A stretch of DNA of 64,000 nt from a virus. The notes under the pieces are model-generated. The model ran no database searches and was not told where the DNA came from. It worked only from the letters and a program-made list of their open reading frames with translations. The stretch is from the IMG/VR virus record IMGVR_UViG_3300036398_001591, positions 1-64,000 of that record, one strand, 5' to 3'. Shown here in pieces: positions 1 to 64,000 of this stretch (positions are counted from its first letter, which is position 1; every line of letters starts with the position of its first letter). Both the position numbers and the translations under genes were made by a program.

Positions 1-986
1 TAAGTGTAGGAGTTGATGTTTGCACCTGCCTTAATCCTTGATGAACAACAAATATTAAGATAATCAATGAAGATAATATCAGGTACAAAAGATTTTTTAA
101 GGTTAAGTTCATTTAACAACGTTCTAAAATGTACAGCAGATGCAGATGCTGTTGGATATTCTTTAATAATTAATTTACCTGTAGTCATCTCTTTGACACG
201 CTTGACCTTTTTATCATACAGGTCTTTAGGAAGTTGCATCAAATCATCAATAGACACATTCAATAAATTTGCATCTATACGTTCTGCAATTTTTTCCTCA
301 GCCATTTCCATGGTGATGTATAGTACATTTTTACCTTGTGACATAGCACCAGCGGCGACATGACACATAAAAAGGGACTTACCGACACCAGTGCCAGCCA
401 AGGCAATATTAAGGGTTTTCTTAGGTAAACCACCCTTCGTGATTTTGTTGAAGTAGTCAAGGTCGAACGGAATTCTTTCTTCTGTTCTGTGGTAGAATTC
501 ATAACGACCATCGGAATCTTCTAAATAATCGTGACCAACCGAGTTATCGAAACTTACTGCAAGTGCATCGGATAGAATTTTAGGAATTGCACCTTTGTCA
601 TTGGTCTTATCTTTGCCATCAAGAATAGAAATAGAATTTAAGACTGCATTATAAATGGCTTTTTCCTGGCAGAACTTTTCAGTTTTGTCGATGAGCCAAT
701 TGTTATCAGTTTTTTGTTCCGTCTTTGAAGATTGTTCAATTTCTTGTAGATAAGTTTCGCACTTCTCCACTTCTTCATTTGTGAGATTACGCCTCTCTTT
801 GATGGCCAATGTAATCGCTTCAACTGATGGTGTACTATTGTAAGCATTTGTAAATGATAAGATTTCATCATAAATTACCTTTTCACTTCTATCTGTGAAA
901 TATTCATCTTTGAGGAAGGGTAAAGCCTTCCTCAAATAGTCTTCATTTTGTATCAGATTCCTCAGAATAGTCTGTTCCAACTTCAT
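1..986 (-). CDS. 41: DnaB-like replicative helicase (T4 gp41), runs off left edge
   Basis: Not in the ORF track. Read manually from ATG at 986: MKLEQTILRNLIQNEDYLRKALPFLK..., Walker A LAGTGVGKSLFMC, then ITMEMAEEKIAERIDA and IIDYLNIC. Follows uvsX as in T4. Confidence 0.95.
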   Translation of the reverse strand, partial: MKLEQTILRNLIQNEDYLRKALPFLKDEYFTDRSEKVIYDEILSFTNAYNSTPSVEAITLAIKERRNLTNEEVEKCETYLQEIEQSSKTEQKTDNNWLIDKTEKFCQEKAIYNAVLNSISILDGKDKTNDKGAIPKILSDALAVSFDNSVGHDYLEDSDGRYEFYHRTEERIPFDLDYFNKITKGGLPKKTLNIALAGTGVGKSLFMCHVAAGAMSQGKNVLYITMEMAEEKIAERIDANLLNVSIDDLMQLPKDLYDKKVKRVKEMTTGKLIIKEYPTASASAVHFRTLLNELNLKKSFVPDIIFIDYLNICCSSRIKAGANINSYT

Positions 987-1275
987 CAATAATTCCTTTA
1001 TCTATATTCTGTGACATGATACTAACCAGAACATCACCAATGTGATTCTTGAAATTCATGTCCTTTTCGAGTTCTTCCTTTTGCATCGGAGACTCTAATA
1101 CATTATACACGAATTGCAGATAGATGGCACCATCTTTCTCCTCCTCAAACTTCACTTTACCATATTGATAAACGGTATCAATGTATTTTCCAGAGAGTAG
1201 TTTGACACCAACTGTAGTTTCTTCCGATTCAGGAATCACATAGTTAAAATCAACACCTTCTTTATACTGGTTCAT
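943..1275 (-). CDS. Hypothetical protein at the gp40 position (possible head assembly chaperone)
   Basis: 110 aa acidic ORF between uvsX and gp41; assignment by synteny only. Confidence 0.5.
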   Translation of the reverse strand: MNQYKEGVDFNYVIPESEETTVGVKLLSGKYIDTVYQYGKVKFEEEKDGAIYLQFVYNVLESPMQKEELEKDMNFKNHIGDVLVSIMSQNIDKGIIDEVGTDYSEESDTK

Positions 1276-2317
1276 CTTCTACCTCAATTTCCTTTTGAAT
1301 GATTTCTCCCGCCGCAACACGGTATTTGTCTTCGATGAATTTCCTAAATGTTGCATCTTTCAAAATTGACATCCAGAAGTCTTTAGTGTCTGTATCTTTA
1401 ATACGATACTTCTTTTCTTCTACTTCGCCGGTGGCCACATCCACTTTGCTATACCACCCATTTGAGGGTTTGATGACATGTCCGGATTCCAGCGCAATAT
1501 CAAGTAAGCCTGACCAACGGCTAATGCCACCGTCAAAAGATACAGAAACAGGGATTTTAGATTTTTCTTTAACATATCTACTCTTTTCTACGTTAATAAT
1601 AAAATTGTAACCAACGATTTCAGTTCCTTCTTTTTCTTGCTGGCGACCAATGATGAAAATATTGTCAGCAGAATAATAAGAACCCGTACCACCACCAACA
1701 ATATCTTTCGGGAACATACCAATTTCTTTGTATGTGTGATTCACCACAACCATCGGAATATCTTTGAGTGACAAGTGTGGAGTTACCATACGGAACAAAG
1801 ACTTAACTTGTTTAGCACGTGACATATCTGCAACGGATTTACCTTCAAGTGCATCATCAACTTCTTTCTTTGAAGCCAAGTTACCGATTGAATCGATAAC
1901 GATAATCAATCTTTCACCACGTTCAAGATTGGTGAGTTGTTGCATGATATCAAACTTTAATTGTTCAATGTCAGTGAGTGGTGTATGAAGAACACGATTA
2001 GTGTCGATACCAAAGCTATCAAAATAACTCTGCGGAGTACCAAATTCAGAATCGTAAAAAAGAAGTGCGGCATCAGGGTATTTGTCCAAGTAAGATTTGG
2101 CCATCAAAAGTGAGAATGCTGTCTTAAAATGTTTTGATGGACCCGCCCACATTGTAAGACCTGGTGTTAAGCCACCATCCAATTTACCAGACAACGCAAC
2201 GTTGATAATTGGTACAGAGGTTGGAATCATATCCTTATCCAAAAAGAATTTGGATTTTGCCAAAATGGCTGAATCTTTAATAGAACTGTTCTTTTTAATT
2301 TTGTCCAAAATGCTCAT
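1262..2317 (-). CDS. uvsX: RecA-like recombinase UvsX
   Basis: AGPSKHFKT P-loop, YDSEFG, IDSIGNLASKKE; likely start MSILDKIKK at 2317. Confidence 0.96.
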   Translation of the reverse strand: MSILDKIKKNSSIKDSAILAKSKFFLDKDMIPTSVPIINVALSGKLDGGLTPGLTMWAGPSKHFKTAFSLLMAKSYLDKYPDAALLFYDSEFGTPQSYFDSFGIDTNRVLHTPLTDIEQLKFDIMQQLTNLERGERLIIVIDSIGNLASKKEVDDALEGKSVADMSRAKQVKSLFRMVTPHLSLKDIPMVVVNHTYKEIGMFPKDIVGGGTGSYYSADNIFIIGRQQEKEGTEIVGYNFIINVEKSRYVKEKSKIPVSVSFDGGISRWSGLLDIALESGHVIKPSNGWYSKVDVATGEVEEKKYRIKDTDTKDFWMSILKDATFRKFIEDKYRVAAGEIIQKEIEVEDEPV

Positions 2318-2327
2318 AATTTTTCCT

Positions 2328-4850
2328 TTAATCGAATAGTGAGTTTGTTCGTTCCGTTGTCCAGTCCATACAATCAAGAATGACTTTAATTGGCTCTAGA
2401 AATGTTTTGTCGAATTGCATGTTGTAATCAATGCAATCTTGAAGACCAAATTCAGGAGGTAATCTTCCTGGAAATGATACTACATTTTCTTTGAATATGT
2501 TTGGTGTTTTTAGATAAGTAAATTTAATCTTTTCACCCTCTTGAATCAACGGATACTTCTTTGATAGACCTTTTTCTTCAAGGTACTTATTATATAGCAG
2601 AGCACCTCTTACGTGGATTGGTGTACCTTTCGAATATATGGTAGTCTTGTTTCCATATTCTTTCAGACCATTGATGCCACGTGGAAATGAAATATCTTCC
2701 ACATTTAACTTCTTGAATTCGGTTCGGAATGTATCAATGAATTTGTGCATGTCAGATTCCGTACCCTTCATCATAATCTGAAGTGCTTCTTTCATCTTCT
2801 CACGCACAGGCGCAGGCGTGGAAGACTTAATCATTTCCAGACCCATGACCTTCATGTCAGGTTCGGTATATTGAACACCTTCATTGTTATACACGTGCAT
2901 GATATAACGTTTCTTGGCAGTCCAGATACCTTTGTCAGCCAATGCTTCACGTTTCATTTGCATCTTTTGGTCATATGCGTGTACATAGTCTGCCAATTCA
3001 CCATATGATTTGTCGATGAATGGTTGAATCTTTTCTTCACAGATTTTATCCATAAAAGAAATGACTTTATTCTTATCAGAAGTGTCTTTAATAAACTTGT
3101 CAACCAATTCACTGAGACGGAGATAAATCGAATCTGTATCAGACGCAATCACATAGTCTTTATTGGTCTTCAACAAAGAGTTCATGTAACCATTGATCTT
3201 CCCTTCAATCCAACGAATAGAAAACTGGCCAGCAGTAGTGACACCCAAAGCCATCCGAAGGTCGTAAAATCTAAAATACTGAGAACCCAAAGCGCCATAA
3301 GCAGAATTGAGAGAGACTTTCTTAGCGAGTTGTAGGTTGTTGTATCTGGCGATACGCTTTTCAATTTCATACTTTTTGGAATCATCTTTTTCGGCCTCAT
3401 AATCTTTCTTGGCTTGAATCATCATCTTCTTAAACTTCTTACGATCCTCATACATTTCTTCCATCATCTTTGGCAAGAAGCCTTGTATATCGGTGCGGAA
3501 GAATTGACCGTTTGGAGTGATTGTTACATTTTCGAGAGTAGATAAATCAACTTCTTTTTTCAGAAGTTTATCAACAGTGACACCCTGTGAAAGAACATCA
3601 CGCATTTCTTGTGTGTAATTTCCGGGTTCAATCAGAGTCTCGGGTGAAATATTATACTGCATCATCAAGTGTGGATACAATGAGTTCAAGTCGAACGATG
3701 CAACCCAATTGTGAAGACCAACTTGTGGATCTTTTACGAAAGCACCTTCAAACGCTTCACTCTTTTCTTTGATAACACGTGGAGGAACCACAATGTTTTG
3801 ATTCATCAAGTGATTATATGTCAGAGCATCCCACATTCGTGTCTGTGCAAACACATCGTCATAGTTGGTTTTTGTGTCATAAGCCAGAGTCAGTGCAAGT
3901 TCTAATAACTTGAGTTTATCTTCAAGTTTCAGAATCAAATCAACGTCTTTGATGTTGTATTCAATAAAGAGTTGGTAGTTCAAACGATAAAGCTGGTGCA
4001 GGTTCTCATATTCTTCATATGAGATTTTACCTTCACCGAGTTCAAATTGTGCGATTGCGTCAAGGCGATAAGATTCTTGTGATTTGCCATTTGGTGAATA
4101 CCATTTATACAGTTCAAGATAATCGAGGTCGCCGACACCAACAAGTTCATAAACCGTCATTTTACGGTTCATAACAAATGCTTGGCGTTCAGAGATGATG
4201 TTCCACGGAGACAACTTCTTAGCCTCATCTTCACCGAGAACCTTACGCATACGATTTACAAGATATGGTACGTCAAAGAACTTGGTGTTCCAGCCAGTGA
4301 GTGCATCAGGACATTTCTCTTGCCAAAGTTTAAGGAAGAACTTGAGTAAGTGATATTCGTCTTTGCACTTCATGTAACGTTCTGTACCCTTGACCTCATA
4401 ATCACCACAGCCGAAAACGAACATATGCCCACCGATAAAACGGAGGGCAATAGCAGTAACAGGTTCATTGGCAAGATAAGGATCAGGGAAGCCGTTCTCT
4501 GAACCGACCTCAATATCGATAATTGCAATAGAAACTTTATCAAAGTCCCAATCAATCATTTCTTTGTGCTGTTCGCCGATGAATGCATATTCAAAACGAT
4601 TCTGACCATAAATTGTTTTACCGGATACACCTTCGAACTGACGTAGATAGTCACGTGCTTCACGCATCGTTCCGAATTTATGTGGTTGGAGATACACACC
4701 ATCTAGTGATGTGTAATTTGTAACCTTGCTTGACTTTTCGTATAGTGTTGGCTGGTATGGAATCTTTAGTTTCGTTCTTTTACCGTCAGTGACACCACGG
4801 TAAAGAATGTTGCTACCAACAGATTGTACGTTTGTGTAAAAAAGAGCCAT
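2328..4850 (-). CDS. 43: Family B DNA polymerase (gp43)
   Basis: Exonuclease DIEV, SFDLNSLYP, KVSLNSAYG, ASDTDS motifs; uninterrupted. Confidence 0.98.
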   Translation of the reverse strand: MALFYTNVQSVGSNILYRGVTDGKRTKLKIPYQPTLYEKSSKVTNYTSLDGVYLQPHKFGTMREARDYLRQFEGVSGKTIYGQNRFEYAFIGEQHKEMIDWDFDKVSIAIIDIEVGSENGFPDPYLANEPVTAIALRFIGGHMFVFGCGDYEVKGTERYMKCKDEYHLLKFFLKLWQEKCPDALTGWNTKFFDVPYLVNRMRKVLGEDEAKKLSPWNIISERQAFVMNRKMTVYELVGVGDLDYLELYKWYSPNGKSQESYRLDAIAQFELGEGKISYEEYENLHQLYRLNYQLFIEYNIKDVDLILKLEDKLKLLELALTLAYDTKTNYDDVFAQTRMWDALTYNHLMNQNIVVPPRVIKEKSEAFEGAFVKDPQVGLHNWVASFDLNSLYPHLMMQYNISPETLIEPGNYTQEMRDVLSQGVTVDKLLKKEVDLSTLENVTITPNGQFFRTDIQGFLPKMMEEMYEDRKKFKKMMIQAKKDYEAEKDDSKKYEIEKRIARYNNLQLAKKVSLNSAYGALGSQYFRFYDLRMALGVTTAGQFSIRWIEGKINGYMNSLLKTNKDYVIASDTDSIYLRLSELVDKFIKDTSDKNKVISFMDKICEEKIQPFIDKSYGELADYVHAYDQKMQMKREALADKGIWTAKKRYIMHVYNNEGVQYTEPDMKVMGLEMIKSSTPAPVREKMKEALQIMMKGTESDMHKFIDTFRTEFKKLNVEDISFPRGINGLKEYGNKTTIYSKGTPIHVRGALLYNKYLEEKGLSKKYPLIQEGEKIKFTYLKTPNIFKENVVSFPGRLPPEFGLQDCIDYNMQFDKTFLEPIKVILDCMDWTTERTNSLFD

Positions 4851-5164
4851 TAACCGGTGATGATTTGAGTTGGAGGGGTAATGATACCGGAGCCAAACAT
4901 CTGATTGTAGTTGTCAGAAATGTCCGATGCTGGTGTGTAATTGTATACAACATGTAGTGGTTCCACAAGAATAATTTCACCTTGTTTTTGTTGAGAGAAA
5001 GCTGGGAAAGGAACAAAACCCATCTGAGGTGAAGCTCCGGCAACTTTTGGTGGAACCATACGCAACTGTACTGGATTTTTAAGTTGCAATTGACCTTGCT
5101 GATTTACAGAAACATCAGCGATGACTTCTTCACCCGTTACCAATTTAATACCTTGAATATTCAT
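4850..5164 (-). CDS. Conserved T4-like phage hypothetical protein (KLVTGEEVIA family, possible Sm-like fold)
   Basis: N-terminal KLxxGEExIA motif, also seen in 37473..37865. Confidence 0.6.
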   Translation of the reverse strand: MNIQGIKLVTGEEVIADVSVNQQGQLQLKNPVQLRMVPPKVAGASPQMGFVPFPAFSQQKQGEIILVEPLHVVYNYTPASDISDNYNQMFGSGIITPPTQIITG

Positions 5165-5166
5165 AA

Positions 5167-5736
5167 TTATACCTCTGCGTTGAAAAAGAATGTTTGGAAC
5201 AATCGTCCATTATACACTGAATCACCAAACCCTGGCAACATACTTCTGTGGTAATATTCACCTCGATACATTACCAATCTATTGAAGATGTTGGACACCT
5301 GAACGATTGGTTCCCATCTATCCAAATCTGTTATTTCTTCTGTATTGTTGTTGTAATCAGTTGATGGTATCCCTGGATTGTACATCGAAATTTTAGACTC
5401 TTTATTTCGGTAGATTGCTGTTCCAGAATCTAATGGTGCATCCGGTGTCAGATAAAGTACCGCCGCCCAATTCGTAGGATCATGGTGTATCCACGTGCTA
5501 TCTTTGGCGGTTGTGTACTGGAATGCTGTATTGTATTGTTCTGGCCACCAAGTAATTTTTTTTCTTAGTATGTCCTCAAACAGCTTTTTGGCGTTGGTGT
5601 TGTGTTCTCCACGCATTATATCTGTCCTTACTCCTGGATAATTACCGGAAATGGTATAGGGTAAAGACAAGGCATAGTCTCTAACTTGTTCTGGGTTACC
5701 ATAAAAGTTATCGAAAATCATCAATGAAGGCGTCAT
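5167..5736 (-). CDS. 2OG-Fe(II) oxygenase-like protein (DUF6445-like)
   Basis: DNFY, YPGVR, WIHHD, WAAVLYL, FNRLVMY, HRS, RLFQTFF. Confidence 0.8.
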   Translation of the reverse strand: MTPSLMIFDNFYGNPEQVRDYALSLPYTISGNYPGVRTDIMRGEHNTNAKKLFEDILRKKITWWPEQYNTAFQYTTAKDSTWIHHDPTNWAAVLYLTPDAPLDSGTAIYRNKESKISMYNPGIPSTDYNNNTEEITDLDRWEPIVQVSNIFNRLVMYRGEYYHRSMLPGFGDSVYNGRLFQTFFFNAEV

Positions 5737-5773
5737 TCTAAACCTTAAATAGTTATATAGTTGTTCGGATAGC

Positions 5774-5779
5774 TAAATA
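5774..5779 (+). promoter_or_regulatory. Putative gp55-type late promoter (TAAATA) for the plus-strand island
   Basis: GCTAAATAC about 20 nt upstream of the 5800 start; the same hexamer precedes structural genes. Confidence 0.45.
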
Positions 5780-5799
5780 CCAAATAAAAGGGGTACATT

Positions 5800-6078
5800 A
5801 TGGACTTTTTTAAGTTGGTGGCCGATGTTGGTTTTCCAATAGCGGCAGCCATAGCGGCTGGTTATTTTGTTTTTCTTACACTGAAATTCATTTTAGCAGG
5901 TGTCACAGGTTCTGTCAAGTCACTTAGTGGTATAATTACTGCTCTTGATAACCGGGTTAAAACAATGAACCATGATGTTATCAGAATCGACACACTAATG
6001 TCAAACGCACTAGGTGTCAAACCAGATGTTGACCGTATTGCCAGAGCAGACGGTAAAAATGATGCAAGGAGAGACTAA
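5800..6078 (+). CDS. Small single-TM membrane protein (GFPI motif, YvrJ/holin-like)
   Basis: VGFPIAAAIAAGYFVFLTL TM segment plus coiled coil; paralog of 6351..6659. Confidence 0.7.
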   Translation: MDFFKLVADVGFPIAAAIAAGYFVFLTLKFILAGVTGSVKSLSGIITALDNRVKTMNHDVIRIDTLMSNALGVKPDVDRIARADGKNDARRD

Positions 6079-6281
6079 TGTTATTTGTAGATTACGTATT
6101 TGATTTGATGCCTGATGGATCGATTCTTATGGATAAAGAACTTTCAGCCAAAAGTCTCCAAGTTAAAACTGGTGACCGTTTTGACGTTCATGTAAGTTTT
6201 GATGGAAGAATAATTTTTAGGAAAGTTCCAGATGTTAACAGAGAATCAAAAACAGATAATAGAAAATCTGAGACTGTCTGA
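6078..6281 (+). CDS. Small protein, possible AbrB/MazE-like fold
   Basis: LQVKTGDRFDVHVSFDGRIIFRKV pattern; coupled to upstream gene (TAATG). Confidence 0.5.
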   Translation: MLFVDYVFDLMPDGSILMDKELSAKSLQVKTGDRFDVHVSFDGRIIFRKVPDVNRESKTDNRKSETV

Positions 6282-6350
6282 ATTAGAAAAGGTTGAAAGG
6301 ATGAAATCTTTCACCTATAGAATAAAATTTTATTGGTATAAATTTAAAAA

Positions 6351-6659
6351 ATGGATAACCTTTCGGAGCTAATTAGCAAATATGGATTTCCTATTATCTC
6401 TGCCGCTGGTATGGGGTATTTCATATTCTATGTTTGGACATGGGTAACCAAAGAAATTAAACCTGTGTTAGGTGAGGCAAGTTCGGTTTTAATTGCTTTG
6501 ATTGACCGTGTTAGAATGTTAGACAATGATTTGATTAGACTAAACCAAAAAATTAATATTGTTCTAATGATGAGAGAGGTCAATAAAAAAGATGAAGAAA
6601 TTAATAAAAATGTCACTGATGGCAGTTATCGCCATGATGACGACAACAAGCAAAGCTGA
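6351..6659 (+). CDS. Small single-TM membrane protein (GFPI motif), paralog of 5800..6078
   Basis: YGFPIISAAGMGYFIFYVW...LIDRVRMLDNDLIRL aligns with ...LDNRVKTMNHDVIRI. Confidence 0.7.
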   Translation: MDNLSELISKYGFPIISAAGMGYFIFYVWTWVTKEIKPVLGEASSVLIALIDRVRMLDNDLIRLNQKINIVLMMREVNKKDEEINKNVTDGSYRHDDDNKQS

Positions 6660-7041
6660 ATTGGCATTTTCATTCAAATCGCCGGCATTTTCAGGTATTG
6701 GATATTCGTCACACGTGCAGACTATAGAAAATACGGAACGTGTACGAAAAGATGCAATAGAATCTGCAAAACTCCAAGCAATTAAAGATGCGGCAACTGC
6801 GGCAAACAATACGAACTTGGTGAAGTTTTTAAACAACTTTGAATCACGTGTGTATGCACAATTATCTTCACAGTTGGTGAACAATCTTTTTGGTGAAAAT
6901 CCAAAAGAATCTGGAACTGTTGTTATTTCAGGTAACACAATTAAGTATTCGAAAACAGGTGATGAAATTAATTTAACTGTGACAGGTCAAGATGGTACAG
7001 TCACACAAGTTATCATCCCAGTAGCACAGTTTAAATTCTAA
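6592..7041 (+). CDS. csgF: Curli assembly protein CsgF
   Basis: Signal peptide, ELAFSFKSPAFSG (cf. CsgF FQFRNPNFGG), FLNNFESRVYAQLS, C-terminal INLTVTGQDGTVTQVII; adjacent to csgG. Confidence 0.85.
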   Translation: MKKLIKMSLMAVIAMMTTTSKAELAFSFKSPAFSGIGYSSHVQTIENTERVRKDAIESAKLQAIKDAATAANNTNLVKFLNNFESRVYAQLSSQLVNNLFGENPKESGTVVISGNTIKYSKTGDEINLTVTGQDGTVTQVIIPVAQFKF

Positions 7042-7841
7042 TGCAACGCTTAATATACACTATTCTATTGTCGGCTTTTTTAACAGGCTGCGCCGCTGTT
7101 CCTGTAATGTTTCCAGATCAAGCACTGGAAGCTGAAAAAGTTGCGCCTACAAAATTTAAAATACCTTTTCCTGAACCAGAAAGTGGACAACCAATCGTTG
7201 TTGCCGTTTATCAGTTTATGGATAAAACGGGTCAAAGAAAAGATTCTGCAACTATTGCAAAATTATCATCTGCTGTTACACAGGGTGCAGAATCATTATT
7301 ATTAAAAGCACTAGCAGATGTTGGAGATGGACAGTGGTTTAGAATTGTTGAAAGAGTTGGATTGGACAATCTTTTGAAAGAGCGGCAATTAATACGTTCA
7401 GCAAGAGATGAAATGAAAGACTCTACTAATCTTAGGCCTATACTTTTTGCAGGAATGATTATTGAAGGTGCTATAGTTTCTTATGATACTAATAAGCGTA
7501 CAGGTGGTTTTGGATGGAGGTACTTAGGCATTGGACCGAGTACACAATATCAAGAAGATATGGTTACCGTTTCTCTACGGGCAGTGAACGTACAAACTGG
7601 TGAAGTAATACTTACGGTGAATACACAAAAAACTATTCTGAGTGTTGCAACATCAATCTCTACATTTAAGTTTTTCGATTCAGGAACAAAAGCATTTGAA
7701 AATGAGATTGGAAGCACATCAACTGAGCCAGGAATTTATGCAGTGAAAGCGGCTATCGATTTGGCAGTTGAGGAATTAGTATATCAGGGTGAGCGAAAAG
7801 GATTGTGGAAATTTAAACAATTAAAAACAGAAGAGGAATAA
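7041..7841 (+). CDS. csgG: Curli secretion pore lipoprotein CsgG
   Basis: Lipobox LTGC, VAVYQFMDKTGQRK, SSAVTQGA, WFRIVERVGLDNLLKERQLIR, LRAVNVQTGEV. Confidence 0.93.
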   Translation: MQRLIYTILLSAFLTGCAAVPVMFPDQALEAEKVAPTKFKIPFPEPESGQPIVVAVYQFMDKTGQRKDSATIAKLSSAVTQGAESLLLKALADVGDGQWFRIVERVGLDNLLKERQLIRSARDEMKDSTNLRPILFAGMIIEGAIVSYDTNKRTGGFGWRYLGIGPSTQYQEDMVTVSLRAVNVQTGEVILTVNTQKTILSVATSISTFKFFDSGTKAFENEIGSTSTEPGIYAVKAAIDLAVEELVYQGERKGLWKFKQLKTEEE

Positions 7842-7843
7842 AA

Positions 7844-8551
7844 ATGAAAAAGACGATACTCTCTAGTATCATGTCTTTGTTATTCGTTGCCAGCGCATTT
7901 GCGACAAATAGTGGTGGCAACTCAGTGTATATTGACCAAACTAACTCAGATAATACATCAATTAGTATAACACAAACTGGTTCTGGAAACCAAGTTGGTG
8001 ACAGAACCAATCTAATCACACCAGCATTTGTTATCGATGGTAACTCAATGCAATTAACAATTAACCAAGATGGTATGAACAACTCCATTATTGGTAATTT
8101 TATTGGTGGTGATTCTACAGCGGCCATCACACAGACGGGTTCCGGTAACATATTTAAATTGAATCAGGGTAACTTTGGTACCAACGGTGGTACCATGAAT
8201 GTGAACAAGACCGGTGACAACAACACCGTTGAATTCAATATGGGTACTTCACATATAACCAACAACTATCAATATACTTTAGCGATTGCTGGTAATTTGA
8301 ACAATGTGTTGTCTAATATGAACAGTAAATATATCGAAAACAATATTAGTGTTCTTGGTAACTCAAATAATGTAACAACGAATCAGATTGGTGCTCACGG
8401 GTCCCCGTCTTTTGCTGGACATAAAATTACAGCAAATATTATTGGTGATAGTAATGCCGTCTCCATTACACAAAATGGAACCACAACACCAAACATAATT
8501 ACGCTGAATGTTACAGGTTCTAGCACTACTACTACTATTGTTCAGCATTAA
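7844..8551 (+). CDS. Curlin-like (CsgA/CsgB-type) secreted repeat protein
   Basis: Sec signal peptide; N/Q/G/S/T-rich repeats ISITQTGSGN, LTINQDGMNN, AAITQTGSGN, VSITQNG; follows csgG. Confidence 0.75.
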   Translation: MKKTILSSIMSLLFVASAFATNSGGNSVYIDQTNSDNTSISITQTGSGNQVGDRTNLITPAFVIDGNSMQLTINQDGMNNSIIGNFIGGDSTAAITQTGSGNIFKLNQGNFGTNGGTMNVNKTGDNNTVEFNMGTSHITNNYQYTLAIAGNLNNVLSNMNSKYIENNISVLGNSNNVTTNQIGAHGSPSFAGHKITANIIGDSNAVSITQNGTTTPNIITLNVTGSSTTTTIVQH

Positions 8552-9536
8552 TTGCTATGGTGGTATCGGTAAGGTAACTGAAGAAAAAGGTAATGCTGAG
8601 ATAGTTAGACAGAAATCAAAGTTAGGAGCCAAGATAAATTCTGGCATTGAATCGAATGATATTGTTCAAACTGTCAATGGTGTTGTTGGCATAACCTTTG
8701 AAGATGACACAAAGGTTCGGGTAACAGAACATTCAAAATTGGTTATTGACGATTTTGTTTATGACCCCAAATCTAAAGGTGCCGGAAAATTAGCAATGAA
8801 AGTTGCTCTCGGCACTGTTCGTTATGCCTCCGGTAGTATAGCAAAAGATAACGTTAAGAACGTAGCAATCAATACTCCGACCGCAACAATTGCGGTTCGT
8901 GGAACGGCATTCACTATGACGGTGGATGAAATTGGACAATCATTGATTGTATTATTACCAAACGTTGATGGTTCAGTTGGTGAAATTGAAGTTCGTACAT
9001 CAATGGGTTCAGTTGTATTAAATCAGGCATTTCAGGCCACGGTAACAACAGGTGCTGAAATCAAACCATTGAAACCGACACTACTCAATTTAAGTGAATC
9101 TGCAATCGATAATATGTTGATTGTTAAACCACCAAAAGAAATACTTAAACAGATGATTGAGGAAAACTCAAAAACATTTGATGCTCTTGCATTTAACGAA
9201 CTTGATAGAAATGCACTTGACATTAAAGTGTTTGTTGATGCATTAAAATATGATGAACTAAACATCAATGAACTAGATACAAATTATCTCACAAATGCAT
9301 TAGACACTCTTACAATGAATGCCTTTCAGGTGGGTTATAATGCATTAACACAATTATATGTCTTTGACCGAAATAGTTATTGGCAACTCAATCGTCATAT
9401 ACGTCAAGATTTTACCATGCTGATAAATAAAGATCAGGGCTATGATATCACTCTAATCCAAGACGGTACTACATTGTTTATTAAAAATATGGATAATACA
9501 ACAAACAAAACAATTATCAAACAAGGTTTAAAATGA
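8508..9536 (+). CDS. Exported FecR-domain protein
   Basis: Signal peptide; ITFEDDTKVRVTEHSKLVID and INTPTATIAVRGTAF FecR signatures. Confidence 0.88.
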   Translation: MLQVLALLLLLFSINCYGGIGKVTEEKGNAEIVRQKSKLGAKINSGIESNDIVQTVNGVVGITFEDDTKVRVTEHSKLVIDDFVYDPKSKGAGKLAMKVALGTVRYASGSIAKDNVKNVAINTPTATIAVRGTAFTMTVDEIGQSLIVLLPNVDGSVGEIEVRTSMGSVVLNQAFQATVTTGAEIKPLKPTLLNLSESAIDNMLIVKPPKEILKQMIEENSKTFDALAFNELDRNALDIKVFVDALKYDELNINELDTNYLTNALDTLTMNAFQVGYNALTQLYVFDRNSYWQLNRHIRQDFTMLINKDQGYDITLIQDGTTLFIKNMDNTTNKTIIKQGLK

Positions 9537-17457: not shown

Positions 17458-17943
17458 TTAAGCAACCATTTCTTGTTCTGCAAGAATCCGCTTTAGACGG
17501 TCTGCACAAAAAGAAGCGGCTGGTGCATCTGGTTTAACCATTGGTGTCATGTTACATGTACCTTTGATATAACCAATTGCTTGTTGAACAACACAAGAAG
17601 AACCATGTTCATCAGACTTGTTAAGGTCCAGGTGAACTTCAACATGCCGATCTTCCAACACATCTTGCAATTCTTGAAACAGTTCGGATACTTTGTAAAC
17701 TTCTGTCATCAAACGCATTGCAGGTTTGGATTTTTTGTGGTCATAATCCAATTCACGATCAACAAATCCGAAGATTTTACAACCGTGGCGACCATCGATA
17801 TGAACCACGACAGCCAAAGCGTAATCTGCATACCAAACGCCGTTAACACGCATACGTTCGGAATCCGCACCAAGGTAAACACGTGTGTCTGAACCTTGAG
17901 CCATAATAAAATCTTTTACTTTTTGGATATCAAAATTTTTCAT
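17458..17943 (-). CDS. RNase H-like YkuK (DUF458) family protein
   Basis: VYLGADS, RLMTEV, EVHLDLN, VKPDAPAASFCAD. Confidence 0.8.
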   Translation of the reverse strand: MKNFDIQKVKDFIMAQGSDTRVYLGADSERMRVNGVWYADYALAVVVHIDGRHGCKIFGFVDRELDYDHKKSKPAMRLMTEVYKVSELFQELQDVLEDRHVEVHLDLNKSDEHGSSCVVQQAIGYIKGTCNMTPMVKPDAPAASFCADRLKRILAEQEMVA

Positions 17944-17957
17944 ATCATTTCCTTTAA

Positions 17958-18031
17958 TGGCATCCCGCGAGAGATTCGAACTCCCACCAAGGGTTTTGGA
18001 GACCCGTATGCTGCCGTTACACTAGCGAGAT
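17958..18031 (-). tRNA. tRNA-Trp (CCA)
   Basis: Loop CT-CCA-AA, G73, CCA. Confidence 0.92.
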
Positions 18032-18243
18032 ATATTTTTTATTGCTTGAGTTTCATCATTATATCTTGTTGTTTTATCCACTTCTGAATTTTTCAACTTG
18101 ACACTTTCAAATGCTTCATCCTCAATTTTTTGATCTTCTTCTTCTTTCAAATCACGACAAAAGATTGCATCCCAACGTTTTGAGTATTCGTCATTTGCAA
18201 TGCTGAATGGTCGTGGGCTTGAACCTTTTCCACCATCACTCAT
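18022..18243 (-). CDS. Hypothetical protein (GGKGSSPRP family)
   Basis: 73 aa ORF with AGGAG RBS. Confidence 0.6.
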   Translation of the reverse strand: MSDGGKGSSPRPFSIANDEYSKRWDAIFCRDLKEEEDQKIEDEAFESVKLKNSEVDKTTRYNDETQAIKNISR

Positions 18244-18263
18244 ATCTAACTCCTATAAAAAAA

Positions 18264-18338
18264 TGGCCGGTCCTGAGAGAATCAAACTCCCACTTCAAGG
18301 TTCGTAGCCTTGTGTAATATTCATTTTACTAAGGACCG
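18264..18338 (-). tRNA. tRNA-Arg (ACG)
   Basis: Loop CT-ACG-AA, CCA. Confidence 0.88.
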
Positions 18339-18341
18339 AAT

Positions 18342-18416
18342 TGGTGGTGCTAGAAGGTACCGAGCCTTCCTCATCGGCTTATGAAACCGTTACGCATCCG
18401 TCTACGTCATAGCACC
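18342..18416 (-). tRNA. tRNA-Met (CAT), atypical T loop
   Basis: Loop TT-CAT-AA, T loop CTCGGTA, CCA. Confidence 0.75.
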
Positions 18417-18422
18417 GAAATA

Positions 18423-18497
18423 TGGTGGAAGTACGGGGAATCGAACCCCGAACTGTAACTTGCAAGGCTACTGCGTTCCCAATTACGCCATACCCCC
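18423..18497 (-). tRNA. tRNA-Ala (TGC)
   Basis: G3-U70, loop CT-TGC-AA, CCA. Confidence 0.93.
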
Positions 18498-18502
18498 ATA
18501 TA

Positions 18503-18567
18503 CAACAGAGTAGTTTTTTGCGGTTTCAATTACAAGTTGAATGCTTTTATTTGCTGAACCTACTCTA
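18503..18567 (-). ncRNA. Y-RNA-like element 4 (anticodon stem-loop-like insert)
   Basis: AGAGUAG-GUUCAGCA...CUACUCU-GUUG, ends identical to element 2; insert UUCAA-CUUGUAA-UUGAA. Confidence 0.65.
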
Positions 18568-18571
18568 AAAC

Positions 18572-18647
18572 TGGCTCCGGTCTCAGGATTCGAACCTGAC
18601 TTCAAGGATTAACAGTCCTCCGCCCACACCTAGTTTGCTTCACCGGA
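18572..18647 (-). tRNA. tRNA-Asn (GTT)
   Basis: Loop CT-GTT-AA, G73, CCA. Confidence 0.88.
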
Positions 18648-18654
18648 ATAAAAA

Positions 18655-18722
18655 TAACAGGATGATTTTTGTCGCTAGACAACCAAAAAGTTTAGCTAAT
18701 TTTATTTGCTGTACTCATCCTA
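18655..18722 (-). ncRNA. Y-RNA-like element 5
   Basis: AGGAUGA-GUACAGCA...UCAUCCU-GUUA. Confidence 0.62.
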
Positions 18723-18727
18723 AAAAC

Positions 18728-18801
18728 TGGTCTCGATGGCAAGAATCGAACTTGCGCTACATGGTCCCAAACCACGGGTGATGCCATTTCACTACACCGA
18801 G
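18728..18801 (-). tRNA. tRNA-Pro (TGG)
   Basis: Loop TT-TGG-GA, CCA. Confidence 0.92.
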
Positions 18802-18806
18802 AAAAC

Positions 18807-18872
18807 TGGAGCAGTCACTACGATTCCCACGTAGATAATGGGTGGACCCCATCACGGTTAATATCCGACTGC
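18807..18872 (-). ncRNA. Degenerate D-armless tRNA-like RNA with a Gly-type acceptor
   Basis: GCAGUCG/UGACUGC-UCCA acceptor, hairpin around UCC, T-position hairpin CUACG-UGGGAAU-CGUAG; 66 nt. Confidence 0.6.
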
Positions 18873-18879
18873 ATAAAAC

Positions 18880-18953
18880 TGGAGCGGAGTGAGAGAATCG
18901 AACTCTCAACAACAGATTGGAAATCTGTAGTTTTACCATTAAACTAACCCCGC
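18880..18953 (-). tRNA. tRNA-Gly (TCC)
   Basis: Loop TT-TCC-AA, U73, CCA. Confidence 0.93.
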
Positions 18954-18961
18954 AAAAAACT

Positions 18962-19035
18962 TGGTGCCCCATGACAGAATCGAACTGCCGTAACCTGATT
19001 ACAAAACAGGTGTAATACCATTATACTAATAGGGC
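18962..19035 (-). tRNA. tRNA-Thr (TGT)
   Basis: Loop TT-TGT-AA, CCA. Confidence 0.9.
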
Positions 19036-19040
19036 GAAAC

Positions 19041-19114
19041 TGGTAGCGGGTGACAGATTCGAACTGCCGATGCACCTGGCTTATGAGACCGGTGTGGTGG
19101 CCACCCTACCCGCA
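19041..19114 (-). tRNA. tRNA-fMet-like (CAT) with minimal D loop
   Basis: 1:72 mismatch, loop CT-CAT-AA, D arm GUGG-CCA-CCAC, CCA. Confidence 0.72.
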
Positions 19115-19150
19115 AATCTTATTATAACATACTCTATATATGTTGGCAAC

Positions 19151-19238
19151 TGGTGGAGCCTGAAGGAATCGAACCATCCGCCAACCACCCTTCAATTAAA
19201 GGCAACGGATTTACAGTCCGCTGAAGGGAACAGGCTCC
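19151..19238 (-). tRNA. tRNA-Tyr (GTA), lacking a canonical D arm
   Basis: GGAGCCU/AGGCUCC-ACCA, GCGGA-CUGUAAA-UCCGU, long variable region, GUUCGAUU. Confidence 0.72.
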
Positions 19239-19244
19239 TAAAAC

Positions 19245-19319
19245 TGGTACCGATGGACAATTTCGAAATGTCGGCCTTTCGCTTATCAAGCGAATGCTCT
19301 TCCTCTGAGCTACATCGGT
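19245..19319 (-). tRNA. tRNA-Ile (GAT)
   Basis: Loop TT-GAT-AA, CCA. Confidence 0.9.
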
Positions 19320-19325
19320 AAAAAC

Positions 19326-19400
19326 TGGCGGTCCTAAGGGGTAACGATCCCCTTCTTTTGGCGTGACAAGCCAACGTGCGTCCATGAACACTTTAGAACC
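19326..19400 (-). tRNA. tRNA-Asp (GTC)
   Basis: Loop TT-GTC-AC, G73, CCA. Confidence 0.88.
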
Positions 19401-19407
19401 TAAAACA

Positions 19408-19483
19408 TGGTGCCCTAGGAGAGACTCGAACTCTCAGAACCTGGTTTCTAAGACCAGTACGTATACCATTCCGTCACCAGGGC
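19408..19483 (-). tRNA. tRNA-Leu (TAG), short variable arm
   Basis: Loop CT-TAG-AA, CCA. Confidence 0.85.
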
Positions 19484-19493
19484 AAAAATCCTT

Positions 19494-19568
19494 TGGTGTG
19501 GGTGGAGAATTTCGAAATCTCGACTCTCTGGTTAAAAGCCAGATACTCTGCCTCTGAGTTACACCCAC
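19494..19568 (-). tRNA. tRNA-Lys (TTT)
   Basis: Loop CT-TTT-AA, CCA. Confidence 0.92.
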
Positions 19569-19572
19569 ATAT

Positions 19573-19627
19573 TACCATATTAAAACATACTGCGTATTTT
19601 CAGCCAGTAGTGTGCTTTAATATGGTA
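19573..19627 (-). repeat. Long-stem hairpin element (copy B), overlapping the tRNA-Glu CCA
   Basis: TACCATATTAAA...TTTAATATGGTA inverted repeat. Confidence 0.55.
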
Positions 19628-19697
19628 CTCCGTACCAGAATCGAACTGGTCTTATCGGGTTGAAAACCCGGTGTCCTAACCGATAGACGAACGGAGT
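19623..19697 (-). tRNA. tRNA-Glu (TTC)
   Basis: Loop TT-TTC-AA, CCA. Confidence 0.92.
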
Positions 19698-19700
19698 AAA

Positions 19701-19725
19701 AATTACACTTAACTTTTTAAAGAAC
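19701..19725 (-). promoter_or_regulatory. boxA-like 25-bp leader repeat (copy 1)
   Basis: Minus strand GTTCTTTAAAAAGTTAAGTGTAATT, identical at 20680..20704. Confidence 0.55.
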
Positions 19726-19754
19726 ATTTGATTGATTTCTCAATTCATGGATGA

Positions 19755-19808
19755 ATTATAGCACAACCAGAATCTTTGTCAACCATGTTGTTGTAATTTA
19801 ACAACAAC
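19755..19808 (-). promoter_or_regulatory. Sigma70-type promoter with TGTTG-N8-CAACA palindrome
   Basis: TTGACA, 16 bp, TATAAT with TGn extension; palindrome at 19789-19806. Confidence 0.75.
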
Positions 19809-19814
19809 TAAATT

Positions 19815-19890
19815 TGGAGTCGGTGACAGGATTCGAACCTGCATGTAACGGATTTGCAATCCGCTCCCTAGCCTTTCGGGTCACACCGAC
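19815..19890 (-). tRNA. tRNA-Cys (GCA)
   Basis: Loop TT-GCA-AA, U73, CCA. Confidence 0.92.
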
Positions 19891-19891
19891 A

Positions 19892-20080
19892 TTAATCTTT
19901 TTTGCGAGATATCCATCCATTGTACAACGGATCTTTCACCTCATCAACACCGAACTTACCAACAACTTCAAAGTCTGTACCTTTGATAGTCACAAACTCA
20001 TTCATATGTTTAGCAAGATTCATTGCTTCGGCGAGTGTAAGAACCTTAAATGATTCTTCTTTTCCTATCACTTTAAACAT
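19892..20080 (-). CDS. Small hypothetical protein
   Basis: ORF fills the gap between two tRNAs; RBS-like AAGGTGAG. Confidence 0.6.
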   Translation of the reverse strand: MFKVIGKEESFKVLTLAEAMNLAKHMNEFVTIKGTDFEVVGKFGVDEVKDPLYNGWISRKKD

Positions 20081-20094
20081 ACTCACCTTTCATT

Positions 20095-20186
20095 TGGTAC
20101 CTCGACTGAGAATCGAACTCAGATGAACCAATTATCTGTTGCTTACGGGATATAAATCCGCCGTTTTACCATTAAACTACCGAGGC
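20095..20186 (-). tRNA. tRNA with TAT anticodon and long variable arm (nominally Ile)
   Basis: GCCUCGG acceptor, D arm, loop TT-TAT-AT, about 22-nt variable region, GUUCGAUU, CCA. Confidence 0.7.
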
Positions 20187-20187
20187 A

Positions 20188-20277
20188 TGGTGGAGAGTCT
20201 GGGAGTCGAACCCAGTGACCTTATCTCTAAAGCCTGCGGTTTAGCAAACCGGTGCATTACCATCCTGCCCACTCTCC
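20188..20277 (-). tRNA. tRNA-Ser (GCT)
   Basis: Loop TT-GCT-AA, long variable arm, CCA. Confidence 0.9.
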
Positions 20278-20417
20278 AATTCTTCAATCCTATTTGCCGC
20301 TTCTTCAAGCAAATCGGCAATTCTATCTGGTGCATTTTCTTGCACAGACTTCCTTGTAGGAATTTGCCTACGAATTTCGGCACGTTTTCTCAAACGAAAA
20401 ACTAAATCTTCATTCAT
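20241..20417 (-). CDS. 58-aa hypothetical protein overlapping tRNA-Ser(GCT)
   Basis: AGGAG RBS; MNEDLVFRLRKRAEIRRQIPTRKSVQENAPDRIADLLEEAANRIEELESGQDGNAPVC. Confidence 0.7.
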   Translation of the reverse strand: MNEDLVFRLRKRAEIRRQIPTRKSVQENAPDRIADLLEEAANRIEELESGQDGNAPVC

Positions 20418-20432
20418 AAGAACTCCTAAAAT

Positions 20433-20524
20433 TGGTGGAAACGGTGAGATTCGAACTCACGGACCCATTTCTGAATCGACAGTTTTCAAGACTGTAGCAA
20501 TAAACCGGACTCTGCCACGTTTCC
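20433..20524 (-). tRNA. tRNA-Ser (TGA)
   Basis: Loop CT-TGA-AA, long variable arm, CCA. Confidence 0.93.
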
Positions 20525-20530
20525 AATTAA

Positions 20531-20605
20531 CCATATAAAAACACATTGTTACACCCAATAGGATAATAATCCTCATACGAGAATCACCAATGTGTTTCTA
20601 TATGG
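20531..20605 (-). repeat. Long-stem hairpin element (copy C), overlapping the tRNA-Gln CCA
   Basis: CCATATAAAAACACATTG...CAATGTGTTTCTATATGG inverted repeat. Confidence 0.55.
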
Positions 20606-20676
20606 CACCCGAAATAAGAATCGAACTTATACTAACAGAGTCAAAGTCTGCTGTGCTACCACTACACCATTCGGGA
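20603..20676 (-). tRNA. tRNA-Gln (TTG)
   Basis: Loop CT-TTG-AC, G73, CCA. Confidence 0.9.
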
Positions 20677-20679
20677 TCA

Positions 20680-20704
20680 AATTACACTTAACTTTTTAAA
20701 GAAC
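20680..20704 (-). promoter_or_regulatory. boxA-like 25-bp leader repeat (copy 2)
   Basis: Identical to 19701..19725. Confidence 0.55.
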
Positions 20705-20711
20705 TGTGTGT

Positions 20712-20764
20712 ATTGTACATGATTCTTAATCTTTGTCAATACATGTTGTTGTAAGATTACAACA
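20712..20764 (-). promoter_or_regulatory. Sigma70-type promoter with TGTTGTAA-GA-TTACAACA palindrome
   Basis: TTGACA (20734-20739), 16 bp, TACAAT (20712-20717); palindrome at 20747-20764. Confidence 0.7.
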
Positions 20765-20772
20765 CTTCCAAA

Positions 20773-20805
20773 CAAAAAACCCTCAGAACTTTCGTTGTGA
20801 GGGTT
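20773..20805 (-). terminator. Intrinsic terminator (candidate attenuator)
   Basis: AACCCUCA-C-AAC-GAAA-GUU-C-UGAGGGUU followed by a U tract. Confidence 0.8.
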
Positions 20806-20831
20806 GTGAAACTTTAGTTTACTTTTATGTA

Positions 20832-20948
20832 TTACTTAATTCCACTAACCCTTCCGTGCGCCCATGACTGATTATCGCTACCAATAAACGGTGTGCGATA
20901 CTCGGCTGTCAAGCAAGATTTCGAGGGGGTTGAAGTTATTTTAATCAT
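20832..20948 (-). CDS. Putative leaderless 38-aa attenuator leader peptide containing all 20 amino acids
   Basis: MIKITSTPSKSCLTAEYRTPFIGSDNQSWAHGRVSGIK; ATG 7 nt after the -10 box; 3' end complementary to the terminator 5' arm. Confidence 0.65.
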   Translation of the reverse strand: MIKITSTPSKSCLTAEYRTPFIGSDNQSWAHGRVSGIK

Positions 20949-20954
20949 AGTGTT

Positions 20955-20983
20955 ATTATATAGGCTTTTTTTATTATTGGCAA
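20955..20983 (-). promoter_or_regulatory. Sigma70-type promoter
   Basis: TTGCCA (20978-20983), 17 bp, TATAAT (20955-20960). Confidence 0.78.
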
Positions 20984-21002
20984 CCATTTTTTTAAAAAAA
21001 TT

Positions 21003-21731
21003 TTAAATATTTTCCCACTTACCATGTTCGATTGGAACCCAATGTGCAGGATCACGGACAATTTCAAATGAAGTTGGTGGCCATGTGATACCATGGCTTG
21101 CAAGATGTGTTTGCATCAGGTATTCGGGATTGTATTTGATACCTCGATTGTACATCTGATCGAAATGATCTACTGCATCCGCATAGATAGACATTGCGAT
21201 TGGTAATCCAATGGCAAATTGGTCATTGAAGTTTGGTTCATAACCATAACGCTGATTGTTAGGTGTATATATTGTACCTGGTGATTCCAATAAACATCTG
21301 TGAGCCAACTGCAAATCAATCGGCTCAGATAAACCAAAATCTGTACGTGAACGAATCACCAAATCATAATCATCAAGTTCTCTACGCCATTTATCACAAT
21401 ATTGGAGACACTTGTATTGTTGCCAAACATTTGTTGGTGTGCTGTTATATGCTTCGTATTCTCTTGGTGCATCTTCGATTGCTGAAGGATCAAGCACCTC
21501 AATGAATTTGATTTTATACCAAGGCGGTAGATGTGCTTGTAGTTTATCTCTGACTTGGCCGGCAGATTTCAAATCACACCAATTCTTGGAGATTTTTGGA
21601 TCCCAACCAAATGGCCTTCGCCAAAGTACAATGTACAAATCGATTGCGGATTTAGTTAGATTTTGGAGTTGTGAATCAAAGTCGACCGAAAATCGTGGAT
21701 TACCGGTTAGAAGAAGTGCTGTTTTCGTCAT
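21003..21731 (-). CDS. Hypothetical protein, glycosyltransferase-like
   Basis: ALLLTGNPR, YDLVIRSRTD, NDQFAIG, PEYLM motifs typical of phage glyco-enzymes. Confidence 0.6.
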   Translation of the reverse strand: MTKTALLLTGNPRFSVDFDSQLQNLTKSAIDLYIVLWRRPFGWDPKISKNWCDLKSAGQVRDKLQAHLPPWYKIKFIEVLDPSAIEDAPREYEAYNSTPTNVWQQYKCLQYCDKWRRELDDYDLVIRSRTDFGLSEPIDLQLAHRCLLESPGTIYTPNNQRYGYEPNFNDQFAIGLPIAMSIYADAVDHFDQMYNRGIKYNPEYLMQTHLASHGITWPPTSFEIVRDPAHWVPIEHGKWENI

Positions 21732-22239
21732 TCAAATATTTCCATTTTATATCGATTTTTTCTATAGGACCATCAGGATTACTGATACCCTCAAACACAT
21801 TCCATAGTTCTTCTTTGACTGCAAACTTAGTCCACAGTCCAGTTTCTAGACTGTATGCTTCTAATTCCCATGGATGTTGATAGTAATCTATAGCATCAGC
21901 ATCGATTGAAATTCCTTTCCATTTGGAAAGAGTTTCATTTGTTTCACCGTGGGCAAACTGTTTGATGTGTACCATCTCATGTGCAAGTGTTCTTAGTATT
22001 TCTGCGGCACCGAGCCATGGATGTATTTCAATTAAAAATTCTCTTGCCTTGTTTGAAGCATTATATTCTTCTATTGATGCGAGAGCCCAAACAGTTAATT
22101 TTGGATTGAACTTGACCGTCAGATAAATGTTATCTCTTAGTCTTTTGGAGTGTATTAGATTTTGAGCGTAAAACTCTACTGCCCTTTCTACAAAGGGTTT
22201 GAAATCTTTATCCGGACAGTTAATTATTCTGACCTTCAT
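21700..22239 (-). CDS. Zinc metallopeptidase-like protein (HExxH)
   Basis: TLAHEMVHIKQ ... PWELEAY. Confidence 0.8.
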   Translation of the reverse strand: MKVRIINCPDKDFKPFVERAVEFYAQNLIHSKRLRDNIYLTVKFNPKLTVWALASIEEYNASNKAREFLIEIHPWLGAAEILRTLAHEMVHIKQFAHGETNETLSKWKGISIDADAIDYYQHPWELEAYSLETGLWTKFAVKEELWNVFEGISNPDGPIEKIDIKWKYLNDENSTSSNR

Positions 22240-22294
22240 TTTTGTCTCCAGTTGCTATCAATATTTAGGTACTGGAAAATTTCATAATGTGAAA

Positions 22295-22771
22295 TTAAAC
22301 TTGAGTTATTTCTACTCCTGCTTTCTCCAAGAATCGAAGGCCCGCATCAGAACGATAACTATTACGATAATACACAGAATTGATACCACTTTGATAAACA
22401 AGTTTGGCGCAATCAAGGCAAGGGGCATGAGTAACAAAGAGAGAAGCACCGTTGCCAGACTCAGTGCTTTTTGCGAGTTTTGCGATGGCGTTGGTTTCTG
22501 CATGAAGTACCTCCGGTTTTGTTACAAGTTTATAACGAAGCCATGGAAGATTTTCAGTTTTTGGTAACTGTTGTTCAGACCAGTCTCCATCATCACAATA
22601 AATTTTATCTTCACAAACATTATCCCAACCAGAGGGCATTCCATTGTAACCAATAGAAATGATGCGGTCATCTTTTACGATAATCGCACCAACATGAAGT
22701 CTCACGGCAGACGAAAGACTCGCAAAAGTCTCTGCGGTTTTCATATACGCATCAATAAATTTTTGTTTCAC
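22295..22771 (-). CDS. cd: dCMP deaminase
   Basis: GYNGMP, HAETNAI, PCLDC. Confidence 0.92.
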   Translation of the reverse strand: MKQKFIDAYMKTAETFASLSSAVRLHVGAIIVKDDRIISIGYNGMPSGWDNVCEDKIYCDDGDWSEQQLPKTENLPWLRYKLVTKPEVLHAETNAIAKLAKSTESGNGASLFVTHAPCLDCAKLVYQSGINSVYYRNSYRSDAGLRFLEKAGVEITQV

Positions 22772-23181
22772 TTAGTTTGTTCCGCTAATATCTTATAACC
22801 TTTACCCGTTGGATGAATACCATCGGCACTCATGTTACCAACAGGCCTTAAAAGTACAACATCACCATATTCTTTTGCAATTTTTGTCATTGCTTCATGC
22901 GGAATAGGTTTGCGGTCTTTTCCCGGATCAATCCAAAAGACACGTTTGCCTTTAATTGCTTCACGCATCTTTCTCAGTTCTTGTTCCGTTTTCACACCTT
23001 TGTGGTCATTTGCACCAAGGCTGATAATGATTGTTTCATAAGGTTTTGTGGTAGACTGGCTCAAGTAATCTTTATTCCACTGCCAACTATTCCAACCACC
23101 TTTAGAATAAGAAACACATTCTTTACGAACCATTGAAACACCAACGGCGATAGAATCACCTATAATCATGCAATCAATCAT
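22768..23181 (-). CDS. SGNH/GDSL hydrolase-like protein
   Basis: GDSIA, SLGAND, DGIHP. Confidence 0.85.
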   Translation of the reverse strand: MIDCMIIGDSIAVGVSMVRKECVSYSKGGWNSWQWNKDYLSQSTTKPYETIIISLGANDHKGVKTEQELRKMREAIKGKRVFWIDPGKDRKPIPHEAMTKIAKEYGDVVLLRPVGNMSADGIHPTGKGYKILAEQTK

Positions 23182-23312
23182 AGCGTTTCGTATTCGTCTT
23201 TACCAACACCACATTCTGGACACAAAAAGTCATCAGGTAAAGTATCCCATGCGCCTTCTAGTTCCTCATCGTGGACATGTCCACATACTACACATACATG
23301 ATCCGGACTCAT
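23178..23312 (-). CDS. Rubredoxin
   Basis: Below the ORF-track cutoff: MSPDHVCVVCGHVHDEELEGAWDTLPDDFLCPECGVGKDEYETL. Confidence 0.9.
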   Translation of the reverse strand: MSPDHVCVVCGHVHDEELEGAWDTLPDDFLCPECGVGKDEYETL

Positions 23313-23758
23313 AGTGCCTCCAATACTTGTTTATACGCATTTGCGTGGCGTTCTTCAACTTTCTTCAATGCAGTGAAACGCTTTTCAGCTTTTTCTAAAA
23401 TTGCTTTGAATGCTTGTGCATGTTCGTTAGATTCACGACCCTGTTCGTTGAATTCTTTTACAGCTTCAATGTTTTGTTCAGCTTTAGCAATTCGTTCAAA
23501 CTGTGGATACATTTCCGTAAACTCATAGGTCTCACCTTCGATAGCAAGTTCTAAGCATTCTTTAGTAGTTGGTTTACCAACCAACAATTCTAAATGACCC
23601 CATGCGTGTTTAATTTCTTGGTCGGCGGTGTGTTCAAAGTGTTTAGCAACTTCCTCAAAACCTTCTTCACGTGCCAACTTTGCAAAATAGCGATACTTGA
23701 TATGTGCCATAGACTCACCAGCCAATGCACTCTCAAGATTTTTTAAAGTAATAGACAT
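23309..23758 (-). CDS. Rubrerythrin
   Basis: NLESALAGES, EIKHA, EGETYE, ESNEHA; true start MSITLK. Confidence 0.92.
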   Translation of the reverse strand: MSITLKNLESALAGESMAHIKYRYFAKLAREEGFEEVAKHFEHTADQEIKHAWGHLELLVGKPTTKECLELAIEGETYEFTEMYPQFERIAKAEQNIEAVKEFNEQGRESNEHAQAFKAILEKAEKRFTALKKVEERHANAYKQVLEAL

Positions 23759-23772
23759 TTTTTTCCTTATTT

Positions 23773-23847
23773 TGGTCCGGCGTACAGGAATCGAACCCAT
23801 ATTCGGGGCTTAGAAGACCCCTGTATTATCCATTATACGAACGCCGG
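23773..23847 (-). tRNA. tRNA-Arg (TCT)
   Basis: Loop CT-TCT-AA, CCA. Confidence 0.92.
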
Positions 23848-23852
23848 GAGTT

Positions 23853-24137
23853 TTATTTAGTATAATCAATCGTATGAATGAGTTTATCCACGTCCATCCA
23901 ATGAGAACAGAGTTCAGACTTATCATCTTTCAAACGATTAATCATTTCGGTGACACCTTCACGGGTAGTCTCACGCCCCTCGATGATTTGCTCACCGAGA
24001 AACTTTTGAGTTACTTCATCGAATTCACGACTGTGTTCAGTCATCACTAATTCGTCATATGCATGTTCAAGGCTTTCGGCCTCAATTACATACTTATTAC
24101 GAAAAGTGCTTAGTACATCTATTTCAAATAATGGCAT
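23853..24137 (-). CDS. Hypothetical protein
   Basis: Start MPLFEID with GAGG RBS. Confidence 0.65.
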   Translation of the reverse strand: MPLFEIDVLSTFRNKYVIEAESLEHAYDELVMTEHSREFDEVTQKFLGEQIIEGRETTREGVTEMINRLKDDKSELCSHWMDVDKLIHTIDYTK

Positions 24138-24138
24138 A

Positions 24139-25041
24139 TTAAACCTCAATAAATTGGAGTTGGAAATTATCAGCTTGTGCTTCGTAGTTGACATAACCAC
24201 GTGGATTAGCAACAATACGTGTCGAGCCAATCATATAATCAAAATTATGGTGAGTGTGACCATGGGTCCACAGTTTGATTTGTGGATGATCCAAAATGAA
24301 TTCAGACAAGTCTGAACTGTAAGCACCGTTTACCATAACATCATTTTCATATTGCGGCTTTGTAGATAACTTGGATGGAGCATGATGGCCAACAACAATC
24401 CAATTTTTGTCGGAATGTGAACCGATTGCTTCTCCCAATGCAACCAAAGTAGCCTTATGTTCTCTCACAGATTTTTCTGGAGAAAATTTTCCTGTGCGAG
24501 TATGAAACTCTTGACTGACAATGTTATCGTAGTCTGTACTTCCATCTTCTTTGGTACCATATACTGGAGATTTAAAATGAACTAACTCATTACTATCTTC
24601 AATGATGCGATAATCATTCATGTAACCTTTAATACCATACAAGGTATTTGGATCTTCTTTGTTCATGTCTGTCCATAATGAAGCACCAAAGATCATCATA
24701 CCATTGATATCAACGAATTCTTTTTCTAGAATATGAAGATTGACCAGATAACCAAGGTTAGTACGGAGATTTGTAAGAGACTTAGCAAAATCACCGTGAT
24801 AATGTTCATGGTTTCCGAGAATGTAAATGACATGAGGAAATCTTGCAGAGCATTCTTGGAAGAATGTATGAATTTTATTAGACTTATCATTCTCACCTCG
24901 GAGGTTATAAGAATCACGGGCAAAGACTTCCTTGGCAATACAAATGTCACCAGAAAGAATCAACACCTCGGCGTTTTCGGTGTTCTCTAAGGAGATCGTA
25001 CCGAATTCCAGGTGAACATCAGAACATAGAGCAACTTTCAT
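24139..25041 (-). CDS. Calcineurin-like metallophosphoesterase
   Basis: SDVH, GD, GNHE, HH, HGHTH. Confidence 0.92.
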   Translation of the reverse strand: MKVALCSDVHLEFGTISLENTENAEVLILSGDICIAKEVFARDSYNLRGENDKSNKIHTFFQECSARFPHVIYILGNHEHYHGDFAKSLTNLRTNLGYLVNLHILEKEFVDINGMMIFGASLWTDMNKEDPNTLYGIKGYMNDYRIIEDSNELVHFKSPVYGTKEDGSTDYDNIVSQEFHTRTGKFSPEKSVREHKATLVALGEAIGSHSDKNWIVVGHHAPSKLSTKPQYENDVMVNGAYSSDLSEFILDHPQIKLWTHGHTHHNFDYMIGSTRIVANPRGYVNYEAQADNFQLQFIEV

Positions 25042-25153
25042 TTTAATCTTTCTTCGTCTTAATACTTAACATACAACCAAGCGCCAACAAAAACCACCAA
25101 GGCGACCAATCATAAAATTGAACCAAACAAGCGGTACCAGAAAGTACAGCCAA

Positions 25154-25182
25154 ATTATAACACAAAACCATTGCAATGTCAA
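25154..25182 (-). promoter_or_regulatory. Consensus sigma70 promoter
   Basis: TTGACA, 17 bp, TATAAT. Confidence 0.75.
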
Positions 25183-25197
25183 GCGAATTTTTATTCA

Positions 25198-25392
25198 TTA
25201 TGCTTTGACCTTTTCCAAGGAATCTTTCCGCATATAGTGAATAGTTTGTGTGTTTGATTGTGAGGGTGGTTGTTTTACAACCGGCAAGAATTCAACACCA
25301 TCTATTTCTTTAGATGGCCAATGAGAATATGTATAATATACTTCTGTTTGAGAAATTCTATTACGCATTTTAATTGGGTTATACATTTTCAT
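25198..25392 (-). CDS. Hypothetical protein
   Basis: 64 aa ORF, IDGVEFLPV. Confidence 0.6.
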   Translation of the reverse strand: MKMYNPIKMRNRISQTEVYYTYSHWPSKEIDGVEFLPVVKQPPSQSNTQTIHYMRKDSLEKVKA

Positions 25393-25514
25393 AATCTAAT
25401 CAGCATAATCAAAAAACAAACGGCAAGGATTCCAAAAGTAAATGTCCGACCCAATAGTGCGCCTAGGAATGCACCTAAAACAAAAAGACTATATGAGGAT
25501 AAGAAGATTTCCAT
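25389..25514 (-). CDS. Small hydrophobic membrane protein
   Basis: MEIFLSSYSLFVLGAFLGALLGRTFTFGILAVCFLIMLIRL; ATGA overlap with the next gene. Confidence 0.5.
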   Translation of the reverse strand: MEIFLSSYSLFVLGAFLGALLGRTFTFGILAVCFLIMLIRL

Positions 25515-25556
25515 GTTAGAATCCAAGTTACTTACAAGGATTCTAACAAACTCACG

Positions 25557-26027
25557 TTACTTTGTCAAGACTTCTGTTGTATTTTTGCTACAACCAATCT
25601 CAATTTTACGTGGTTTCTTTTCTTCTGGAATGATGTTTACCAGATTGATGACCAATAAACCGTCAACGATATCAGCATCCTTAACAACAACGGTGTCGGA
25701 TAGTACAAACTTATGGGAAAAATCTCTTGTACCGATACCACGGTGTAGATACTTATCAGAGGTTCTTGTGGTCTTGATTGCTCCATTCACATAAAGTTTT
25801 CCACCTTCCGAAGTGATTTCGATTTCATCACGCTTGAAGCCAGAAACGGCAATTTCAATCGTGTAATGCTCATCATCTTCTTTAAGAATGTTGTACGGTG
25901 GATAGCTTTGAACCTTAGCACCTTGACCGAGAAGATTGTCGAATTCCTCGAAAGTGCTTAGTAGTCGGTCGAAACCAACGGTAGAAGGAAGCAAAGATTT
26001 GCCGTATGGCAATGATAGATGTGTCAT
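25557..26027 (-). CDS. Small heat shock protein Hsp20 (IbpA-like)
   Basis: VGFDRL, YPPYNI, YLHRGIGTRDF, DGLL, IPEEKKPRKIEI. Confidence 0.95.
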   Translation of the reverse strand: MTHLSLPYGKSLLPSTVGFDRLLSTFEEFDNLLGQGAKVQSYPPYNILKEDDEHYTIEIAVSGFKRDEIEITSEGGKLYVNGAIKTTRTSDKYLHRGIGTRDFSHKFVLSDTVVVKDADIVDGLLVINLVNIIPEEKKPRKIEIGCSKNTTEVLTK

Positions 26028-26176
26028 AGTTTTCTCCTAAAAGCGAGTTAATTAAAATTACTACCCCGAAGGCATAGTAGTCCTGCTTACTTAATACAGG
26101 GTCAACTAACGGGTGACAGTGCAATTGCCCGGACGCCTTTTACCGTAGCATCAAACAGCCCTAAGGTGGGCTCTTT

Positions 26177-26590
26177 TTATTTATCCAAGGATTGTGGTTT
26201 TTTGCTACCAATGTTATACTTTGGTACAAGTTGCCAATCGTTCTTCTCTTTGTGAGACAGAATCTTAATCTGAGATAAAGAGACTGTTGGCTCCACAGTC
26301 TGGTCTTTTTTGACAATCTTAATGAGTTCCCAATCTTCTAATAGGTTGGCTACCGTATTTCTCCGAGCAATATCGTTCTCGGTCAAATCCGTTGGTTTAC
26401 CATCCAAAGAAAAAAGTTCTTTAAAATGCACGATGTAATACTTACCTTGCTTATGTAGAATGTGGCAAGATTGGTAAAGTATTTTTTCTTTTTTGGATGC
26501 AACACCAATGCGTGTAAGAGTTTCACGTACTTTTAAAAAGTCGTCTTTTTCACCTAGTGTCACCTCCACCATATCTTCTATTTTAATCAT
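26177..26590 (-). CDS. regA: Translational repressor RegA
   Basis: DFLKVRETLTRIG, LYQSCHILHKQG, YIVHFKELF. Confidence 0.97.
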   Translation of the reverse strand: MIKIEDMVEVTLGEKDDFLKVRETLTRIGVASKKEKILYQSCHILHKQGKYYIVHFKELFSLDGKPTDLTENDIARRNTVANLLEDWELIKIVKKDQTVEPTVSLSQIKILSHKEKNDWQLVPKYNIGSKKPQSLDK

Positions 26591-26973
26591 TATTTCTTCA
26601 CTCCGCCTTTATCTAGTTTTTCTTTTATCAAAGCGATTTGTTCATCCGATAGAATACGTAATGCTTCTTTGGCCTTTTCGTTGGAATAACCAAAGTATTC
26701 TTTAACACACTCTAAATCCTTAACCGCTGCCTGTTTTTGCCAGGCGTGAAACTTGCGTTTCATAGGTCTAATTGTATTTAGAAGATATTGGAATTGTAAA
26801 GTTTCTGGTAGATGATGATTCATATTCAACTCATTTACATATAAAATGCAATCGAGTTGATATGAGAGTGAACGATTAATAAGAAAGGGTTTATATGATT
26901 TGAAATCTAATTCTTCATCAGAAAACTTATTTCTTTTGTTTAGAATTACTTCAACAAAATCAAATGGACTCAT
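26590..26973 (-). CDS. 62: Clamp loader small subunit (gp62)
   Basis: PFLINRSLS, VKEYFGYSNEKAKEAL. Confidence 0.93.
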   Translation of the reverse strand: MSPFDFVEVILNKRNKFSDEELDFKSYKPFLINRSLSYQLDCILYVNELNMNHHLPETLQFQYLLNTIRPMKRKFHAWQKQAAVKDLECVKEYFGYSNEKAKEALRILSDEQIALIKEKLDKGGVKK

Positions 26974-26980
26974 ATCATTC

Positions 26981-27919
26981 TCACTTAAAAGAACAATCAG
27001 CCATCAATTCTGTTAAGAATGCCATCAGATTAATCTCTTGGTCTGCAACAAATGCAGACTGATACTGATATTTTGCAAGATGTAAAACTGCTTGAGGAAT
27101 ACTATCTGGTGTCATAACATCATAGAGAGACTCATAAATCTTCCTGAAAATGGAAGCAGAATCAGAATCAATGTTATTGATAACCCACTTTCGAGCCAGA
27201 CCAAAGTCTTTCTCTTTTACAGCTTTAATCAAATCTGAAATTTGTAGGTCGGACACAGACGCAAGAATGCCCTTGTCAATCGTACCTCCAACAGAATAAC
27301 GCTGTAGTTCATTGAGAACACGGCGGTTATCTGGAAAGTGTTTTGTAATGACTGAGGCAACAACTTGCTTATCATATACAATGTTCTCTTGTTCAAGAAT
27401 CCATTCCACACGTTTGAAGAACTGTGCGGCCATCTTTGCTTTTTGACCATTCTGAATCTTAAATTCAACCACAGAACAACGAGAGTGCAGTGGATCAATG
27501 ATACGATTCTTGAAGTTACAAGTAAAGATGAAAGAACAGTTAATTGCGAATTCTTCCATAGCACCACGAAGTGCAGGCTGTGTGGAATTGGGATTTAGGT
27601 AATCTGCTTCATCGATAATGATGACCTTGCGGCCACCAGAAAGACTCATTGATGAGGCATAATTTTTGATTTTGTTACGGAATGTGTCAATGCCGCTTTC
27701 GTCCGACCCGTTGATGACGATGTAATCACACCCGACTTCTTCACATAGTGCTTTTGCGATTGTAGTTTTGCCAACCCCTGCGGATCCAGCAAGTAACAAA
27801 TTTGGGATTTCTTTTCTGTTGACATATTCCTGAAACGTAGATTTAATAGAATCCGGAAGAATACAGTCCTCGATTTTATGAGGACGATACTTTTCCACCC
27901 ATAACATTTGTTCGCTCAT
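26981..27919 (-). CDS. 44: Clamp loader large subunit (gp44)
   Basis: WVEKYRP, GSAGVGKT, IIDEAD, SRC. Confidence 0.97.
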   Translation of the reverse strand: MSEQMLWVEKYRPHKIEDCILPDSIKSTFQEYVNRKEIPNLLLAGSAGVGKTTIAKALCEEVGCDYIVINGSDESGIDTFRNKIKNYASSMSLSGGRKVIIIDEADYLNPNSTQPALRGAMEEFAINCSFIFTCNFKNRIIDPLHSRCSVVEFKIQNGQKAKMAAQFFKRVEWILEQENIVYDKQVVASVITKHFPDNRRVLNELQRYSVGGTIDKGILASVSDLQISDLIKAVKEKDFGLARKWVINNIDSDSASIFRKIYESLYDVMTPDSIPQAVLHLAKYQYQSAFVADQEINLMAFLTELMADCSFK

Positions 27920-27942
27920 TCAAATTCTCCATAATATAATAA

Positions 27943-28203
27943 TTAAAAGGGAGAGCCATCATGCCACTCCCAACCTAAACATAGTTTCATCATTGTTCTA
28001 TGAAACCAGTTTGGTTTTTTCTCCAAAGAAACACTGAGACCACCGTTTCCGCCGATTCGATAAGAGCCTTCATATTTTGGCACTATGGTGAAACTGTATG
28101 GATCATTCACGTGAATGTTTGTGTATGTCCAAGAATTTGCGAATGTCCAAGAATTTTCAAGTGTAGATTCGGATATTTCTATGGTCGAGTTTGCTTCAAT
28201 CAT
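27943..28203 (-). CDS. Hypothetical protein
   Basis: 86 aa, KKPNWFHR...LGWEW; coupled to upstream gene. Confidence 0.6.
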   Translation of the reverse strand: MIEANSTIEISESTLENSWTFANSWTYTNIHVNDPYSFTIVPKYEGSYRIGGNGGLSVSLEKKPNWFHRTMMKLCLGWEWHDGSPF

Positions 28204-28475
28204 TTTGTTTCAGTCATTCCAATATAAAGTGCTTCAAACTCATTATCTTCAGTAACTTCTTCTTGGAAAGATTGTTTGTGATGCGTCTTTGCCATACGGC
28301 GAAGAACCTTTTTTGGAATTTTAAAGTTATCATAGAGTGCATCGATAACGTCTTTGATAGCTTCTTTGTGTGAATCAATTACCGACATTTCATTTGAAAT
28401 TTCAGAAAGAGCATCACGAATAGATTTTAGTTGGTTCTCATCAAAAGAACCATAGAGGGTAGTCACCGCAGTCAT
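28200..28475 (-). CDS. T4 DsbA-like dsDNA-binding protein
   Basis: IPKKVLRRMAKTHHKQSFQEE...FEALY. Confidence 0.7.
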   Translation of the reverse strand: MTAVTTLYGSFDENQLKSIRDALSEISNEMSVIDSHKEAIKDVIDALYDNFKIPKKVLRRMAKTHHKQSFQEEVTEDNEFEALYIGMTETK

Positions 28476-28477
28476 AA

Positions 28478-29161
28478 TTATTCTCCGTACTTAGAACCAG
28501 TTTCAGTAGTCACCCAATATTCAACAGGAACAGTTGTGTTCTTGAAATGACCGATACCTTTAGAAGCAATAGTAACTTCATATGCACCATGAACAAAACG
28601 CAGGTTTTCAGTAGCAAAGACCATACGATACTTTGTGCCGTTACCTGCCACATTTAGTGTTGTTGAGTTGACATGTGATGCATCATCTTTTGCATCAAAA
28701 GTTTCGATTGTGCAGGTTTCACCATTAGAAACAAAAGCAATGTTAGGAGAACCAAGTGCTGATGCAACTTTAGAAATCCATTCTAGGTCTTGTGCATCAA
28801 GTGAGAATTTAATCTCTGCATTTTCCATAGAGATAGTCTTATCAGGCGGAACAAGAATAGTTTCTTTAGCCGCTTTGCGGTACTTGGTGCTAGAACGACC
28901 ACCAAGGCCTTTGATGACAATGTTCTTTTCTTCAACTTCAATTTCAGGTTGTGCATCACGTGCTAGTGTGAGAGTGCCCAAGAAATTGTTGAGGTCGTGA
29001 ATGCCAAATTCCGATTCGAACGTGTCGGTCAATTCTGCTCTCGCAAGAATGTTTTTTTGTTTAGAGATGGTTTCAATAACATTACCCGGCTTAACATAGA
29101 TACCCTCATTAATCGTGGCAAAGTTTTTAAAAATACTCATTGTATTTGTGGAAAGTTTCAT
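28478..29161 (-). CDS. 45: Sliding clamp (gp45)
   Basis: MKLS..T..IFKNFATIN, FGIHDLNNFL; synteny. Confidence 0.95.
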   Translation of the reverse strand: MKLSTNTMSIFKNFATINEGIYVKPGNVIETISKQKNILARAELTDTFESEFGIHDLNNFLGTLTLARDAQPEIEVEEKNIVIKGLGGRSSTKYRKAAKETILVPPDKTISMENAEIKFSLDAQDLEWISKVASALGSPNIAFVSNGETCTIETFDAKDDASHVNSTTLNVAGNGTKYRMVFATENLRFVHGAYEVTIASKGIGHFKNTTVPVEYWVTTETGSKYGE

Positions 29162-29172
29162 AACAATACTCC

Positions 29173-29823
29173 TTAAGTAGGTTCACGAATTATATCAGTT
29201 CCGAAGGAACTAATCAAGCAATTCTTCAATTTTTTCTTTAAGTCTTCCAGACTTCCATCGTTGTCGATGGTGTGGTCAATATCACCACCAACCCATCTCC
29301 ATTCCGATTCATGTACACCAGATTGGTTAATCATAAATGCTTCAGCTTTGTGGTCATCACGATTTGCTTTTGCCGCAATTTCATACCAATGTGGTGTGAT
29401 GCCACGTTTAATTTCAATTAATGTGCCACCGTGTTTGTTGATAAAAGAAATTTCATTCTGAAATCTAACATCAGTGATAACAAAATTTTGTTCGGGTGCG
29501 TTGTCAATGTAGTTTTTCAACTTAATCACCCAAAAATCTTTATGAAATACATCACGACCAACTTCTGTACCCATTAATTGTAAAGCATAACGGGGGGTGA
29601 ATTCTTTTCCGAATTCGTATGACCAGAAATCGTCCGGCTTTTCTCGCCATTCACGGGAATGTTGTGTATCACCTTCCAATAAATGACGAGGCCAACCAAA
29701 CATTTCTGCTGTAACATCCTTAACTCCTTTTGCAAAGGATACAGGTGTGAAACCCATATCTTTAAGGATGTCACCTGCCGTACCTTTACCTGAACCAATA
29801 AATCCAAGTAAACCTACGATCAT
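29173..29823 (-). CDS. Deoxynucleoside monophosphate kinase (gp1-like)
   Basis: GFIGSGKGT, TPRYALQLMGTE, ITDVRFQNE, HESE. Confidence 0.92.
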   Translation of the reverse strand: MIVGLLGFIGSGKGTAGDILKDMGFTPVSFAKGVKDVTAEMFGWPRHLLEGDTQHSREWREKPDDFWSYEFGKEFTPRYALQLMGTEVGRDVFHKDFWVIKLKNYIDNAPEQNFVITDVRFQNEISFINKHGGTLIEIKRGITPHWYEIAAKANRDDHKAEAFMINQSGVHESEWRWVGGDIDHTIDNDGSLEDLKKKLKNCLISSFGTDIIREPT

Positions 29824-30620
29824 TACATTTCTCCGACAAAGTTCGCAACGGCAGGCATGTCACCTTGAAAATGGTAAGTACCAATGTGTTGTGTACGCAT
29901 CCATGGGCATAGCCAGATTTGACCACCCATATTACGCCACCATTGGCAGAACATGTAATCTTCGGAGAGATAACGCTCCGACTTTGGATCAATCACGGTA
30001 TCAAAGTATGCATGAATGTAGCGTGAACCATCAAAGTGTGCTTGACCAACGTGGTCTGGCTTGTACTTGAGATGTGGATATTGTTCTGCAAATTTAGGGA
30101 ACACTTCACGCTTAATCATCATAAAACCGGTACCGATTTCCATGACTTCAAGTGGTTCAGACACAGAGAATTGTGCGGTACCCTTAACTGGGTTGAAAAC
30201 ATAATCACCAGTAACTTTTTCGAGGACATGTGGTTCAATGTCGGGATGCATTTGAACTGCCTTCTTGACGTTACCCCATTTGATAGCCTTCTTAGGATAA
30301 GGACCACCAATAACATCTTTATCTAGTGCCAACAATGCAATCACATCTTGTGGATTGAAGTTGATATCAGAATCGATAAACAACATATGTGTACAATCAG
30401 AACGATTTAGGAATTCATCCACCAAATAGTTCCTTGCACGTGTAATCAAAGACTCATTGAACAAGAATGAGAACTTGACTTCGATACCATATTGAATACA
30501 CATACCTTGTAGATCAAGACATGCCTTCATATAGAGTCCATGGTTTTGCCCACCATACATCGGTGTGGCTACAAACAACTTATGTTTTCTAAGTTCGTCT
30601 GTTTTAATTTGAATTTCCAT
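29823..30620 (-). CDS. GT-A fold glycosyltransferase-like protein
   Basis: ATPMYGG, ESLITRARN, FIDSD, GTGFM, LSEDY. Confidence 0.75.
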   Translation of the reverse strand: MEIQIKTDELRKHKLFVATPMYGGQNHGLYMKACLDLQGMCIQYGIEVKFSFLFNESLITRARNYLVDEFLNRSDCTHMLFIDSDINFNPQDVIALLALDKDVIGGPYPKKAIKWGNVKKAVQMHPDIEPHVLEKVTGDYVFNPVKGTAQFSVSEPLEVMEIGTGFMMIKREVFPKFAEQYPHLKYKPDHVGQAHFDGSRYIHAYFDTVIDPKSERYLSEDYMFCQWWRNMGGQIWLCPWMRTQHIGTYHFQGDMPAVANFVGEM

Positions 30621-30635
30621 TTGTGCTCCAAAAAT

Positions 30636-30672
30636 AAAAAAAAGGAGAGACCATTAAAAAATGGTACTCTCC
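30636..30672 (-). terminator. Intrinsic terminator
   Basis: GGAGAGUACCAU...AUGGUCUCUCC followed by a U tract. Confidence 0.65.
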
Positions 30673-30687
30673 AGTATCAAACCAAAA

Positions 30688-30960
30688 TTAAGCGGTTTGT
30701 GGACGAACGCCCATAGCACGGCATTGTGCTTTGAAAGACTTGGAAGGAGTTCCAAGACGATAGATAGCAACCTTAGAGCCATCAGCACGTGACTTAATGT
30801 TGGTGTAGATAGCATAGCCTTCGTTACGCAATTCAGCAATACGTGCGGCAACGTTAGTGATGCCAAAGCGTGAGCGAGCCTGTGCTACGCTGAATGTATT
30901 GTAACCTTCCTTCTTGGTCAAGGTTTGCAACATTTTTTCCTTAGCGGATACTTTTTTCAT
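30688..30960 (-). CDS. Winged-helix DNA-binding protein
   Basis: FGITNVAARIAELRNEGYAI...YRL. Confidence 0.75.
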   Translation of the reverse strand: MKKVSAKEKMLQTLTKKEGYNTFSVAQARSRFGITNVAARIAELRNEGYAIYTNIKSRADGSKVAIYRLGTPSKSFKAQCRAMGVRPQTA

Positions 30961-31009
30961 AATAAACTCCATTTTAAAGTTAAGAACACTGCTCATACGA
31001 GCAAATCAC

Positions 31010-31038
31010 AGTATACAATTATGTAGGATAAAAGTCAA
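31010..31038 (-). promoter_or_regulatory. Sigma70-type promoter
   Basis: TTGACT, 17 bp, TATACT. Confidence 0.65.
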
Positions 31039-31063
31039 GTGTTTTAGTGGCACACTTGAGAAT

Positions 31064-32419
31064 TTACCGTCCTACTTGCGGCAAATATTTGGATTTGGTT
31101 TCTTCCCAAGTCATGTAAACCAGGTCGTCATAGAAAAGAGTTTCATATGAAACATTGTTCTTCTTTTGCAGTTGGCGAATACGACCTTTGGCATATTTGT
31201 TCTTCCAGAGTTCCGAAAGGGCTTCTTCGGAAGTGTCGAACGACTTAATGAGTTGGTCTTCCGTGATTTCTCCACGGAGAAACTCATTGGTATTATTGTA
31301 GAGTGGTGAGAAGTAGATACCACGTTGGTGCGCTGTACGTGTCAACTCTTTTGGAATACCAAGTTTCGGGTACAAGAAGTGTAGTGAACGATTCTTGTGG
31401 TCACGTTTGAAAGGAAGACCCTTATCATTCTTGGCTTCCCACCACTCAAAGTATTTCTCTGTGTGGTTTTCTTTCAGCCAATTCCAAAGCATGTTTAGCG
31501 TAGACTTACGGGGTTCGAAAGCAACCGAACCAGATGAGAAACCCATTTTATTCCAGTGTTCAAGGCCATCGTACTGAGAAAGACCACCAGACTTAGTATT
31601 TCCATATAGAGAAGTGGTTGTAACACCGGCAAGAACATCACCGTACTTTTCTTTCCACAAACGTTGAACTGTGTCAGAGAGGCAAAGCAATGCAAGAAGT
31701 TTACCGCCCATGTAATTGAAACCGAGAGGCTGAAGTGGAACAATAGATGAACCGATTGCAGTATGATTAATCATACCACCTTGAGTTTTCTTTTCACGTT
31801 CCCAACCAATAGCGGTATCACGTGGTGTCAAATCTAGGAAATCGGAAGAAATACAAACGACACCAAGGTACTTACCAGTCACATCATCTTTGACAATGAA
31901 GTTGAGATTGCGACCAATGTTTGAGTTGTTCTTCATCGTGGAGATAAAGGTACGTGTCGTGTTCCATAATATAGGAAGGTCTTTGGTGCGCTTTTTGTCG
32001 CTTTTTATGGTCGTACCGTCAATTCCTGTCGTGATTTTGTGTCCGGAGTCATCAGTGAATTCCATAACAGGACGCAAGTTCATAAAGTCATCAGGTGATT
32101 CTGGTATCCAGATGTTGCTCTTAGCAATGTCGATGTACTTACCCTGTTCTTCGTCAACAAGAACCTTCTCATCACCCCAAAAAGTGTTGTTTGTTTTTGT
32201 GGGAAACTTTTCTTGGATTTCACACCACTTCTGAAACAAAGTATATTCTTTAACGTCCATGTTGGACGCATAGGTCAAATCTTCTGTGAGAACTTTTTTC
32301 AGTTCTTCGGTATCAACATGTTCAAATGAACTTTTTGGATTCTTTTCGGACCATTCTTCCCACTGTTTCTGCACATGTGTGGGCCACTTTTCGTTCTCAA
32401 TATCAGAATCGTTTGACAT
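31064..32419 (-). CDS. DUF4338 / Druantia DruA-like domain protein
   Basis: GRNL, LTPRD..IGW, VPLQPLGFNYMGGKLLALL, TTTSLYG, SQY. Confidence 0.7.
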   Translation of the reverse strand: MSNDSDIENEKWPTHVQKQWEEWSEKNPKSSFEHVDTEELKKVLTEDLTYASNMDVKEYTLFQKWCEIQEKFPTKTNNTFWGDEKVLVDEEQGKYIDIAKSNIWIPESPDDFMNLRPVMEFTDDSGHKITTGIDGTTIKSDKKRTKDLPILWNTTRTFISTMKNNSNIGRNLNFIVKDDVTGKYLGVVCISSDFLDLTPRDTAIGWEREKKTQGGMINHTAIGSSIVPLQPLGFNYMGGKLLALLCLSDTVQRLWKEKYGDVLAGVTTTSLYGNTKSGGLSQYDGLEHWNKMGFSSGSVAFEPRKSTLNMLWNWLKENHTEKYFEWWEAKNDKGLPFKRDHKNRSLHFLYPKLGIPKELTRTAHQRGIYFSPLYNNTNEFLRGEITEDQLIKSFDTSEEALSELWKNKYAKGRIRQLQKKNNVSYETLFYDDLVYMTWEETKSKYLPQVGR

Positions 32420-33041
32420 TAAATTTTTCTTTCACCTTGTTAATCATCATTTTTTGCATCTTGCGTCTTTGCTCGGCAAGTTTAGAACGCTTCTTCATTG
32501 CCATTTGCATAGCCAAGGGCTTCACATGCATAGTGTACACTATTCCGTTCATGTGGTCAAGTTCATGTTGGAAGCAACGTGCAGTTATTCCGGCAAACTT
32601 TGCTGTTTTGGTAGCACCGGTGAAATCTTGGTATTCAACTTCAATTACGGATGGACGTTCAATGTTTAGGAATAAATCCATATAAGAAAGGCACCCTTCT
32701 TCCATTCTGGTTGTTTCTTCTGAAACAGAAATGATTTTTGGATTAAAGAATGCAACGTATTCATCACCTGAACCCATAACAAACACACGATAGTTGTACC
32801 CACATTGGTTTGCGGAAAGACCCAAACCATTGTATTTCTTACAAGTTTCAACAAGTGAACTGGCAAATTCGGCCGGATTAACTGGTGGATTAGCAAAGTC
32901 AAACTCCGGTAGTTTGGATTTTAATTCGGGATGAGTTTCAGGTACGAGAGGAAAAATTTCAATCTTTTTGGAGATTGTAGGTAAATCTTTTTTCCAAGAA
33001 TCGGTATCAATTACTAAAACATCTTTTTTTACATCATTCAT
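32403..33041 (-). CDS. def: Peptide deformylase
   Basis: GLSANQCG, EGCLS, QHELDHMNG. Confidence 0.95.
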   Translation of the reverse strand: MNDVKKDVLVIDTDSWKKDLPTISKKIEIFPLVPETHPELKSKLPEFDFANPPVNPAEFASSLVETCKKYNGLGLSANQCGYNYRVFVMGSGDEYVAFFNPKIISVSEETTRMEEGCLSYMDLFLNIERPSVIEVEYQDFTGATKTAKFAGITARCFQHELDHMNGIVYTMHVKPLAMQMAMKKRSKLAEQRRKMQKMMINKVKEKFNVKRF

Positions 33042-34753
33042 TTCACCACCTGTGAGAAATTATTTGTCTTTTGAAATTTAATTACGGACCGAAACTTATC
33101 AAAAAGCTGGTCACCTTTATGTGAGATTACAAATACATTCGTGCTATTATCTAGGCTGTTGAGAAGTTTAAGGAATTCTTCTGTTCCTACTCCATCGAGA
33201 GAAGAATCGAACACTTCGTCTAGAACCAACAAATTGGTATTTACTGAGTTCTTCATCTTGGCAATTTGGCGCCACGTAAACAAAAGTGCAAGGTCGATAC
33301 GCATCTTTTCCCCTTCTGAGAAAGATGCATATGAAAATTCATCACGGTGCCTGGACTTAATTGTTTCTTCGAATGATTCATTCAGGTTGAAGTTAACAAA
33401 GAAGTCCATCGAAGTTAGGTACTTGTTAATCAATTTGTTCATAACTGGCAAATATTGTTTAATTATTTTTGTTTTGATGCCAGTATCTCTAAGTAGTGTT
33501 GCGGCAAACTCATGGTACTGTTTGTCAACCGAAAGTTGTTCGGCTGAGATATGATAACCTTGTAATTCTTCATTCAATAGTTTTAATTTACCATCATCGT
33601 TTTCAGTAAAAACAGTACGTGTTCGGAGTTCTTCAATTTCTTTTAGCAGTTTGACATTGTAAGAATTGATGCTTGTTACCTGTGTGTTTAGCTTAACCAC
33701 CTCAGAATTGTGTTCGTTGATATGTTTCTGTATCTTTTCTATTTCTTTCAAACGATTGCAAACATTATTGAGTTCTTCATCCAGTTTAGTTGTTGCAGTT
33801 TGTATTTCTGTAATCTTAGACTGTTTTTCCGTCACATGTTTATCTTTGGTTTCTGAAACAATCGCCTGCTGACAGGTTGGGCAGTTATCGTTATTCTCAT
33901 AGAAAGAAATTTCTTTGTTTAACTTTTTGACGTTATCTTCAAACTTGGATTGTAAAGTTATAAGTTTTGTATTTCTTGTAGATACGGCAATTTTGTCTGA
34001 TATTTTAGAAGTCAGTTGCTGTATGTGTTTTTGTATTAACAAAATGTTTTTTGAAACGTTATTTAAGTGTGTATCATTGTCCGTAATCTCTTGGGTTTTC
34101 TTATTGATTTCAACGAGATGGTTTTTCTTATTGTCTTCAATGTTCTGTTTTTGTAAAGAAATTTTGGCATCAACAAGTTTGATATTATAATCAACCGTTT
34201 TCTGTTCATCCTTAATTGTTGAAATCTTATTCTTTACGATTGCATTCATAGAGGAGAAAATCTGAATGTCGAGCAAGTCCTCAATAATTGCTCTACGGTC
34301 AGCAGGCGATAACTGCATGAATGGAACAAAAGAAGCGGAACCAAGTATCACTACTTGCGTAAACGATTTATAATTAAGTTTAAGAATGAACTTTTCGAGG
34401 TGTTCTTGGTAGTCTTTTGCCTTTGCATCTTGATTAACAAGTACAGCGTCACAATAAATTTCAAACGCATTTGGTTTAATACTCCGTACAACTTTGTATT
34501 GTTTCTTACCAATCTTAAACTCAATTTCAACCACACAATCGGAGTTGTTAATTGTGTTCATCAACTGTGGTTTGTTAATCTTACGGAAAGGTTTACCAAA
34601 AAGACCGAAGGTGAGGGCATCCAAAATGGTTGACTTGCCTGCACCGTTGTGTCCAACAATTAAGGTGTTTGTAGACCGTGTTAGGTCGATTTCTGTAAAT
34701 GAGTTACCCGTAGAAAGAAAATTCTTCCAGCGAACTTTTTGAAAAATAATCAT
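33038..34753 (-). CDS. 46: Recombination ATPase (gp46, Rad50-like)
   Basis: GHNGAGKS, CPTC hook, FSEGEK, LDEVFD. Confidence 0.97.
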   Translation of the reverse strand: MIIFQKVRWKNFLSTGNSFTEIDLTRSTNTLIVGHNGAGKSTILDALTFGLFGKPFRKINKPQLMNTINNSDCVVEIEFKIGKKQYKVVRSIKPNAFEIYCDAVLVNQDAKAKDYQEHLEKFILKLNYKSFTQVVILGSASFVPFMQLSPADRRAIIEDLLDIQIFSSMNAIVKNKISTIKDEQKTVDYNIKLVDAKISLQKQNIEDNKKNHLVEINKKTQEITDNDTHLNNVSKNILLIQKHIQQLTSKISDKIAVSTRNTKLITLQSKFEDNVKKLNKEISFYENNDNCPTCQQAIVSETKDKHVTEKQSKITEIQTATTKLDEELNNVCNRLKEIEKIQKHINEHNSEVVKLNTQVTSINSYNVKLLKEIEELRTRTVFTENDDGKLKLLNEELQGYHISAEQLSVDKQYHEFAATLLRDTGIKTKIIKQYLPVMNKLINKYLTSMDFFVNFNLNESFEETIKSRHRDEFSYASFSEGEKMRIDLALLFTWRQIAKMKNSVNTNLLVLDEVFDSSLDGVGTEEFLKLLNSLDNSTNVFVISHKGDQLFDKFRSVIKFQKTNNFSQVVK

Positions 34754-35388
34754 TATTTAAATTTTGGACCTACAGCCCACACTGTTATAGATTGTCTATT
34801 GCCCGAAATAATTGGTGCCACTTTATGTAGTAGAAATGAAGGGAACAACAAAACTGATCCTTTCTTAAGGTTTGTTTCCCAAGGAAATTGTTCAGAGAAG
34901 TGATTGATTTGGAAATTACCTCCCTCAAAATCAACTCCCGGCTCATTTAAAAGTAAAACAACTGTCAACTTACGGAGGTTTTCCATGAGATTGTGATCTA
35001 CTCTTTTTCCACCAAGTGGTAAATCCATATGAAATTCGTGTTTATCACCAACATCATACTTTGCAAATTGCAAATAGTTAAATCCATACAAATCAAAATT
35101 GAAACTTTTGTCATTGTAATGTGCAATGATGTTATTAAACTTTTCCCACATCCAAACGGTTTGTTCATCCGGTTGAGTCATCAATACAACATTCGCTTTA
35201 CGTTGTTCAGGTATATTTGATGTGTCTGAGTATTCACGACCTCGATGTGTGATATGATTAACTTCAAAATATTGTGAAATAAAATCACATTCACTATGTG
35301 TGAAAAATTGATTGTCAACAATGAATCGTGGAATAAAAAACATTTTTTCCACCAACTCAGTATTAACCATCATTGTTGGTGCGCTCAT
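34753..35388 (-). CDS. 2OG-Fe(II) oxygenase
   Basis: HMD, RKLTVVLLL, FPSFLLHKVAPI, GNRQS. Confidence 0.88.
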   Translation of the reverse strand: MSAPTMMVNTELVEKMFFIPRFIVDNQFFTHSECDFISQYFEVNHITHRGREYSDTSNIPEQRKANVVLMTQPDEQTVWMWEKFNNIIAHYNDKSFNFDLYGFNYLQFAKYDVGDKHEFHMDLPLGGKRVDHNLMENLRKLTVVLLLNEPGVDFEGGNFQINHFSEQFPWETNLKKGSVLLFPSFLLHKVAPIISGNRQSITVWAVGPKFK

Positions 35389-36449
35389 TCTGATTCCTCA
35401 TTCAATGCTTCAACATACAAACCTCTCAAAAGATTTTTGATTCTATCTTTTTCCAAATCAGTTGTCAAGTTATCAACGTACTTATTTAAGATGGTTGTGG
35501 TATCTTCTGCTTGATTCACATCATCATTTTGAATATCTTCCTGTTCGGTAAAATCTTCTGCAATCGTAATGTCGATGGGTCCAACTTGATAAAGCCTATT
35601 AATTAACGTGTCAAATAGGTATGGATTGATTTTATTCACAACCACAACTTTGACGTAGCTAGTCTTTAATTGTGTTAAATCCATGGAGGTGATGGTTTTA
35701 ATGTCATCCACTTTATCATCATAGATAAGTTTTTTGAACATCTTATTCGGATTTTGGATAAATTCCAATTTATGAGTCTTCAAATCAAACAAGTGAAAAC
35801 CTCTTGGATCATCGTAGTCCTGCCAGGTCAACTCATATGGATTACCAAGATAATGTATGTTTCCACGGCTAGATTTGTGGTGATAGTGACCAGAGAATAC
35901 CATATCGAACTTATCAAACATCTTTGGTTCTAGACCCTCATGTGAAGGCGCACCACGATACATTTGAAAGCCCTCAATCTCAAAGTGACCCATACAGACC
36001 GTTGCTTCTGTAAGTTTCAATGTGGACATAGAATGCTCATAGTTTTCGGCACAAATCCACGGCATCATGCAAATTGAGGTGTCATCAATTCGTATTGTAG
36101 CTGGATTCTTTATGATATTGATGTTATCGTATTCTTCCAAAACTAACTTCGGTGAGTTAACATCGTTTGTATTCTTGTAGTATGTGTCGTGGTTACCCAC
36201 CAACATATGAACACGAATGCCACGGTCCTGAAGTTTATCAAAGAACATCTTCTTTGCACGTTGAAGCGAATAGAAGTTTACATACTTACGCCTGTCAAAC
36301 GTGTCACCAAGAATAAGCAAAGTATTAATTCCGGCAGCATCAACAGCAGGAAAAAATGTTTCATCATAAAATTTTTCATAAAAATCCAAAAAGTGTAGTG
36401 AATCATTTCTTGCACCAAAGTGTTGGTCAGTTATTATTGCGACTCTCAA
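35385..36449 (-). CDS. 47: Recombination nuclease (gp47, Mre11-like)
   Basis: TDQHFG, GDTFD, GNHD, SGHYH. Confidence 0.97.
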   Translation of the reverse strand: MRVAIITDQHFGARNDSLHFLDFYEKFYDETFFPAVDAAGINTLLILGDTFDRRKYVNFYSLQRAKKMFFDKLQDRGIRVHMLVGNHDTYYKNTNDVNSPKLVLEEYDNINIIKNPATIRIDDTSICMMPWICAENYEHSMSTLKLTEATVCMGHFEIEGFQMYRGAPSHEGLEPKMFDKFDMVFSGHYHHKSSRGNIHYLGNPYELTWQDYDDPRGFHLFDLKTHKLEFIQNPNKMFKKLIYDDKVDDIKTITSMDLTQLKTSYVKVVVVNKINPYLFDTLINRLYQVGPIDITIAEDFTEQEDIQNDDVNQAEDTTTILNKYVDNLTTDLEKDRIKNLLRGLYVEALNEESE

Positions 36450-36831
36450 TTCGTTTCCTCAATTCGGTACTACTATACGTATGTGGACGGGTATTATAAT
36501 AATACTCTTTGTCCAGATGTTTACCAGTAAAGGCTTTAGTCCTATACTCCTCGCCAAGTATTCTAACATCATAGTTCACTGTTGTCAATAGGTTCAACAG
36601 GTCTTCTTCAGTAGAATACGGTATAATTTCATCAACATACTTGCAACCTTTGAGTTGTACATACCGTTCGTAAACTGTTTGTACCGGTTTATTTTTTTCT
36701 GGTCTGTCTATTGTTGGATCGGTTTGAAGACCAACAATCAGGTAATCACAGTGTTGCTTTGCTTCTTCGAGCATAAGAACATGGCCAGCATGAAACAAAT
36801 CAAAACATGAACAAGTGAATCCGATTTTCAT
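36427..36831 (-). CDS. Cytidylyltransferase (TagD-like)
   Basis: FDLFHAGH, GLQTDP, SSTELR. Confidence 0.88.
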   Translation of the reverse strand: MKIGFTCSCFDLFHAGHVLMLEEAKQHCDYLIVGLQTDPTIDRPEKNKPVQTVYERYVQLKGCKYVDEIIPYSTEEDLLNLLTTVNYDVRILGEEYRTKAFTGKHLDKEYYYNTRPHTYSSTELRKRIESRNNN

Positions 36832-36832
36832 A

Positions 36833-37396
36833 TCATTCCTCCAAAAACTTCTCTATACCCTTATTCTTTTTTATTTCCTTTTTCTTTTTCTTTGTTTCTT
36901 CAAAAGTTTCAATGAAGTCGGAAATGTTATCGTATAGTTCAAAAGGTTTGGCTGGAGTGTCATCGTAACCCATCAGTTCAGATTCATTGAAGATACCAAA
37001 CTGTTCTGTGGCTTTGTACTTCACATACAATTGCTTTTTTTCTTTTTGTATTCTACGAAGGAATGCATAGTAGATAATTTGTGTGAAGTATGCAAATGGA
37101 TTGCTTGATTTGGAAACGTCAAAGTTTTCAAAGTACATGAGGCAGTTTTCAATGCCATCACCGACCATCTCATCTCTATATGTATAGTTAATAAAGTTTG
37201 GTTTGTGTGACAGTCCTTCAGCAATCTTCATAAAGCATTCACCAATGTAATTGGGAATTTTCGGTTTCGGTGCTCCAGTCTTTTTTGCCTCAGCTACAGC
37301 CGCTTGGTATTCCAAAAGTGCTTGGCAAAAATCTGCGTTGTTGATGTAATGCCTTTTTGGTTTTGCAACCGGCATTGGTATTGTTTCTTGTTCCAT
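36833..37396 (-). CDS. 55: Late-transcription sigma factor (gp55)
   Basis: HYINNADF, IAEGLSHKPNF, NPFAYFTQI. Confidence 0.96.
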   Translation of the reverse strand: MEQETIPMPVAKPKRHYINNADFCQALLEYQAAVAEAKKTGAPKPKIPNYIGECFMKIAEGLSHKPNFINYTYRDEMVGDGIENCLMYFENFDVSKSSNPFAYFTQIIYYAFLRRIQKEKKQLYVKYKATEQFGIFNESELMGYDDTPAKPFELYDNISDFIETFEETKKKKKEIKKNKGIEKFLEE

Positions 37397-37472
37397 GATA
37401 TATTTACCTTTAAATTGCTTGACTTCCACTTGACAAAGGTCTACACTCCAGTATGTAGCCTCTGCATGTTAA

Positions 37473-37865
37473 TTAATGTACTACGGATATATCTGGACCA
37501 ACCAGTTCTAACATCGTAGTCATCAAATCTTGACTCATTCCTTCTTCGTCCGAATCGGACACTTCTCTCCCCGCAGACTTGGCTCTGTGAATAGTATCCA
37601 CAGCATCTTCAAAATATTCTGAGAATTCAGATGTGGGTTCCAAAATAGTAACAATCTCATTCTCTGTAATGAATGCTTCATTGTGTTGTATAAGTGGTGC
37701 AGGCAACCAATGATCCATCATAATGATCTGTTTACCAGATTTCATATCACTCTTAAGGAGAACTACCATAGGTTCTCTGACAATGAAATTCAATTTATCC
37801 ACTTGTTCGAGATATGCTATAATATCTTCACCCGATTTAAGACGTAGTATTTTTATTGCTTCCAT
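37473..37865 (-). CDS. Conserved hypothetical protein (RLKSGEDIIA family)
   Basis: Typically found between uvsW and gp55. Confidence 0.65.
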   Translation of the reverse strand: MEAIKILRLKSGEDIIAYLEQVDKLNFIVREPMVVLLKSDMKSGKQIIMMDHWLPAPLIQHNEAFITENEIVTILEPTSEFSEYFEDAVDTIHRAKSAGREVSDSDEEGMSQDLMTTMLELVGPDISVVH

Positions 37866-39363
37866 TTTTTAATCCTATCTTATAGAGTTTGTAGATAAAT
37901 TTCTCCTCATTATATATCTTAGTTCGTTCTACAAAATGTTTGAGTGTGAAATTCATATAACCCTTATAACGTAGGTCATCCGCTATATCGTAAAGAATTG
38001 CTTCAACCTTGTTGTCACCGATTCGTAAACCCCGTCCAATAGATTGGAGATTTCGAACTCTCGATTTGGATGGAGATGCGAATATAATATTATGGAGATT
38101 CCTAATATTAATTCCAGTGCTAAAGGTACCATAACTAGCCACAATAATAGCGTCATTTTCTTCCTCGGTGATACGCCTAACTTCTTCTCTTGTTTCTGTG
38201 TCGGTTTTACCGTAAACAAAGAAGACCTTCCTATTGCCGATATTCTCGGTTTTAGTTATCATATCATACAATATTTTACCATGTTTGTCAACATATTGGT
38301 AAAGAATTAGAGTATTTCCATTCAAAGATACCGCAAGATTTTTAATGAATTTGTTTCTATTCTCATTTAGAATTAAATATTCTATTTCTTCCTGATAAGT
38401 TTTACCTTTCATCAACTTACAAATTTCATCATCATGTTTCAACACCAAACATTTGATTGAAAAATCCGCAATCTGTTTGTTGTCCATTAGTTCTTTGGTT
38501 GTTGTTACCTTTTCAACAGGTCCAAAAAGACCTTCAAGTACGAGTTTGTGTGTCTTAGTTCCGTCAAGTGTACCAGTAAGACCAATACGATATTTTGCAT
38601 TGATACAGTTGGACATTATGGAAACAAGAGACTGTGCTTTGAATAGGTGTGCTTCGTCACCAATGATAAAATCAAACTGGTGAAAGTATTCTTCAGGTTG
38701 TGTATACAAAGATTGCCATGTAGATATTGTGAGAGGCAAGTCCGTGTTCTTGTCTTTACCTTGGTAGATTCTGTGTATGTTTTCTGAAACATCGAAACCA
38801 TTTGCTGTTGAATAATCCGCAAAATCGGAATACAACTGTTCAACAAGTGAGGTGGTCGGAACAATAATAAGTCCCTTTTTACATTTGTATGTTAGCAGTT
38901 GACGTATTGCAAGGTATATTATTAGGGATTTGCCCGATGATGTTGGTGAGAGTAGAAGACACCGTTTGTTTCGCATAGCATGTACGTATGCATTTTTTTG
39001 GTAATCTCTAACTTCTATATCATTATTTCTTGACTGTAACTTCAAGTCTGTGATAAACTTGTCAGCATGATACACAGAATAATCATCAGTCAAATCGGGT
39101 CTTGGATCACCATACTCCAATGTATACTCACGTTCTTCACAGAAGTTTTCTATGTAAGGAAGAAGACCGTGATAAACCTGAAACGTTCTAAGGTCAAAGA
39201 GCCTTATTTTTCCATCCCAAATTTTATTACGAAACGCTGGAGTAAATTGATGACCAGGTACGTAGAAGGTAAAAAACTCCGACAATTCTTGTGCTGTCGA
39301 ACGTTCACAATTTACCTTAACATACGCCTCATTTCTTTTCGTTACGATTAGTTTAGTTTCCAC
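37837..39363 (-). CDS. uvsW: SF2 helicase UvsW
   Basis: SPTSSGKS, DEAH, GLTGT, QSIGRGLR; GTG start assumed. Confidence 0.96.
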   Translation of the reverse strand: METKLIVTKRNEAYVKVNCERSTAQELSEFFTFYVPGHQFTPAFRNKIWDGKIRLFDLRTFQVYHGLLPYIENFCEEREYTLEYGDPRPDLTDDYSVYHADKFITDLKLQSRNNDIEVRDYQKNAYVHAMRNKRCLLLSPTSSGKSLIIYLAIRQLLTYKCKKGLIIVPTTSLVEQLYSDFADYSTANGFDVSENIHRIYQGKDKNTDLPLTISTWQSLYTQPEEYFHQFDFIIGDEAHLFKAQSLVSIMSNCINAKYRIGLTGTLDGTKTHKLVLEGLFGPVEKVTTTKELMDNKQIADFSIKCLVLKHDDEICKLMKGKTYQEEIEYLILNENRNKFIKNLAVSLNGNTLILYQYVDKHGKILYDMITKTENIGNRKVFFVYGKTDTETREEVRRITEEENDAIIVASYGTFSTGINIRNLHNIIFASPSKSRVRNLQSIGRGLRIGDNKVEAILYDIADDLRYKGYMNFTLKHFVERTKIYNEEKFIYKLYKIGLKNGSNKNTTS

Positions 39364-39793
39364 CGATGAATCTTTCCCATGCAATATAATCTTTTAGCTG
39401 GAAAGTTCTGCTTCTAAGTTCTTGTAGAATAGATTCACACACGGCAATTGCTTCATCGTGATACATTTTCTTTTCTAACAAACGAATAAGTTCTGCGTCA
39501 GATTCAATGTACTTCTCAATTCCCTGTTTCGTCTTTACATTTAACAGAAAAGGTTCCCAACCATATTCTTCTAGTTCTTCCTGTGAAAGAGAACCGTTAT
39601 AGTATTCTTCTTTGACTTTACGCATACGTGAATAATCAAAGTTTACACGCTTCATAGCAAGTCTGTGGTTCACAAGAATCTTTAGATACTTATTATGTAG
39701 TGTGGGTATTTTTAATAGTTCTTTTCCTGGTTCCGTAGAATCAATCACAGAATCTTTTTCCCACTCTTTTAAAATTTCTTCAAGTTTGCTCAT
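39353..39793 (-). CDS. uvsY: Recombination mediator UvsY
   Basis: WEKDSVID, IPTLHNKY, R.FQLK..I.W.RF. Confidence 0.92.
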   Translation of the reverse strand: MSKLEEILKEWEKDSVIDSTEPGKELLKIPTLHNKYLKILVNHRLAMKRVNFDYSRMRKVKEEYYNGSLSQEELEEYGWEPFLLNVKTKQGIEKYIESDAELIRLLEKKMYHDEAIAVCESILQELRSRTFQLKDYIAWERFIGGN

Positions 39794-39822
39794 CATAATC
39801 TCCATTGCAAAATTACATTATA

Positions 39823-40320
39823 TCACGATATTTTTTCCAAGTCAAACCAATCGTACCTAAAAGTTGCTGTTGCATACATGTGGTCTTCTGCCGACAAAGT
39901 GGTATCGAATTCTAAATCACTAAGAGAAAGTGGAAAAATATCATTCAGTTTGATTCTAAATTTTGGATTGTTTAGATTAGACATTACGGTAAATATAGCC
40001 TGCTTAGTACTTTCTTTTCTTCTTGCATAGCTATTATCAACGGAAGATAAATCACTCATCCATTTGTAGATGTTTGTCCATGCAGACAGGTCTTCGTTTA
40101 CCATAAAAGTGATATCAAACGTATTGTATTCTAGCTTTGTACCAGAGTGAAACAAATCTATGTTTGGTGTTTGTTGTACAGCCATACCCAAAGAAACACC
40201 AGGTATGTTGGCTTTTTGGCAAAAATACATGGTCTGTGATATTTCTGGAAATGTCACCACATATTTTGTGGGTTGTAATAAATTTGTTGTACTTGGTGTA
40301 GTTATGATAGCTCCACTCAT
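39823..40320 (-). CDS. 3: Tail tube terminator / completion protein (gp3-like)
   Basis: YFCQKANIPG, FMVNEDL, FPLSLS, ATFRY; synteny. Confidence 0.8.
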   Translation of the reverse strand: MSGAIITTPSTTNLLQPTKYVVTFPEISQTMYFCQKANIPGVSLGMAVQQTPNIDLFHSGTKLEYNTFDITFMVNEDLSAWTNIYKWMSDLSSVDNSYARRKESTKQAIFTVMSNLNNPKFRIKLNDIFPLSLSDLEFDTTLSAEDHMYATATFRYDWFDLEKIS

Positions 40321-40354
40321 ATTATCTCCTTAATGATCTTAGTATTTAGGAACC

Positions 40355-40384
40355 AAAAAAAGAGGAGCATTTCTGCTCCTCTTT
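40355..40384 (-). terminator. Intrinsic terminator after gp23
   Basis: AAAGAGGAGCA-GAAA-UGCUCCUCUUUUUUU. Confidence 0.88.
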
Positions 40385-40423
40385 GAAACGCCAATCTGCG
40401 TTGGCTTTTTTCCGTAACCGTAA

Positions 40424-41776
40424 TTACATTAAGTTTGCAACACGGAAAATACGGTAGTACGTATTACGCTTAGAGTACAACTGACCTAAATCAGCGTCTG
40501 TACCGGCAGCAAACGGATTTGCAACCATGCCGTAACGAGTCTTGAAACCAATCTTTGGTTGGAATGTGTACTGGTCAACTGCACGAACCATTTGTAGCGG
40601 AACGTATGGGCAGTAGAATAGACCAGCGTCATAAGGAGAAGAACCCTTATAACCGATTGTTACCAATTCTTGGTTAGATGTGTAACCGCCGAAGTATGGG
40701 TCGATATAAACCTTGATACGGCCGTGTAGCAAACCAGCGAATGTGTTACCAGTGTCATCAACTTGCAAGTCTGTAGACAATGCAGGAGTGTACTGTAGAA
40801 CACCAGCCATAGCCATAGCGGAAGCAACGTCAGATGATACGATCATCACGTTGCCCTTACCTCTACGAGTTTCTTTGGCAATAACGTTAGCGTCACGTTC
40901 AACTTGGAAAATCAAACCTTTGAAACGTTCAACAGACCAACGACCGTTAGAGTCTGTGTCAAGGTCGAAAGTACCAGCAGTTGTTGTACCAAACTGAGCA
41001 CCGTTTTTAGCAACAGTGTAGATTGTACGGATAACTTCACGGTTGATTTCAGCTAGAATTTCTGTGGACAGAATGTTAGACAATTCTGTTTCAGCGTCAA
41101 GACCGTGGATAGCCTTCAAGTCTTGAGCAAGTTCTAGTGAGTATTCAGCCTTCAATGCACGGCTTTGAGCGGTAACAGTAACCTTCTCGATAGAGAAAGC
41201 CATTTGACCGAACTGTGTGTTCGCTTCTGAACCCAAGTATTCAGCAGTAGCCGTAGGCATGCCGATACCAGTTGTGAATGTGTTAGCTGTAGTGAAACCG
41301 TTACCAACTGGGTTAGTTAGTGTATCACCAGTAGTGTTGTTTGCGAAACCGAAACGGTTAGTGTCGGAGCCAATACCAGAGAACTTGGTGTTGGCTTCGT
41401 TGAAGAAGGCTTCTACACCAGACGCTTTGTTATTTTCGCCGTACTTGGCACGCATTGCAAAGATCAAGCCTGTTGGGCCTGTCATTGGCTGAACGCCAGC
41501 AACATCATAAGCGATCAAGTTAGGTAGCGCACGGCGTACCAAAGAGATCAAGATTGGATCAAAGTTTTGAATACCAGAACCAGTAGCCATTGATGGGCCG
41601 GTGGAAGTAGTTTCGTTAATCATGCCCATTTGAGCACGATCAGACGCCATAGCTTGAGATTGGTTCTCAAGAACCATAGCTGTAACAGCTTTCTTGTATG
41701 GATCCTTAATAGCTTCTAGTTCTGGGTGATCCAGAACAGGTTGCCATTTTTGTTTTAGTTCTTCAGATAGTAACAT
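40424..41776 (-). CDS. 23: Major capsid protein (gp23)
   Basis: GVQPMTGPTGLIFAMR, RALKAEYS, FQPKIGFKTRYG. Confidence 0.98.
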   Translation of the reverse strand: MLLSEELKQKWQPVLDHPELEAIKDPYKKAVTAMVLENQSQAMASDRAQMGMINETTSTGPSMATGSGIQNFDPILISLVRRALPNLIAYDVAGVQPMTGPTGLIFAMRAKYGENNKASGVEAFFNEANTKFSGIGSDTNRFGFANNTTGDTLTNPVGNGFTTANTFTTGIGMPTATAEYLGSEANTQFGQMAFSIEKVTVTAQSRALKAEYSLELAQDLKAIHGLDAETELSNILSTEILAEINREVIRTIYTVAKNGAQFGTTTAGTFDLDTDSNGRWSVERFKGLIFQVERDANVIAKETRRGKGNVMIVSSDVASAMAMAGVLQYTPALSTDLQVDDTGNTFAGLLHGRIKVYIDPYFGGYTSNQELVTIGYKGSSPYDAGLFYCPYVPLQMVRAVDQYTFQPKIGFKTRYGMVANPFAAGTDADLGQLYSKRNTYYRIFRVANLM

Positions 41777-41813
41777 TTAAGTAACTCCTATTTTAAAATT
41801 AAATGTGGTATAT

Positions 41814-43019
41814 TTATTTGGCCACAGATTTTGAGATTGAATTAACAACGGCGTTGATTAAAGGATCAGCAGATGCGTTTGATGGCTTATCTTCTGGTAC
41901 TTCTACGCCTTCTTCTAGGGCAGATTTTTCACCAGCCTTAACAGTAGAAGGAGCATATGCTTCTTTCAATGTGCTAAGTTTTTCTGTGAAATCTTCCTCA
42001 GTCGTGAACTCAACACTCTCTGCGAGTGACTTAAGTTTTTCTACCTGAGTCTGCGTTAGGCCTTCGCAAACTGCTTGCACAGCCTGTACTTTCTTATGTT
42101 CATTGATTTCTTTTTTGAATTCAATAGAACGAGAAATTTCTTCGTTCAATTTGGCTTCTAGTTCTTCAACTTTGTCGGCCATTTCTTGAACAACATCCAC
42201 TTTTTCTTCTGGAATGTCAATGTAGTGTTCAGCGAATAGATTCTTTAGACCACCAATGAAGTCTTCTACGATTTCAGCACGTAGACCAGATTCGATTGCT
42301 AGTTCATTTTCTTTCATCCATTCTTCTACCATGTAATTTAGGTAGTCATCGATTTTAGCGGCAAAGTCTTCTTTGAGTTCTTCGACTGCTTGTTCGAATT
42401 GTTCGTGAAGTTGTGACTCTACTTCTTCCGCAATTTCTTCTACACGTGACATAACGGCAGCTTCAAAAATTGTGGTAGCTTTAGAAACAAATTCTTCTGA
42501 TAGGTCTTCACCTTGAAGCAATGCATCAATGTCTTCTTTTAGACCTTTTTTAGCCATCATTTTTTTCATCATGGCTTTGTCTTTCTTTTCATCTTCGTGG
42601 CCTTCTTTGTCTTCTGCTTCAGAAACGACTTCGCCGTCTTCTTCTACTTCTTCATTCTTTTGGCCACCATAAGATTGGAATGTAGCGTCTTTGTTTTTGT
42701 CCATCATTTGTTTACCAGGCTTGCCTTCAGGTGCTTCAACAGAACCTTGTTCAGCAGGTTGGCCTGACAACTTCTTAGCTGGTTCAGAACCTACTGGAGG
42801 TGTAGCACCTGGAGGTGTGGCTGTTGCAACACCTTTAGTAGCATCTGGACCAGAGTCAGTTGTTTTGGTAACTTCTGTACCAATTTCACCAACGTCTTTT
42901 TGGCCTGCAACTACAGATGTAGGCAGTTTAGAAGGACCTTCTGTCCCTTTTTTTGCTGAAGAAATGCTTTTGTTTAGAATGTCAGCGGCAGCTTCAGATA
43001 GATTGAACTTTTTAACCAT
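41814..43019 (-). CDS. 22: Prohead core scaffold (gp22)
   Basis: LSEEF..KA.TIFEAAV, YLNYMVEEWM; acidic. Confidence 0.93.
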   Translation of the reverse strand: MVKKFNLSEAAADILNKSISSAKKGTEGPSKLPTSVVAGQKDVGEIGTEVTKTTDSGPDATKGVATATPPGATPPVGSEPAKKLSGQPAEQGSVEAPEGKPGKQMMDKNKDATFQSYGGQKNEEVEEDGEVVSEAEDKEGHEDEKKDKAMMKKMMAKKGLKEDIDALLQGEDLSEEFVSKATTIFEAAVMSRVEEIAEEVESQLHEQFEQAVEELKEDFAAKIDDYLNYMVEEWMKENELAIESGLRAEIVEDFIGGLKNLFAEHYIDIPEEKVDVVQEMADKVEELEAKLNEEISRSIEFKKEINEHKKVQAVQAVCEGLTQTQVEKLKSLAESVEFTTEEDFTEKLSTLKEAYAPSTVKAGEKSALEEGVEVPEDKPSNASADPLINAVVNSISKSVAK

Positions 43020-43048
43020 TTAAAACTCTCCTTGGTTTTGTATGTGGA

Positions 43049-43056
43049 TATTTATA
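43049..43056 (-). promoter_or_regulatory. T4 late promoter TATAAATA
   Basis: Exact consensus upstream of gp22. Confidence 0.75.
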
Positions 43057-43059
43057 ATA

Positions 43060-43704
43060 TTACAATTTTTTAAGAAAGGATTCGAAAATTTGTAAACTTA
43101 CTTGTTCGATTTCTTTACGTGAAGCCTTACGAACTTGTTGTATTGCTTCTTGAAGATGAACTTCGGTCCACTTACCATCTACTAACATCCATTCTTTGCC
43201 CTCCATAATTCCCTGTACAAATGCACCAGGTGCAGAAGGATCGGCTACAATATCTGCCGCTGTGGCAAGATAGAAATCGGGCTGCACAACGTTCACACCG
43301 TTGACCATTTTTAGAGAACCCATACCACGGGAAGACACACCTAATTGTGCGCCACCTTCGATAAGGCTTCTTGCAATGTTACCCATAGGTGTATCAAGTA
43401 TCTTTGCTTTACCAACCCACTGGTTACCATCTTCACGGAGACCAGTAATCATGTGAGACACACGATCTAAATTGATTGTTGGAGAATCAGGATGACCTAA
43501 TTCACCAAAAGCACGATTCTTATTGATATAATCTTCGGTGTATCTGTGAACTTCTTTACGTAGTGTATTGAATTCGTAGATACGACCGTTTTTGTTTTTC
43601 TTTTCGGCAACAAGGAATGGTCCTTCAATATGAAGAACTTTTTTACCATCAGCTTCTTCCGTAAGATAGCTGACTGTTTCGGTAATTTCTTTAATAAGTT
43701 TCAT
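43060..43704 (-). CDS. 21: Prohead protease (gp21)
   Basis: GELGHP, GVSSRGMGS, DIVADPSAP. Confidence 0.97.
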   Translation of the reverse strand: MKLIKEITETVSYLTEEADGKKVLHIEGPFLVAEKKNKNGRIYEFNTLRKEVHRYTEDYINKNRAFGELGHPDSPTINLDRVSHMITGLREDGNQWVGKAKILDTPMGNIARSLIEGGAQLGVSSRGMGSLKMVNGVNVVQPDFYLATAADIVADPSAPGAFVQGIMEGKEWMLVDGKWTEVHLQEAIQQVRKASRKEIEQVSLQIFESFLKKL

Positions 43705-44111
43705 CTTACACCCATTGCCTTTCGTTTTCTTAACGATATTTTTCTTTTTCGTAAGATTTGATTTTTCTTACTTCTAAGTTTAATTTTTGCCCTACGTGCC
43801 CCCATCTTACGATGACGCCGTTCCTGTGCAGACATTCTTACGACTTTGCCTCCACGTATTGTATATCCCGGTACAGTTGAAAATTTCTTTGCCCTCTGTA
43901 CTTTGCCAGCACGTATACGTACACGTACTAACTTTGTTCTGCCCATTTTTAAGATGTTTGCTTCATCCAAGCCTAATTTCTCGGCTTCTTCTACAACTAT
44001 TCGTTGTTTAATTATTTCTAATTTTTGTTCGAATAGTTCTTTAATTCTTTCGTCTATTAACTTTCTGGCTTCATTTAAGTTACCAGAAAGAAAACTATCA
44101 ACAAGTGACAT
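43701..44111 (-). CDS. Basic prohead core protein (gp68-like)
   Basis: Arg/Lys-rich C-terminus; position before gp21. Confidence 0.65.
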   Translation of the reverse strand: MSLVDSFLSGNLNEARKLIDERIKELFEQKLEIIKQRIVVEEAEKLGLDEANILKMGRTKLVRVRIRAGKVQRAKKFSTVPGYTIRGGKVVRMSAQERRHRKMGARRAKIKLRSKKNQILRKRKISLRKRKAMGVR

Positions 44112-44644
44112 TATGGTCTCAAACCGTAATTGCCGAAGTTGAATGCCGCAGGATCATTGAACTGACCACGCTGATAATGTGCATTGTCTTTACGTAGTTC
44201 CAAAATAATTGTATAACTATCTCCGTTACCCATGCCTCTTGTTATGATACCAATGTTACCATTTGAGCCTGCCGCACCTGCTGTTGGATTTGGAATTGTA
44301 ATCCAATTACCAGCACCATCATACTCACCATTGGCATTCAAATAGAATATAGTATTTGATGCTGTTGCAGACCAAAACAATTCTACGTCTGTATTAGCAT
44401 TACCTGGTGTATCATACCACATTCTATTTACAGCTAACCCGTAATATGGAAGTGTTGTGTTTGCAGAACCGCCTTGTGAGTTAGCTACAAGGAAACCGTT
44501 TGTTGCTAAAGCACCAGATAGTGTGTTAGCTGTAATTCTTGATGTGTTAGATTCTTGACCGCTACCATCAAATCTAGCTGTCAGTTTAATCACAGCATGT
44601 TGTGTGTCATCTTTTAGTACGTTAATTCCATATACGTTTGGCAT
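44111..44644 (-). CDS. Hypothetical virion-associated protein
   Basis: 177 aa in the head cluster, YTIILELRK. Confidence 0.6.
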   Translation of the reverse strand: MPNVYGINVLKDDTQHAVIKLTARFDGSGQESNTSRITANTLSGALATNGFLVANSQGGSANTTLPYYGLAVNRMWYDTPGNANTDVELFWSATASNTIFYLNANGEYDGAGNWITIPNPTAGAAGSNGNIGIITRGMGNGDSYTIILELRKDNAHYQRGQFNDPAAFNFGNYGLRP

Positions 44645-44646
44645 TT

Positions 44647-45354
44647 TTAATCCTTAGAAAACTTTGCGATAGTTTGAAAATGTTTTGCGGAGGCTTCCAA
44701 CATATCCAACATCTTTGCTTTATTGGCCTCATTAATTTTTTTGTGTAACTCTATCATTTGTTTTGCCATTTGAGGAGTTACCTCTGATGTAGAACCGTCT
44801 ATATGCTCTACAACAATGGATTTTTTACTTTCATTTACCTGTTTAACCTTATCAAAAACAGTTTCTTCATTAGCCGACCATTGCATATCTTCATATGGAA
44901 CAGTAACATACTTGTTAATTTTATCCACGTAATAGAGTGCAACCCGTTGACCATTTGGAAATTGGCGCACAGATTTTCTACGCATAATTAAAACGGCAGG
45001 TGGATCCAATTCACGTGATAAGGAATTTTTACCTTCCATAACTGGAGTAGAAGTTGCCACTAAAGCGGAATTGTTTTTTAACTTAGAGAGAACCGGATCG
45101 TGTGCATTTATTTCATGGCCAGCCGCATGTAATCGTTGAACATCATTAAGTTTCTCCATAATTGGAGCAAGATATTCTGGATGATGTGCATGAAACATAA
45201 TATGTGCCGCATAATCACCAAGGTCAACAGTACCACGTTTCTGAATATCTAAATGATGGTGCAATTCTGTCGGCGACAGTACACCATCTCCATTTTCATC
45301 TGGAGAACCGTCTTCTTTAATTTCTCTCTGAAGAAAATCTTTTAGACTTTTCAT
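44647..45354 (-). CDS. Hypothetical head-cluster protein with EF-hand-like loop
   Basis: DENGDGVLSPTE; DPPAVLIMRRKSVRQFP. Confidence 0.6.
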   Translation of the reverse strand: MKSLKDFLQREIKEDGSPDENGDGVLSPTELHHHLDIQKRGTVDLGDYAAHIMFHAHHPEYLAPIMEKLNDVQRLHAAGHEINAHDPVLSKLKNNSALVATSTPVMEGKNSLSRELDPPAVLIMRRKSVRQFPNGQRVALYYVDKINKYVTVPYEDMQWSANEETVFDKVKQVNESKKSIVVEHIDGSTSEVTPQMAKQMIELHKKINEANKAKMLDMLEASAKHFQTIAKFSKD

Positions 45355-45530
45355 TCTTCCGTTTCAGTTTCAGGTTGATGTTGTGCAATTAAATTTTGTG
45401 CAATAACTTGTTTTCTTTGCTCAATAGCGGCAAAGATTTTATCATTGATTTCATTGTATAGTGCATCACGCATCTGTGTTGCGTTATCTGTAAATGCATT
45501 GTCAACTACTGCTCTAAGATTATCATTCAT
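45351..45530 (-). CDS. Small prohead core protein (gp67-like)
   Basis: Small acidic ORF directly after the portal gene. Confidence 0.6.
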   Translation of the reverse strand: MNDNLRAVVDNAFTDNATQMRDALYNEINDKIFAAIEQRKQVIAQNLIAQHQPETETEE

Positions 45531-45553
45531 ATTATTCTCCATTAAACATCAAA

Positions 45554-45561
45554 TATTTATA
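45554..45561 (-). promoter_or_regulatory. T4 late promoter TATAAATA
   Basis: Exact consensus overlapping the portal stop codon. Confidence 0.7.
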
Positions 45562-47248
45562 ACACTCTCTGAAGCATACGCATCGCAGGTGTATACTCAT
45601 TATTTAAGCTAAGGTCTCCCCTAGGTGTCTGTGCGTTATCTTGTGGTGATGGATTTGGAGCAGGTACTGGTGCACCACCTCCGCCGCCACCTGCACCGCC
45701 GGCGCCATCTGGATTCATCAACTCTTGTTGGCCTTGCTGTGCAATTTGCATTGGATCCATAATTAGACCGGCTGCTTTTTCTTTATCAATTTGTTTCTGC
45801 ATCTCTTTAATATCATCGTCAGATAGACGTAGAACATTACGTTGAATCCATTCCATAGAATAGTATCGACCAACATATGGATCAACTGAACCAAGAAGTG
45901 ATAGACGTTCACGCACCAATTCTGCTTCTTTAAGTTCGGCAAAATTATTGTCTTTTATGAAATCATAATAAATATTTTCTTTGAACTCATCGAATTCTTC
46001 TGCCGTACAAATACCTTTAAGTACACACTGAACTCTTAGTGCTTGGTCGAAAATTTCGGAAAACTTTTGACGTTGACGATCTACAAATTTTGAAAATTTA
46101 ACTTCGTCACGTGATATTTCACCAACACGACCTAGTGAGAATCCAGATTGGTTTGGATCTAAACGTGAAACTGGAACGTTCAATGATTTGTATAGCTTCT
46201 TTTCGAAATACTTTACGTCTTCCAATTCACCAAGGTTTTGACCACCTGGTAATGTTGTGATTTCGGTACCTTTACCGCCTTCACGGCGAGGTAGCCAGAA
46301 ATCTTCCATCATAGAAAGATGTTTACGGTCATCACGTACTTCACCGGTCTGTGCATCATACACTAACTTGTTTTTGTACTTGACCATGATATCACGGAGA
46401 TATTGTTCTGCTTTTAATTTAGGTAAATTACCTACGTCAATGTAGAAAATTCTACGTTCAGGCGCACGTGAGATACGGTAGATAACCGTTGCATCTTCAA
46501 TCATGCGGAGTTGGTTAAGTGGTTTAATTGCCTTGTGCAAGTATGATAGAACAACTGCACGGCGAGAATCCATTAAACCAGAATTAACGTTAATGATTGC
46601 GTCTTTAGCAATACGAACACCAACTGGACCGTAACTGGAAGAAGAACCTGATGTTACTTTATCGTTATAGATGTAGTATTCGTTGACCGTTTGTACTACG
46701 TCAACTGATGTTCCCGTGTCTTTATCTTTTTTAATTTCACGCACTTTGCGAATCTTACGTGGATCAATATAACGCAGTGCTTTGATACCTTGTGTTGGGT
46801 TTTCTTCGTCTAAAATAACATGATAAAATATTCGTCCATCAACATAGAATCTACGGAAAGTATCTGTAGCCATGTTTTGGTAATTTAACAATCGTAGAAC
46901 AATACTGAATTCTTCTTCAATTGCTTTTTTAATTTTTTCAGGTTGTTTCAAATCATCCATAATAATACGAATTGATTTTCCATCATCGTTTTGAACGATT
47001 GCTTCGTTGATAATATCATCGATAGCCGATTCAATTTCTGGTTGCATTGCCATTTCACGATAGCGGGAAATCAACTCAACTTCATTTTTCGCAGTACCAT
47101 CTAAGTCAACATATGTGCCATAATAAGCGGCAGAAGAAATCGTTAAAGCACCGTCTTCATTAGAAGGCGGCGCAAAGGTTTTCTCCGACTGTTGCTCAAC
47201 ATCAGTCTTTTGCCTGGAGATTTGAAAACCGAAAAGATTTAGTGCCAT
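45557..47248 (-). CDS. 20: Portal protein (gp20)
   Basis: YRISRAPERRIFYIDVGNLP, EDFWLPRREGGKGTEI. Confidence 0.98.
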   Translation of the reverse strand: MALNLFGFQISRQKTDVEQQSEKTFAPPSNEDGALTISSAAYYGTYVDLDGTAKNEVELISRYREMAMQPEIESAIDDIINEAIVQNDDGKSIRIIMDDLKQPEKIKKAIEEEFSIVLRLLNYQNMATDTFRRFYVDGRIFYHVILDEENPTQGIKALRYIDPRKIRKVREIKKDKDTGTSVDVVQTVNEYYIYNDKVTSGSSSSYGPVGVRIAKDAIINVNSGLMDSRRAVVLSYLHKAIKPLNQLRMIEDATVIYRISRAPERRIFYIDVGNLPKLKAEQYLRDIMVKYKNKLVYDAQTGEVRDDRKHLSMMEDFWLPRREGGKGTEITTLPGGQNLGELEDVKYFEKKLYKSLNVPVSRLDPNQSGFSLGRVGEISRDEVKFSKFVDRQRQKFSEIFDQALRVQCVLKGICTAEEFDEFKENIYYDFIKDNNFAELKEAELVRERLSLLGSVDPYVGRYYSMEWIQRNVLRLSDDDIKEMQKQIDKEKAAGLIMDPMQIAQQGQQELMNPDGAGGAGGGGGGAPVPAPNPSPQDNAQTPRGDLSLNNEYTPAMRMLQRVL

Positions 47249-47307
47249 ATTAGTTTAGTTCCAATTCAAATAAACATGAGGGGGGAAATTAATCCCCCCA
47301 TATATAA

Positions 47308-47850
47308 TTAAGATGTAGTGTCTGATTCCCACCACTGATATGCTAGGGTTGCTGAAAATTCTTCGATAGTATCGTTAGAACCCCAATCCAAATCAATAGG
47401 CGATAAATCAACAGGGAAAGCACCAACAAATTTGTAAGTCTTCAAAATATTACCAGACTTATCATATTGGTCTACTTTAGCATCAACAGAATATCCAGAA
47501 GGTGAGCCTGCTGCCGCATTACGTAAATTTCCACCATGTGAATTAATACCATTCATCCACGATTCGAAAGCCTTACGGACTTTGAAGTTTTCATCATTGA
47601 TAATTGTGATTGTCCAGTCAGCAAAGTTTCGGTTTCCAACAAACTTTAACTCACGACCAAAGTAATAAAGTGGAACAGTACCAACAGTTGAACCTGGCAA
47701 TTGTGCAGTCTTGCAAAGGAATGTTAGTGCTTGTCCAGAATTTACTGGGTCGTTAGCAAAAGTTGGGAAAGTCATTGTGACTTGGAACAGATTAGGACGA
47801 GCACCATCTCCGATGAGATTTGCACGAAACTCTGTTACGTTAAAAGCCAT
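47308..47850 (-). CDS. 19: Tail tube protein (gp19)
   Basis: GARPNLF, WTITIINDE, IEEF. Confidence 0.95.
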   Translation of the reverse strand: MAFNVTEFRANLIGDGARPNLFQVTMTFPTFANDPVNSGQALTFLCKTAQLPGSTVGTVPLYYFGRELKFVGNRNFADWTITIINDENFKVRKAFESWMNGINSHGGNLRNAAAGSPSGYSVDAKVDQYDKSGNILKTYKFVGAFPVDLSPIDLDWGSNDTIEEFSATLAYQWWESDTTS

Positions 47851-47876
47851 TGTTTTCTCCTATTTCTTATTATTTA

Positions 47877-49610
47877 TTACACAGCACCAACGATTTCATT
47901 GAAACTTACACCAGTGCGTACAGCAACAAAGTTCAACTGAATGTAGTTGACAGAACGTGCTGGTTTGATGTAAATATCTCCAATAAATCTATTGGCATCG
48001 ATAACCTCAGGAGTATTATTTGTTGTATCGCAAACAACACGATAGTCATAGATACCACGGCGACCTTTAACGTCACGTAGGAATGGTTCAACCAGAGCAA
48101 TAAATTGAGCACGTGTAAATTCATCGTTCAATTCGAACAATGCATATTTGGATGCAGTTGCAATAGCTTTTTCTAGAACAATAAACAATCTGCGAACGTT
48201 AATACGGCTGAATGCCGAAGGTTGTGTTACCAAAGTCTTATCGCCATATAACATGGTTCCTTGACCAGGGAAAGATACAACTGGATTTACACCAACTGAA
48301 TAAATGGTATCACGTTGTGCTTCTGTTGGATTCCATGCCAACTTAACAACGTTCTTAATTGCACCACGATTTACACCTGCTGGAGAGAACCAAGGGTCAC
48401 GTGTTTGATCTGTACGTACACATAGACCAGCAATATCACCGTTCAATGGAATCCAACGATATACGTTGTTGTACTTGTCAAATTGATATTTCCAACCAGA
48501 ATCTGCAACGGCATATGTAGATGCACGGGATAGTGTTGAAACCCAAGAAGTAATAGCAGTATCGGGCGTTGCACCACCAACAATACCAGCTTGTGGAGGA
48601 GACAAGAATGCTACACAATCTTTACGTGCGGCAGCAATTGAATCAATTGCATATTGTTGCACTGTGGTAAAAGAAGAAGCACCTCCAGCGTCACCCGTAA
48701 CAATTAAAGAAATGTCAACAACATCCGGATTTGTAAACTCATTATAAGCTGTTGTATAGTCGGCGGCTGTTACCGCTAAGTCTGAACCATTCACCAAAGA
48801 AACGGTTGAGCCAACGTTAGCTGTTGCCATAAAACAACCACCAAATTGTGTATTAGCAGTTTGACCCCATGTACCAGATGTGTTTGCTTGGTCAACTGGA
48901 CCTAATGCATAGATATATTTTGATTGTTCACGCAAAACTGTTCTGTAGTATGAAGTTGAACCGTCATCATTCGTAGCATCAGATGCTTTTGAAAGATATG
49001 GGAAAACTTCTAAAACAGTACCTTTTGCACCTTGGCTAAACAAACCATCTTCATCTACAACAACCAAGTGAATTTGATCGTTTGTACCACCAGAAGTAGA
49101 AACATAAGTTGATGTACTTGGTGCCGCAGGAAAATATGATTTATATGTCCAAGAAGTAAATGATGAACCGCCGGCCGCGGCGTTAGAAGTGTTTGAATCC
49201 CAAACAGAAACTCTCAATGAGTTCCCTAGGGCACCAGGATAACGAGCAACAAAAGATTGTCCCAATGTATCTGAAAGGTATGCAGAATCATATACGTCAT
49301 TATTTTTAATTGTAAAAACAGTGGCGTTTGCACCAGCATTTGTTGATGAATTGTTTGCCGCACGTACAACTTGAAGATTATTTCCATAAGCTAAGAAGTT
49401 AGCCGCTGAAAAGAATGAAGTCGCAGTATTGCCGTTTGGTTGCCCAAACCTGTTAACTAAATCTGTTTCGTGTGATACGAGTGTTCTTTTTTCCACTGGT
49501 CCCCATTGAAATGGTCCAGCGAATGCACCGGCTGTAGTAGATACCGCTGGAACAACTGTTGTTAAGTCGACCTCGGATACATTTACGCCTGGAGAAATTT
49601 GAAACGCCAT
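47877..49610 (-). CDS. 18: Tail sheath protein (gp18)
   Basis: SPGV...EVDLT, WFSPAG.NRG, INVRRLF. Confidence 0.97.
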   Translation of the reverse strand: MAFQISPGVNVSEVDLTTVVPAVSTTAGAFAGPFQWGPVEKRTLVSHETDLVNRFGQPNGNTATSFFSAANFLAYGNNLQVVRAANNSSTNAGANATVFTIKNNDVYDSAYLSDTLGQSFVARYPGALGNSLRVSVWDSNTSNAAAGGSSFTSWTYKSYFPAAPSTSTYVSTSGGTNDQIHLVVVDEDGLFSQGAKGTVLEVFPYLSKASDATNDDGSTSYYRTVLREQSKYIYALGPVDQANTSGTWGQTANTQFGGCFMATANVGSTVSLVNGSDLAVTAADYTTAYNEFTNPDVVDISLIVTGDAGGASSFTTVQQYAIDSIAAARKDCVAFLSPPQAGIVGGATPDTAITSWVSTLSRASTYAVADSGWKYQFDKYNNVYRWIPLNGDIAGLCVRTDQTRDPWFSPAGVNRGAIKNVVKLAWNPTEAQRDTIYSVGVNPVVSFPGQGTMLYGDKTLVTQPSAFSRINVRRLFIVLEKAIATASKYALFELNDEFTRAQFIALVEPFLRDVKGRRGIYDYRVVCDTTNNTPEVIDANRFIGDIYIKPARSVNYIQLNFVAVRTGVSFNEIVGAV

Positions 49611-49685
49611 TTTACTCTCCTTGTTTTTATAATGTTATTTGGCAGTAATAACCTATAATATATTTATGAATTGATGGTTTTATAG

Positions 49686-51353
49686 TTAGCTCATAAAGAA
49701 GCTAGAAAGACCTTTATCTTCTTCTTTTGTCATCCAAACGTCACCACCCTCTACAATGTAATTCTTATCAGTACCATCATCAAAAATACCAAAAGATGGC
49801 ATTTCTTCGTCTGATTGATTCAACATTTCTAACTGCATTTGTTTTCTTAAATCATGATTAACAATCTCTTTGAAATACTGTTGAGTTGTCATCCATGCAA
49901 ACATAACCAGTGTCATCACAATATCGTCATTTGCACCTTCTTCTGCCTTAAAACTATTGAGAGATGACACAAAAGTTGTTAGCTGAGAGATGGTATCAAA
50001 ATCGTTAATAATTAATTTATCATTTTCTATCAAAGTCTTAAGGTTGGAACAACCAATCCTCTTGACTTGTGGTGACATTTTTAGTCCAAGCTGAATGCCA
50101 CGACCAAAACCTGTACCCATTGCTTGTGCTTTTTTGTTACCGGTTTCAATCTTCACTACGTTTTCATATTCAAGGTCCTGATGCAAAGTATCAGCAATCT
50201 GTGGTGTGTTATTTATCTCTATTAAAACGTATGCATCGTTGAACAGTTTAGCTGTATTGTAGATGACAGTTGGAAATAAAACAGGAGAAATCGATGAAGA
50301 ATTGTACTTGGCAACCTGTTTATATGGTATTGAAGACACATCAAATACTGTGAAACTGGAAGCATCCAGATTTCTACCTTCGGCTGGGTCAACCGTAATT
50401 GCATAGATGTGGTCAGCCGAACGTTCATCATCACCTTTAACTGGATATTCATAAATGTCCAGCATTTCATGTTTGGCAATTGGTTCTTTATAAACCAACT
50501 GTGCAAGTTTAGAACCAGAAATAAGCGTATTGGTAGAACCCAAGAACTCACATTCAAACTCCTGACGGAACTGTTCTTCAGAAGTGTTCTTAATTGTTTC
50601 TTCTTTCCACTTTTCATCACGACCTGGAACCATAGACCAGTGAATCTCAAAAGTCTTGTATCCGTTCTTCTTACCAATGGCATCCATCCAGAGTTTGTAG
50701 AATAGATTCATGCCGTTAGGTGTAGAAACGATAATAATTTTGGTGGTCTTACCAGATGAGATAACTGGGTAAACAGAGTTAAAGAATTCGTTGGCAATGT
50801 TGGCTGGAACGAACGCAAATTCGTCCAAGAATACTACGTTGAAAGAACCTCCACGAACAGCAGAACTTGATGTAGATGCCGCAATAATTTTAGAACCATT
50901 TTCTAGTTCAACGTTACCTTTATTCCATGTCACAACACCTTGTTGTAGCCATATAGGTAAGTTTTCATAAGCAAGTTGGTACTTAGCAAGAATATCACGT
51001 GCTAGTGACCCTTTGTTGGCTAGAACTGCTATGTTTTGTGAGTCTGAAAATAGTGTGAGCCAAAGGAGATAAGCAACTGATGTGGTAGTTTTACCGACTT
51101 GACGAGGACATTTCGTGATTGAAAACCGATTCTCATGGTATGTTTGAATCATTTCCTTTTGGAAATCCCACATACGAAACGGCATAAGACCTTCATCAAC
51201 GTTTACAATCTTAATGTATTTCATTGCAAAATACACCGGGTCTTTAGCACATATTATATACTCATCAACTTCTTCTTGTGTATAAGCGTGTTCAACCCCT
51301 GCTTTTTTCAGTAAAGGATTATCACGATAAGAATCTTTATTATTAATCGGCAT
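49686..51353 (-). CDS. 17: Terminase large subunit (gp17)
   Basis: PRQVGKTT, LDEFAF, STPNG, NDDIVM. Confidence 0.97.
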   Translation of the reverse strand: MPINNKDSYRDNPLLKKAGVEHAYTQEEVDEYIICAKDPVYFAMKYIKIVNVDEGLMPFRMWDFQKEMIQTYHENRFSITKCPRQVGKTTTSVAYLLWLTLFSDSQNIAVLANKGSLARDILAKYQLAYENLPIWLQQGVVTWNKGNVELENGSKIIAASTSSSAVRGGSFNVVFLDEFAFVPANIANEFFNSVYPVISSGKTTKIIIVSTPNGMNLFYKLWMDAIGKKNGYKTFEIHWSMVPGRDEKWKEETIKNTSEEQFRQEFECEFLGSTNTLISGSKLAQLVYKEPIAKHEMLDIYEYPVKGDDERSADHIYAITVDPAEGRNLDASSFTVFDVSSIPYKQVAKYNSSSISPVLFPTVIYNTAKLFNDAYVLIEINNTPQIADTLHQDLEYENVVKIETGNKKAQAMGTGFGRGIQLGLKMSPQVKRIGCSNLKTLIENDKLIINDFDTISQLTTFVSSLNSFKAEEGANDDIVMTLVMFAWMTTQQYFKEIVNHDLRKQMQLEMLNQSDEEMPSFGIFDDGTDKNYIVEGGDVWMTKEEDKGLSSFFMS

Positions 51354-51765
51354 TCTTTGCTTTTAATAATTTTGAAAGTTCTGAAGTTGATCCTACAAAA
51401 ATAGCCTTGTCAACATTTACACCAGAATCATTCTTCTTGATGTTCTTTAGTTCCCTAATGGTCTTTTGCATAACCATTAATTTTTCGTTTGCTTCTGCTG
51501 TATTCTTAATGAGAGTGGCAACTACTTCAAACGCACGTGGATGTTCTGTTTCAGATGCGATTGCAAGAAGGTGGTCAATTGCTTGATTGCCTTTTACTAC
51601 CAATTCTTTGAGTGTCTGCCTCGATTCTTGATAATCATCATCAAGATCACCATCCAGATTTTTGGTAACCAGCGATTCAATTTTAGCTGGCAAATGTTCC
51701 GTTTTTTCGATAACAGTTGGTGTCACATCAAATATTTCTGTCATACTCTTTTCAAATTTTGACAT
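51343..51765 (-). CDS. 16: Terminase small subunit (gp16)
   Basis: HPRAFEV, FVGSTSEL. Confidence 0.92.
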   Translation of the reverse strand: MSKFEKSMTEIFDVTPTVIEKTEHLPAKIESLVTKNLDGDLDDDYQESRQTLKELVVKGNQAIDHLLAIASETEHPRAFEVVATLIKNTAEANEKLMVMQKTIRELKNIKKNDSGVNVDKAIFVGSTSELSKLLKAKNAD

Positions 51766-51766
51766 G

Positions 51767-52387
51767 TTATGCTATGGCGGATTTGAATAACATAAACCCT
51801 AATAATGGTTGTTCCGGTGGCGAAGGATCATTTGAGTTGTTACGAACAGTAATAATTGCAGACCCATTTTGTGGTGTTGCCGTAATGTCATATAACGACA
51901 TTGTTCCGTTACTAATGTGTGCAATATAAAGCAAATCGTTCGCTGTTATATAAGAATTATTGAATATGAATGTGTCTGAATATTCGGCAGGAACAATAAC
52001 ATTAAAAAGAAGAATTCTTCCGGTTACAGCATTTAAAGTTACAGGTGTAGTTCTTGAAGTTAATTGAGTTACATAACCACCAGAACCTTGTCTATAACCA
52101 ATACCTGTATTTGCAAGTGTTACGTTAGATGTAGTAATATTGCCCGTGACAGTTAGTGACCCATCTAGAGTTCCCGTTGTATTTGCGAGTGCATTATTTG
52201 CTTTATTAAAAGCGGCATTTGAAGTATTGTATGCTGAATTTGCATGTATACTAATATAATTTCTAAGCGTATCAACTTTAACGGAGTTTGTAACCGAAGA
52301 CGCTGTGTTTGAAATTGGAATTAAAAGGTTTCCAGGCACACTGGAAATATCATTTAAATTTGTTAACTCTGAAATCTTTTTTGACAT
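51767..52387 (-). CDS. Hypothetical fibre/structural protein
   Basis: KKISEL N-terminus, ANSAYN/AFNKANNA repeats, VTQLTSRTTPVTLN. Confidence 0.6.
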   Translation of the reverse strand: MSKKISELTNLNDISSVPGNLLIPISNTASSVTNSVKVDTLRNYISIHANSAYNTSNAAFNKANNALANTTGTLDGSLTVTGNITTSNVTLANTGIGYRQGSGGYVTQLTSRTTPVTLNAVTGRILLFNVIVPAEYSDTFIFNNSYITANDLLYIAHISNGTMSLYDITATPQNGSAIITVRNNSNDPSPPEQPLLGFMLFKSAIA

Positions 52388-52391
52388 TTTT

Positions 52392-53468
52392 TTATTCCTT
52401 TAGAATGACTATATCTTGTCCGTCTTCTGTTTTTATATCTTCGCCGAGTTCCGTTGTAATTGGATCGGTCAAAATCATATTTGGATATTCGGTGGTCGAT
52501 ACTGAATATGTATAATTATTAGGCAATACAACATCAATTGGATTCGGTTCAACTTTAATGGTTACCAAATTGGTTGGTGTTACTACGAATGAAGATGGTG
52601 TCCAAGTTGCATTTGTTACCAAGCCTTTGATTGGTGTGTTTGTTACAAAGTGACCATTTAATTCTTTTAATTCCAATTTTTTGGTGTCTTGATACCAAGA
52701 AGAAACTTTTGCTGTCGCTGTCGCCATATCATAAGAATAACCCTGATAAACTGTTTCACCAGCCTGATAAATTCCTAAACCTCCTATATTCATAACCGCA
52801 GTCGTGCTGTTATTTAACATAGAAGTGTCATCATATATATTAGTTATTGCGGTTTTGATAATTTTTGGTTGTGACACTGGACCATACAAATATCCCTTAA
52901 CTGTAAAGTCTAATGTCCATATGATACTTCGAACTTTTGAATTGTAATCACCTTCGTAATCATTTTCATGTGAAACACTTTTTAAAATTATAGGCAATTG
53001 CTTAACAATACCCATTTCAGGTATTAAATTAACATTGACAGTATAATCCGGTGTAAAATAAGGAAGAATTTTCTCCATCAACTGAGCACCATCTTCGATG
53101 TTTCGCACATAAGCCACTAAAGAAAAATCAAAATCAAATGGGACAGGATTGTAAACTGCCAAACTTGTGCCGGTGTCTCCGCTGTGGGAGGTATTTTTCA
53201 TGTTCGTGTTTAGTTTACGTGCGGCATCATATGACATGTTTGTCATTTCAAACGACATGATGGGCAAAGTTATTTGAACTTTTTTGTCTAAGTCTGGATC
53301 ACCTTCCAAACGAGAAACATATTTTTCTTTTCCACCATAAACAATTGGAACCAGAAAATGTTCTTGCTCAACGCCGTTCGAATCATAACGTGCCAATTTA
53401 ATTTCGTTGAAAAGATTGCCAAATGCAATAACAACTTTTCTGATTATTCTGTGGTATGCGTAACTCAT
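52392..53468 (-). CDS. 15: Tail sheath stabiliser / completion protein (gp15)
   Basis: FGNLFNEI, LPIMSFE, EKILPYFTP, IWTLDF. Confidence 0.93.
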   Translation of the reverse strand: MSYAYHRIIRKVVIAFGNLFNEIKLARYDSNGVEQEHFLVPIVYGGKEKYVSRLEGDPDLDKKVQITLPIMSFEMTNMSYDAARKLNTNMKNTSHSGDTGTSLAVYNPVPFDFDFSLVAYVRNIEDGAQLMEKILPYFTPDYTVNVNLIPEMGIVKQLPIILKSVSHENDYEGDYNSKVRSIIWTLDFTVKGYLYGPVSQPKIIKTAITNIYDDTSMLNNSTTAVMNIGGLGIYQAGETVYQGYSYDMATATAKVSSWYQDTKKLELKELNGHFVTNTPIKGLVTNATWTPSSFVVTPTNLVTIKVEPNPIDVVLPNNYTYSVSTTEYPNMILTDPITTELGEDIKTEDGQDIVILKE

Positions 53469-54337
53469 GTTGGTGCACCAAAAGGATTAGATTCTGATAA
53501 GTCCACAACATCATCAGCTTCTGTCTGTATGGAGAAGTTATCATACATTTCACGTTCTTGTGGGTCAGTCAAGTCATTAACTGCATTTGAAATAACAAAA
53601 CGTGCATTACTTGTGTTACCGGTTAACAACTGATTGTTTGCAAATGTGCCCAAAAGGTCAGTGACTTTGAGTGTGCCTGTTGGACGGTCCCAATATACAA
53701 CTGTACCGGATACACCGGATGTGTTTGCCGTAACCACTTCACCTAATGTAAAGTTATTTGATACTGTGTTCGCTGTTACCATTAATGTAACATTGTATGC
53801 GTCTTCAAACACTGTATTATCAACATTGGGAATGCCAACATCAATTGTTTCTTGTGAGTATTTGAATTTCTCAAGTTCGAGTTTATAAAAATATGGATAC
53901 TTGTTACCTAACACATAGAATGCTTCAGAGTAATTAACATATTTGATTTCATACATCTCACCAGTTTGTGATAAGAATGGTATATAAATCAAATCACCTT
54001 CTCTGGGTCTTTGATATGTTTGAGGAACCCAACGGGCAAAAGATCGTTTTGAAACAATCACAGACATATTGTTTCTAATTTCCAAACCAAACTTGGAAAA
54101 GAATTCTCTTTCACCCTCATAACCATCCACATTTGTGATGTATAATTCTAATGGATAAGATGCATTAAACTTTTTCAGTGGATCTTCACCGTAAATTAAA
54201 TCTCTTGCTGTCTCATTAGTATTTGGAATGTAATAGCAATCCACACCATTAATCTTAATGGTTTCAATCATCAAGTCTTCGATTAACCTTTGTTCGGGCG
54301 AAGAATTGTAGTTGTTAAAATAGAGATTAGTTGCCAT
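53465..54337 (-). CDS. 14: Neck protein (gp14)
   Basis: FSKFGLEIR, RPREGDLIY, ESNPFG. Confidence 0.94.
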   Translation of the reverse strand: MATNLYFNNYNSSPEQRLIEDLMIETIKINGVDCYYIPNTNETARDLIYGEDPLKKFNASYPLELYITNVDGYEGEREFFSKFGLEIRNNMSVIVSKRSFARWVPQTYQRPREGDLIYIPFLSQTGEMYEIKYVNYSEAFYVLGNKYPYFYKLELEKFKYSQETIDVGIPNVDNTVFEDAYNVTLMVTANTVSNNFTLGEVVTANTSGVSGTVVYWDRPTGTLKVTDLLGTFANNQLLTGNTSNARFVISNAVNDLTDPQEREMYDNFSIQTEADDVVDLSESNPFGAPT

Positions 54338-55113
54338 TAGTTCAAATAGAACTCGACTGGTAGTTCGTATTTAGATTGCATTTCGAGTTCCAAATTCTTG
54401 ATTTCTTCTTCCGACTCCTCATAAATTTTATCACCGTTCAGTACAACGCCTCCAGGAAGTTGAACACCGGCAAACTTTTTAAGATTGTTGCCCCAGTTAC
54501 GCTTAATAAGTGCTGTTGCATATTCTTTTAGCCAACGATCATTCCACACAGATGCGTATTGAGAAGAATCAATCATTGCATATGATTCGGCAATCACCAC
54601 ATCTCCGGCTTTGACGGCTGAACCCCAACCCCAATCACAAAAGAGTTTATTCATGTGTCGTTGAAAACGAATAGGCACTTCACCCGTAAACAATATCTCA
54701 AGTGAACGAAGATGTTGCATCGTAAGTGTGTAATTCACGTAGGATGCAGAAGTGAAGTCGTATAATTCATTCAGACGAAGTTGATAACGGAGGTCAAACA
54801 TATTGTTTGTGTTAATCGAATCTGAAATTGGAAATACACGTGTAACACCAACAATGTTTACTGCATTGTTACCTGTATCTCTTGTGACACTTGGTGACAT
54901 ATTGATATATTTGTTTGCTATGTCTGTGGCATCAAGACGTTTGATATAATATACCTTTTGAAGTGCATCAAAATGATAGTCTTGCCAGTATTGAAATGCA
55001 TCATCAATTCGATCTTCTACCTGGTCATCATCAACGTTAATTTCAATAGTTGGAAATCCAAGTCTACGTAGGCAATATTCTTTGAATGTTTGTCTATTTG
55101 TTACGGCCGGCAT
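54337..55113 (-). CDS. 13: Neck protein (gp13)
   Basis: YCLRRLG.P.IEINV, WLKEYATALIK, LPGGVVLNG. Confidence 0.95.
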   Translation of the reverse strand: MPAVTNRQTFKEYCLRRLGFPTIEINVDDDQVEDRIDDAFQYWQDYHFDALQKVYYIKRLDATDIANKYINMSPSVTRDTGNNAVNIVGVTRVFPISDSINTNNMFDLRYQLRLNELYDFTSASYVNYTLTMQHLRSLEILFTGEVPIRFQRHMNKLFCDWGWGSAVKAGDVVIAESYAMIDSSQYASVWNDRWLKEYATALIKRNWGNNLKKFAGVQLPGGVVLNGDKIYEESEEEIKNLELEMQSKYELPVEFYLN

Positions 55114-55169
55114 ATTTCTCTCGAAAAAAGTGTTACTGGTATATTTATGCCTCCATAAATTAACTTAGT

Positions 55170-55385
55170 TCATTCAATCACAGCAGTGTTATTGATAATT
55201 TTCATGTTTCCTACACAGCAAATATTGCGTTTTTCCACGCCATTTTCATAAGTAACCTCATCAAAAACAGGCACCTTTATGTTCAAGTTTCTGACGAGTA
55301 TCTCATTTCCATTTTCAAAGACTCTCCAATATAGTTCAGAACTACCGTGTTTGGTATTGAATCTTATATGGTAACGGTTTTTCAC
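55170..55385 (-). CDS. Hypothetical protein
   Basis: 71 aa, IRFNT...WRVFENG. Confidence 0.6.
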   Translation of the reverse strand: MKNRYHIRFNTKHGSSELYWRVFENGNEILVRNLNIKVPVFDEVTYENGVEKRNICCVGNMKIINNTAVIE

Positions 55386-56173
55386 TTCAACCCCATTCCC
55401 TTACGAATTTTGGTTGCTGAGATTGAATGTGTTGCGTCATCAAAAACTTCTTGCTCAATCTTATAACCAACATCTCGGCCGTAGGTTATATTAACGATGT
55501 TTGGAACGATTTGAATCTCATATTGACCTTGATATAACATATCTAGGTCACGTTTGATGAAACCCTTTACCTGTTCAATAGCAAATGGATTGCTTCCTTG
55601 CCACCCTTGACAGTCGCGTATTTGAATAACAACTTGACCCGTTTTAGCAATAGAACGTTCAAACAATTTACGGTGTCCTTCATGCCATGGTTGCCAACGA
55701 CCTAGCATTTGTACTGTCTCTTTTTGCCAATCAAAAACTGGTCTACGCCGATTGTCATATATATGTGCGGCAATGAACTCACCCCATTTTTCACCGTGCT
55801 GTTCTGTGATTCTAAAATCATATACTTCAGGAGGAATGAAGGCTTTGTTAGTGTCTTCAAAACGACCTTTGTCAATGGTGTCAACCCAAACAGTCCAATC
55901 TGCTTTAAAGTTGTTACGCATCTCAACTAAAGGTGCAACAAAGTCACATATAACATAATCATACTCTGTCATTGAATCTGCAAGTTCTCGCATACGATGA
56001 CTTTGACGGATCCGACCTTCGTGGCTAAAGTCCCAATCATTGTATTTTTTACGAACATCGTCAGCGTTGAGCCAACCCACTTTTTTCTTTTCGTTTTGTA
56101 AATGTTCTAGTATGTGTTGTGCTAGATAAGTTTTGCCTGCACCAGGTAAACCCATAATTAAAATCTTTTTCAT
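55382..56173 (-). CDS. Adenylylsulfate kinase-like domain fused to a nucleotidyltransferase-like domain
   Basis: MGLPGAGKT, NADDVR; then GRWQPWHEGH ... ISATKIR. Confidence 0.82.
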   Translation of the reverse strand: MKKILIMGLPGAGKTYLAQHILEHLQNEKKKVGWLNADDVRKKYNDWDFSHEGRIRQSHRMRELADSMTEYDYVICDFVAPLVEMRNNFKADWTVWVDTIDKGRFEDTNKAFIPPEVYDFRITEQHGEKWGEFIAAHIYDNRRRPVFDWQKETVQMLGRWQPWHEGHRKLFERSIAKTGQVVIQIRDCQGWQGSNPFAIEQVKGFIKRDLDMLYQGQYEIQIVPNIVNITYGRDVGYKIEQEVFDDATHSISATKIRKGMGLK

Positions 56174-56185
56174 ATCATTTCCTTA

Positions 56186-56992
56186 TTAAATTAACTCAAT
56201 CGAATCCCATCTTTTTACCCAATCTATGTAGGGTTCCTTTTCTCTATTTCCTTGCATGTGTAGTCCGACACTTTCAAACGGTATAAGTCCTAAAACCTTT
56301 TCGTCAACTAGAATTTTATTTAAAGAAATATTTTCCAGATCGCCTTTGTTGTGTAGACCGTTCACCTGATCTATACTCATAAAGTATTCAATCCAATGCC
56401 AGTTTTTTTGCAACTGTTTTCTGTGTGTCATAAAGGTGCAAGATATATCATAGTTTTGCATCCAATATTGTTTTTTGCCTGGGTATATTAACCTAGGTGT
56501 TGACCTCAACTTATATTGTTCTTTCCAATGTGCCGGCGTATTAAAACAATAAATTAATGGTAAATGGTTTGTTTCTGCGTAAAAATCCAAAAAGACTTCG
56601 ATCATTTGATATATGCCATCTTCAACGTACAAATAATCATCTTGAACCAAATATACTAAATCACCCTCAGTTTCTTTCAACCATTCAAAACAATATTCTA
56701 TTGATTCAATCATAGAACCACTATTCAGTTTTTTTAATTCAATGTTGACATTTTCACTGTTAAATTTTTTAATAGCTCTTTCAATTAAATCGAGTGTTTC
56801 TTCTGTTGAGCCATTATCCACAACATGTATGTTATGTTGTATACCTAAATTTTCACTTGCCGCATTTTTTATTGAATTAAAAAAAGAACTTACACATTTG
56901 TGAAAAAGTTCCTTTTTATTGTTTGTGGAATACCTATCTAAACAAGAGTTGGATGACCTATCATACGTCTGTAAAGCATAATTTATTATCAT
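56186..56992 (-). CDS. GT2-like glycosyltransferase
   Basis: VVDNGST, YLVQDDY. Confidence 0.7.
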   Translation of the reverse strand: MIINYALQTYDRSSNSCLDRYSTNNKKELFHKCVSSFFNSIKNAASENLGIQHNIHVVDNGSTEETLDLIERAIKKFNSENVNIELKKLNSGSMIESIEYCFEWLKETEGDLVYLVQDDYLYVEDGIYQMIEVFLDFYAETNHLPLIYCFNTPAHWKEQYKLRSTPRLIYPGKKQYWMQNYDISCTFMTHRKQLQKNWHWIEYFMSIDQVNGLHNKGDLENISLNKILVDEKVLGLIPFESVGLHMQGNREKEPYIDWVKRWDSIELI

Positions 56993-57001
56993 AATATTTT
57001 T

Positions 57002-57739
57002 TTATTGTGGTTTACATAATAAATTATTTCCAATTGTTTCATACCCATAATCAAAAGCATCTAAAAATTTTTTAAGATCTTCAATAATAGATTTTCTATT
57101 ATCGGAATGTTCTATGAAAATTACTGGAAAATTTTTCTTTATTGTTTTTGAAGCACCAATTAAAACATCCAAATCCATACCCTCAACATCTATTTTCAAT
57201 AGATGTATTTTTGGTATGTTATAGTATTCTACAAACCAATCTAGTGTGTTGATTTGAACAACAATCTTATTGTCGGTTCTCTGTGTAATAACATCTTCAA
57301 CTAAACTAAATGTTCCAAAATCATTCTTTTCGAAATAATTTGGTTCTTCAAACTCGACCTTAGTGTTTTCTTTACCAAGGCCTATATTATATGTATATAC
57401 GTTGTAGAGGTTATTGATGGCGGCATTACCAGATAACATCTGAAACACTTGTCTCTGGGGCTCAAAAGAGTATACTTTTCCTTTCGGAAATGCTTTCGCC
57501 ATCCAAGTTGTAAATGTTCCTATATTAGCACCAATATCAAATATCACTGGCTCAGAAAATTCTTTTATTGATTGATAGCAATTATATGCTTCTATAGTTG
57601 AGGTATTTCCGTGGTCTAACAACCATTGCCCATGTCCCACTTGTTCTTGATTACAATCAAAACGATTCACAATCATTAAACCGTGGTCGCAACTCAATAA
57701 AACATTACGGTGAACCTTATCACCTATATTAAAGACCAT
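57002..57739 (-). CDS. FkbM-family methyltransferase
   Basis: DIGANIG, FEP, KIDVEG. Confidence 0.92.
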   Translation of the reverse strand: MVFNIGDKVHRNVLLSCDHGLMIVNRFDCNQEQVGHGQWLLDHGNTSTIEAYNCYQSIKEFSEPVIFDIGANIGTFTTWMAKAFPKGKVYSFEPQRQVFQMLSGNAAINNLYNVYTYNIGLGKENTKVEFEEPNYFEKNDFGTFSLVEDVITQRTDNKIVVQINTLDWFVEYYNIPKIHLLKIDVEGMDLDVLIGASKTIKKNFPVIFIEHSDNRKSIIEDLKKFLDAFDYGYETIGNNLLCKPQ

Positions 57740-57740
57740 T

Positions 57741-58343
57741 TTATTCTTTCAATTTTACAAATGCAGTTTGAAAAGAATCTGGTAAATGTATAAGTTCTAT
57801 TTTGTGCCAGTGTGACTGTATAAACATTTCAATACCCATTCTGGGTGAAAGTTGTACTGGAGCACTACCGTGTTCATCAACAAGTTTCCAACCTATTGAA
57901 TCATCACAGAGCATAACTCCACCGACAGGCAATAATCTCCAAGACAAAATCATATCTTCCAACACGGCGGCAGATGTATGGTCACCATCGACAAAAATAA
58001 ATTCTGCTTTTTCTTTGGCAACAATCAATTCTGCCAACGCTTCGTAACTATATTTGTTGATGTATGTAACATTACCCACACATTTACTTAAATTATATTC
58101 AAAAGTTCTTTTGATTGTTTCAAAATCAAAAGCATGATTATCATTTAGTGTTGTGTGTGGGTCGATAGCGTATATTTTAAACTTGTCATTATGAATTTTA
58201 CCAAATTCTGAGGCCCAAAAGGTGGTTATACCCTCAAAACAACCAATTTCTATCATTTTATTTGGAACACCATATTTTTCAAATAGAAATTTAATATTGG
58301 TTTGTGTTCTTTCTCTACCCATATCAACTGTAGAAATGTACAT
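57741..58343 (-). CDS. Class I SAM methyltransferase (Methyltransf_24-like)
   Basis: EIGCFEG, FVDGDH, LPVGGVMLCDD. Confidence 0.88.
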   Translation of the reverse strand: MYISTVDMGRERTQTNIKFLFEKYGVPNKMIEIGCFEGITTFWASEFGKIHNDKFKIYAIDPHTTLNDNHAFDFETIKRTFEYNLSKCVGNVTYINKYSYEALAELIVAKEKAEFIFVDGDHTSAAVLEDMILSWRLLPVGGVMLCDDSIGWKLVDEHGSAPVQLSPRMGIEMFIQSHWHKIELIHLPDSFQTAFVKLKE

Positions 58344-58344
58344 A

Positions 58345-58953
58345 TCAACTATTCCTCTTAGCCCAATCTTCAAATCTTCCTGGTTTATGCACTCTGATAA
58401 AGATGTTAATGCTCTCTGCAACGTTTGCCATTGTATTTAAATTAATATCCATTTGTCTCGGTGCAAGCATACCATCTTGTTGTTGTTGCAACCAATAACT
58501 AACCATATTGTATGTCGTATCGTAAACTTCAAGATCAACGCCGTGATATAAACCGAATGTGCTGTCACTTAATTTTTTTGCAATAGATTCAAAGTTTACT
58601 TTTTGGTCAAACATTTTGAATGTTTTTGCAGACAATGGCCTGACATGAGTGTAATCATCCCAATATAAATCACATCGGTGGTGTGGTACATTTATAAACC
58701 ATTCTGCACCATCTTTGCTAACTCTATACATTTCTTTGATGATGTTAGTAAAAACTTTTGGATCTTGACCAAGATGTTCTAGAACATTATCAGCAGTAAT
58801 CTTATCAAAGAAGTTATCTTCATATGGCCAAGGTGTAACTTCAAAATCCAAAACTTCATCTGGATTACATTTTGATTCTACGTCTACGTTCCAATGGTCG
58901 TTTAATTTTTTAAATCCACAACCCATATTTAATTTTGTGTGTTCAGGTGTCAT
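58345..58953 (-). CDS. Class I SAM methyltransferase (type 11-like)
   Basis: LNMGCG, VLEHL, EMYRV, DYTHVR. Confidence 0.85.
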   Translation of the reverse strand: MTPEHTKLNMGCGFKKLNDHWNVDVESKCNPDEVLDFEVTPWPYEDNFFDKITADNVLEHLGQDPKVFTNIIKEMYRVSKDGAEWFINVPHHRCDLYWDDYTHVRPLSAKTFKMFDQKVNFESIAKKLSDSTFGLYHGVDLEVYDTTYNMVSYWLQQQQDGMLAPRQMDINLNTMANVAESINIFIRVHKPGRFEDWAKRNS

Positions 58954-58962
58954 AATATTTCC

Positions 58963-59763
58963 TTAAATCCAGGCATCCCAAAAAATCTCACGGTTGTACT
59001 GGTCATACAAATCCAATCCAAGATATTCGACACAGTTAACTGTTGTTTTTTCAAGTGAGGACTTCACAGTATGCAAGTTAGGCAAACCTATTGCAAGATC
59101 ATTGTACTTTTCGATTTGCTCTATTTTGGTGTAGTCGTGTTTGAATTCTGGTAATTCAAAAAAGTCATAGATTCTTTTTGTTTGACTTTTTGGACTATTA
59201 CAGAAACGATTATAGTCAATGAACAGGAATCTATCAAGGTATCCCATAGTAATAGCATCTTTAAGATTTCTATGACTTAAACCCATTGCACCATCTGGTC
59301 CGGCATAGTAGTATGCTCTTGATGCAATGTTAGAACCTTCTCGCAAATGTGCATCGACATTAGTAAAAAATAATGGATTATCTTTACGCATTCTTTCGAA
59401 TGAAGTTAAAATCTCTGCTGGATTCCTAACACAAATTACCATCTTTACTTGTTTTTGTAAGACAGCTTCCAGTTGACCAATCAGTGGAACCCAACCTCTA
59501 TCTTTATCAAATACAATCGGCTTGTCGATGTGTGAATAGTACCCATCAAGAACGCCGTTTAAGACACCAAGTTTTGCTTGATCGTTTCGGTATTCTTTAT
59601 TAGCTTCGATACTACTCCAACTAGCATTGATTGATCCAAAAATGGATGCTAAAGAACTTACAGATTCTCCGTGAATCTTTGGGTTTTGTTTAAGTATATT
59701 TGTTATAAGGGTTGATCCTGATCTAGGTAACCCAGAAATAAAATATAAATTGTCTTTTTTCAT
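58963..59763 (-). CDS. Sulfotransferase
   Basis: 5'-PSB SGLPRSGSTL; 3'-PB VRNPAEILTS. Confidence 0.9.
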   Translation of the reverse strand: MKKDNLYFISGLPRSGSTLITNILKQNPKIHGESVSSLASIFGSINASWSSIEANKEYRNDQAKLGVLNGVLDGYYSHIDKPIVFDKDRGWVPLIGQLEAVLQKQVKMVICVRNPAEILTSFERMRKDNPLFFTNVDAHLREGSNIASRAYYYAGPDGAMGLSHRNLKDAITMGYLDRFLFIDYNRFCNSPKSQTKRIYDFFELPEFKHDYTKIEQIEKYNDLAIGLPNLHTVKSSLEKTTVNCVEYLGLDLYDQYNREIFWDAWI

Positions 59764-59801
59764 TTTCACTCCAATAAAAAATTATGTATGAATTATATAT
59801 G

Positions 59802-60857
59802 TTACTCTTTAATTGCTTCTTCTGTTGGTTTAGGAAAAAGTTTTGTTAATTCGGCAGAAACTTCTTCAAAAGTGTCTTCCCATTTTCCAAATTTTTGCTG
59901 CCTAAAAACCCTTGTCGTATCTTCATACCATGGACTATGTTCACCGCCATGGGCCCAAACGTGATATGGTAAAAGTGGAACAATAACCCAAGTTGGTTTA
60001 CCCATAGCAGAAGCAATGTGTGCGATGCTTGTACATGAAGTAATAACCAAATCCAAATTCTGAATACAAGCTACAGTATCTTCCCAAGATATAATCAAGT
60101 GTTGCAGATCGGAAACCTCATCAGGTAATTCTCTCAAGTCGGTGTCTCTCTGTAAACTATAGAACTGTATATGTTCATTATTTTTATATAGGTTGATTAA
60201 TTTTTCTGCTGGGAATACGCGAAACTGTTGGTGTTCAAAAAGTGGGCTGCCACTCCAACGAATACCAATTTTTATTTGCTTTTTGGTATTTAAAATTGAT
60301 TTCCAAATGTCAATACTTTCATTTTTAGGAAAAATGTATGGCTGACTAGGCAACGTTTCAAACGTATGACCAAATAACCAACTACAGCTAAATCCAGGAA
60401 TCCAATAGTCGTGAAAAGTGGAACTTACTTCATCGAGTGTTATGCACTTTTGAGTGCCGGGAACTCTATTGAATATGGGATGTAGTGATTTTTCACAACA
60501 AAGAATTGCTATACCACCTCTTTTCCAAACTTCAGTGGCAAATCTGGCATAGATGATTTGATCTCCAAAACCACACTCCATATTAAGTATGACTGTTTTT
60601 CCGGTTAAATCATCTTGGCCATTCCAAATAGGTTTACTTGTGTTGAGTTTGCCTGAACCGTATACTTTAAGTCCTCTGCCATATTCAAGGCATTGAAAGC
60701 CTTCTTGCAATTTACCTTGATTAATTAAAAACCAACCTCGGTTAAATTTTGCTCTCGGATCTGTAGGATCATTTGCTTCCATTTGCTCTGCAAGTTTCCA
60801 GCCTTCTGCAAACCTGCCACGTATCATCAAATTCAGTTGTTGATCTATCAAATGCAT
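59802..60857 (-). CDS. TPR plus GT9-like glycosyltransferase
   Basis: ECGFGDQI..ARF, IGIRWSG, LDLVITSCTSIAHIASAMGKPTW, SPWY. Confidence 0.85.
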   Translation of the reverse strand: MHLIDQQLNLMIRGRFAEGWKLAEQMEANDPTDPRAKFNRGWFLINQGKLQEGFQCLEYGRGLKVYGSGKLNTSKPIWNGQDDLTGKTVILNMECGFGDQIIYARFATEVWKRGGIAILCCEKSLHPIFNRVPGTQKCITLDEVSSTFHDYWIPGFSCSWLFGHTFETLPSQPYIFPKNESIDIWKSILNTKKQIKIGIRWSGSPLFEHQQFRVFPAEKLINLYKNNEHIQFYSLQRDTDLRELPDEVSDLQHLIISWEDTVACIQNLDLVITSCTSIAHIASAMGKPTWVIVPLLPYHVWAHGGEHSPWYEDTTRVFRQQKFGKWEDTFEEVSAELTKLFPKPTEEAIKE

Positions 60858-60888
60858 TATAAAACTCCATTACTATTAAGTAAAATAT

Positions 60889-63800
60889 TTATCCTTTTAA
60901 AACTGCTGTTGTGTGAGTTCCACCAGCCGATACTGCGGTCCATGAACTGGAACCAATTTGCACCGGAGAAGATCTGGAGGTAGTTGTTCCATCACCCAAT
61001 CGACCTTGATAGTTTTGGCCCCAAGTGAATAACGTACCACCAGACCTAATTGCGGCAGTGTGAGCATTACCGGCCGCCACCACAGTCCATGAACTGGAAC
61101 CAATTTGAACTGGAGAAGATTTGTTGACTGTTGTTCCATCACCTAATCGACCATAATTTCCACTACCCCATGTGAACAAACGTCCATCTGATCTAATTGC
61201 GGCAGTATGGGAGTCGCCAATTGATACTGCGGTCCATGAACTGGAACCAATTTGAACTGGAGAAGATTTGACGACTGTTGTTCCATCACCTAATTGACCT
61301 AAAGTGTTTCTACCCCAAATGAATAATAATCCATCAGATCTGATTGCGGCAACGTGTCTACCTATGAAGCCACTATTCACTGCGGTCCATGAACTGGAAC
61401 CAATTTGCACTGGAGAAGATTTGGCGACTGTTGTTCCATCACCTAATTGACCATAAGTTCCATTACCCCATGTGAACAAATATCCATCAGATCTAATTGC
61501 GGCTGTGCTATTTTGTCCAGCCGATACTGCGGTCCATGAACTGGAACCAATTTGAACTGGAGAAGATCTGTCGCTTGTTGTTCCATCGCCTAATCGACCA
61601 CTATTTCCAGCACCCCATGCAAATAATAATCCATCAGATCTGATTGCGACAGCGTGAGTTGCACCAGCCGCCAGCGCAGTCCATGAACTGGAACCAATTT
61701 GAACTGGAGAAGATCTGTCGATCGTTGTTCCATCGCCTAATCGACCATAAAAGTTTCTACCCCAAGTGAATAATCTTCCATCAGATCTAATTGCAATGCT
61801 GTGTTGCTCGCCATTACCTACTGCCGTCCATGAACTAGATCCTGATTGTCGTGGAGAAAATTCCGATGATGGTATAATGATATTGCCACCAACTAACGTT
61901 AATGTGTTGACGGCTGTAAAAGTGGTTATACCAATACCTGCTTGTCCCGCCGAGTTGGTCCCGATTGCATATAAACGATTATTCGCCGCAATCACATTTG
62001 TGTGTGAACTAGACGATACCGCAGTCCATGAACTGGAACCAATTTGAACTGGAGATGAAGAACCTGCCAAACCGCCGCTACCCCATCCAAATAATTTACC
62101 ATCAGAATTAATTGCGGCAACGTTCGATTCACCAGTCGATACCGCAGTCCATGAACTGGAACCAATTTGAACTGGAGAAGATCTAGCGGATGCTCGTGTT
62201 CCGTCACCTAATTGTCCTGTGACATTACTGAAACCAAAATTGCTACCCCATGTGAACAAGTATCCATCAGATCTGATTGCTGTCATAAATTGGTCGCCAG
62301 CCGAGACCGCAGTCCATGAACTGGAACCAATTTGAATCGGTGAGGACCTGTCAAACAAAATACCTTGGCCACCCACTACGATGGGTGATGCCTCAGTAAA
62401 ACTGACAGGAGAAGTTCTTGAATTGCCTAGAGTACCATATGGGTTTGTACCCCAAATGAATAATATTCCATCAGATCTGATTGCCGAAGTGTGAGTAAAA
62501 GAACTTGCGGGCACCGCAGTCCAAGAACTGGAACCAATTTGTACCGGAGAAGATCTGGAGGTAGTTGTTCCGTCACCTAATTGAGAGTTAATGTTTCTAC
62601 CCCAAGAAAATAACTTACCATCGGATCTAATCGCCAAACTGACTTGGCCATTACTGGTCGATACCGCAGTCCATGAACTGGAACCAATTTGCACTGGAGA
62701 AGATCTGTTGAGTGTCGATGAATTACCTAATTGACCTTGTTGACCAAGACCCCAACTGAATAATATTCCATCAGATCTAATTGCAAGATTGGTGTAGCCG
62801 ATTTGATTTGATACCGCAGTCCATGAACTGGAACCAATTTGAACTGGAGAAGATTTGGCGACTGTTGTTCCATCACCTAATTGACCTTGGGCTCCGGCAC
62901 CCCAAGTGAATAATAATCCATCAGATCTGATTGCGACATTGAATGCCGCACCAGCCTGCACCGCAGTCCATGAACTGGAACCAATTTGCACTGGAGAAGA
63001 TTTGGCGACTGTTGTTCCATCGCCTAATGTGCCGGTAGTTCCTATACCCCATGTGAATAATAATCCATCAGATCTGATTGCGGCAGTGTGAGCTTGACCG
63101 GCCGCTACCGCAGTCCATGAACTGGAACCAATTTGAACTGGAGAAGATTTGTTGACTGTTGTTCCATCACCTAATCTACCATTTGTTCCAGCACCCCAAG
63201 CAAACAAACGTCCATCTGATCTAATTGCGGCAGTGTGTGAATTACTAGCCGATACTGCGGTCCATGAACTGGAACCAATTTGCACCGGAGAAGATCTGGA
63301 GGTAGTTGTTCCATCACCCAATCGACCTTGATAGTTTCTACCCCAAGTGAATAATAATCCATCAGATCTGATTGCGGCAGTGTGAGTTGCACCAGTCGAT
63401 ACCGCAGTCCAACTAAATATAGTTGATGCGGGTCCTTCAGCTTCAGTGGTAAGTTGGCCAAAAAAATTGCTACCCCATGCAAATAATAATCCATCAGACC
63501 TAATTGCGGCAGTATTCAAAAAGCCGCCAATATCCACCGCAGTCCATGAACTGGAACCAATTTGTACTGGAGAAGATTTGGAGACTGTTGTTCCATCACC
63601 TAATTGACCTGAAGTGTTTCTACCCCAAAGAAATAATAATCCATCAGACCTAATTGCGGCCGTATTGACGCCGCCAGCCGATACTGCGGTCCATGAACTG
63701 GAACCAATTTGTACTGGAGAAGATTTGCCAATAGTTGTGTTATCGCCTAATTGACCATAGTTGTTTCTACCCCAAAGAAATAATCTTCCATCAGATCTAA

Positions 63801-63999
63801 TTGCAGCCGAAAGATAAGTACCTGCCGATACTGCGGTCCATGAACTGGAACCAATTTGTACTGGAGAGGCTATAAATGGAAGTGTGCTACCCTCACCTAA
63901 TTGGCCTAGGTTGTTTCTACCCCAAGTGAATAATAATCCATCAGATCTAATTGCGACAGTGTGTGAATTTCCACCCGCAACCTTTGTCCAATTATAAAC
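60889..63999 (-). CDS. Large RCC1/BLIP-II repeat beta-propeller protein, 5' end beyond the window
   Basis: About 50-aa repeats HTAAIRSDG.LF.WG....G.LGDGTT...SSPVQIGSSSWTAV; the frame stays open past 63537 to the window edge. Confidence 0.92.
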   Translation of the reverse strand, partial: VYNWTKVAGGNSHTVAIRSDGLLFTWGRNNLGQLGEGSTLPFIASPVQIGSSSWTAVSAGTYLSAAIRSDGRLFLWGRNNYGQLGDNTTIGKSSPVQIGSSSWTAVSAGGVNTAAIRSDGLLFLWGRNTSGQLGDGTTVSKSSPVQIGSSSWTAVDIGGFLNTAAIRSDGLLFAWGSNFFGQLTTEAEGPASTIFSWTAVSTGATHTAAIRSDGLLFTWGRNYQGRLGDGTTTSRSSPVQIGSSSWTAVSASNSHTAAIRSDGRLFAWGAGTNGRLGDGTTVNKSSPVQIGSSSWTAVAAGQAHTAAIRSDGLLFTWGIGTTGTLGDGTTVAKSSPVQIGSSSWTAVQAGAAFNVAIRSDGLLFTWGAGAQGQLGDGTTVAKSSPVQIGSSSWTAVSNQIGYTNLAIRSDGILFSWGLGQQGQLGNSSTLNRSSPVQIGSSSWTAVSTSNGQVSLAIRSDGKLFSWGRNINSQLGDGTTTSRSSPVQIGSSSWTAVPASSFTHTSAIRSDGILFIWGTNPYGTLGNSRTSPVSFTEASPIVVGGQGILFDRSSPIQIGSSSWTAVSAGDQFMTAIRSDGYLFTWGSNFGFSNVTGQLGDGTRASARSSPVQIGSSSWTAVSTGESNVAAINSDGKLFGWGSGGLAGSSSPVQIGSSSWTAVSSSSHTNVIAANNRLYAIGTNSAGQAGIGITTFTAVNTLTLVGGNIIIPSSEFSPRQSGSSSWTAVGNGEQHSIAIRSDGRLFTWGRNFYGRLGDGTTIDRSSPVQIGSSSWTALAAGATHAVAIRSDGLLFAWGAGNSGRLGDGTTSDRSSPVQIGSSSWTAVSAGQNSTAAIRSDGYLFTWGNGTYGQLGDGTTVAKSSPVQIGSSSWTAVNSGFIGRHVAAIRSDGLLFIWGRNTLGQLGDGTTVVKSSPVQIGSSSWTAVSIGDSHTAAIRSDGRLFTWGSGNYGRLGDGTTVNKSSPVQIGSSSWTVVAAGNAHTAAIRSGGTLFTWGQNYQGRLGDGTTTSRSSPVQIGSSSWTAVSAGGTHTTAVLKG

Positions 64000-64000
64000 A

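Follow-up and report, generated by a model that had tools for sequence, protein, structure and literature searches.

The element described here lies in a 64-kb stretch of DNA (the window), which belongs to a viral contig of 82.5 kb in IMG/VR (~49% complete). The source is a T4-like lake phage, a myovirus that encodes a T4-type DNA polymerase, major head protein, portal and tail sheath. The leader, terminator, promoters and tRNA array are all on the minus strand, and the features of the locus are as follows.

20955..20983, minus strand: promoter P1, with -35 box TTGCCA (20983-20978), a 17-nt spacer, -10 box TATAAT (20960-20955) and an A/T-rich tract upstream
20832..20948, minus strand: leader ORF MIKITSTPSKSCLTAEYRTPFIGSDNQSWAHGRVSGIK, 38 codons followed by a TAA stop codon (20834-20832)
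20873..20900, minus strand: mid-ORF hairpin UAUCGC-ACACCGUUUAUUGGUA-GCGAUA, spanning codons 17-26 and present in minimum-free-energy folds
20839..20852, minus strand: region 2, the antiterminator 5' arm AGGGUUAGUGGAAU, in codons 33-37, ending 4 nt before the stop codon
20800..20812, minus strand: region 3, the antiterminator 3' arm GUUUCACAACCCU, whose last 6 nt are the start of the terminator 5' arm
20768..20805, minus strand: predicted intrinsic terminator AACCCUCA-C-AAC-GAAA-GUU-C-UGAGGGUU followed by UUUUGUUUGG; hairpin 20805-20778 (-14.9 kcal/mol), U run 20777-20768
20745..20765, minus strand: inverted repeat GUGUUGUAAUCUUACAACAAC, directly upstream of the P2 -35 box and recurring before other array promoters
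20712..20739, minus strand: near-consensus promoter P2, TTGACA-16-TACAAT, kept in most relatives at the head of an array
20676-20603, minus strand: tRNA-Gln, the first gene of the array
11595..20676, minus strand: tRNA array of 26 called co-oriented tRNA genes for 19 amino acids, with small ORFs and additional promoters among them
19151-19238, minus strand: tRNA-like element that has a 7-bp acceptor stem, an anticodon loop with GUA (Tyr), a T loop and ACCA, and that lacks a normal D arm

P1 matches the consensus at 11 of 12 positions. Six bases (AACACT) separate its -10 box from the ATG at 20948-20946, the A of which is the seventh base, as in leaderless mRNAs. The original prediction, made from the sequence of the locus, had specified TTGCCA-17-TATAAT with an ATG 7 nt downstream, and a leader peptide encoded by 38 codons, 32 of them distinct, that contains all 20 amino acids. 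Promoter, start, codon counts and peptide are all exact, and the minus-strand coordinates match.

A longer, 51-aa ORF beginning at the in-frame ATG at 20987 was considered as the true coding region. It was rejected because stop codons occur upstream in relatives, so that the extension is not conserved. Ten database relatives of the 51-aa form (P0001-P0010) are unnamed or labeled 'hypothetical protein', and this form has no match in Pfam. Public gene calls usually stretch the leader upstream to 51-75 aa; the added residues come from the promoter (…LYNNTM…) and even from the end of the region of the upstream gene. These annotated hypothetical proteins thus have a misplaced start.

The original prediction cautioned that a second promoter lies downstream of the terminator, and P2 is indeed present at 20739-20712. 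Because P2 is between the terminator and tRNA-Gln, the array in the window does not depend on read-through. As long as P2 is active, read-through in the window and in most head-of-array relatives can only add to its output. The inverted repeat before P2 might serve as an operator or as a processing hairpin. It belongs to a recurrent promoter cassette, consisting of (G)TGTTGT-N6-8-ACAACA, a TTGACA promoter and then GTTCTTTAAAAA after the -10 box, which is found in the window at 20745-20765 and ~19785-19812 (minus strand) and in most of the related loci examined for it.

An array follows the leader as predicted, but its proposed coverage of all 20 amino acids was not fully recovered: ARAGORN and Rfam call tRNAs for 19, with none for Tyr. 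The element with the GUA loop (19238-19151), which neither ARAGORN nor the Rfam tRNA model detects, would complete the set. Another unusual gene, at 20095-20186 (minus strand), is a 92-nt tRNA called Ile(UAU) by ARAGORN, whose variable region (22 nt) cannot be folded into a class II arm. This insert is kept in relatives such as L081, in which changes in the acceptor stem are compensatory. Protein-coding genes within or at the end of the array encode a CHASE2-adenylate/guanylate cyclase (9533-11593, plus strand), a DUF2828/DUF7788 protein (11880-13364, minus strand) and an RNase H-like (PF04308) protein (17458-17943, minus strand). A GOLLD RNA (RF02032, 201 bits) occurs within the tRNA array of a related phage contig, at 7549-8012 of L119 (minus strand).

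Relatives in uncultured phages

Relatives were collected by three routes. Homologues of a 242-aa protein encoded upstream (63-95% identity) gave 25 loci, a DNA pattern based on the peptide core gave 47, and another 120 came from a pattern that combines P2 with the pre-tRNA leader GTTCTTTAAAAA and does not rely on the peptide. All loci were then scanned, without reference to the peptide, for terminators and for an open frame that ends 10-45 nt upstream of a terminator and is complementary to its 5' arm. Such an ORF end is present at 135 of 569 terminators, which correspond to 94 distinct units and 83 distinct peptides. For 72 of the 83, a co-oriented tRNA gene is at most 500 nt away, and for 57 this gene is tRNA-Gln, as in the window. 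A tRNA array follows the leader in every case for which enough sequence is available, and arrays in the long loci cover 19-20 amino acids.

Altogether, ~80 distinct relatives were gathered from uncultured phages. Related contigs are 160-175 kb in length. Among 50,697 cultured-phage records, no significant match to the peptide was found, nor any relative of the upstream 242-aa protein; at the DNA level, similarity in cultured-phage records is confined to tRNA-Gln. The element is a compact unit of ~215 bp that is widespread among uncultured T4-like phages of lakes. Evidence at the RNA level is lacking in the data surveyed. Only small shares of 20 sequencing runs, 17 of which are on record as RNA, were covered, and their matches are mostly to conserved tRNA parts. 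The only RNA-library contig that crosses the element is X2, a 217-nt freshwater contig that corresponds to ~20940-20723 and includes the terminator. Because X2 could be either read-through RNA or DNA, it is not counted as evidence.

The leader frame is conserved and open in all relatives (~80 variants), and the remaining two frames are interrupted by stop codons. Start signals are conserved in two forms. Leaderless-type starts occur in 28 head-of-array leaders, with the ATG 5-7 nt past the -10 box (TATAAT-6-ATG in 21 of the 28), and another 25 head-of-array leaders have GGAG-type Shine-Dalgarno sites and start with ATG, GTG or TTG. L010-type relatives have a displaced promoter, TTGCCA-17-TACAAT, and have gained a 5' UTR bearing a GGAG Shine-Dalgarno sequence. 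This conservation leads us to infer that the leader ORF is meant for translation, which itself has not been observed.

Within the clade of the window, the peptide core EYRTPFIGSDNQSW is invariant and its codons vary synonymously (CCG/CCA/CCC/CCT, AGC/AGT and CAG/CAA), so that all four Pro codons are used. Peptides outside this clade share at most a loose Y-[RH]-T...D-x-x-W pattern with that of the window, or have no likeness to it. A nucleotide motif, UAUC(G/A)CAC(A), read as Y-[RH]-T, together with CAUGG (containing the Trp codon), is retained across otherwise differing peptides in most relatives (20864-20906 in the window).

The mid-ORF hairpin is predicted in most lineages with the same AUCG/CGAU base and unrelated, lineage-specific apical helices. 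In the L099 group, changes of CGC/GCG to CAC/GUG leave the base paired. RNAalifold analysis of MAFFT alignments recovers only the nearly invariant base of this hairpin, and covariation is unproven. The hairpin does not involve region 2. It might pause RNA polymerase or synchronize it with the ribosome, although this is a guess that rests on predicted folds.

In some lineages, P2 is absent (L146, L151, L137 and L179), and in L146, L151, L137, L153, L135 and L179 no promoter is found from the terminator to the first tRNA. The distance from the U run to tRNA-Gln is 43 nt in L146, a tRNA-like gene begins ~12-20 nt past the U run in L151 and L137, and tRNA-Gly is 34-36 nt past it in L153 and L135. 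L179 has the pre-tRNA leader without a promoter. A different arrangement is seen in the long-leader lineages (L082, L119, L162, L163, L167, L173, L129 and L136), in which a conserved, structured-looking RNA (GGAAACGAGGUCC ... AACGGGCGGCC ... GUAGCGUAUUAAAGCA) lies within the 150-400 nt that separate the U run from the first tRNA. Scans of three of these loci (L082, L119 and L162) revealed no Rfam match at the gathering score for this RNA.

The terminator and its competing helix

An A-rich spacer separates the stop codon of the leader ORF from the terminator. The original prediction proposed that the last codons (20852-20839) pair with 20812-20800 and that this pairing overlaps the terminator. 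The helix is as described, with 13 bp and a single bulged A (RNAduplex, -16.7 kcal/mol), and AACCCU in its 3' arm is the first 6 nt of the terminator 5' arm. Of the 14 hairpins in the window that resemble terminators, no other has a strongly complementary ORF end upstream. RNA that ends at the terminator loop, and hence lacks the 3' arm, folds as the antiterminator, whereas the minimum-free-energy fold of the full transcript contains the terminator. A 7-bp part of the helix formed by regions 2 and 3 is compatible with the terminator in the same fold.

The terminator stem is preserved via compensatory variants in all relatives. In each of the first 38 relatives examined (38/38), the ORF end is complementary to the terminator 5' arm and its flank in a lineage-specific manner, with energies of -12 to -21 kcal/mol (each p <= 0.01), and the helix uses 6-8 nt of the terminator 5' arm. 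Different lineages have their own complementary pairs, for example GGGUCUUGU/ACAAGACCC as compared with GGGUCUUAUGU/ACAUAAGACCC, CUGGGUUUUGUG/CACAAAACCCAG and GGGGUUUUUGAAGA/UUUUCAAAAACCUC. For 63 distinct duplexes, cognate partners have a mean energy of -17.5 kcal/mol versus -12.0 kcal/mol for non-cognate partners, and none of 5000 permutations was as low. The geometry is also similar among relatives: relative to the stop codon, the median positions are 3 nt upstream for the end of region 2, 20 nt downstream for the start of region 3 and 27 nt downstream for the start of the terminator stem.

Covariation is evident in a MAFFT alignment of 50 variants that was not fitted to structure. The proposed partners are paired in 82.4% of cells, versus 70.7 +/- 1.0% with shuffled columns and 38-58% with partners slid out of register. 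Twelve of the 13 antiterminator pairs have changes on both sides, including pairs in the terminator arm (0/500 shuffles), and the terminator-overlapping portion of the helix covaries as well (alignment columns 6-10 with 64-69). RNAalifold on MAFFT alignments recovers only the outer five antiterminator pairs. The question of whether homologous leaders keep the pairing can thus be answered in the affirmative, and they do so through compensatory changes.

These observations meet two criteria for an attenuator: an intrinsic terminator located between a leader ORF and the genes presumed to be regulated, and an antiterminator that shares the terminator 5' arm and that could be masked by a ribosome at the end of the ORF. 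A further criterion, a 1:2 anti-antiterminator or pause hairpin that secures termination without translation, is not met in the 79 units analyzed. A trp-like 1:2 pairing of AACCC (codons 6-8) with the G run was evaluated in these units and rejected: the best pairing of region 2 with upstream parts of the ORF has a mean energy (E12) of -11.1, the same as in shuffled sequences (median p, 0.46). In the absence of 1:2 pairing, an untranslated leader should also permit read-through, unlike the trp leader. An Rfam search of 20600-21050 reveals only tRNA above threshold, and no T-box (RF00230) at E <= 10.

Amino acids and anticodons sampled by the leader

A run or cluster of regulatory codons, as is expected of an attenuator, is also missing. 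The leader in the window has 32 distinct codons among 38, without a codon run; 12 amino acids occur once, and the set of amino acids is instead complete. The chance of finding 20 types in 38 residues, a calculation called for by the original prediction, is 0.003-0.006. None of 185 small ORFs in the window reaches 20 types.

Completeness is retained in relatives. Among 57 distinct leaders that are followed by tRNA-Gln (32-58 aa), 36 contain 20 types, 16 contain 19, three contain 18, and one each contains 17 and 16. Control ORF ends, which precede terminators but lack complementarity, have at most 18 types (at least 19 in 0 of 74). Complete leaders of just 31-32 residues exist, for which the null probability is ~0.0005-0.0009, and several peptide clusters that cannot be aligned with the peptide of the window are complete nevertheless. 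When one P value per sequence cluster is combined, the result is 2.5e-7, or 1.1e-5 if every tRNA-followed cluster is included. The property is specific to the leader frame, which has 19.4 types as compared with 15-16 in the other two frames. Residues that occur once are conserved more than those present in multiple copies (odds ratio, 3.05), although the P value for this comparison is inflated because the compared pairs are related. A count of 'compensated losses' (59 of 69, versus 54 expected) is weak and biased by filtering, and is given no weight here.

The codons also match the anticodons of the array. Under strict wobble rules, the leader in the window samples 23 of the 25 distinct anticodons in the window (null, 16.7 +/- 1.8; P = 0.0004), including both isoacceptor families for Ser, Gly, Arg and Ile. 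No 38-codon segment of long ORFs samples 23 anticodons (0/2879). Leaders of 19 relatives that have long arrays sample 81-95% of the anticodons encoded downstream. Codon diversity is therefore kept despite divergence, in that near-complete coverage of both amino acids and anticodons is found in strongly diverged peptides.

Leaders of a second type, with 20-34 codons, are found inside arrays in L153 (7675-7760, minus strand), L135, L173 and L079, each with its own promoter and terminator/antiterminator. Their amino-acid sets are partial and largely match the tRNAs that directly follow, with no promoter between. The L153 leader MLNVNLLPGTNTPAVEGTPQA is 34 nt before tRNAs for Gly, Glu, Leu, Lys, Ala, Val, Thr, Thr, Pro, Gly, Asn, Met and Asp, and 9 of its 10 amino-acid types match the tRNAs behind it.

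Not every codon of the leader is positioned to act on the switch. Ribosomes occlude ~9-13 nt ahead of the A site, as established by toeprinting and by work on the ribosomal helicase. Given this geometry, a stalled ribosome would leave region 2 free only at codons 1 to ~28-30 of the leader in the window, a sensing zone that contains 17-18 amino-acid types. His31 and Val34 are inside or too near region 2, and Trp29 is at the border. Because His31 and Val34 adjoin or overlap region 2, stalls at these codons should favor termination. The proposal that the loss of almost any tRNA would be sensed therefore requires qualification: the coverage on which it relies is conserved, but only ~17-18 of 20 types can free the antiterminator, and His31 and Val34 cannot. 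Val is restricted to the tail in 33 of 59 leaders and absent from the sensing zone in 39 of 59; this bias is in part a by-product of the G/U-rich antiterminator arm.

The zone by itself is richer than expected, with a median of 17-19 types in 26-28 codons, and P <= 0.05 in 32-53 of 59 leaders depending on the boundary. Zone and tail are also complementary. Cognate unions have 19.55 types and are complete in 62% of cases, versus 19.04 types and 37% when tails are permuted (0/20000), and His, found in one of these two parts, is hardly ever present in both. The P values for zone and tail are inflated by phylogenetic non-independence. From this complementarity, selection for completeness seems to act over the whole ORF, which the simple masking model leaves unexplained. 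The invariance of EYRTPFIGSDNQSW likewise exceeds what a codon sampler needs. That codons within the antiterminator arm seem to be under such selection is a hint that ribosome stalls close to the end of the ORF are read out too, by a mechanism outside the classical model.

Proposed mechanism and known systems

We consider it probable, though without any experimental evidence, that the element is a ribosome-mediated leader-peptide transcription attenuator that heads a phage tRNA array and gauges general decoding speed. As far as computation reaches, the interpretation given in the original prediction is supported. According to this model, transcription from P1 would yield a leaderless mRNA, on which a ribosome translates the 38-codon ORF. 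The relative timing of ribosome and polymerase is inferred: a ribosome that keeps pace would occupy the last codons or the stop codon (~nt 97-117) as region 3 emerges. Region 2 would then be masked, the terminator (3:4) would form and a ~175-nt transcript would be released. If the ribosome is delayed within the first ~28-30 codons, or is absent, region 2 would pair with region 3, the base of the terminator stem would be lost, and polymerase would continue into tRNA-Gln and the rest of the array. Both termination and regulated read-through are inferences, as are the direction and size of the response, which would presumably raise phage tRNA output on top of the P2 supply.

With approximately one codon for nearly every amino acid and phage isoacceptor, such a switch would report on the supply of any aminoacyl-tRNA rather than of one amino acid. 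A more specific idea is that the leader serves as a pan-aminoacyl-tRNA gauge for homeostatic, need-based tRNA supply, for example by boosting the array when host anticodon nucleases or tRNA decay slow decoding. The physiological trigger is inferred, and we put this idea forward only tentatively and with more doubt than confidence.

Other explanations account for some of these observations. Perhaps the switch senses the availability of ribosomes or translation initiation, such as 70S initiation on leaderless mRNA or shut-off of host translation, and the amino-acid set is secondary. The lack of 1:2 pairing fits this explanation, since an untranslated leader alone should then read through, as do the leaderless starts in half of the relatives and the tail codons (His, Val) that are not classically sensed. 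However, sensing of ribosomes leaves unexplained the presence of 19-20 types in 52 of 57 leaders, the 81-95% coverage of anticodons and the matching partial sets of sub-array leaders, and Shine-Dalgarno-led lineages share the same architecture. We therefore regard it as unlikely.

The locus might also be a conventional small gene, equipped with a promoter and a terminator of its own, whose 38-aa peptide acts in trans (e.g., in tRNA metabolism or host defense), with the complementarity merely shaping a stable 3' end. Divergent lineages weigh against a trans-acting peptide, in that their peptides share little or nothing and yet the switch and the full amino-acid set are kept. In several lineages, moreover, the terminator abuts a tRNA gene without an intervening promoter. 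The invariant EYRTPFIGSDNQSW core with its synonymous variation in the clade of the window is what would be expected of such a peptide, and P2 gives the unit an autonomous look, but no Pfam family matches. Although 7 bp of the 2:3 helix can coexist with the terminator, the terminator-overlapping part covaries, and we judge the explanation to be very unlikely. Finally, the terminated ~175-nt RNA could itself be a regulatory small RNA comparable to the attenuator-derived rnTrpL, with an incidental ORF. The transcript is short and structured, runs from promoter to terminator, and includes a conserved hairpin and 3' UTR; there is a reported precedent for attenuator-derived small RNAs (PMC6614838). 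A small RNA would explain neither the frame-specific completeness of the amino-acid set nor the conserved start signals, and there is no matching Rfam family, so we assign this explanation only the barest chance.

Why phages carry tRNA genes is an old question, and to our knowledge almost nothing is known about the regulation of phage tRNA arrays. Current explanations for the genes are codon compensation and escape from tRNA-cleaving defenses (PMC10264068, PMC11555353, PMC11464382). Full-text literature searches revealed no account of tRNA genes controlled by a leader peptide. Of the published cases that we found, the nearest, which is not attenuation, is the trn tRNA operon of Anabaena sp. 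PCC 7120, which is silent and is induced by translational stress (PMC8421152). Like the phage array, trn is an accessory array, with ~26 tRNA genes; its expression increases when translation is impaired, as is proposed for the phage array. Unlike the phage element, it is controlled at its promoter, where direct repeats are bound by the ribbon-helix-helix repressor TrcR (PMC10272220). No leader ORF or RNA switch has been described for trn, and the text of PMC8421152 does not contain 'attenuat', 'leader' or 'terminator'.

The proposed phage switch and T-box riboswitches both report tRNA charging through a choice between terminator and antiterminator. A T-box lacks an ORF and binds a single uncharged tRNA directly, whereas the phage element has an ORF and no T-box match in Rfam.

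The closest mechanistic parallels are enterobacterial leader-peptide attenuators, such as the classical trpL, hisL, leuL and pheL, and the multivalent thrL and ilvL (ilvGMEDA), which respond to more than one amino acid. Leader-peptide attenuators have been modeled previously (PMC1183508). The thr, ilv, trp and his attenuators share with the phage element a short leader ORF (the translation of which is inferred in the phage), an intrinsic terminator, an antiterminator that shares the terminator 5' arm, and a decision that depends on ribosome position (likewise inferred in the phage). The phage-borne element differs in that it would control tRNA genes instead of biosynthetic enzymes. It has no run of regulatory codons, as each amino acid occurs approximately once and all 20 are present. 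It also lacks a 1:2 anti-antiterminator, many of its members are leaderless, and in the window a second promoter is located past the terminator. Extra tRNAs are probably made when ribosomes decode slowly, although no experiment has yet addressed this. If so, the element would be a general sensor of decoding speed that makes phage tRNA expression demand-driven, and attenuation of the trp and his type would extend from amino-acid synthesis to the supply of tRNA itself.
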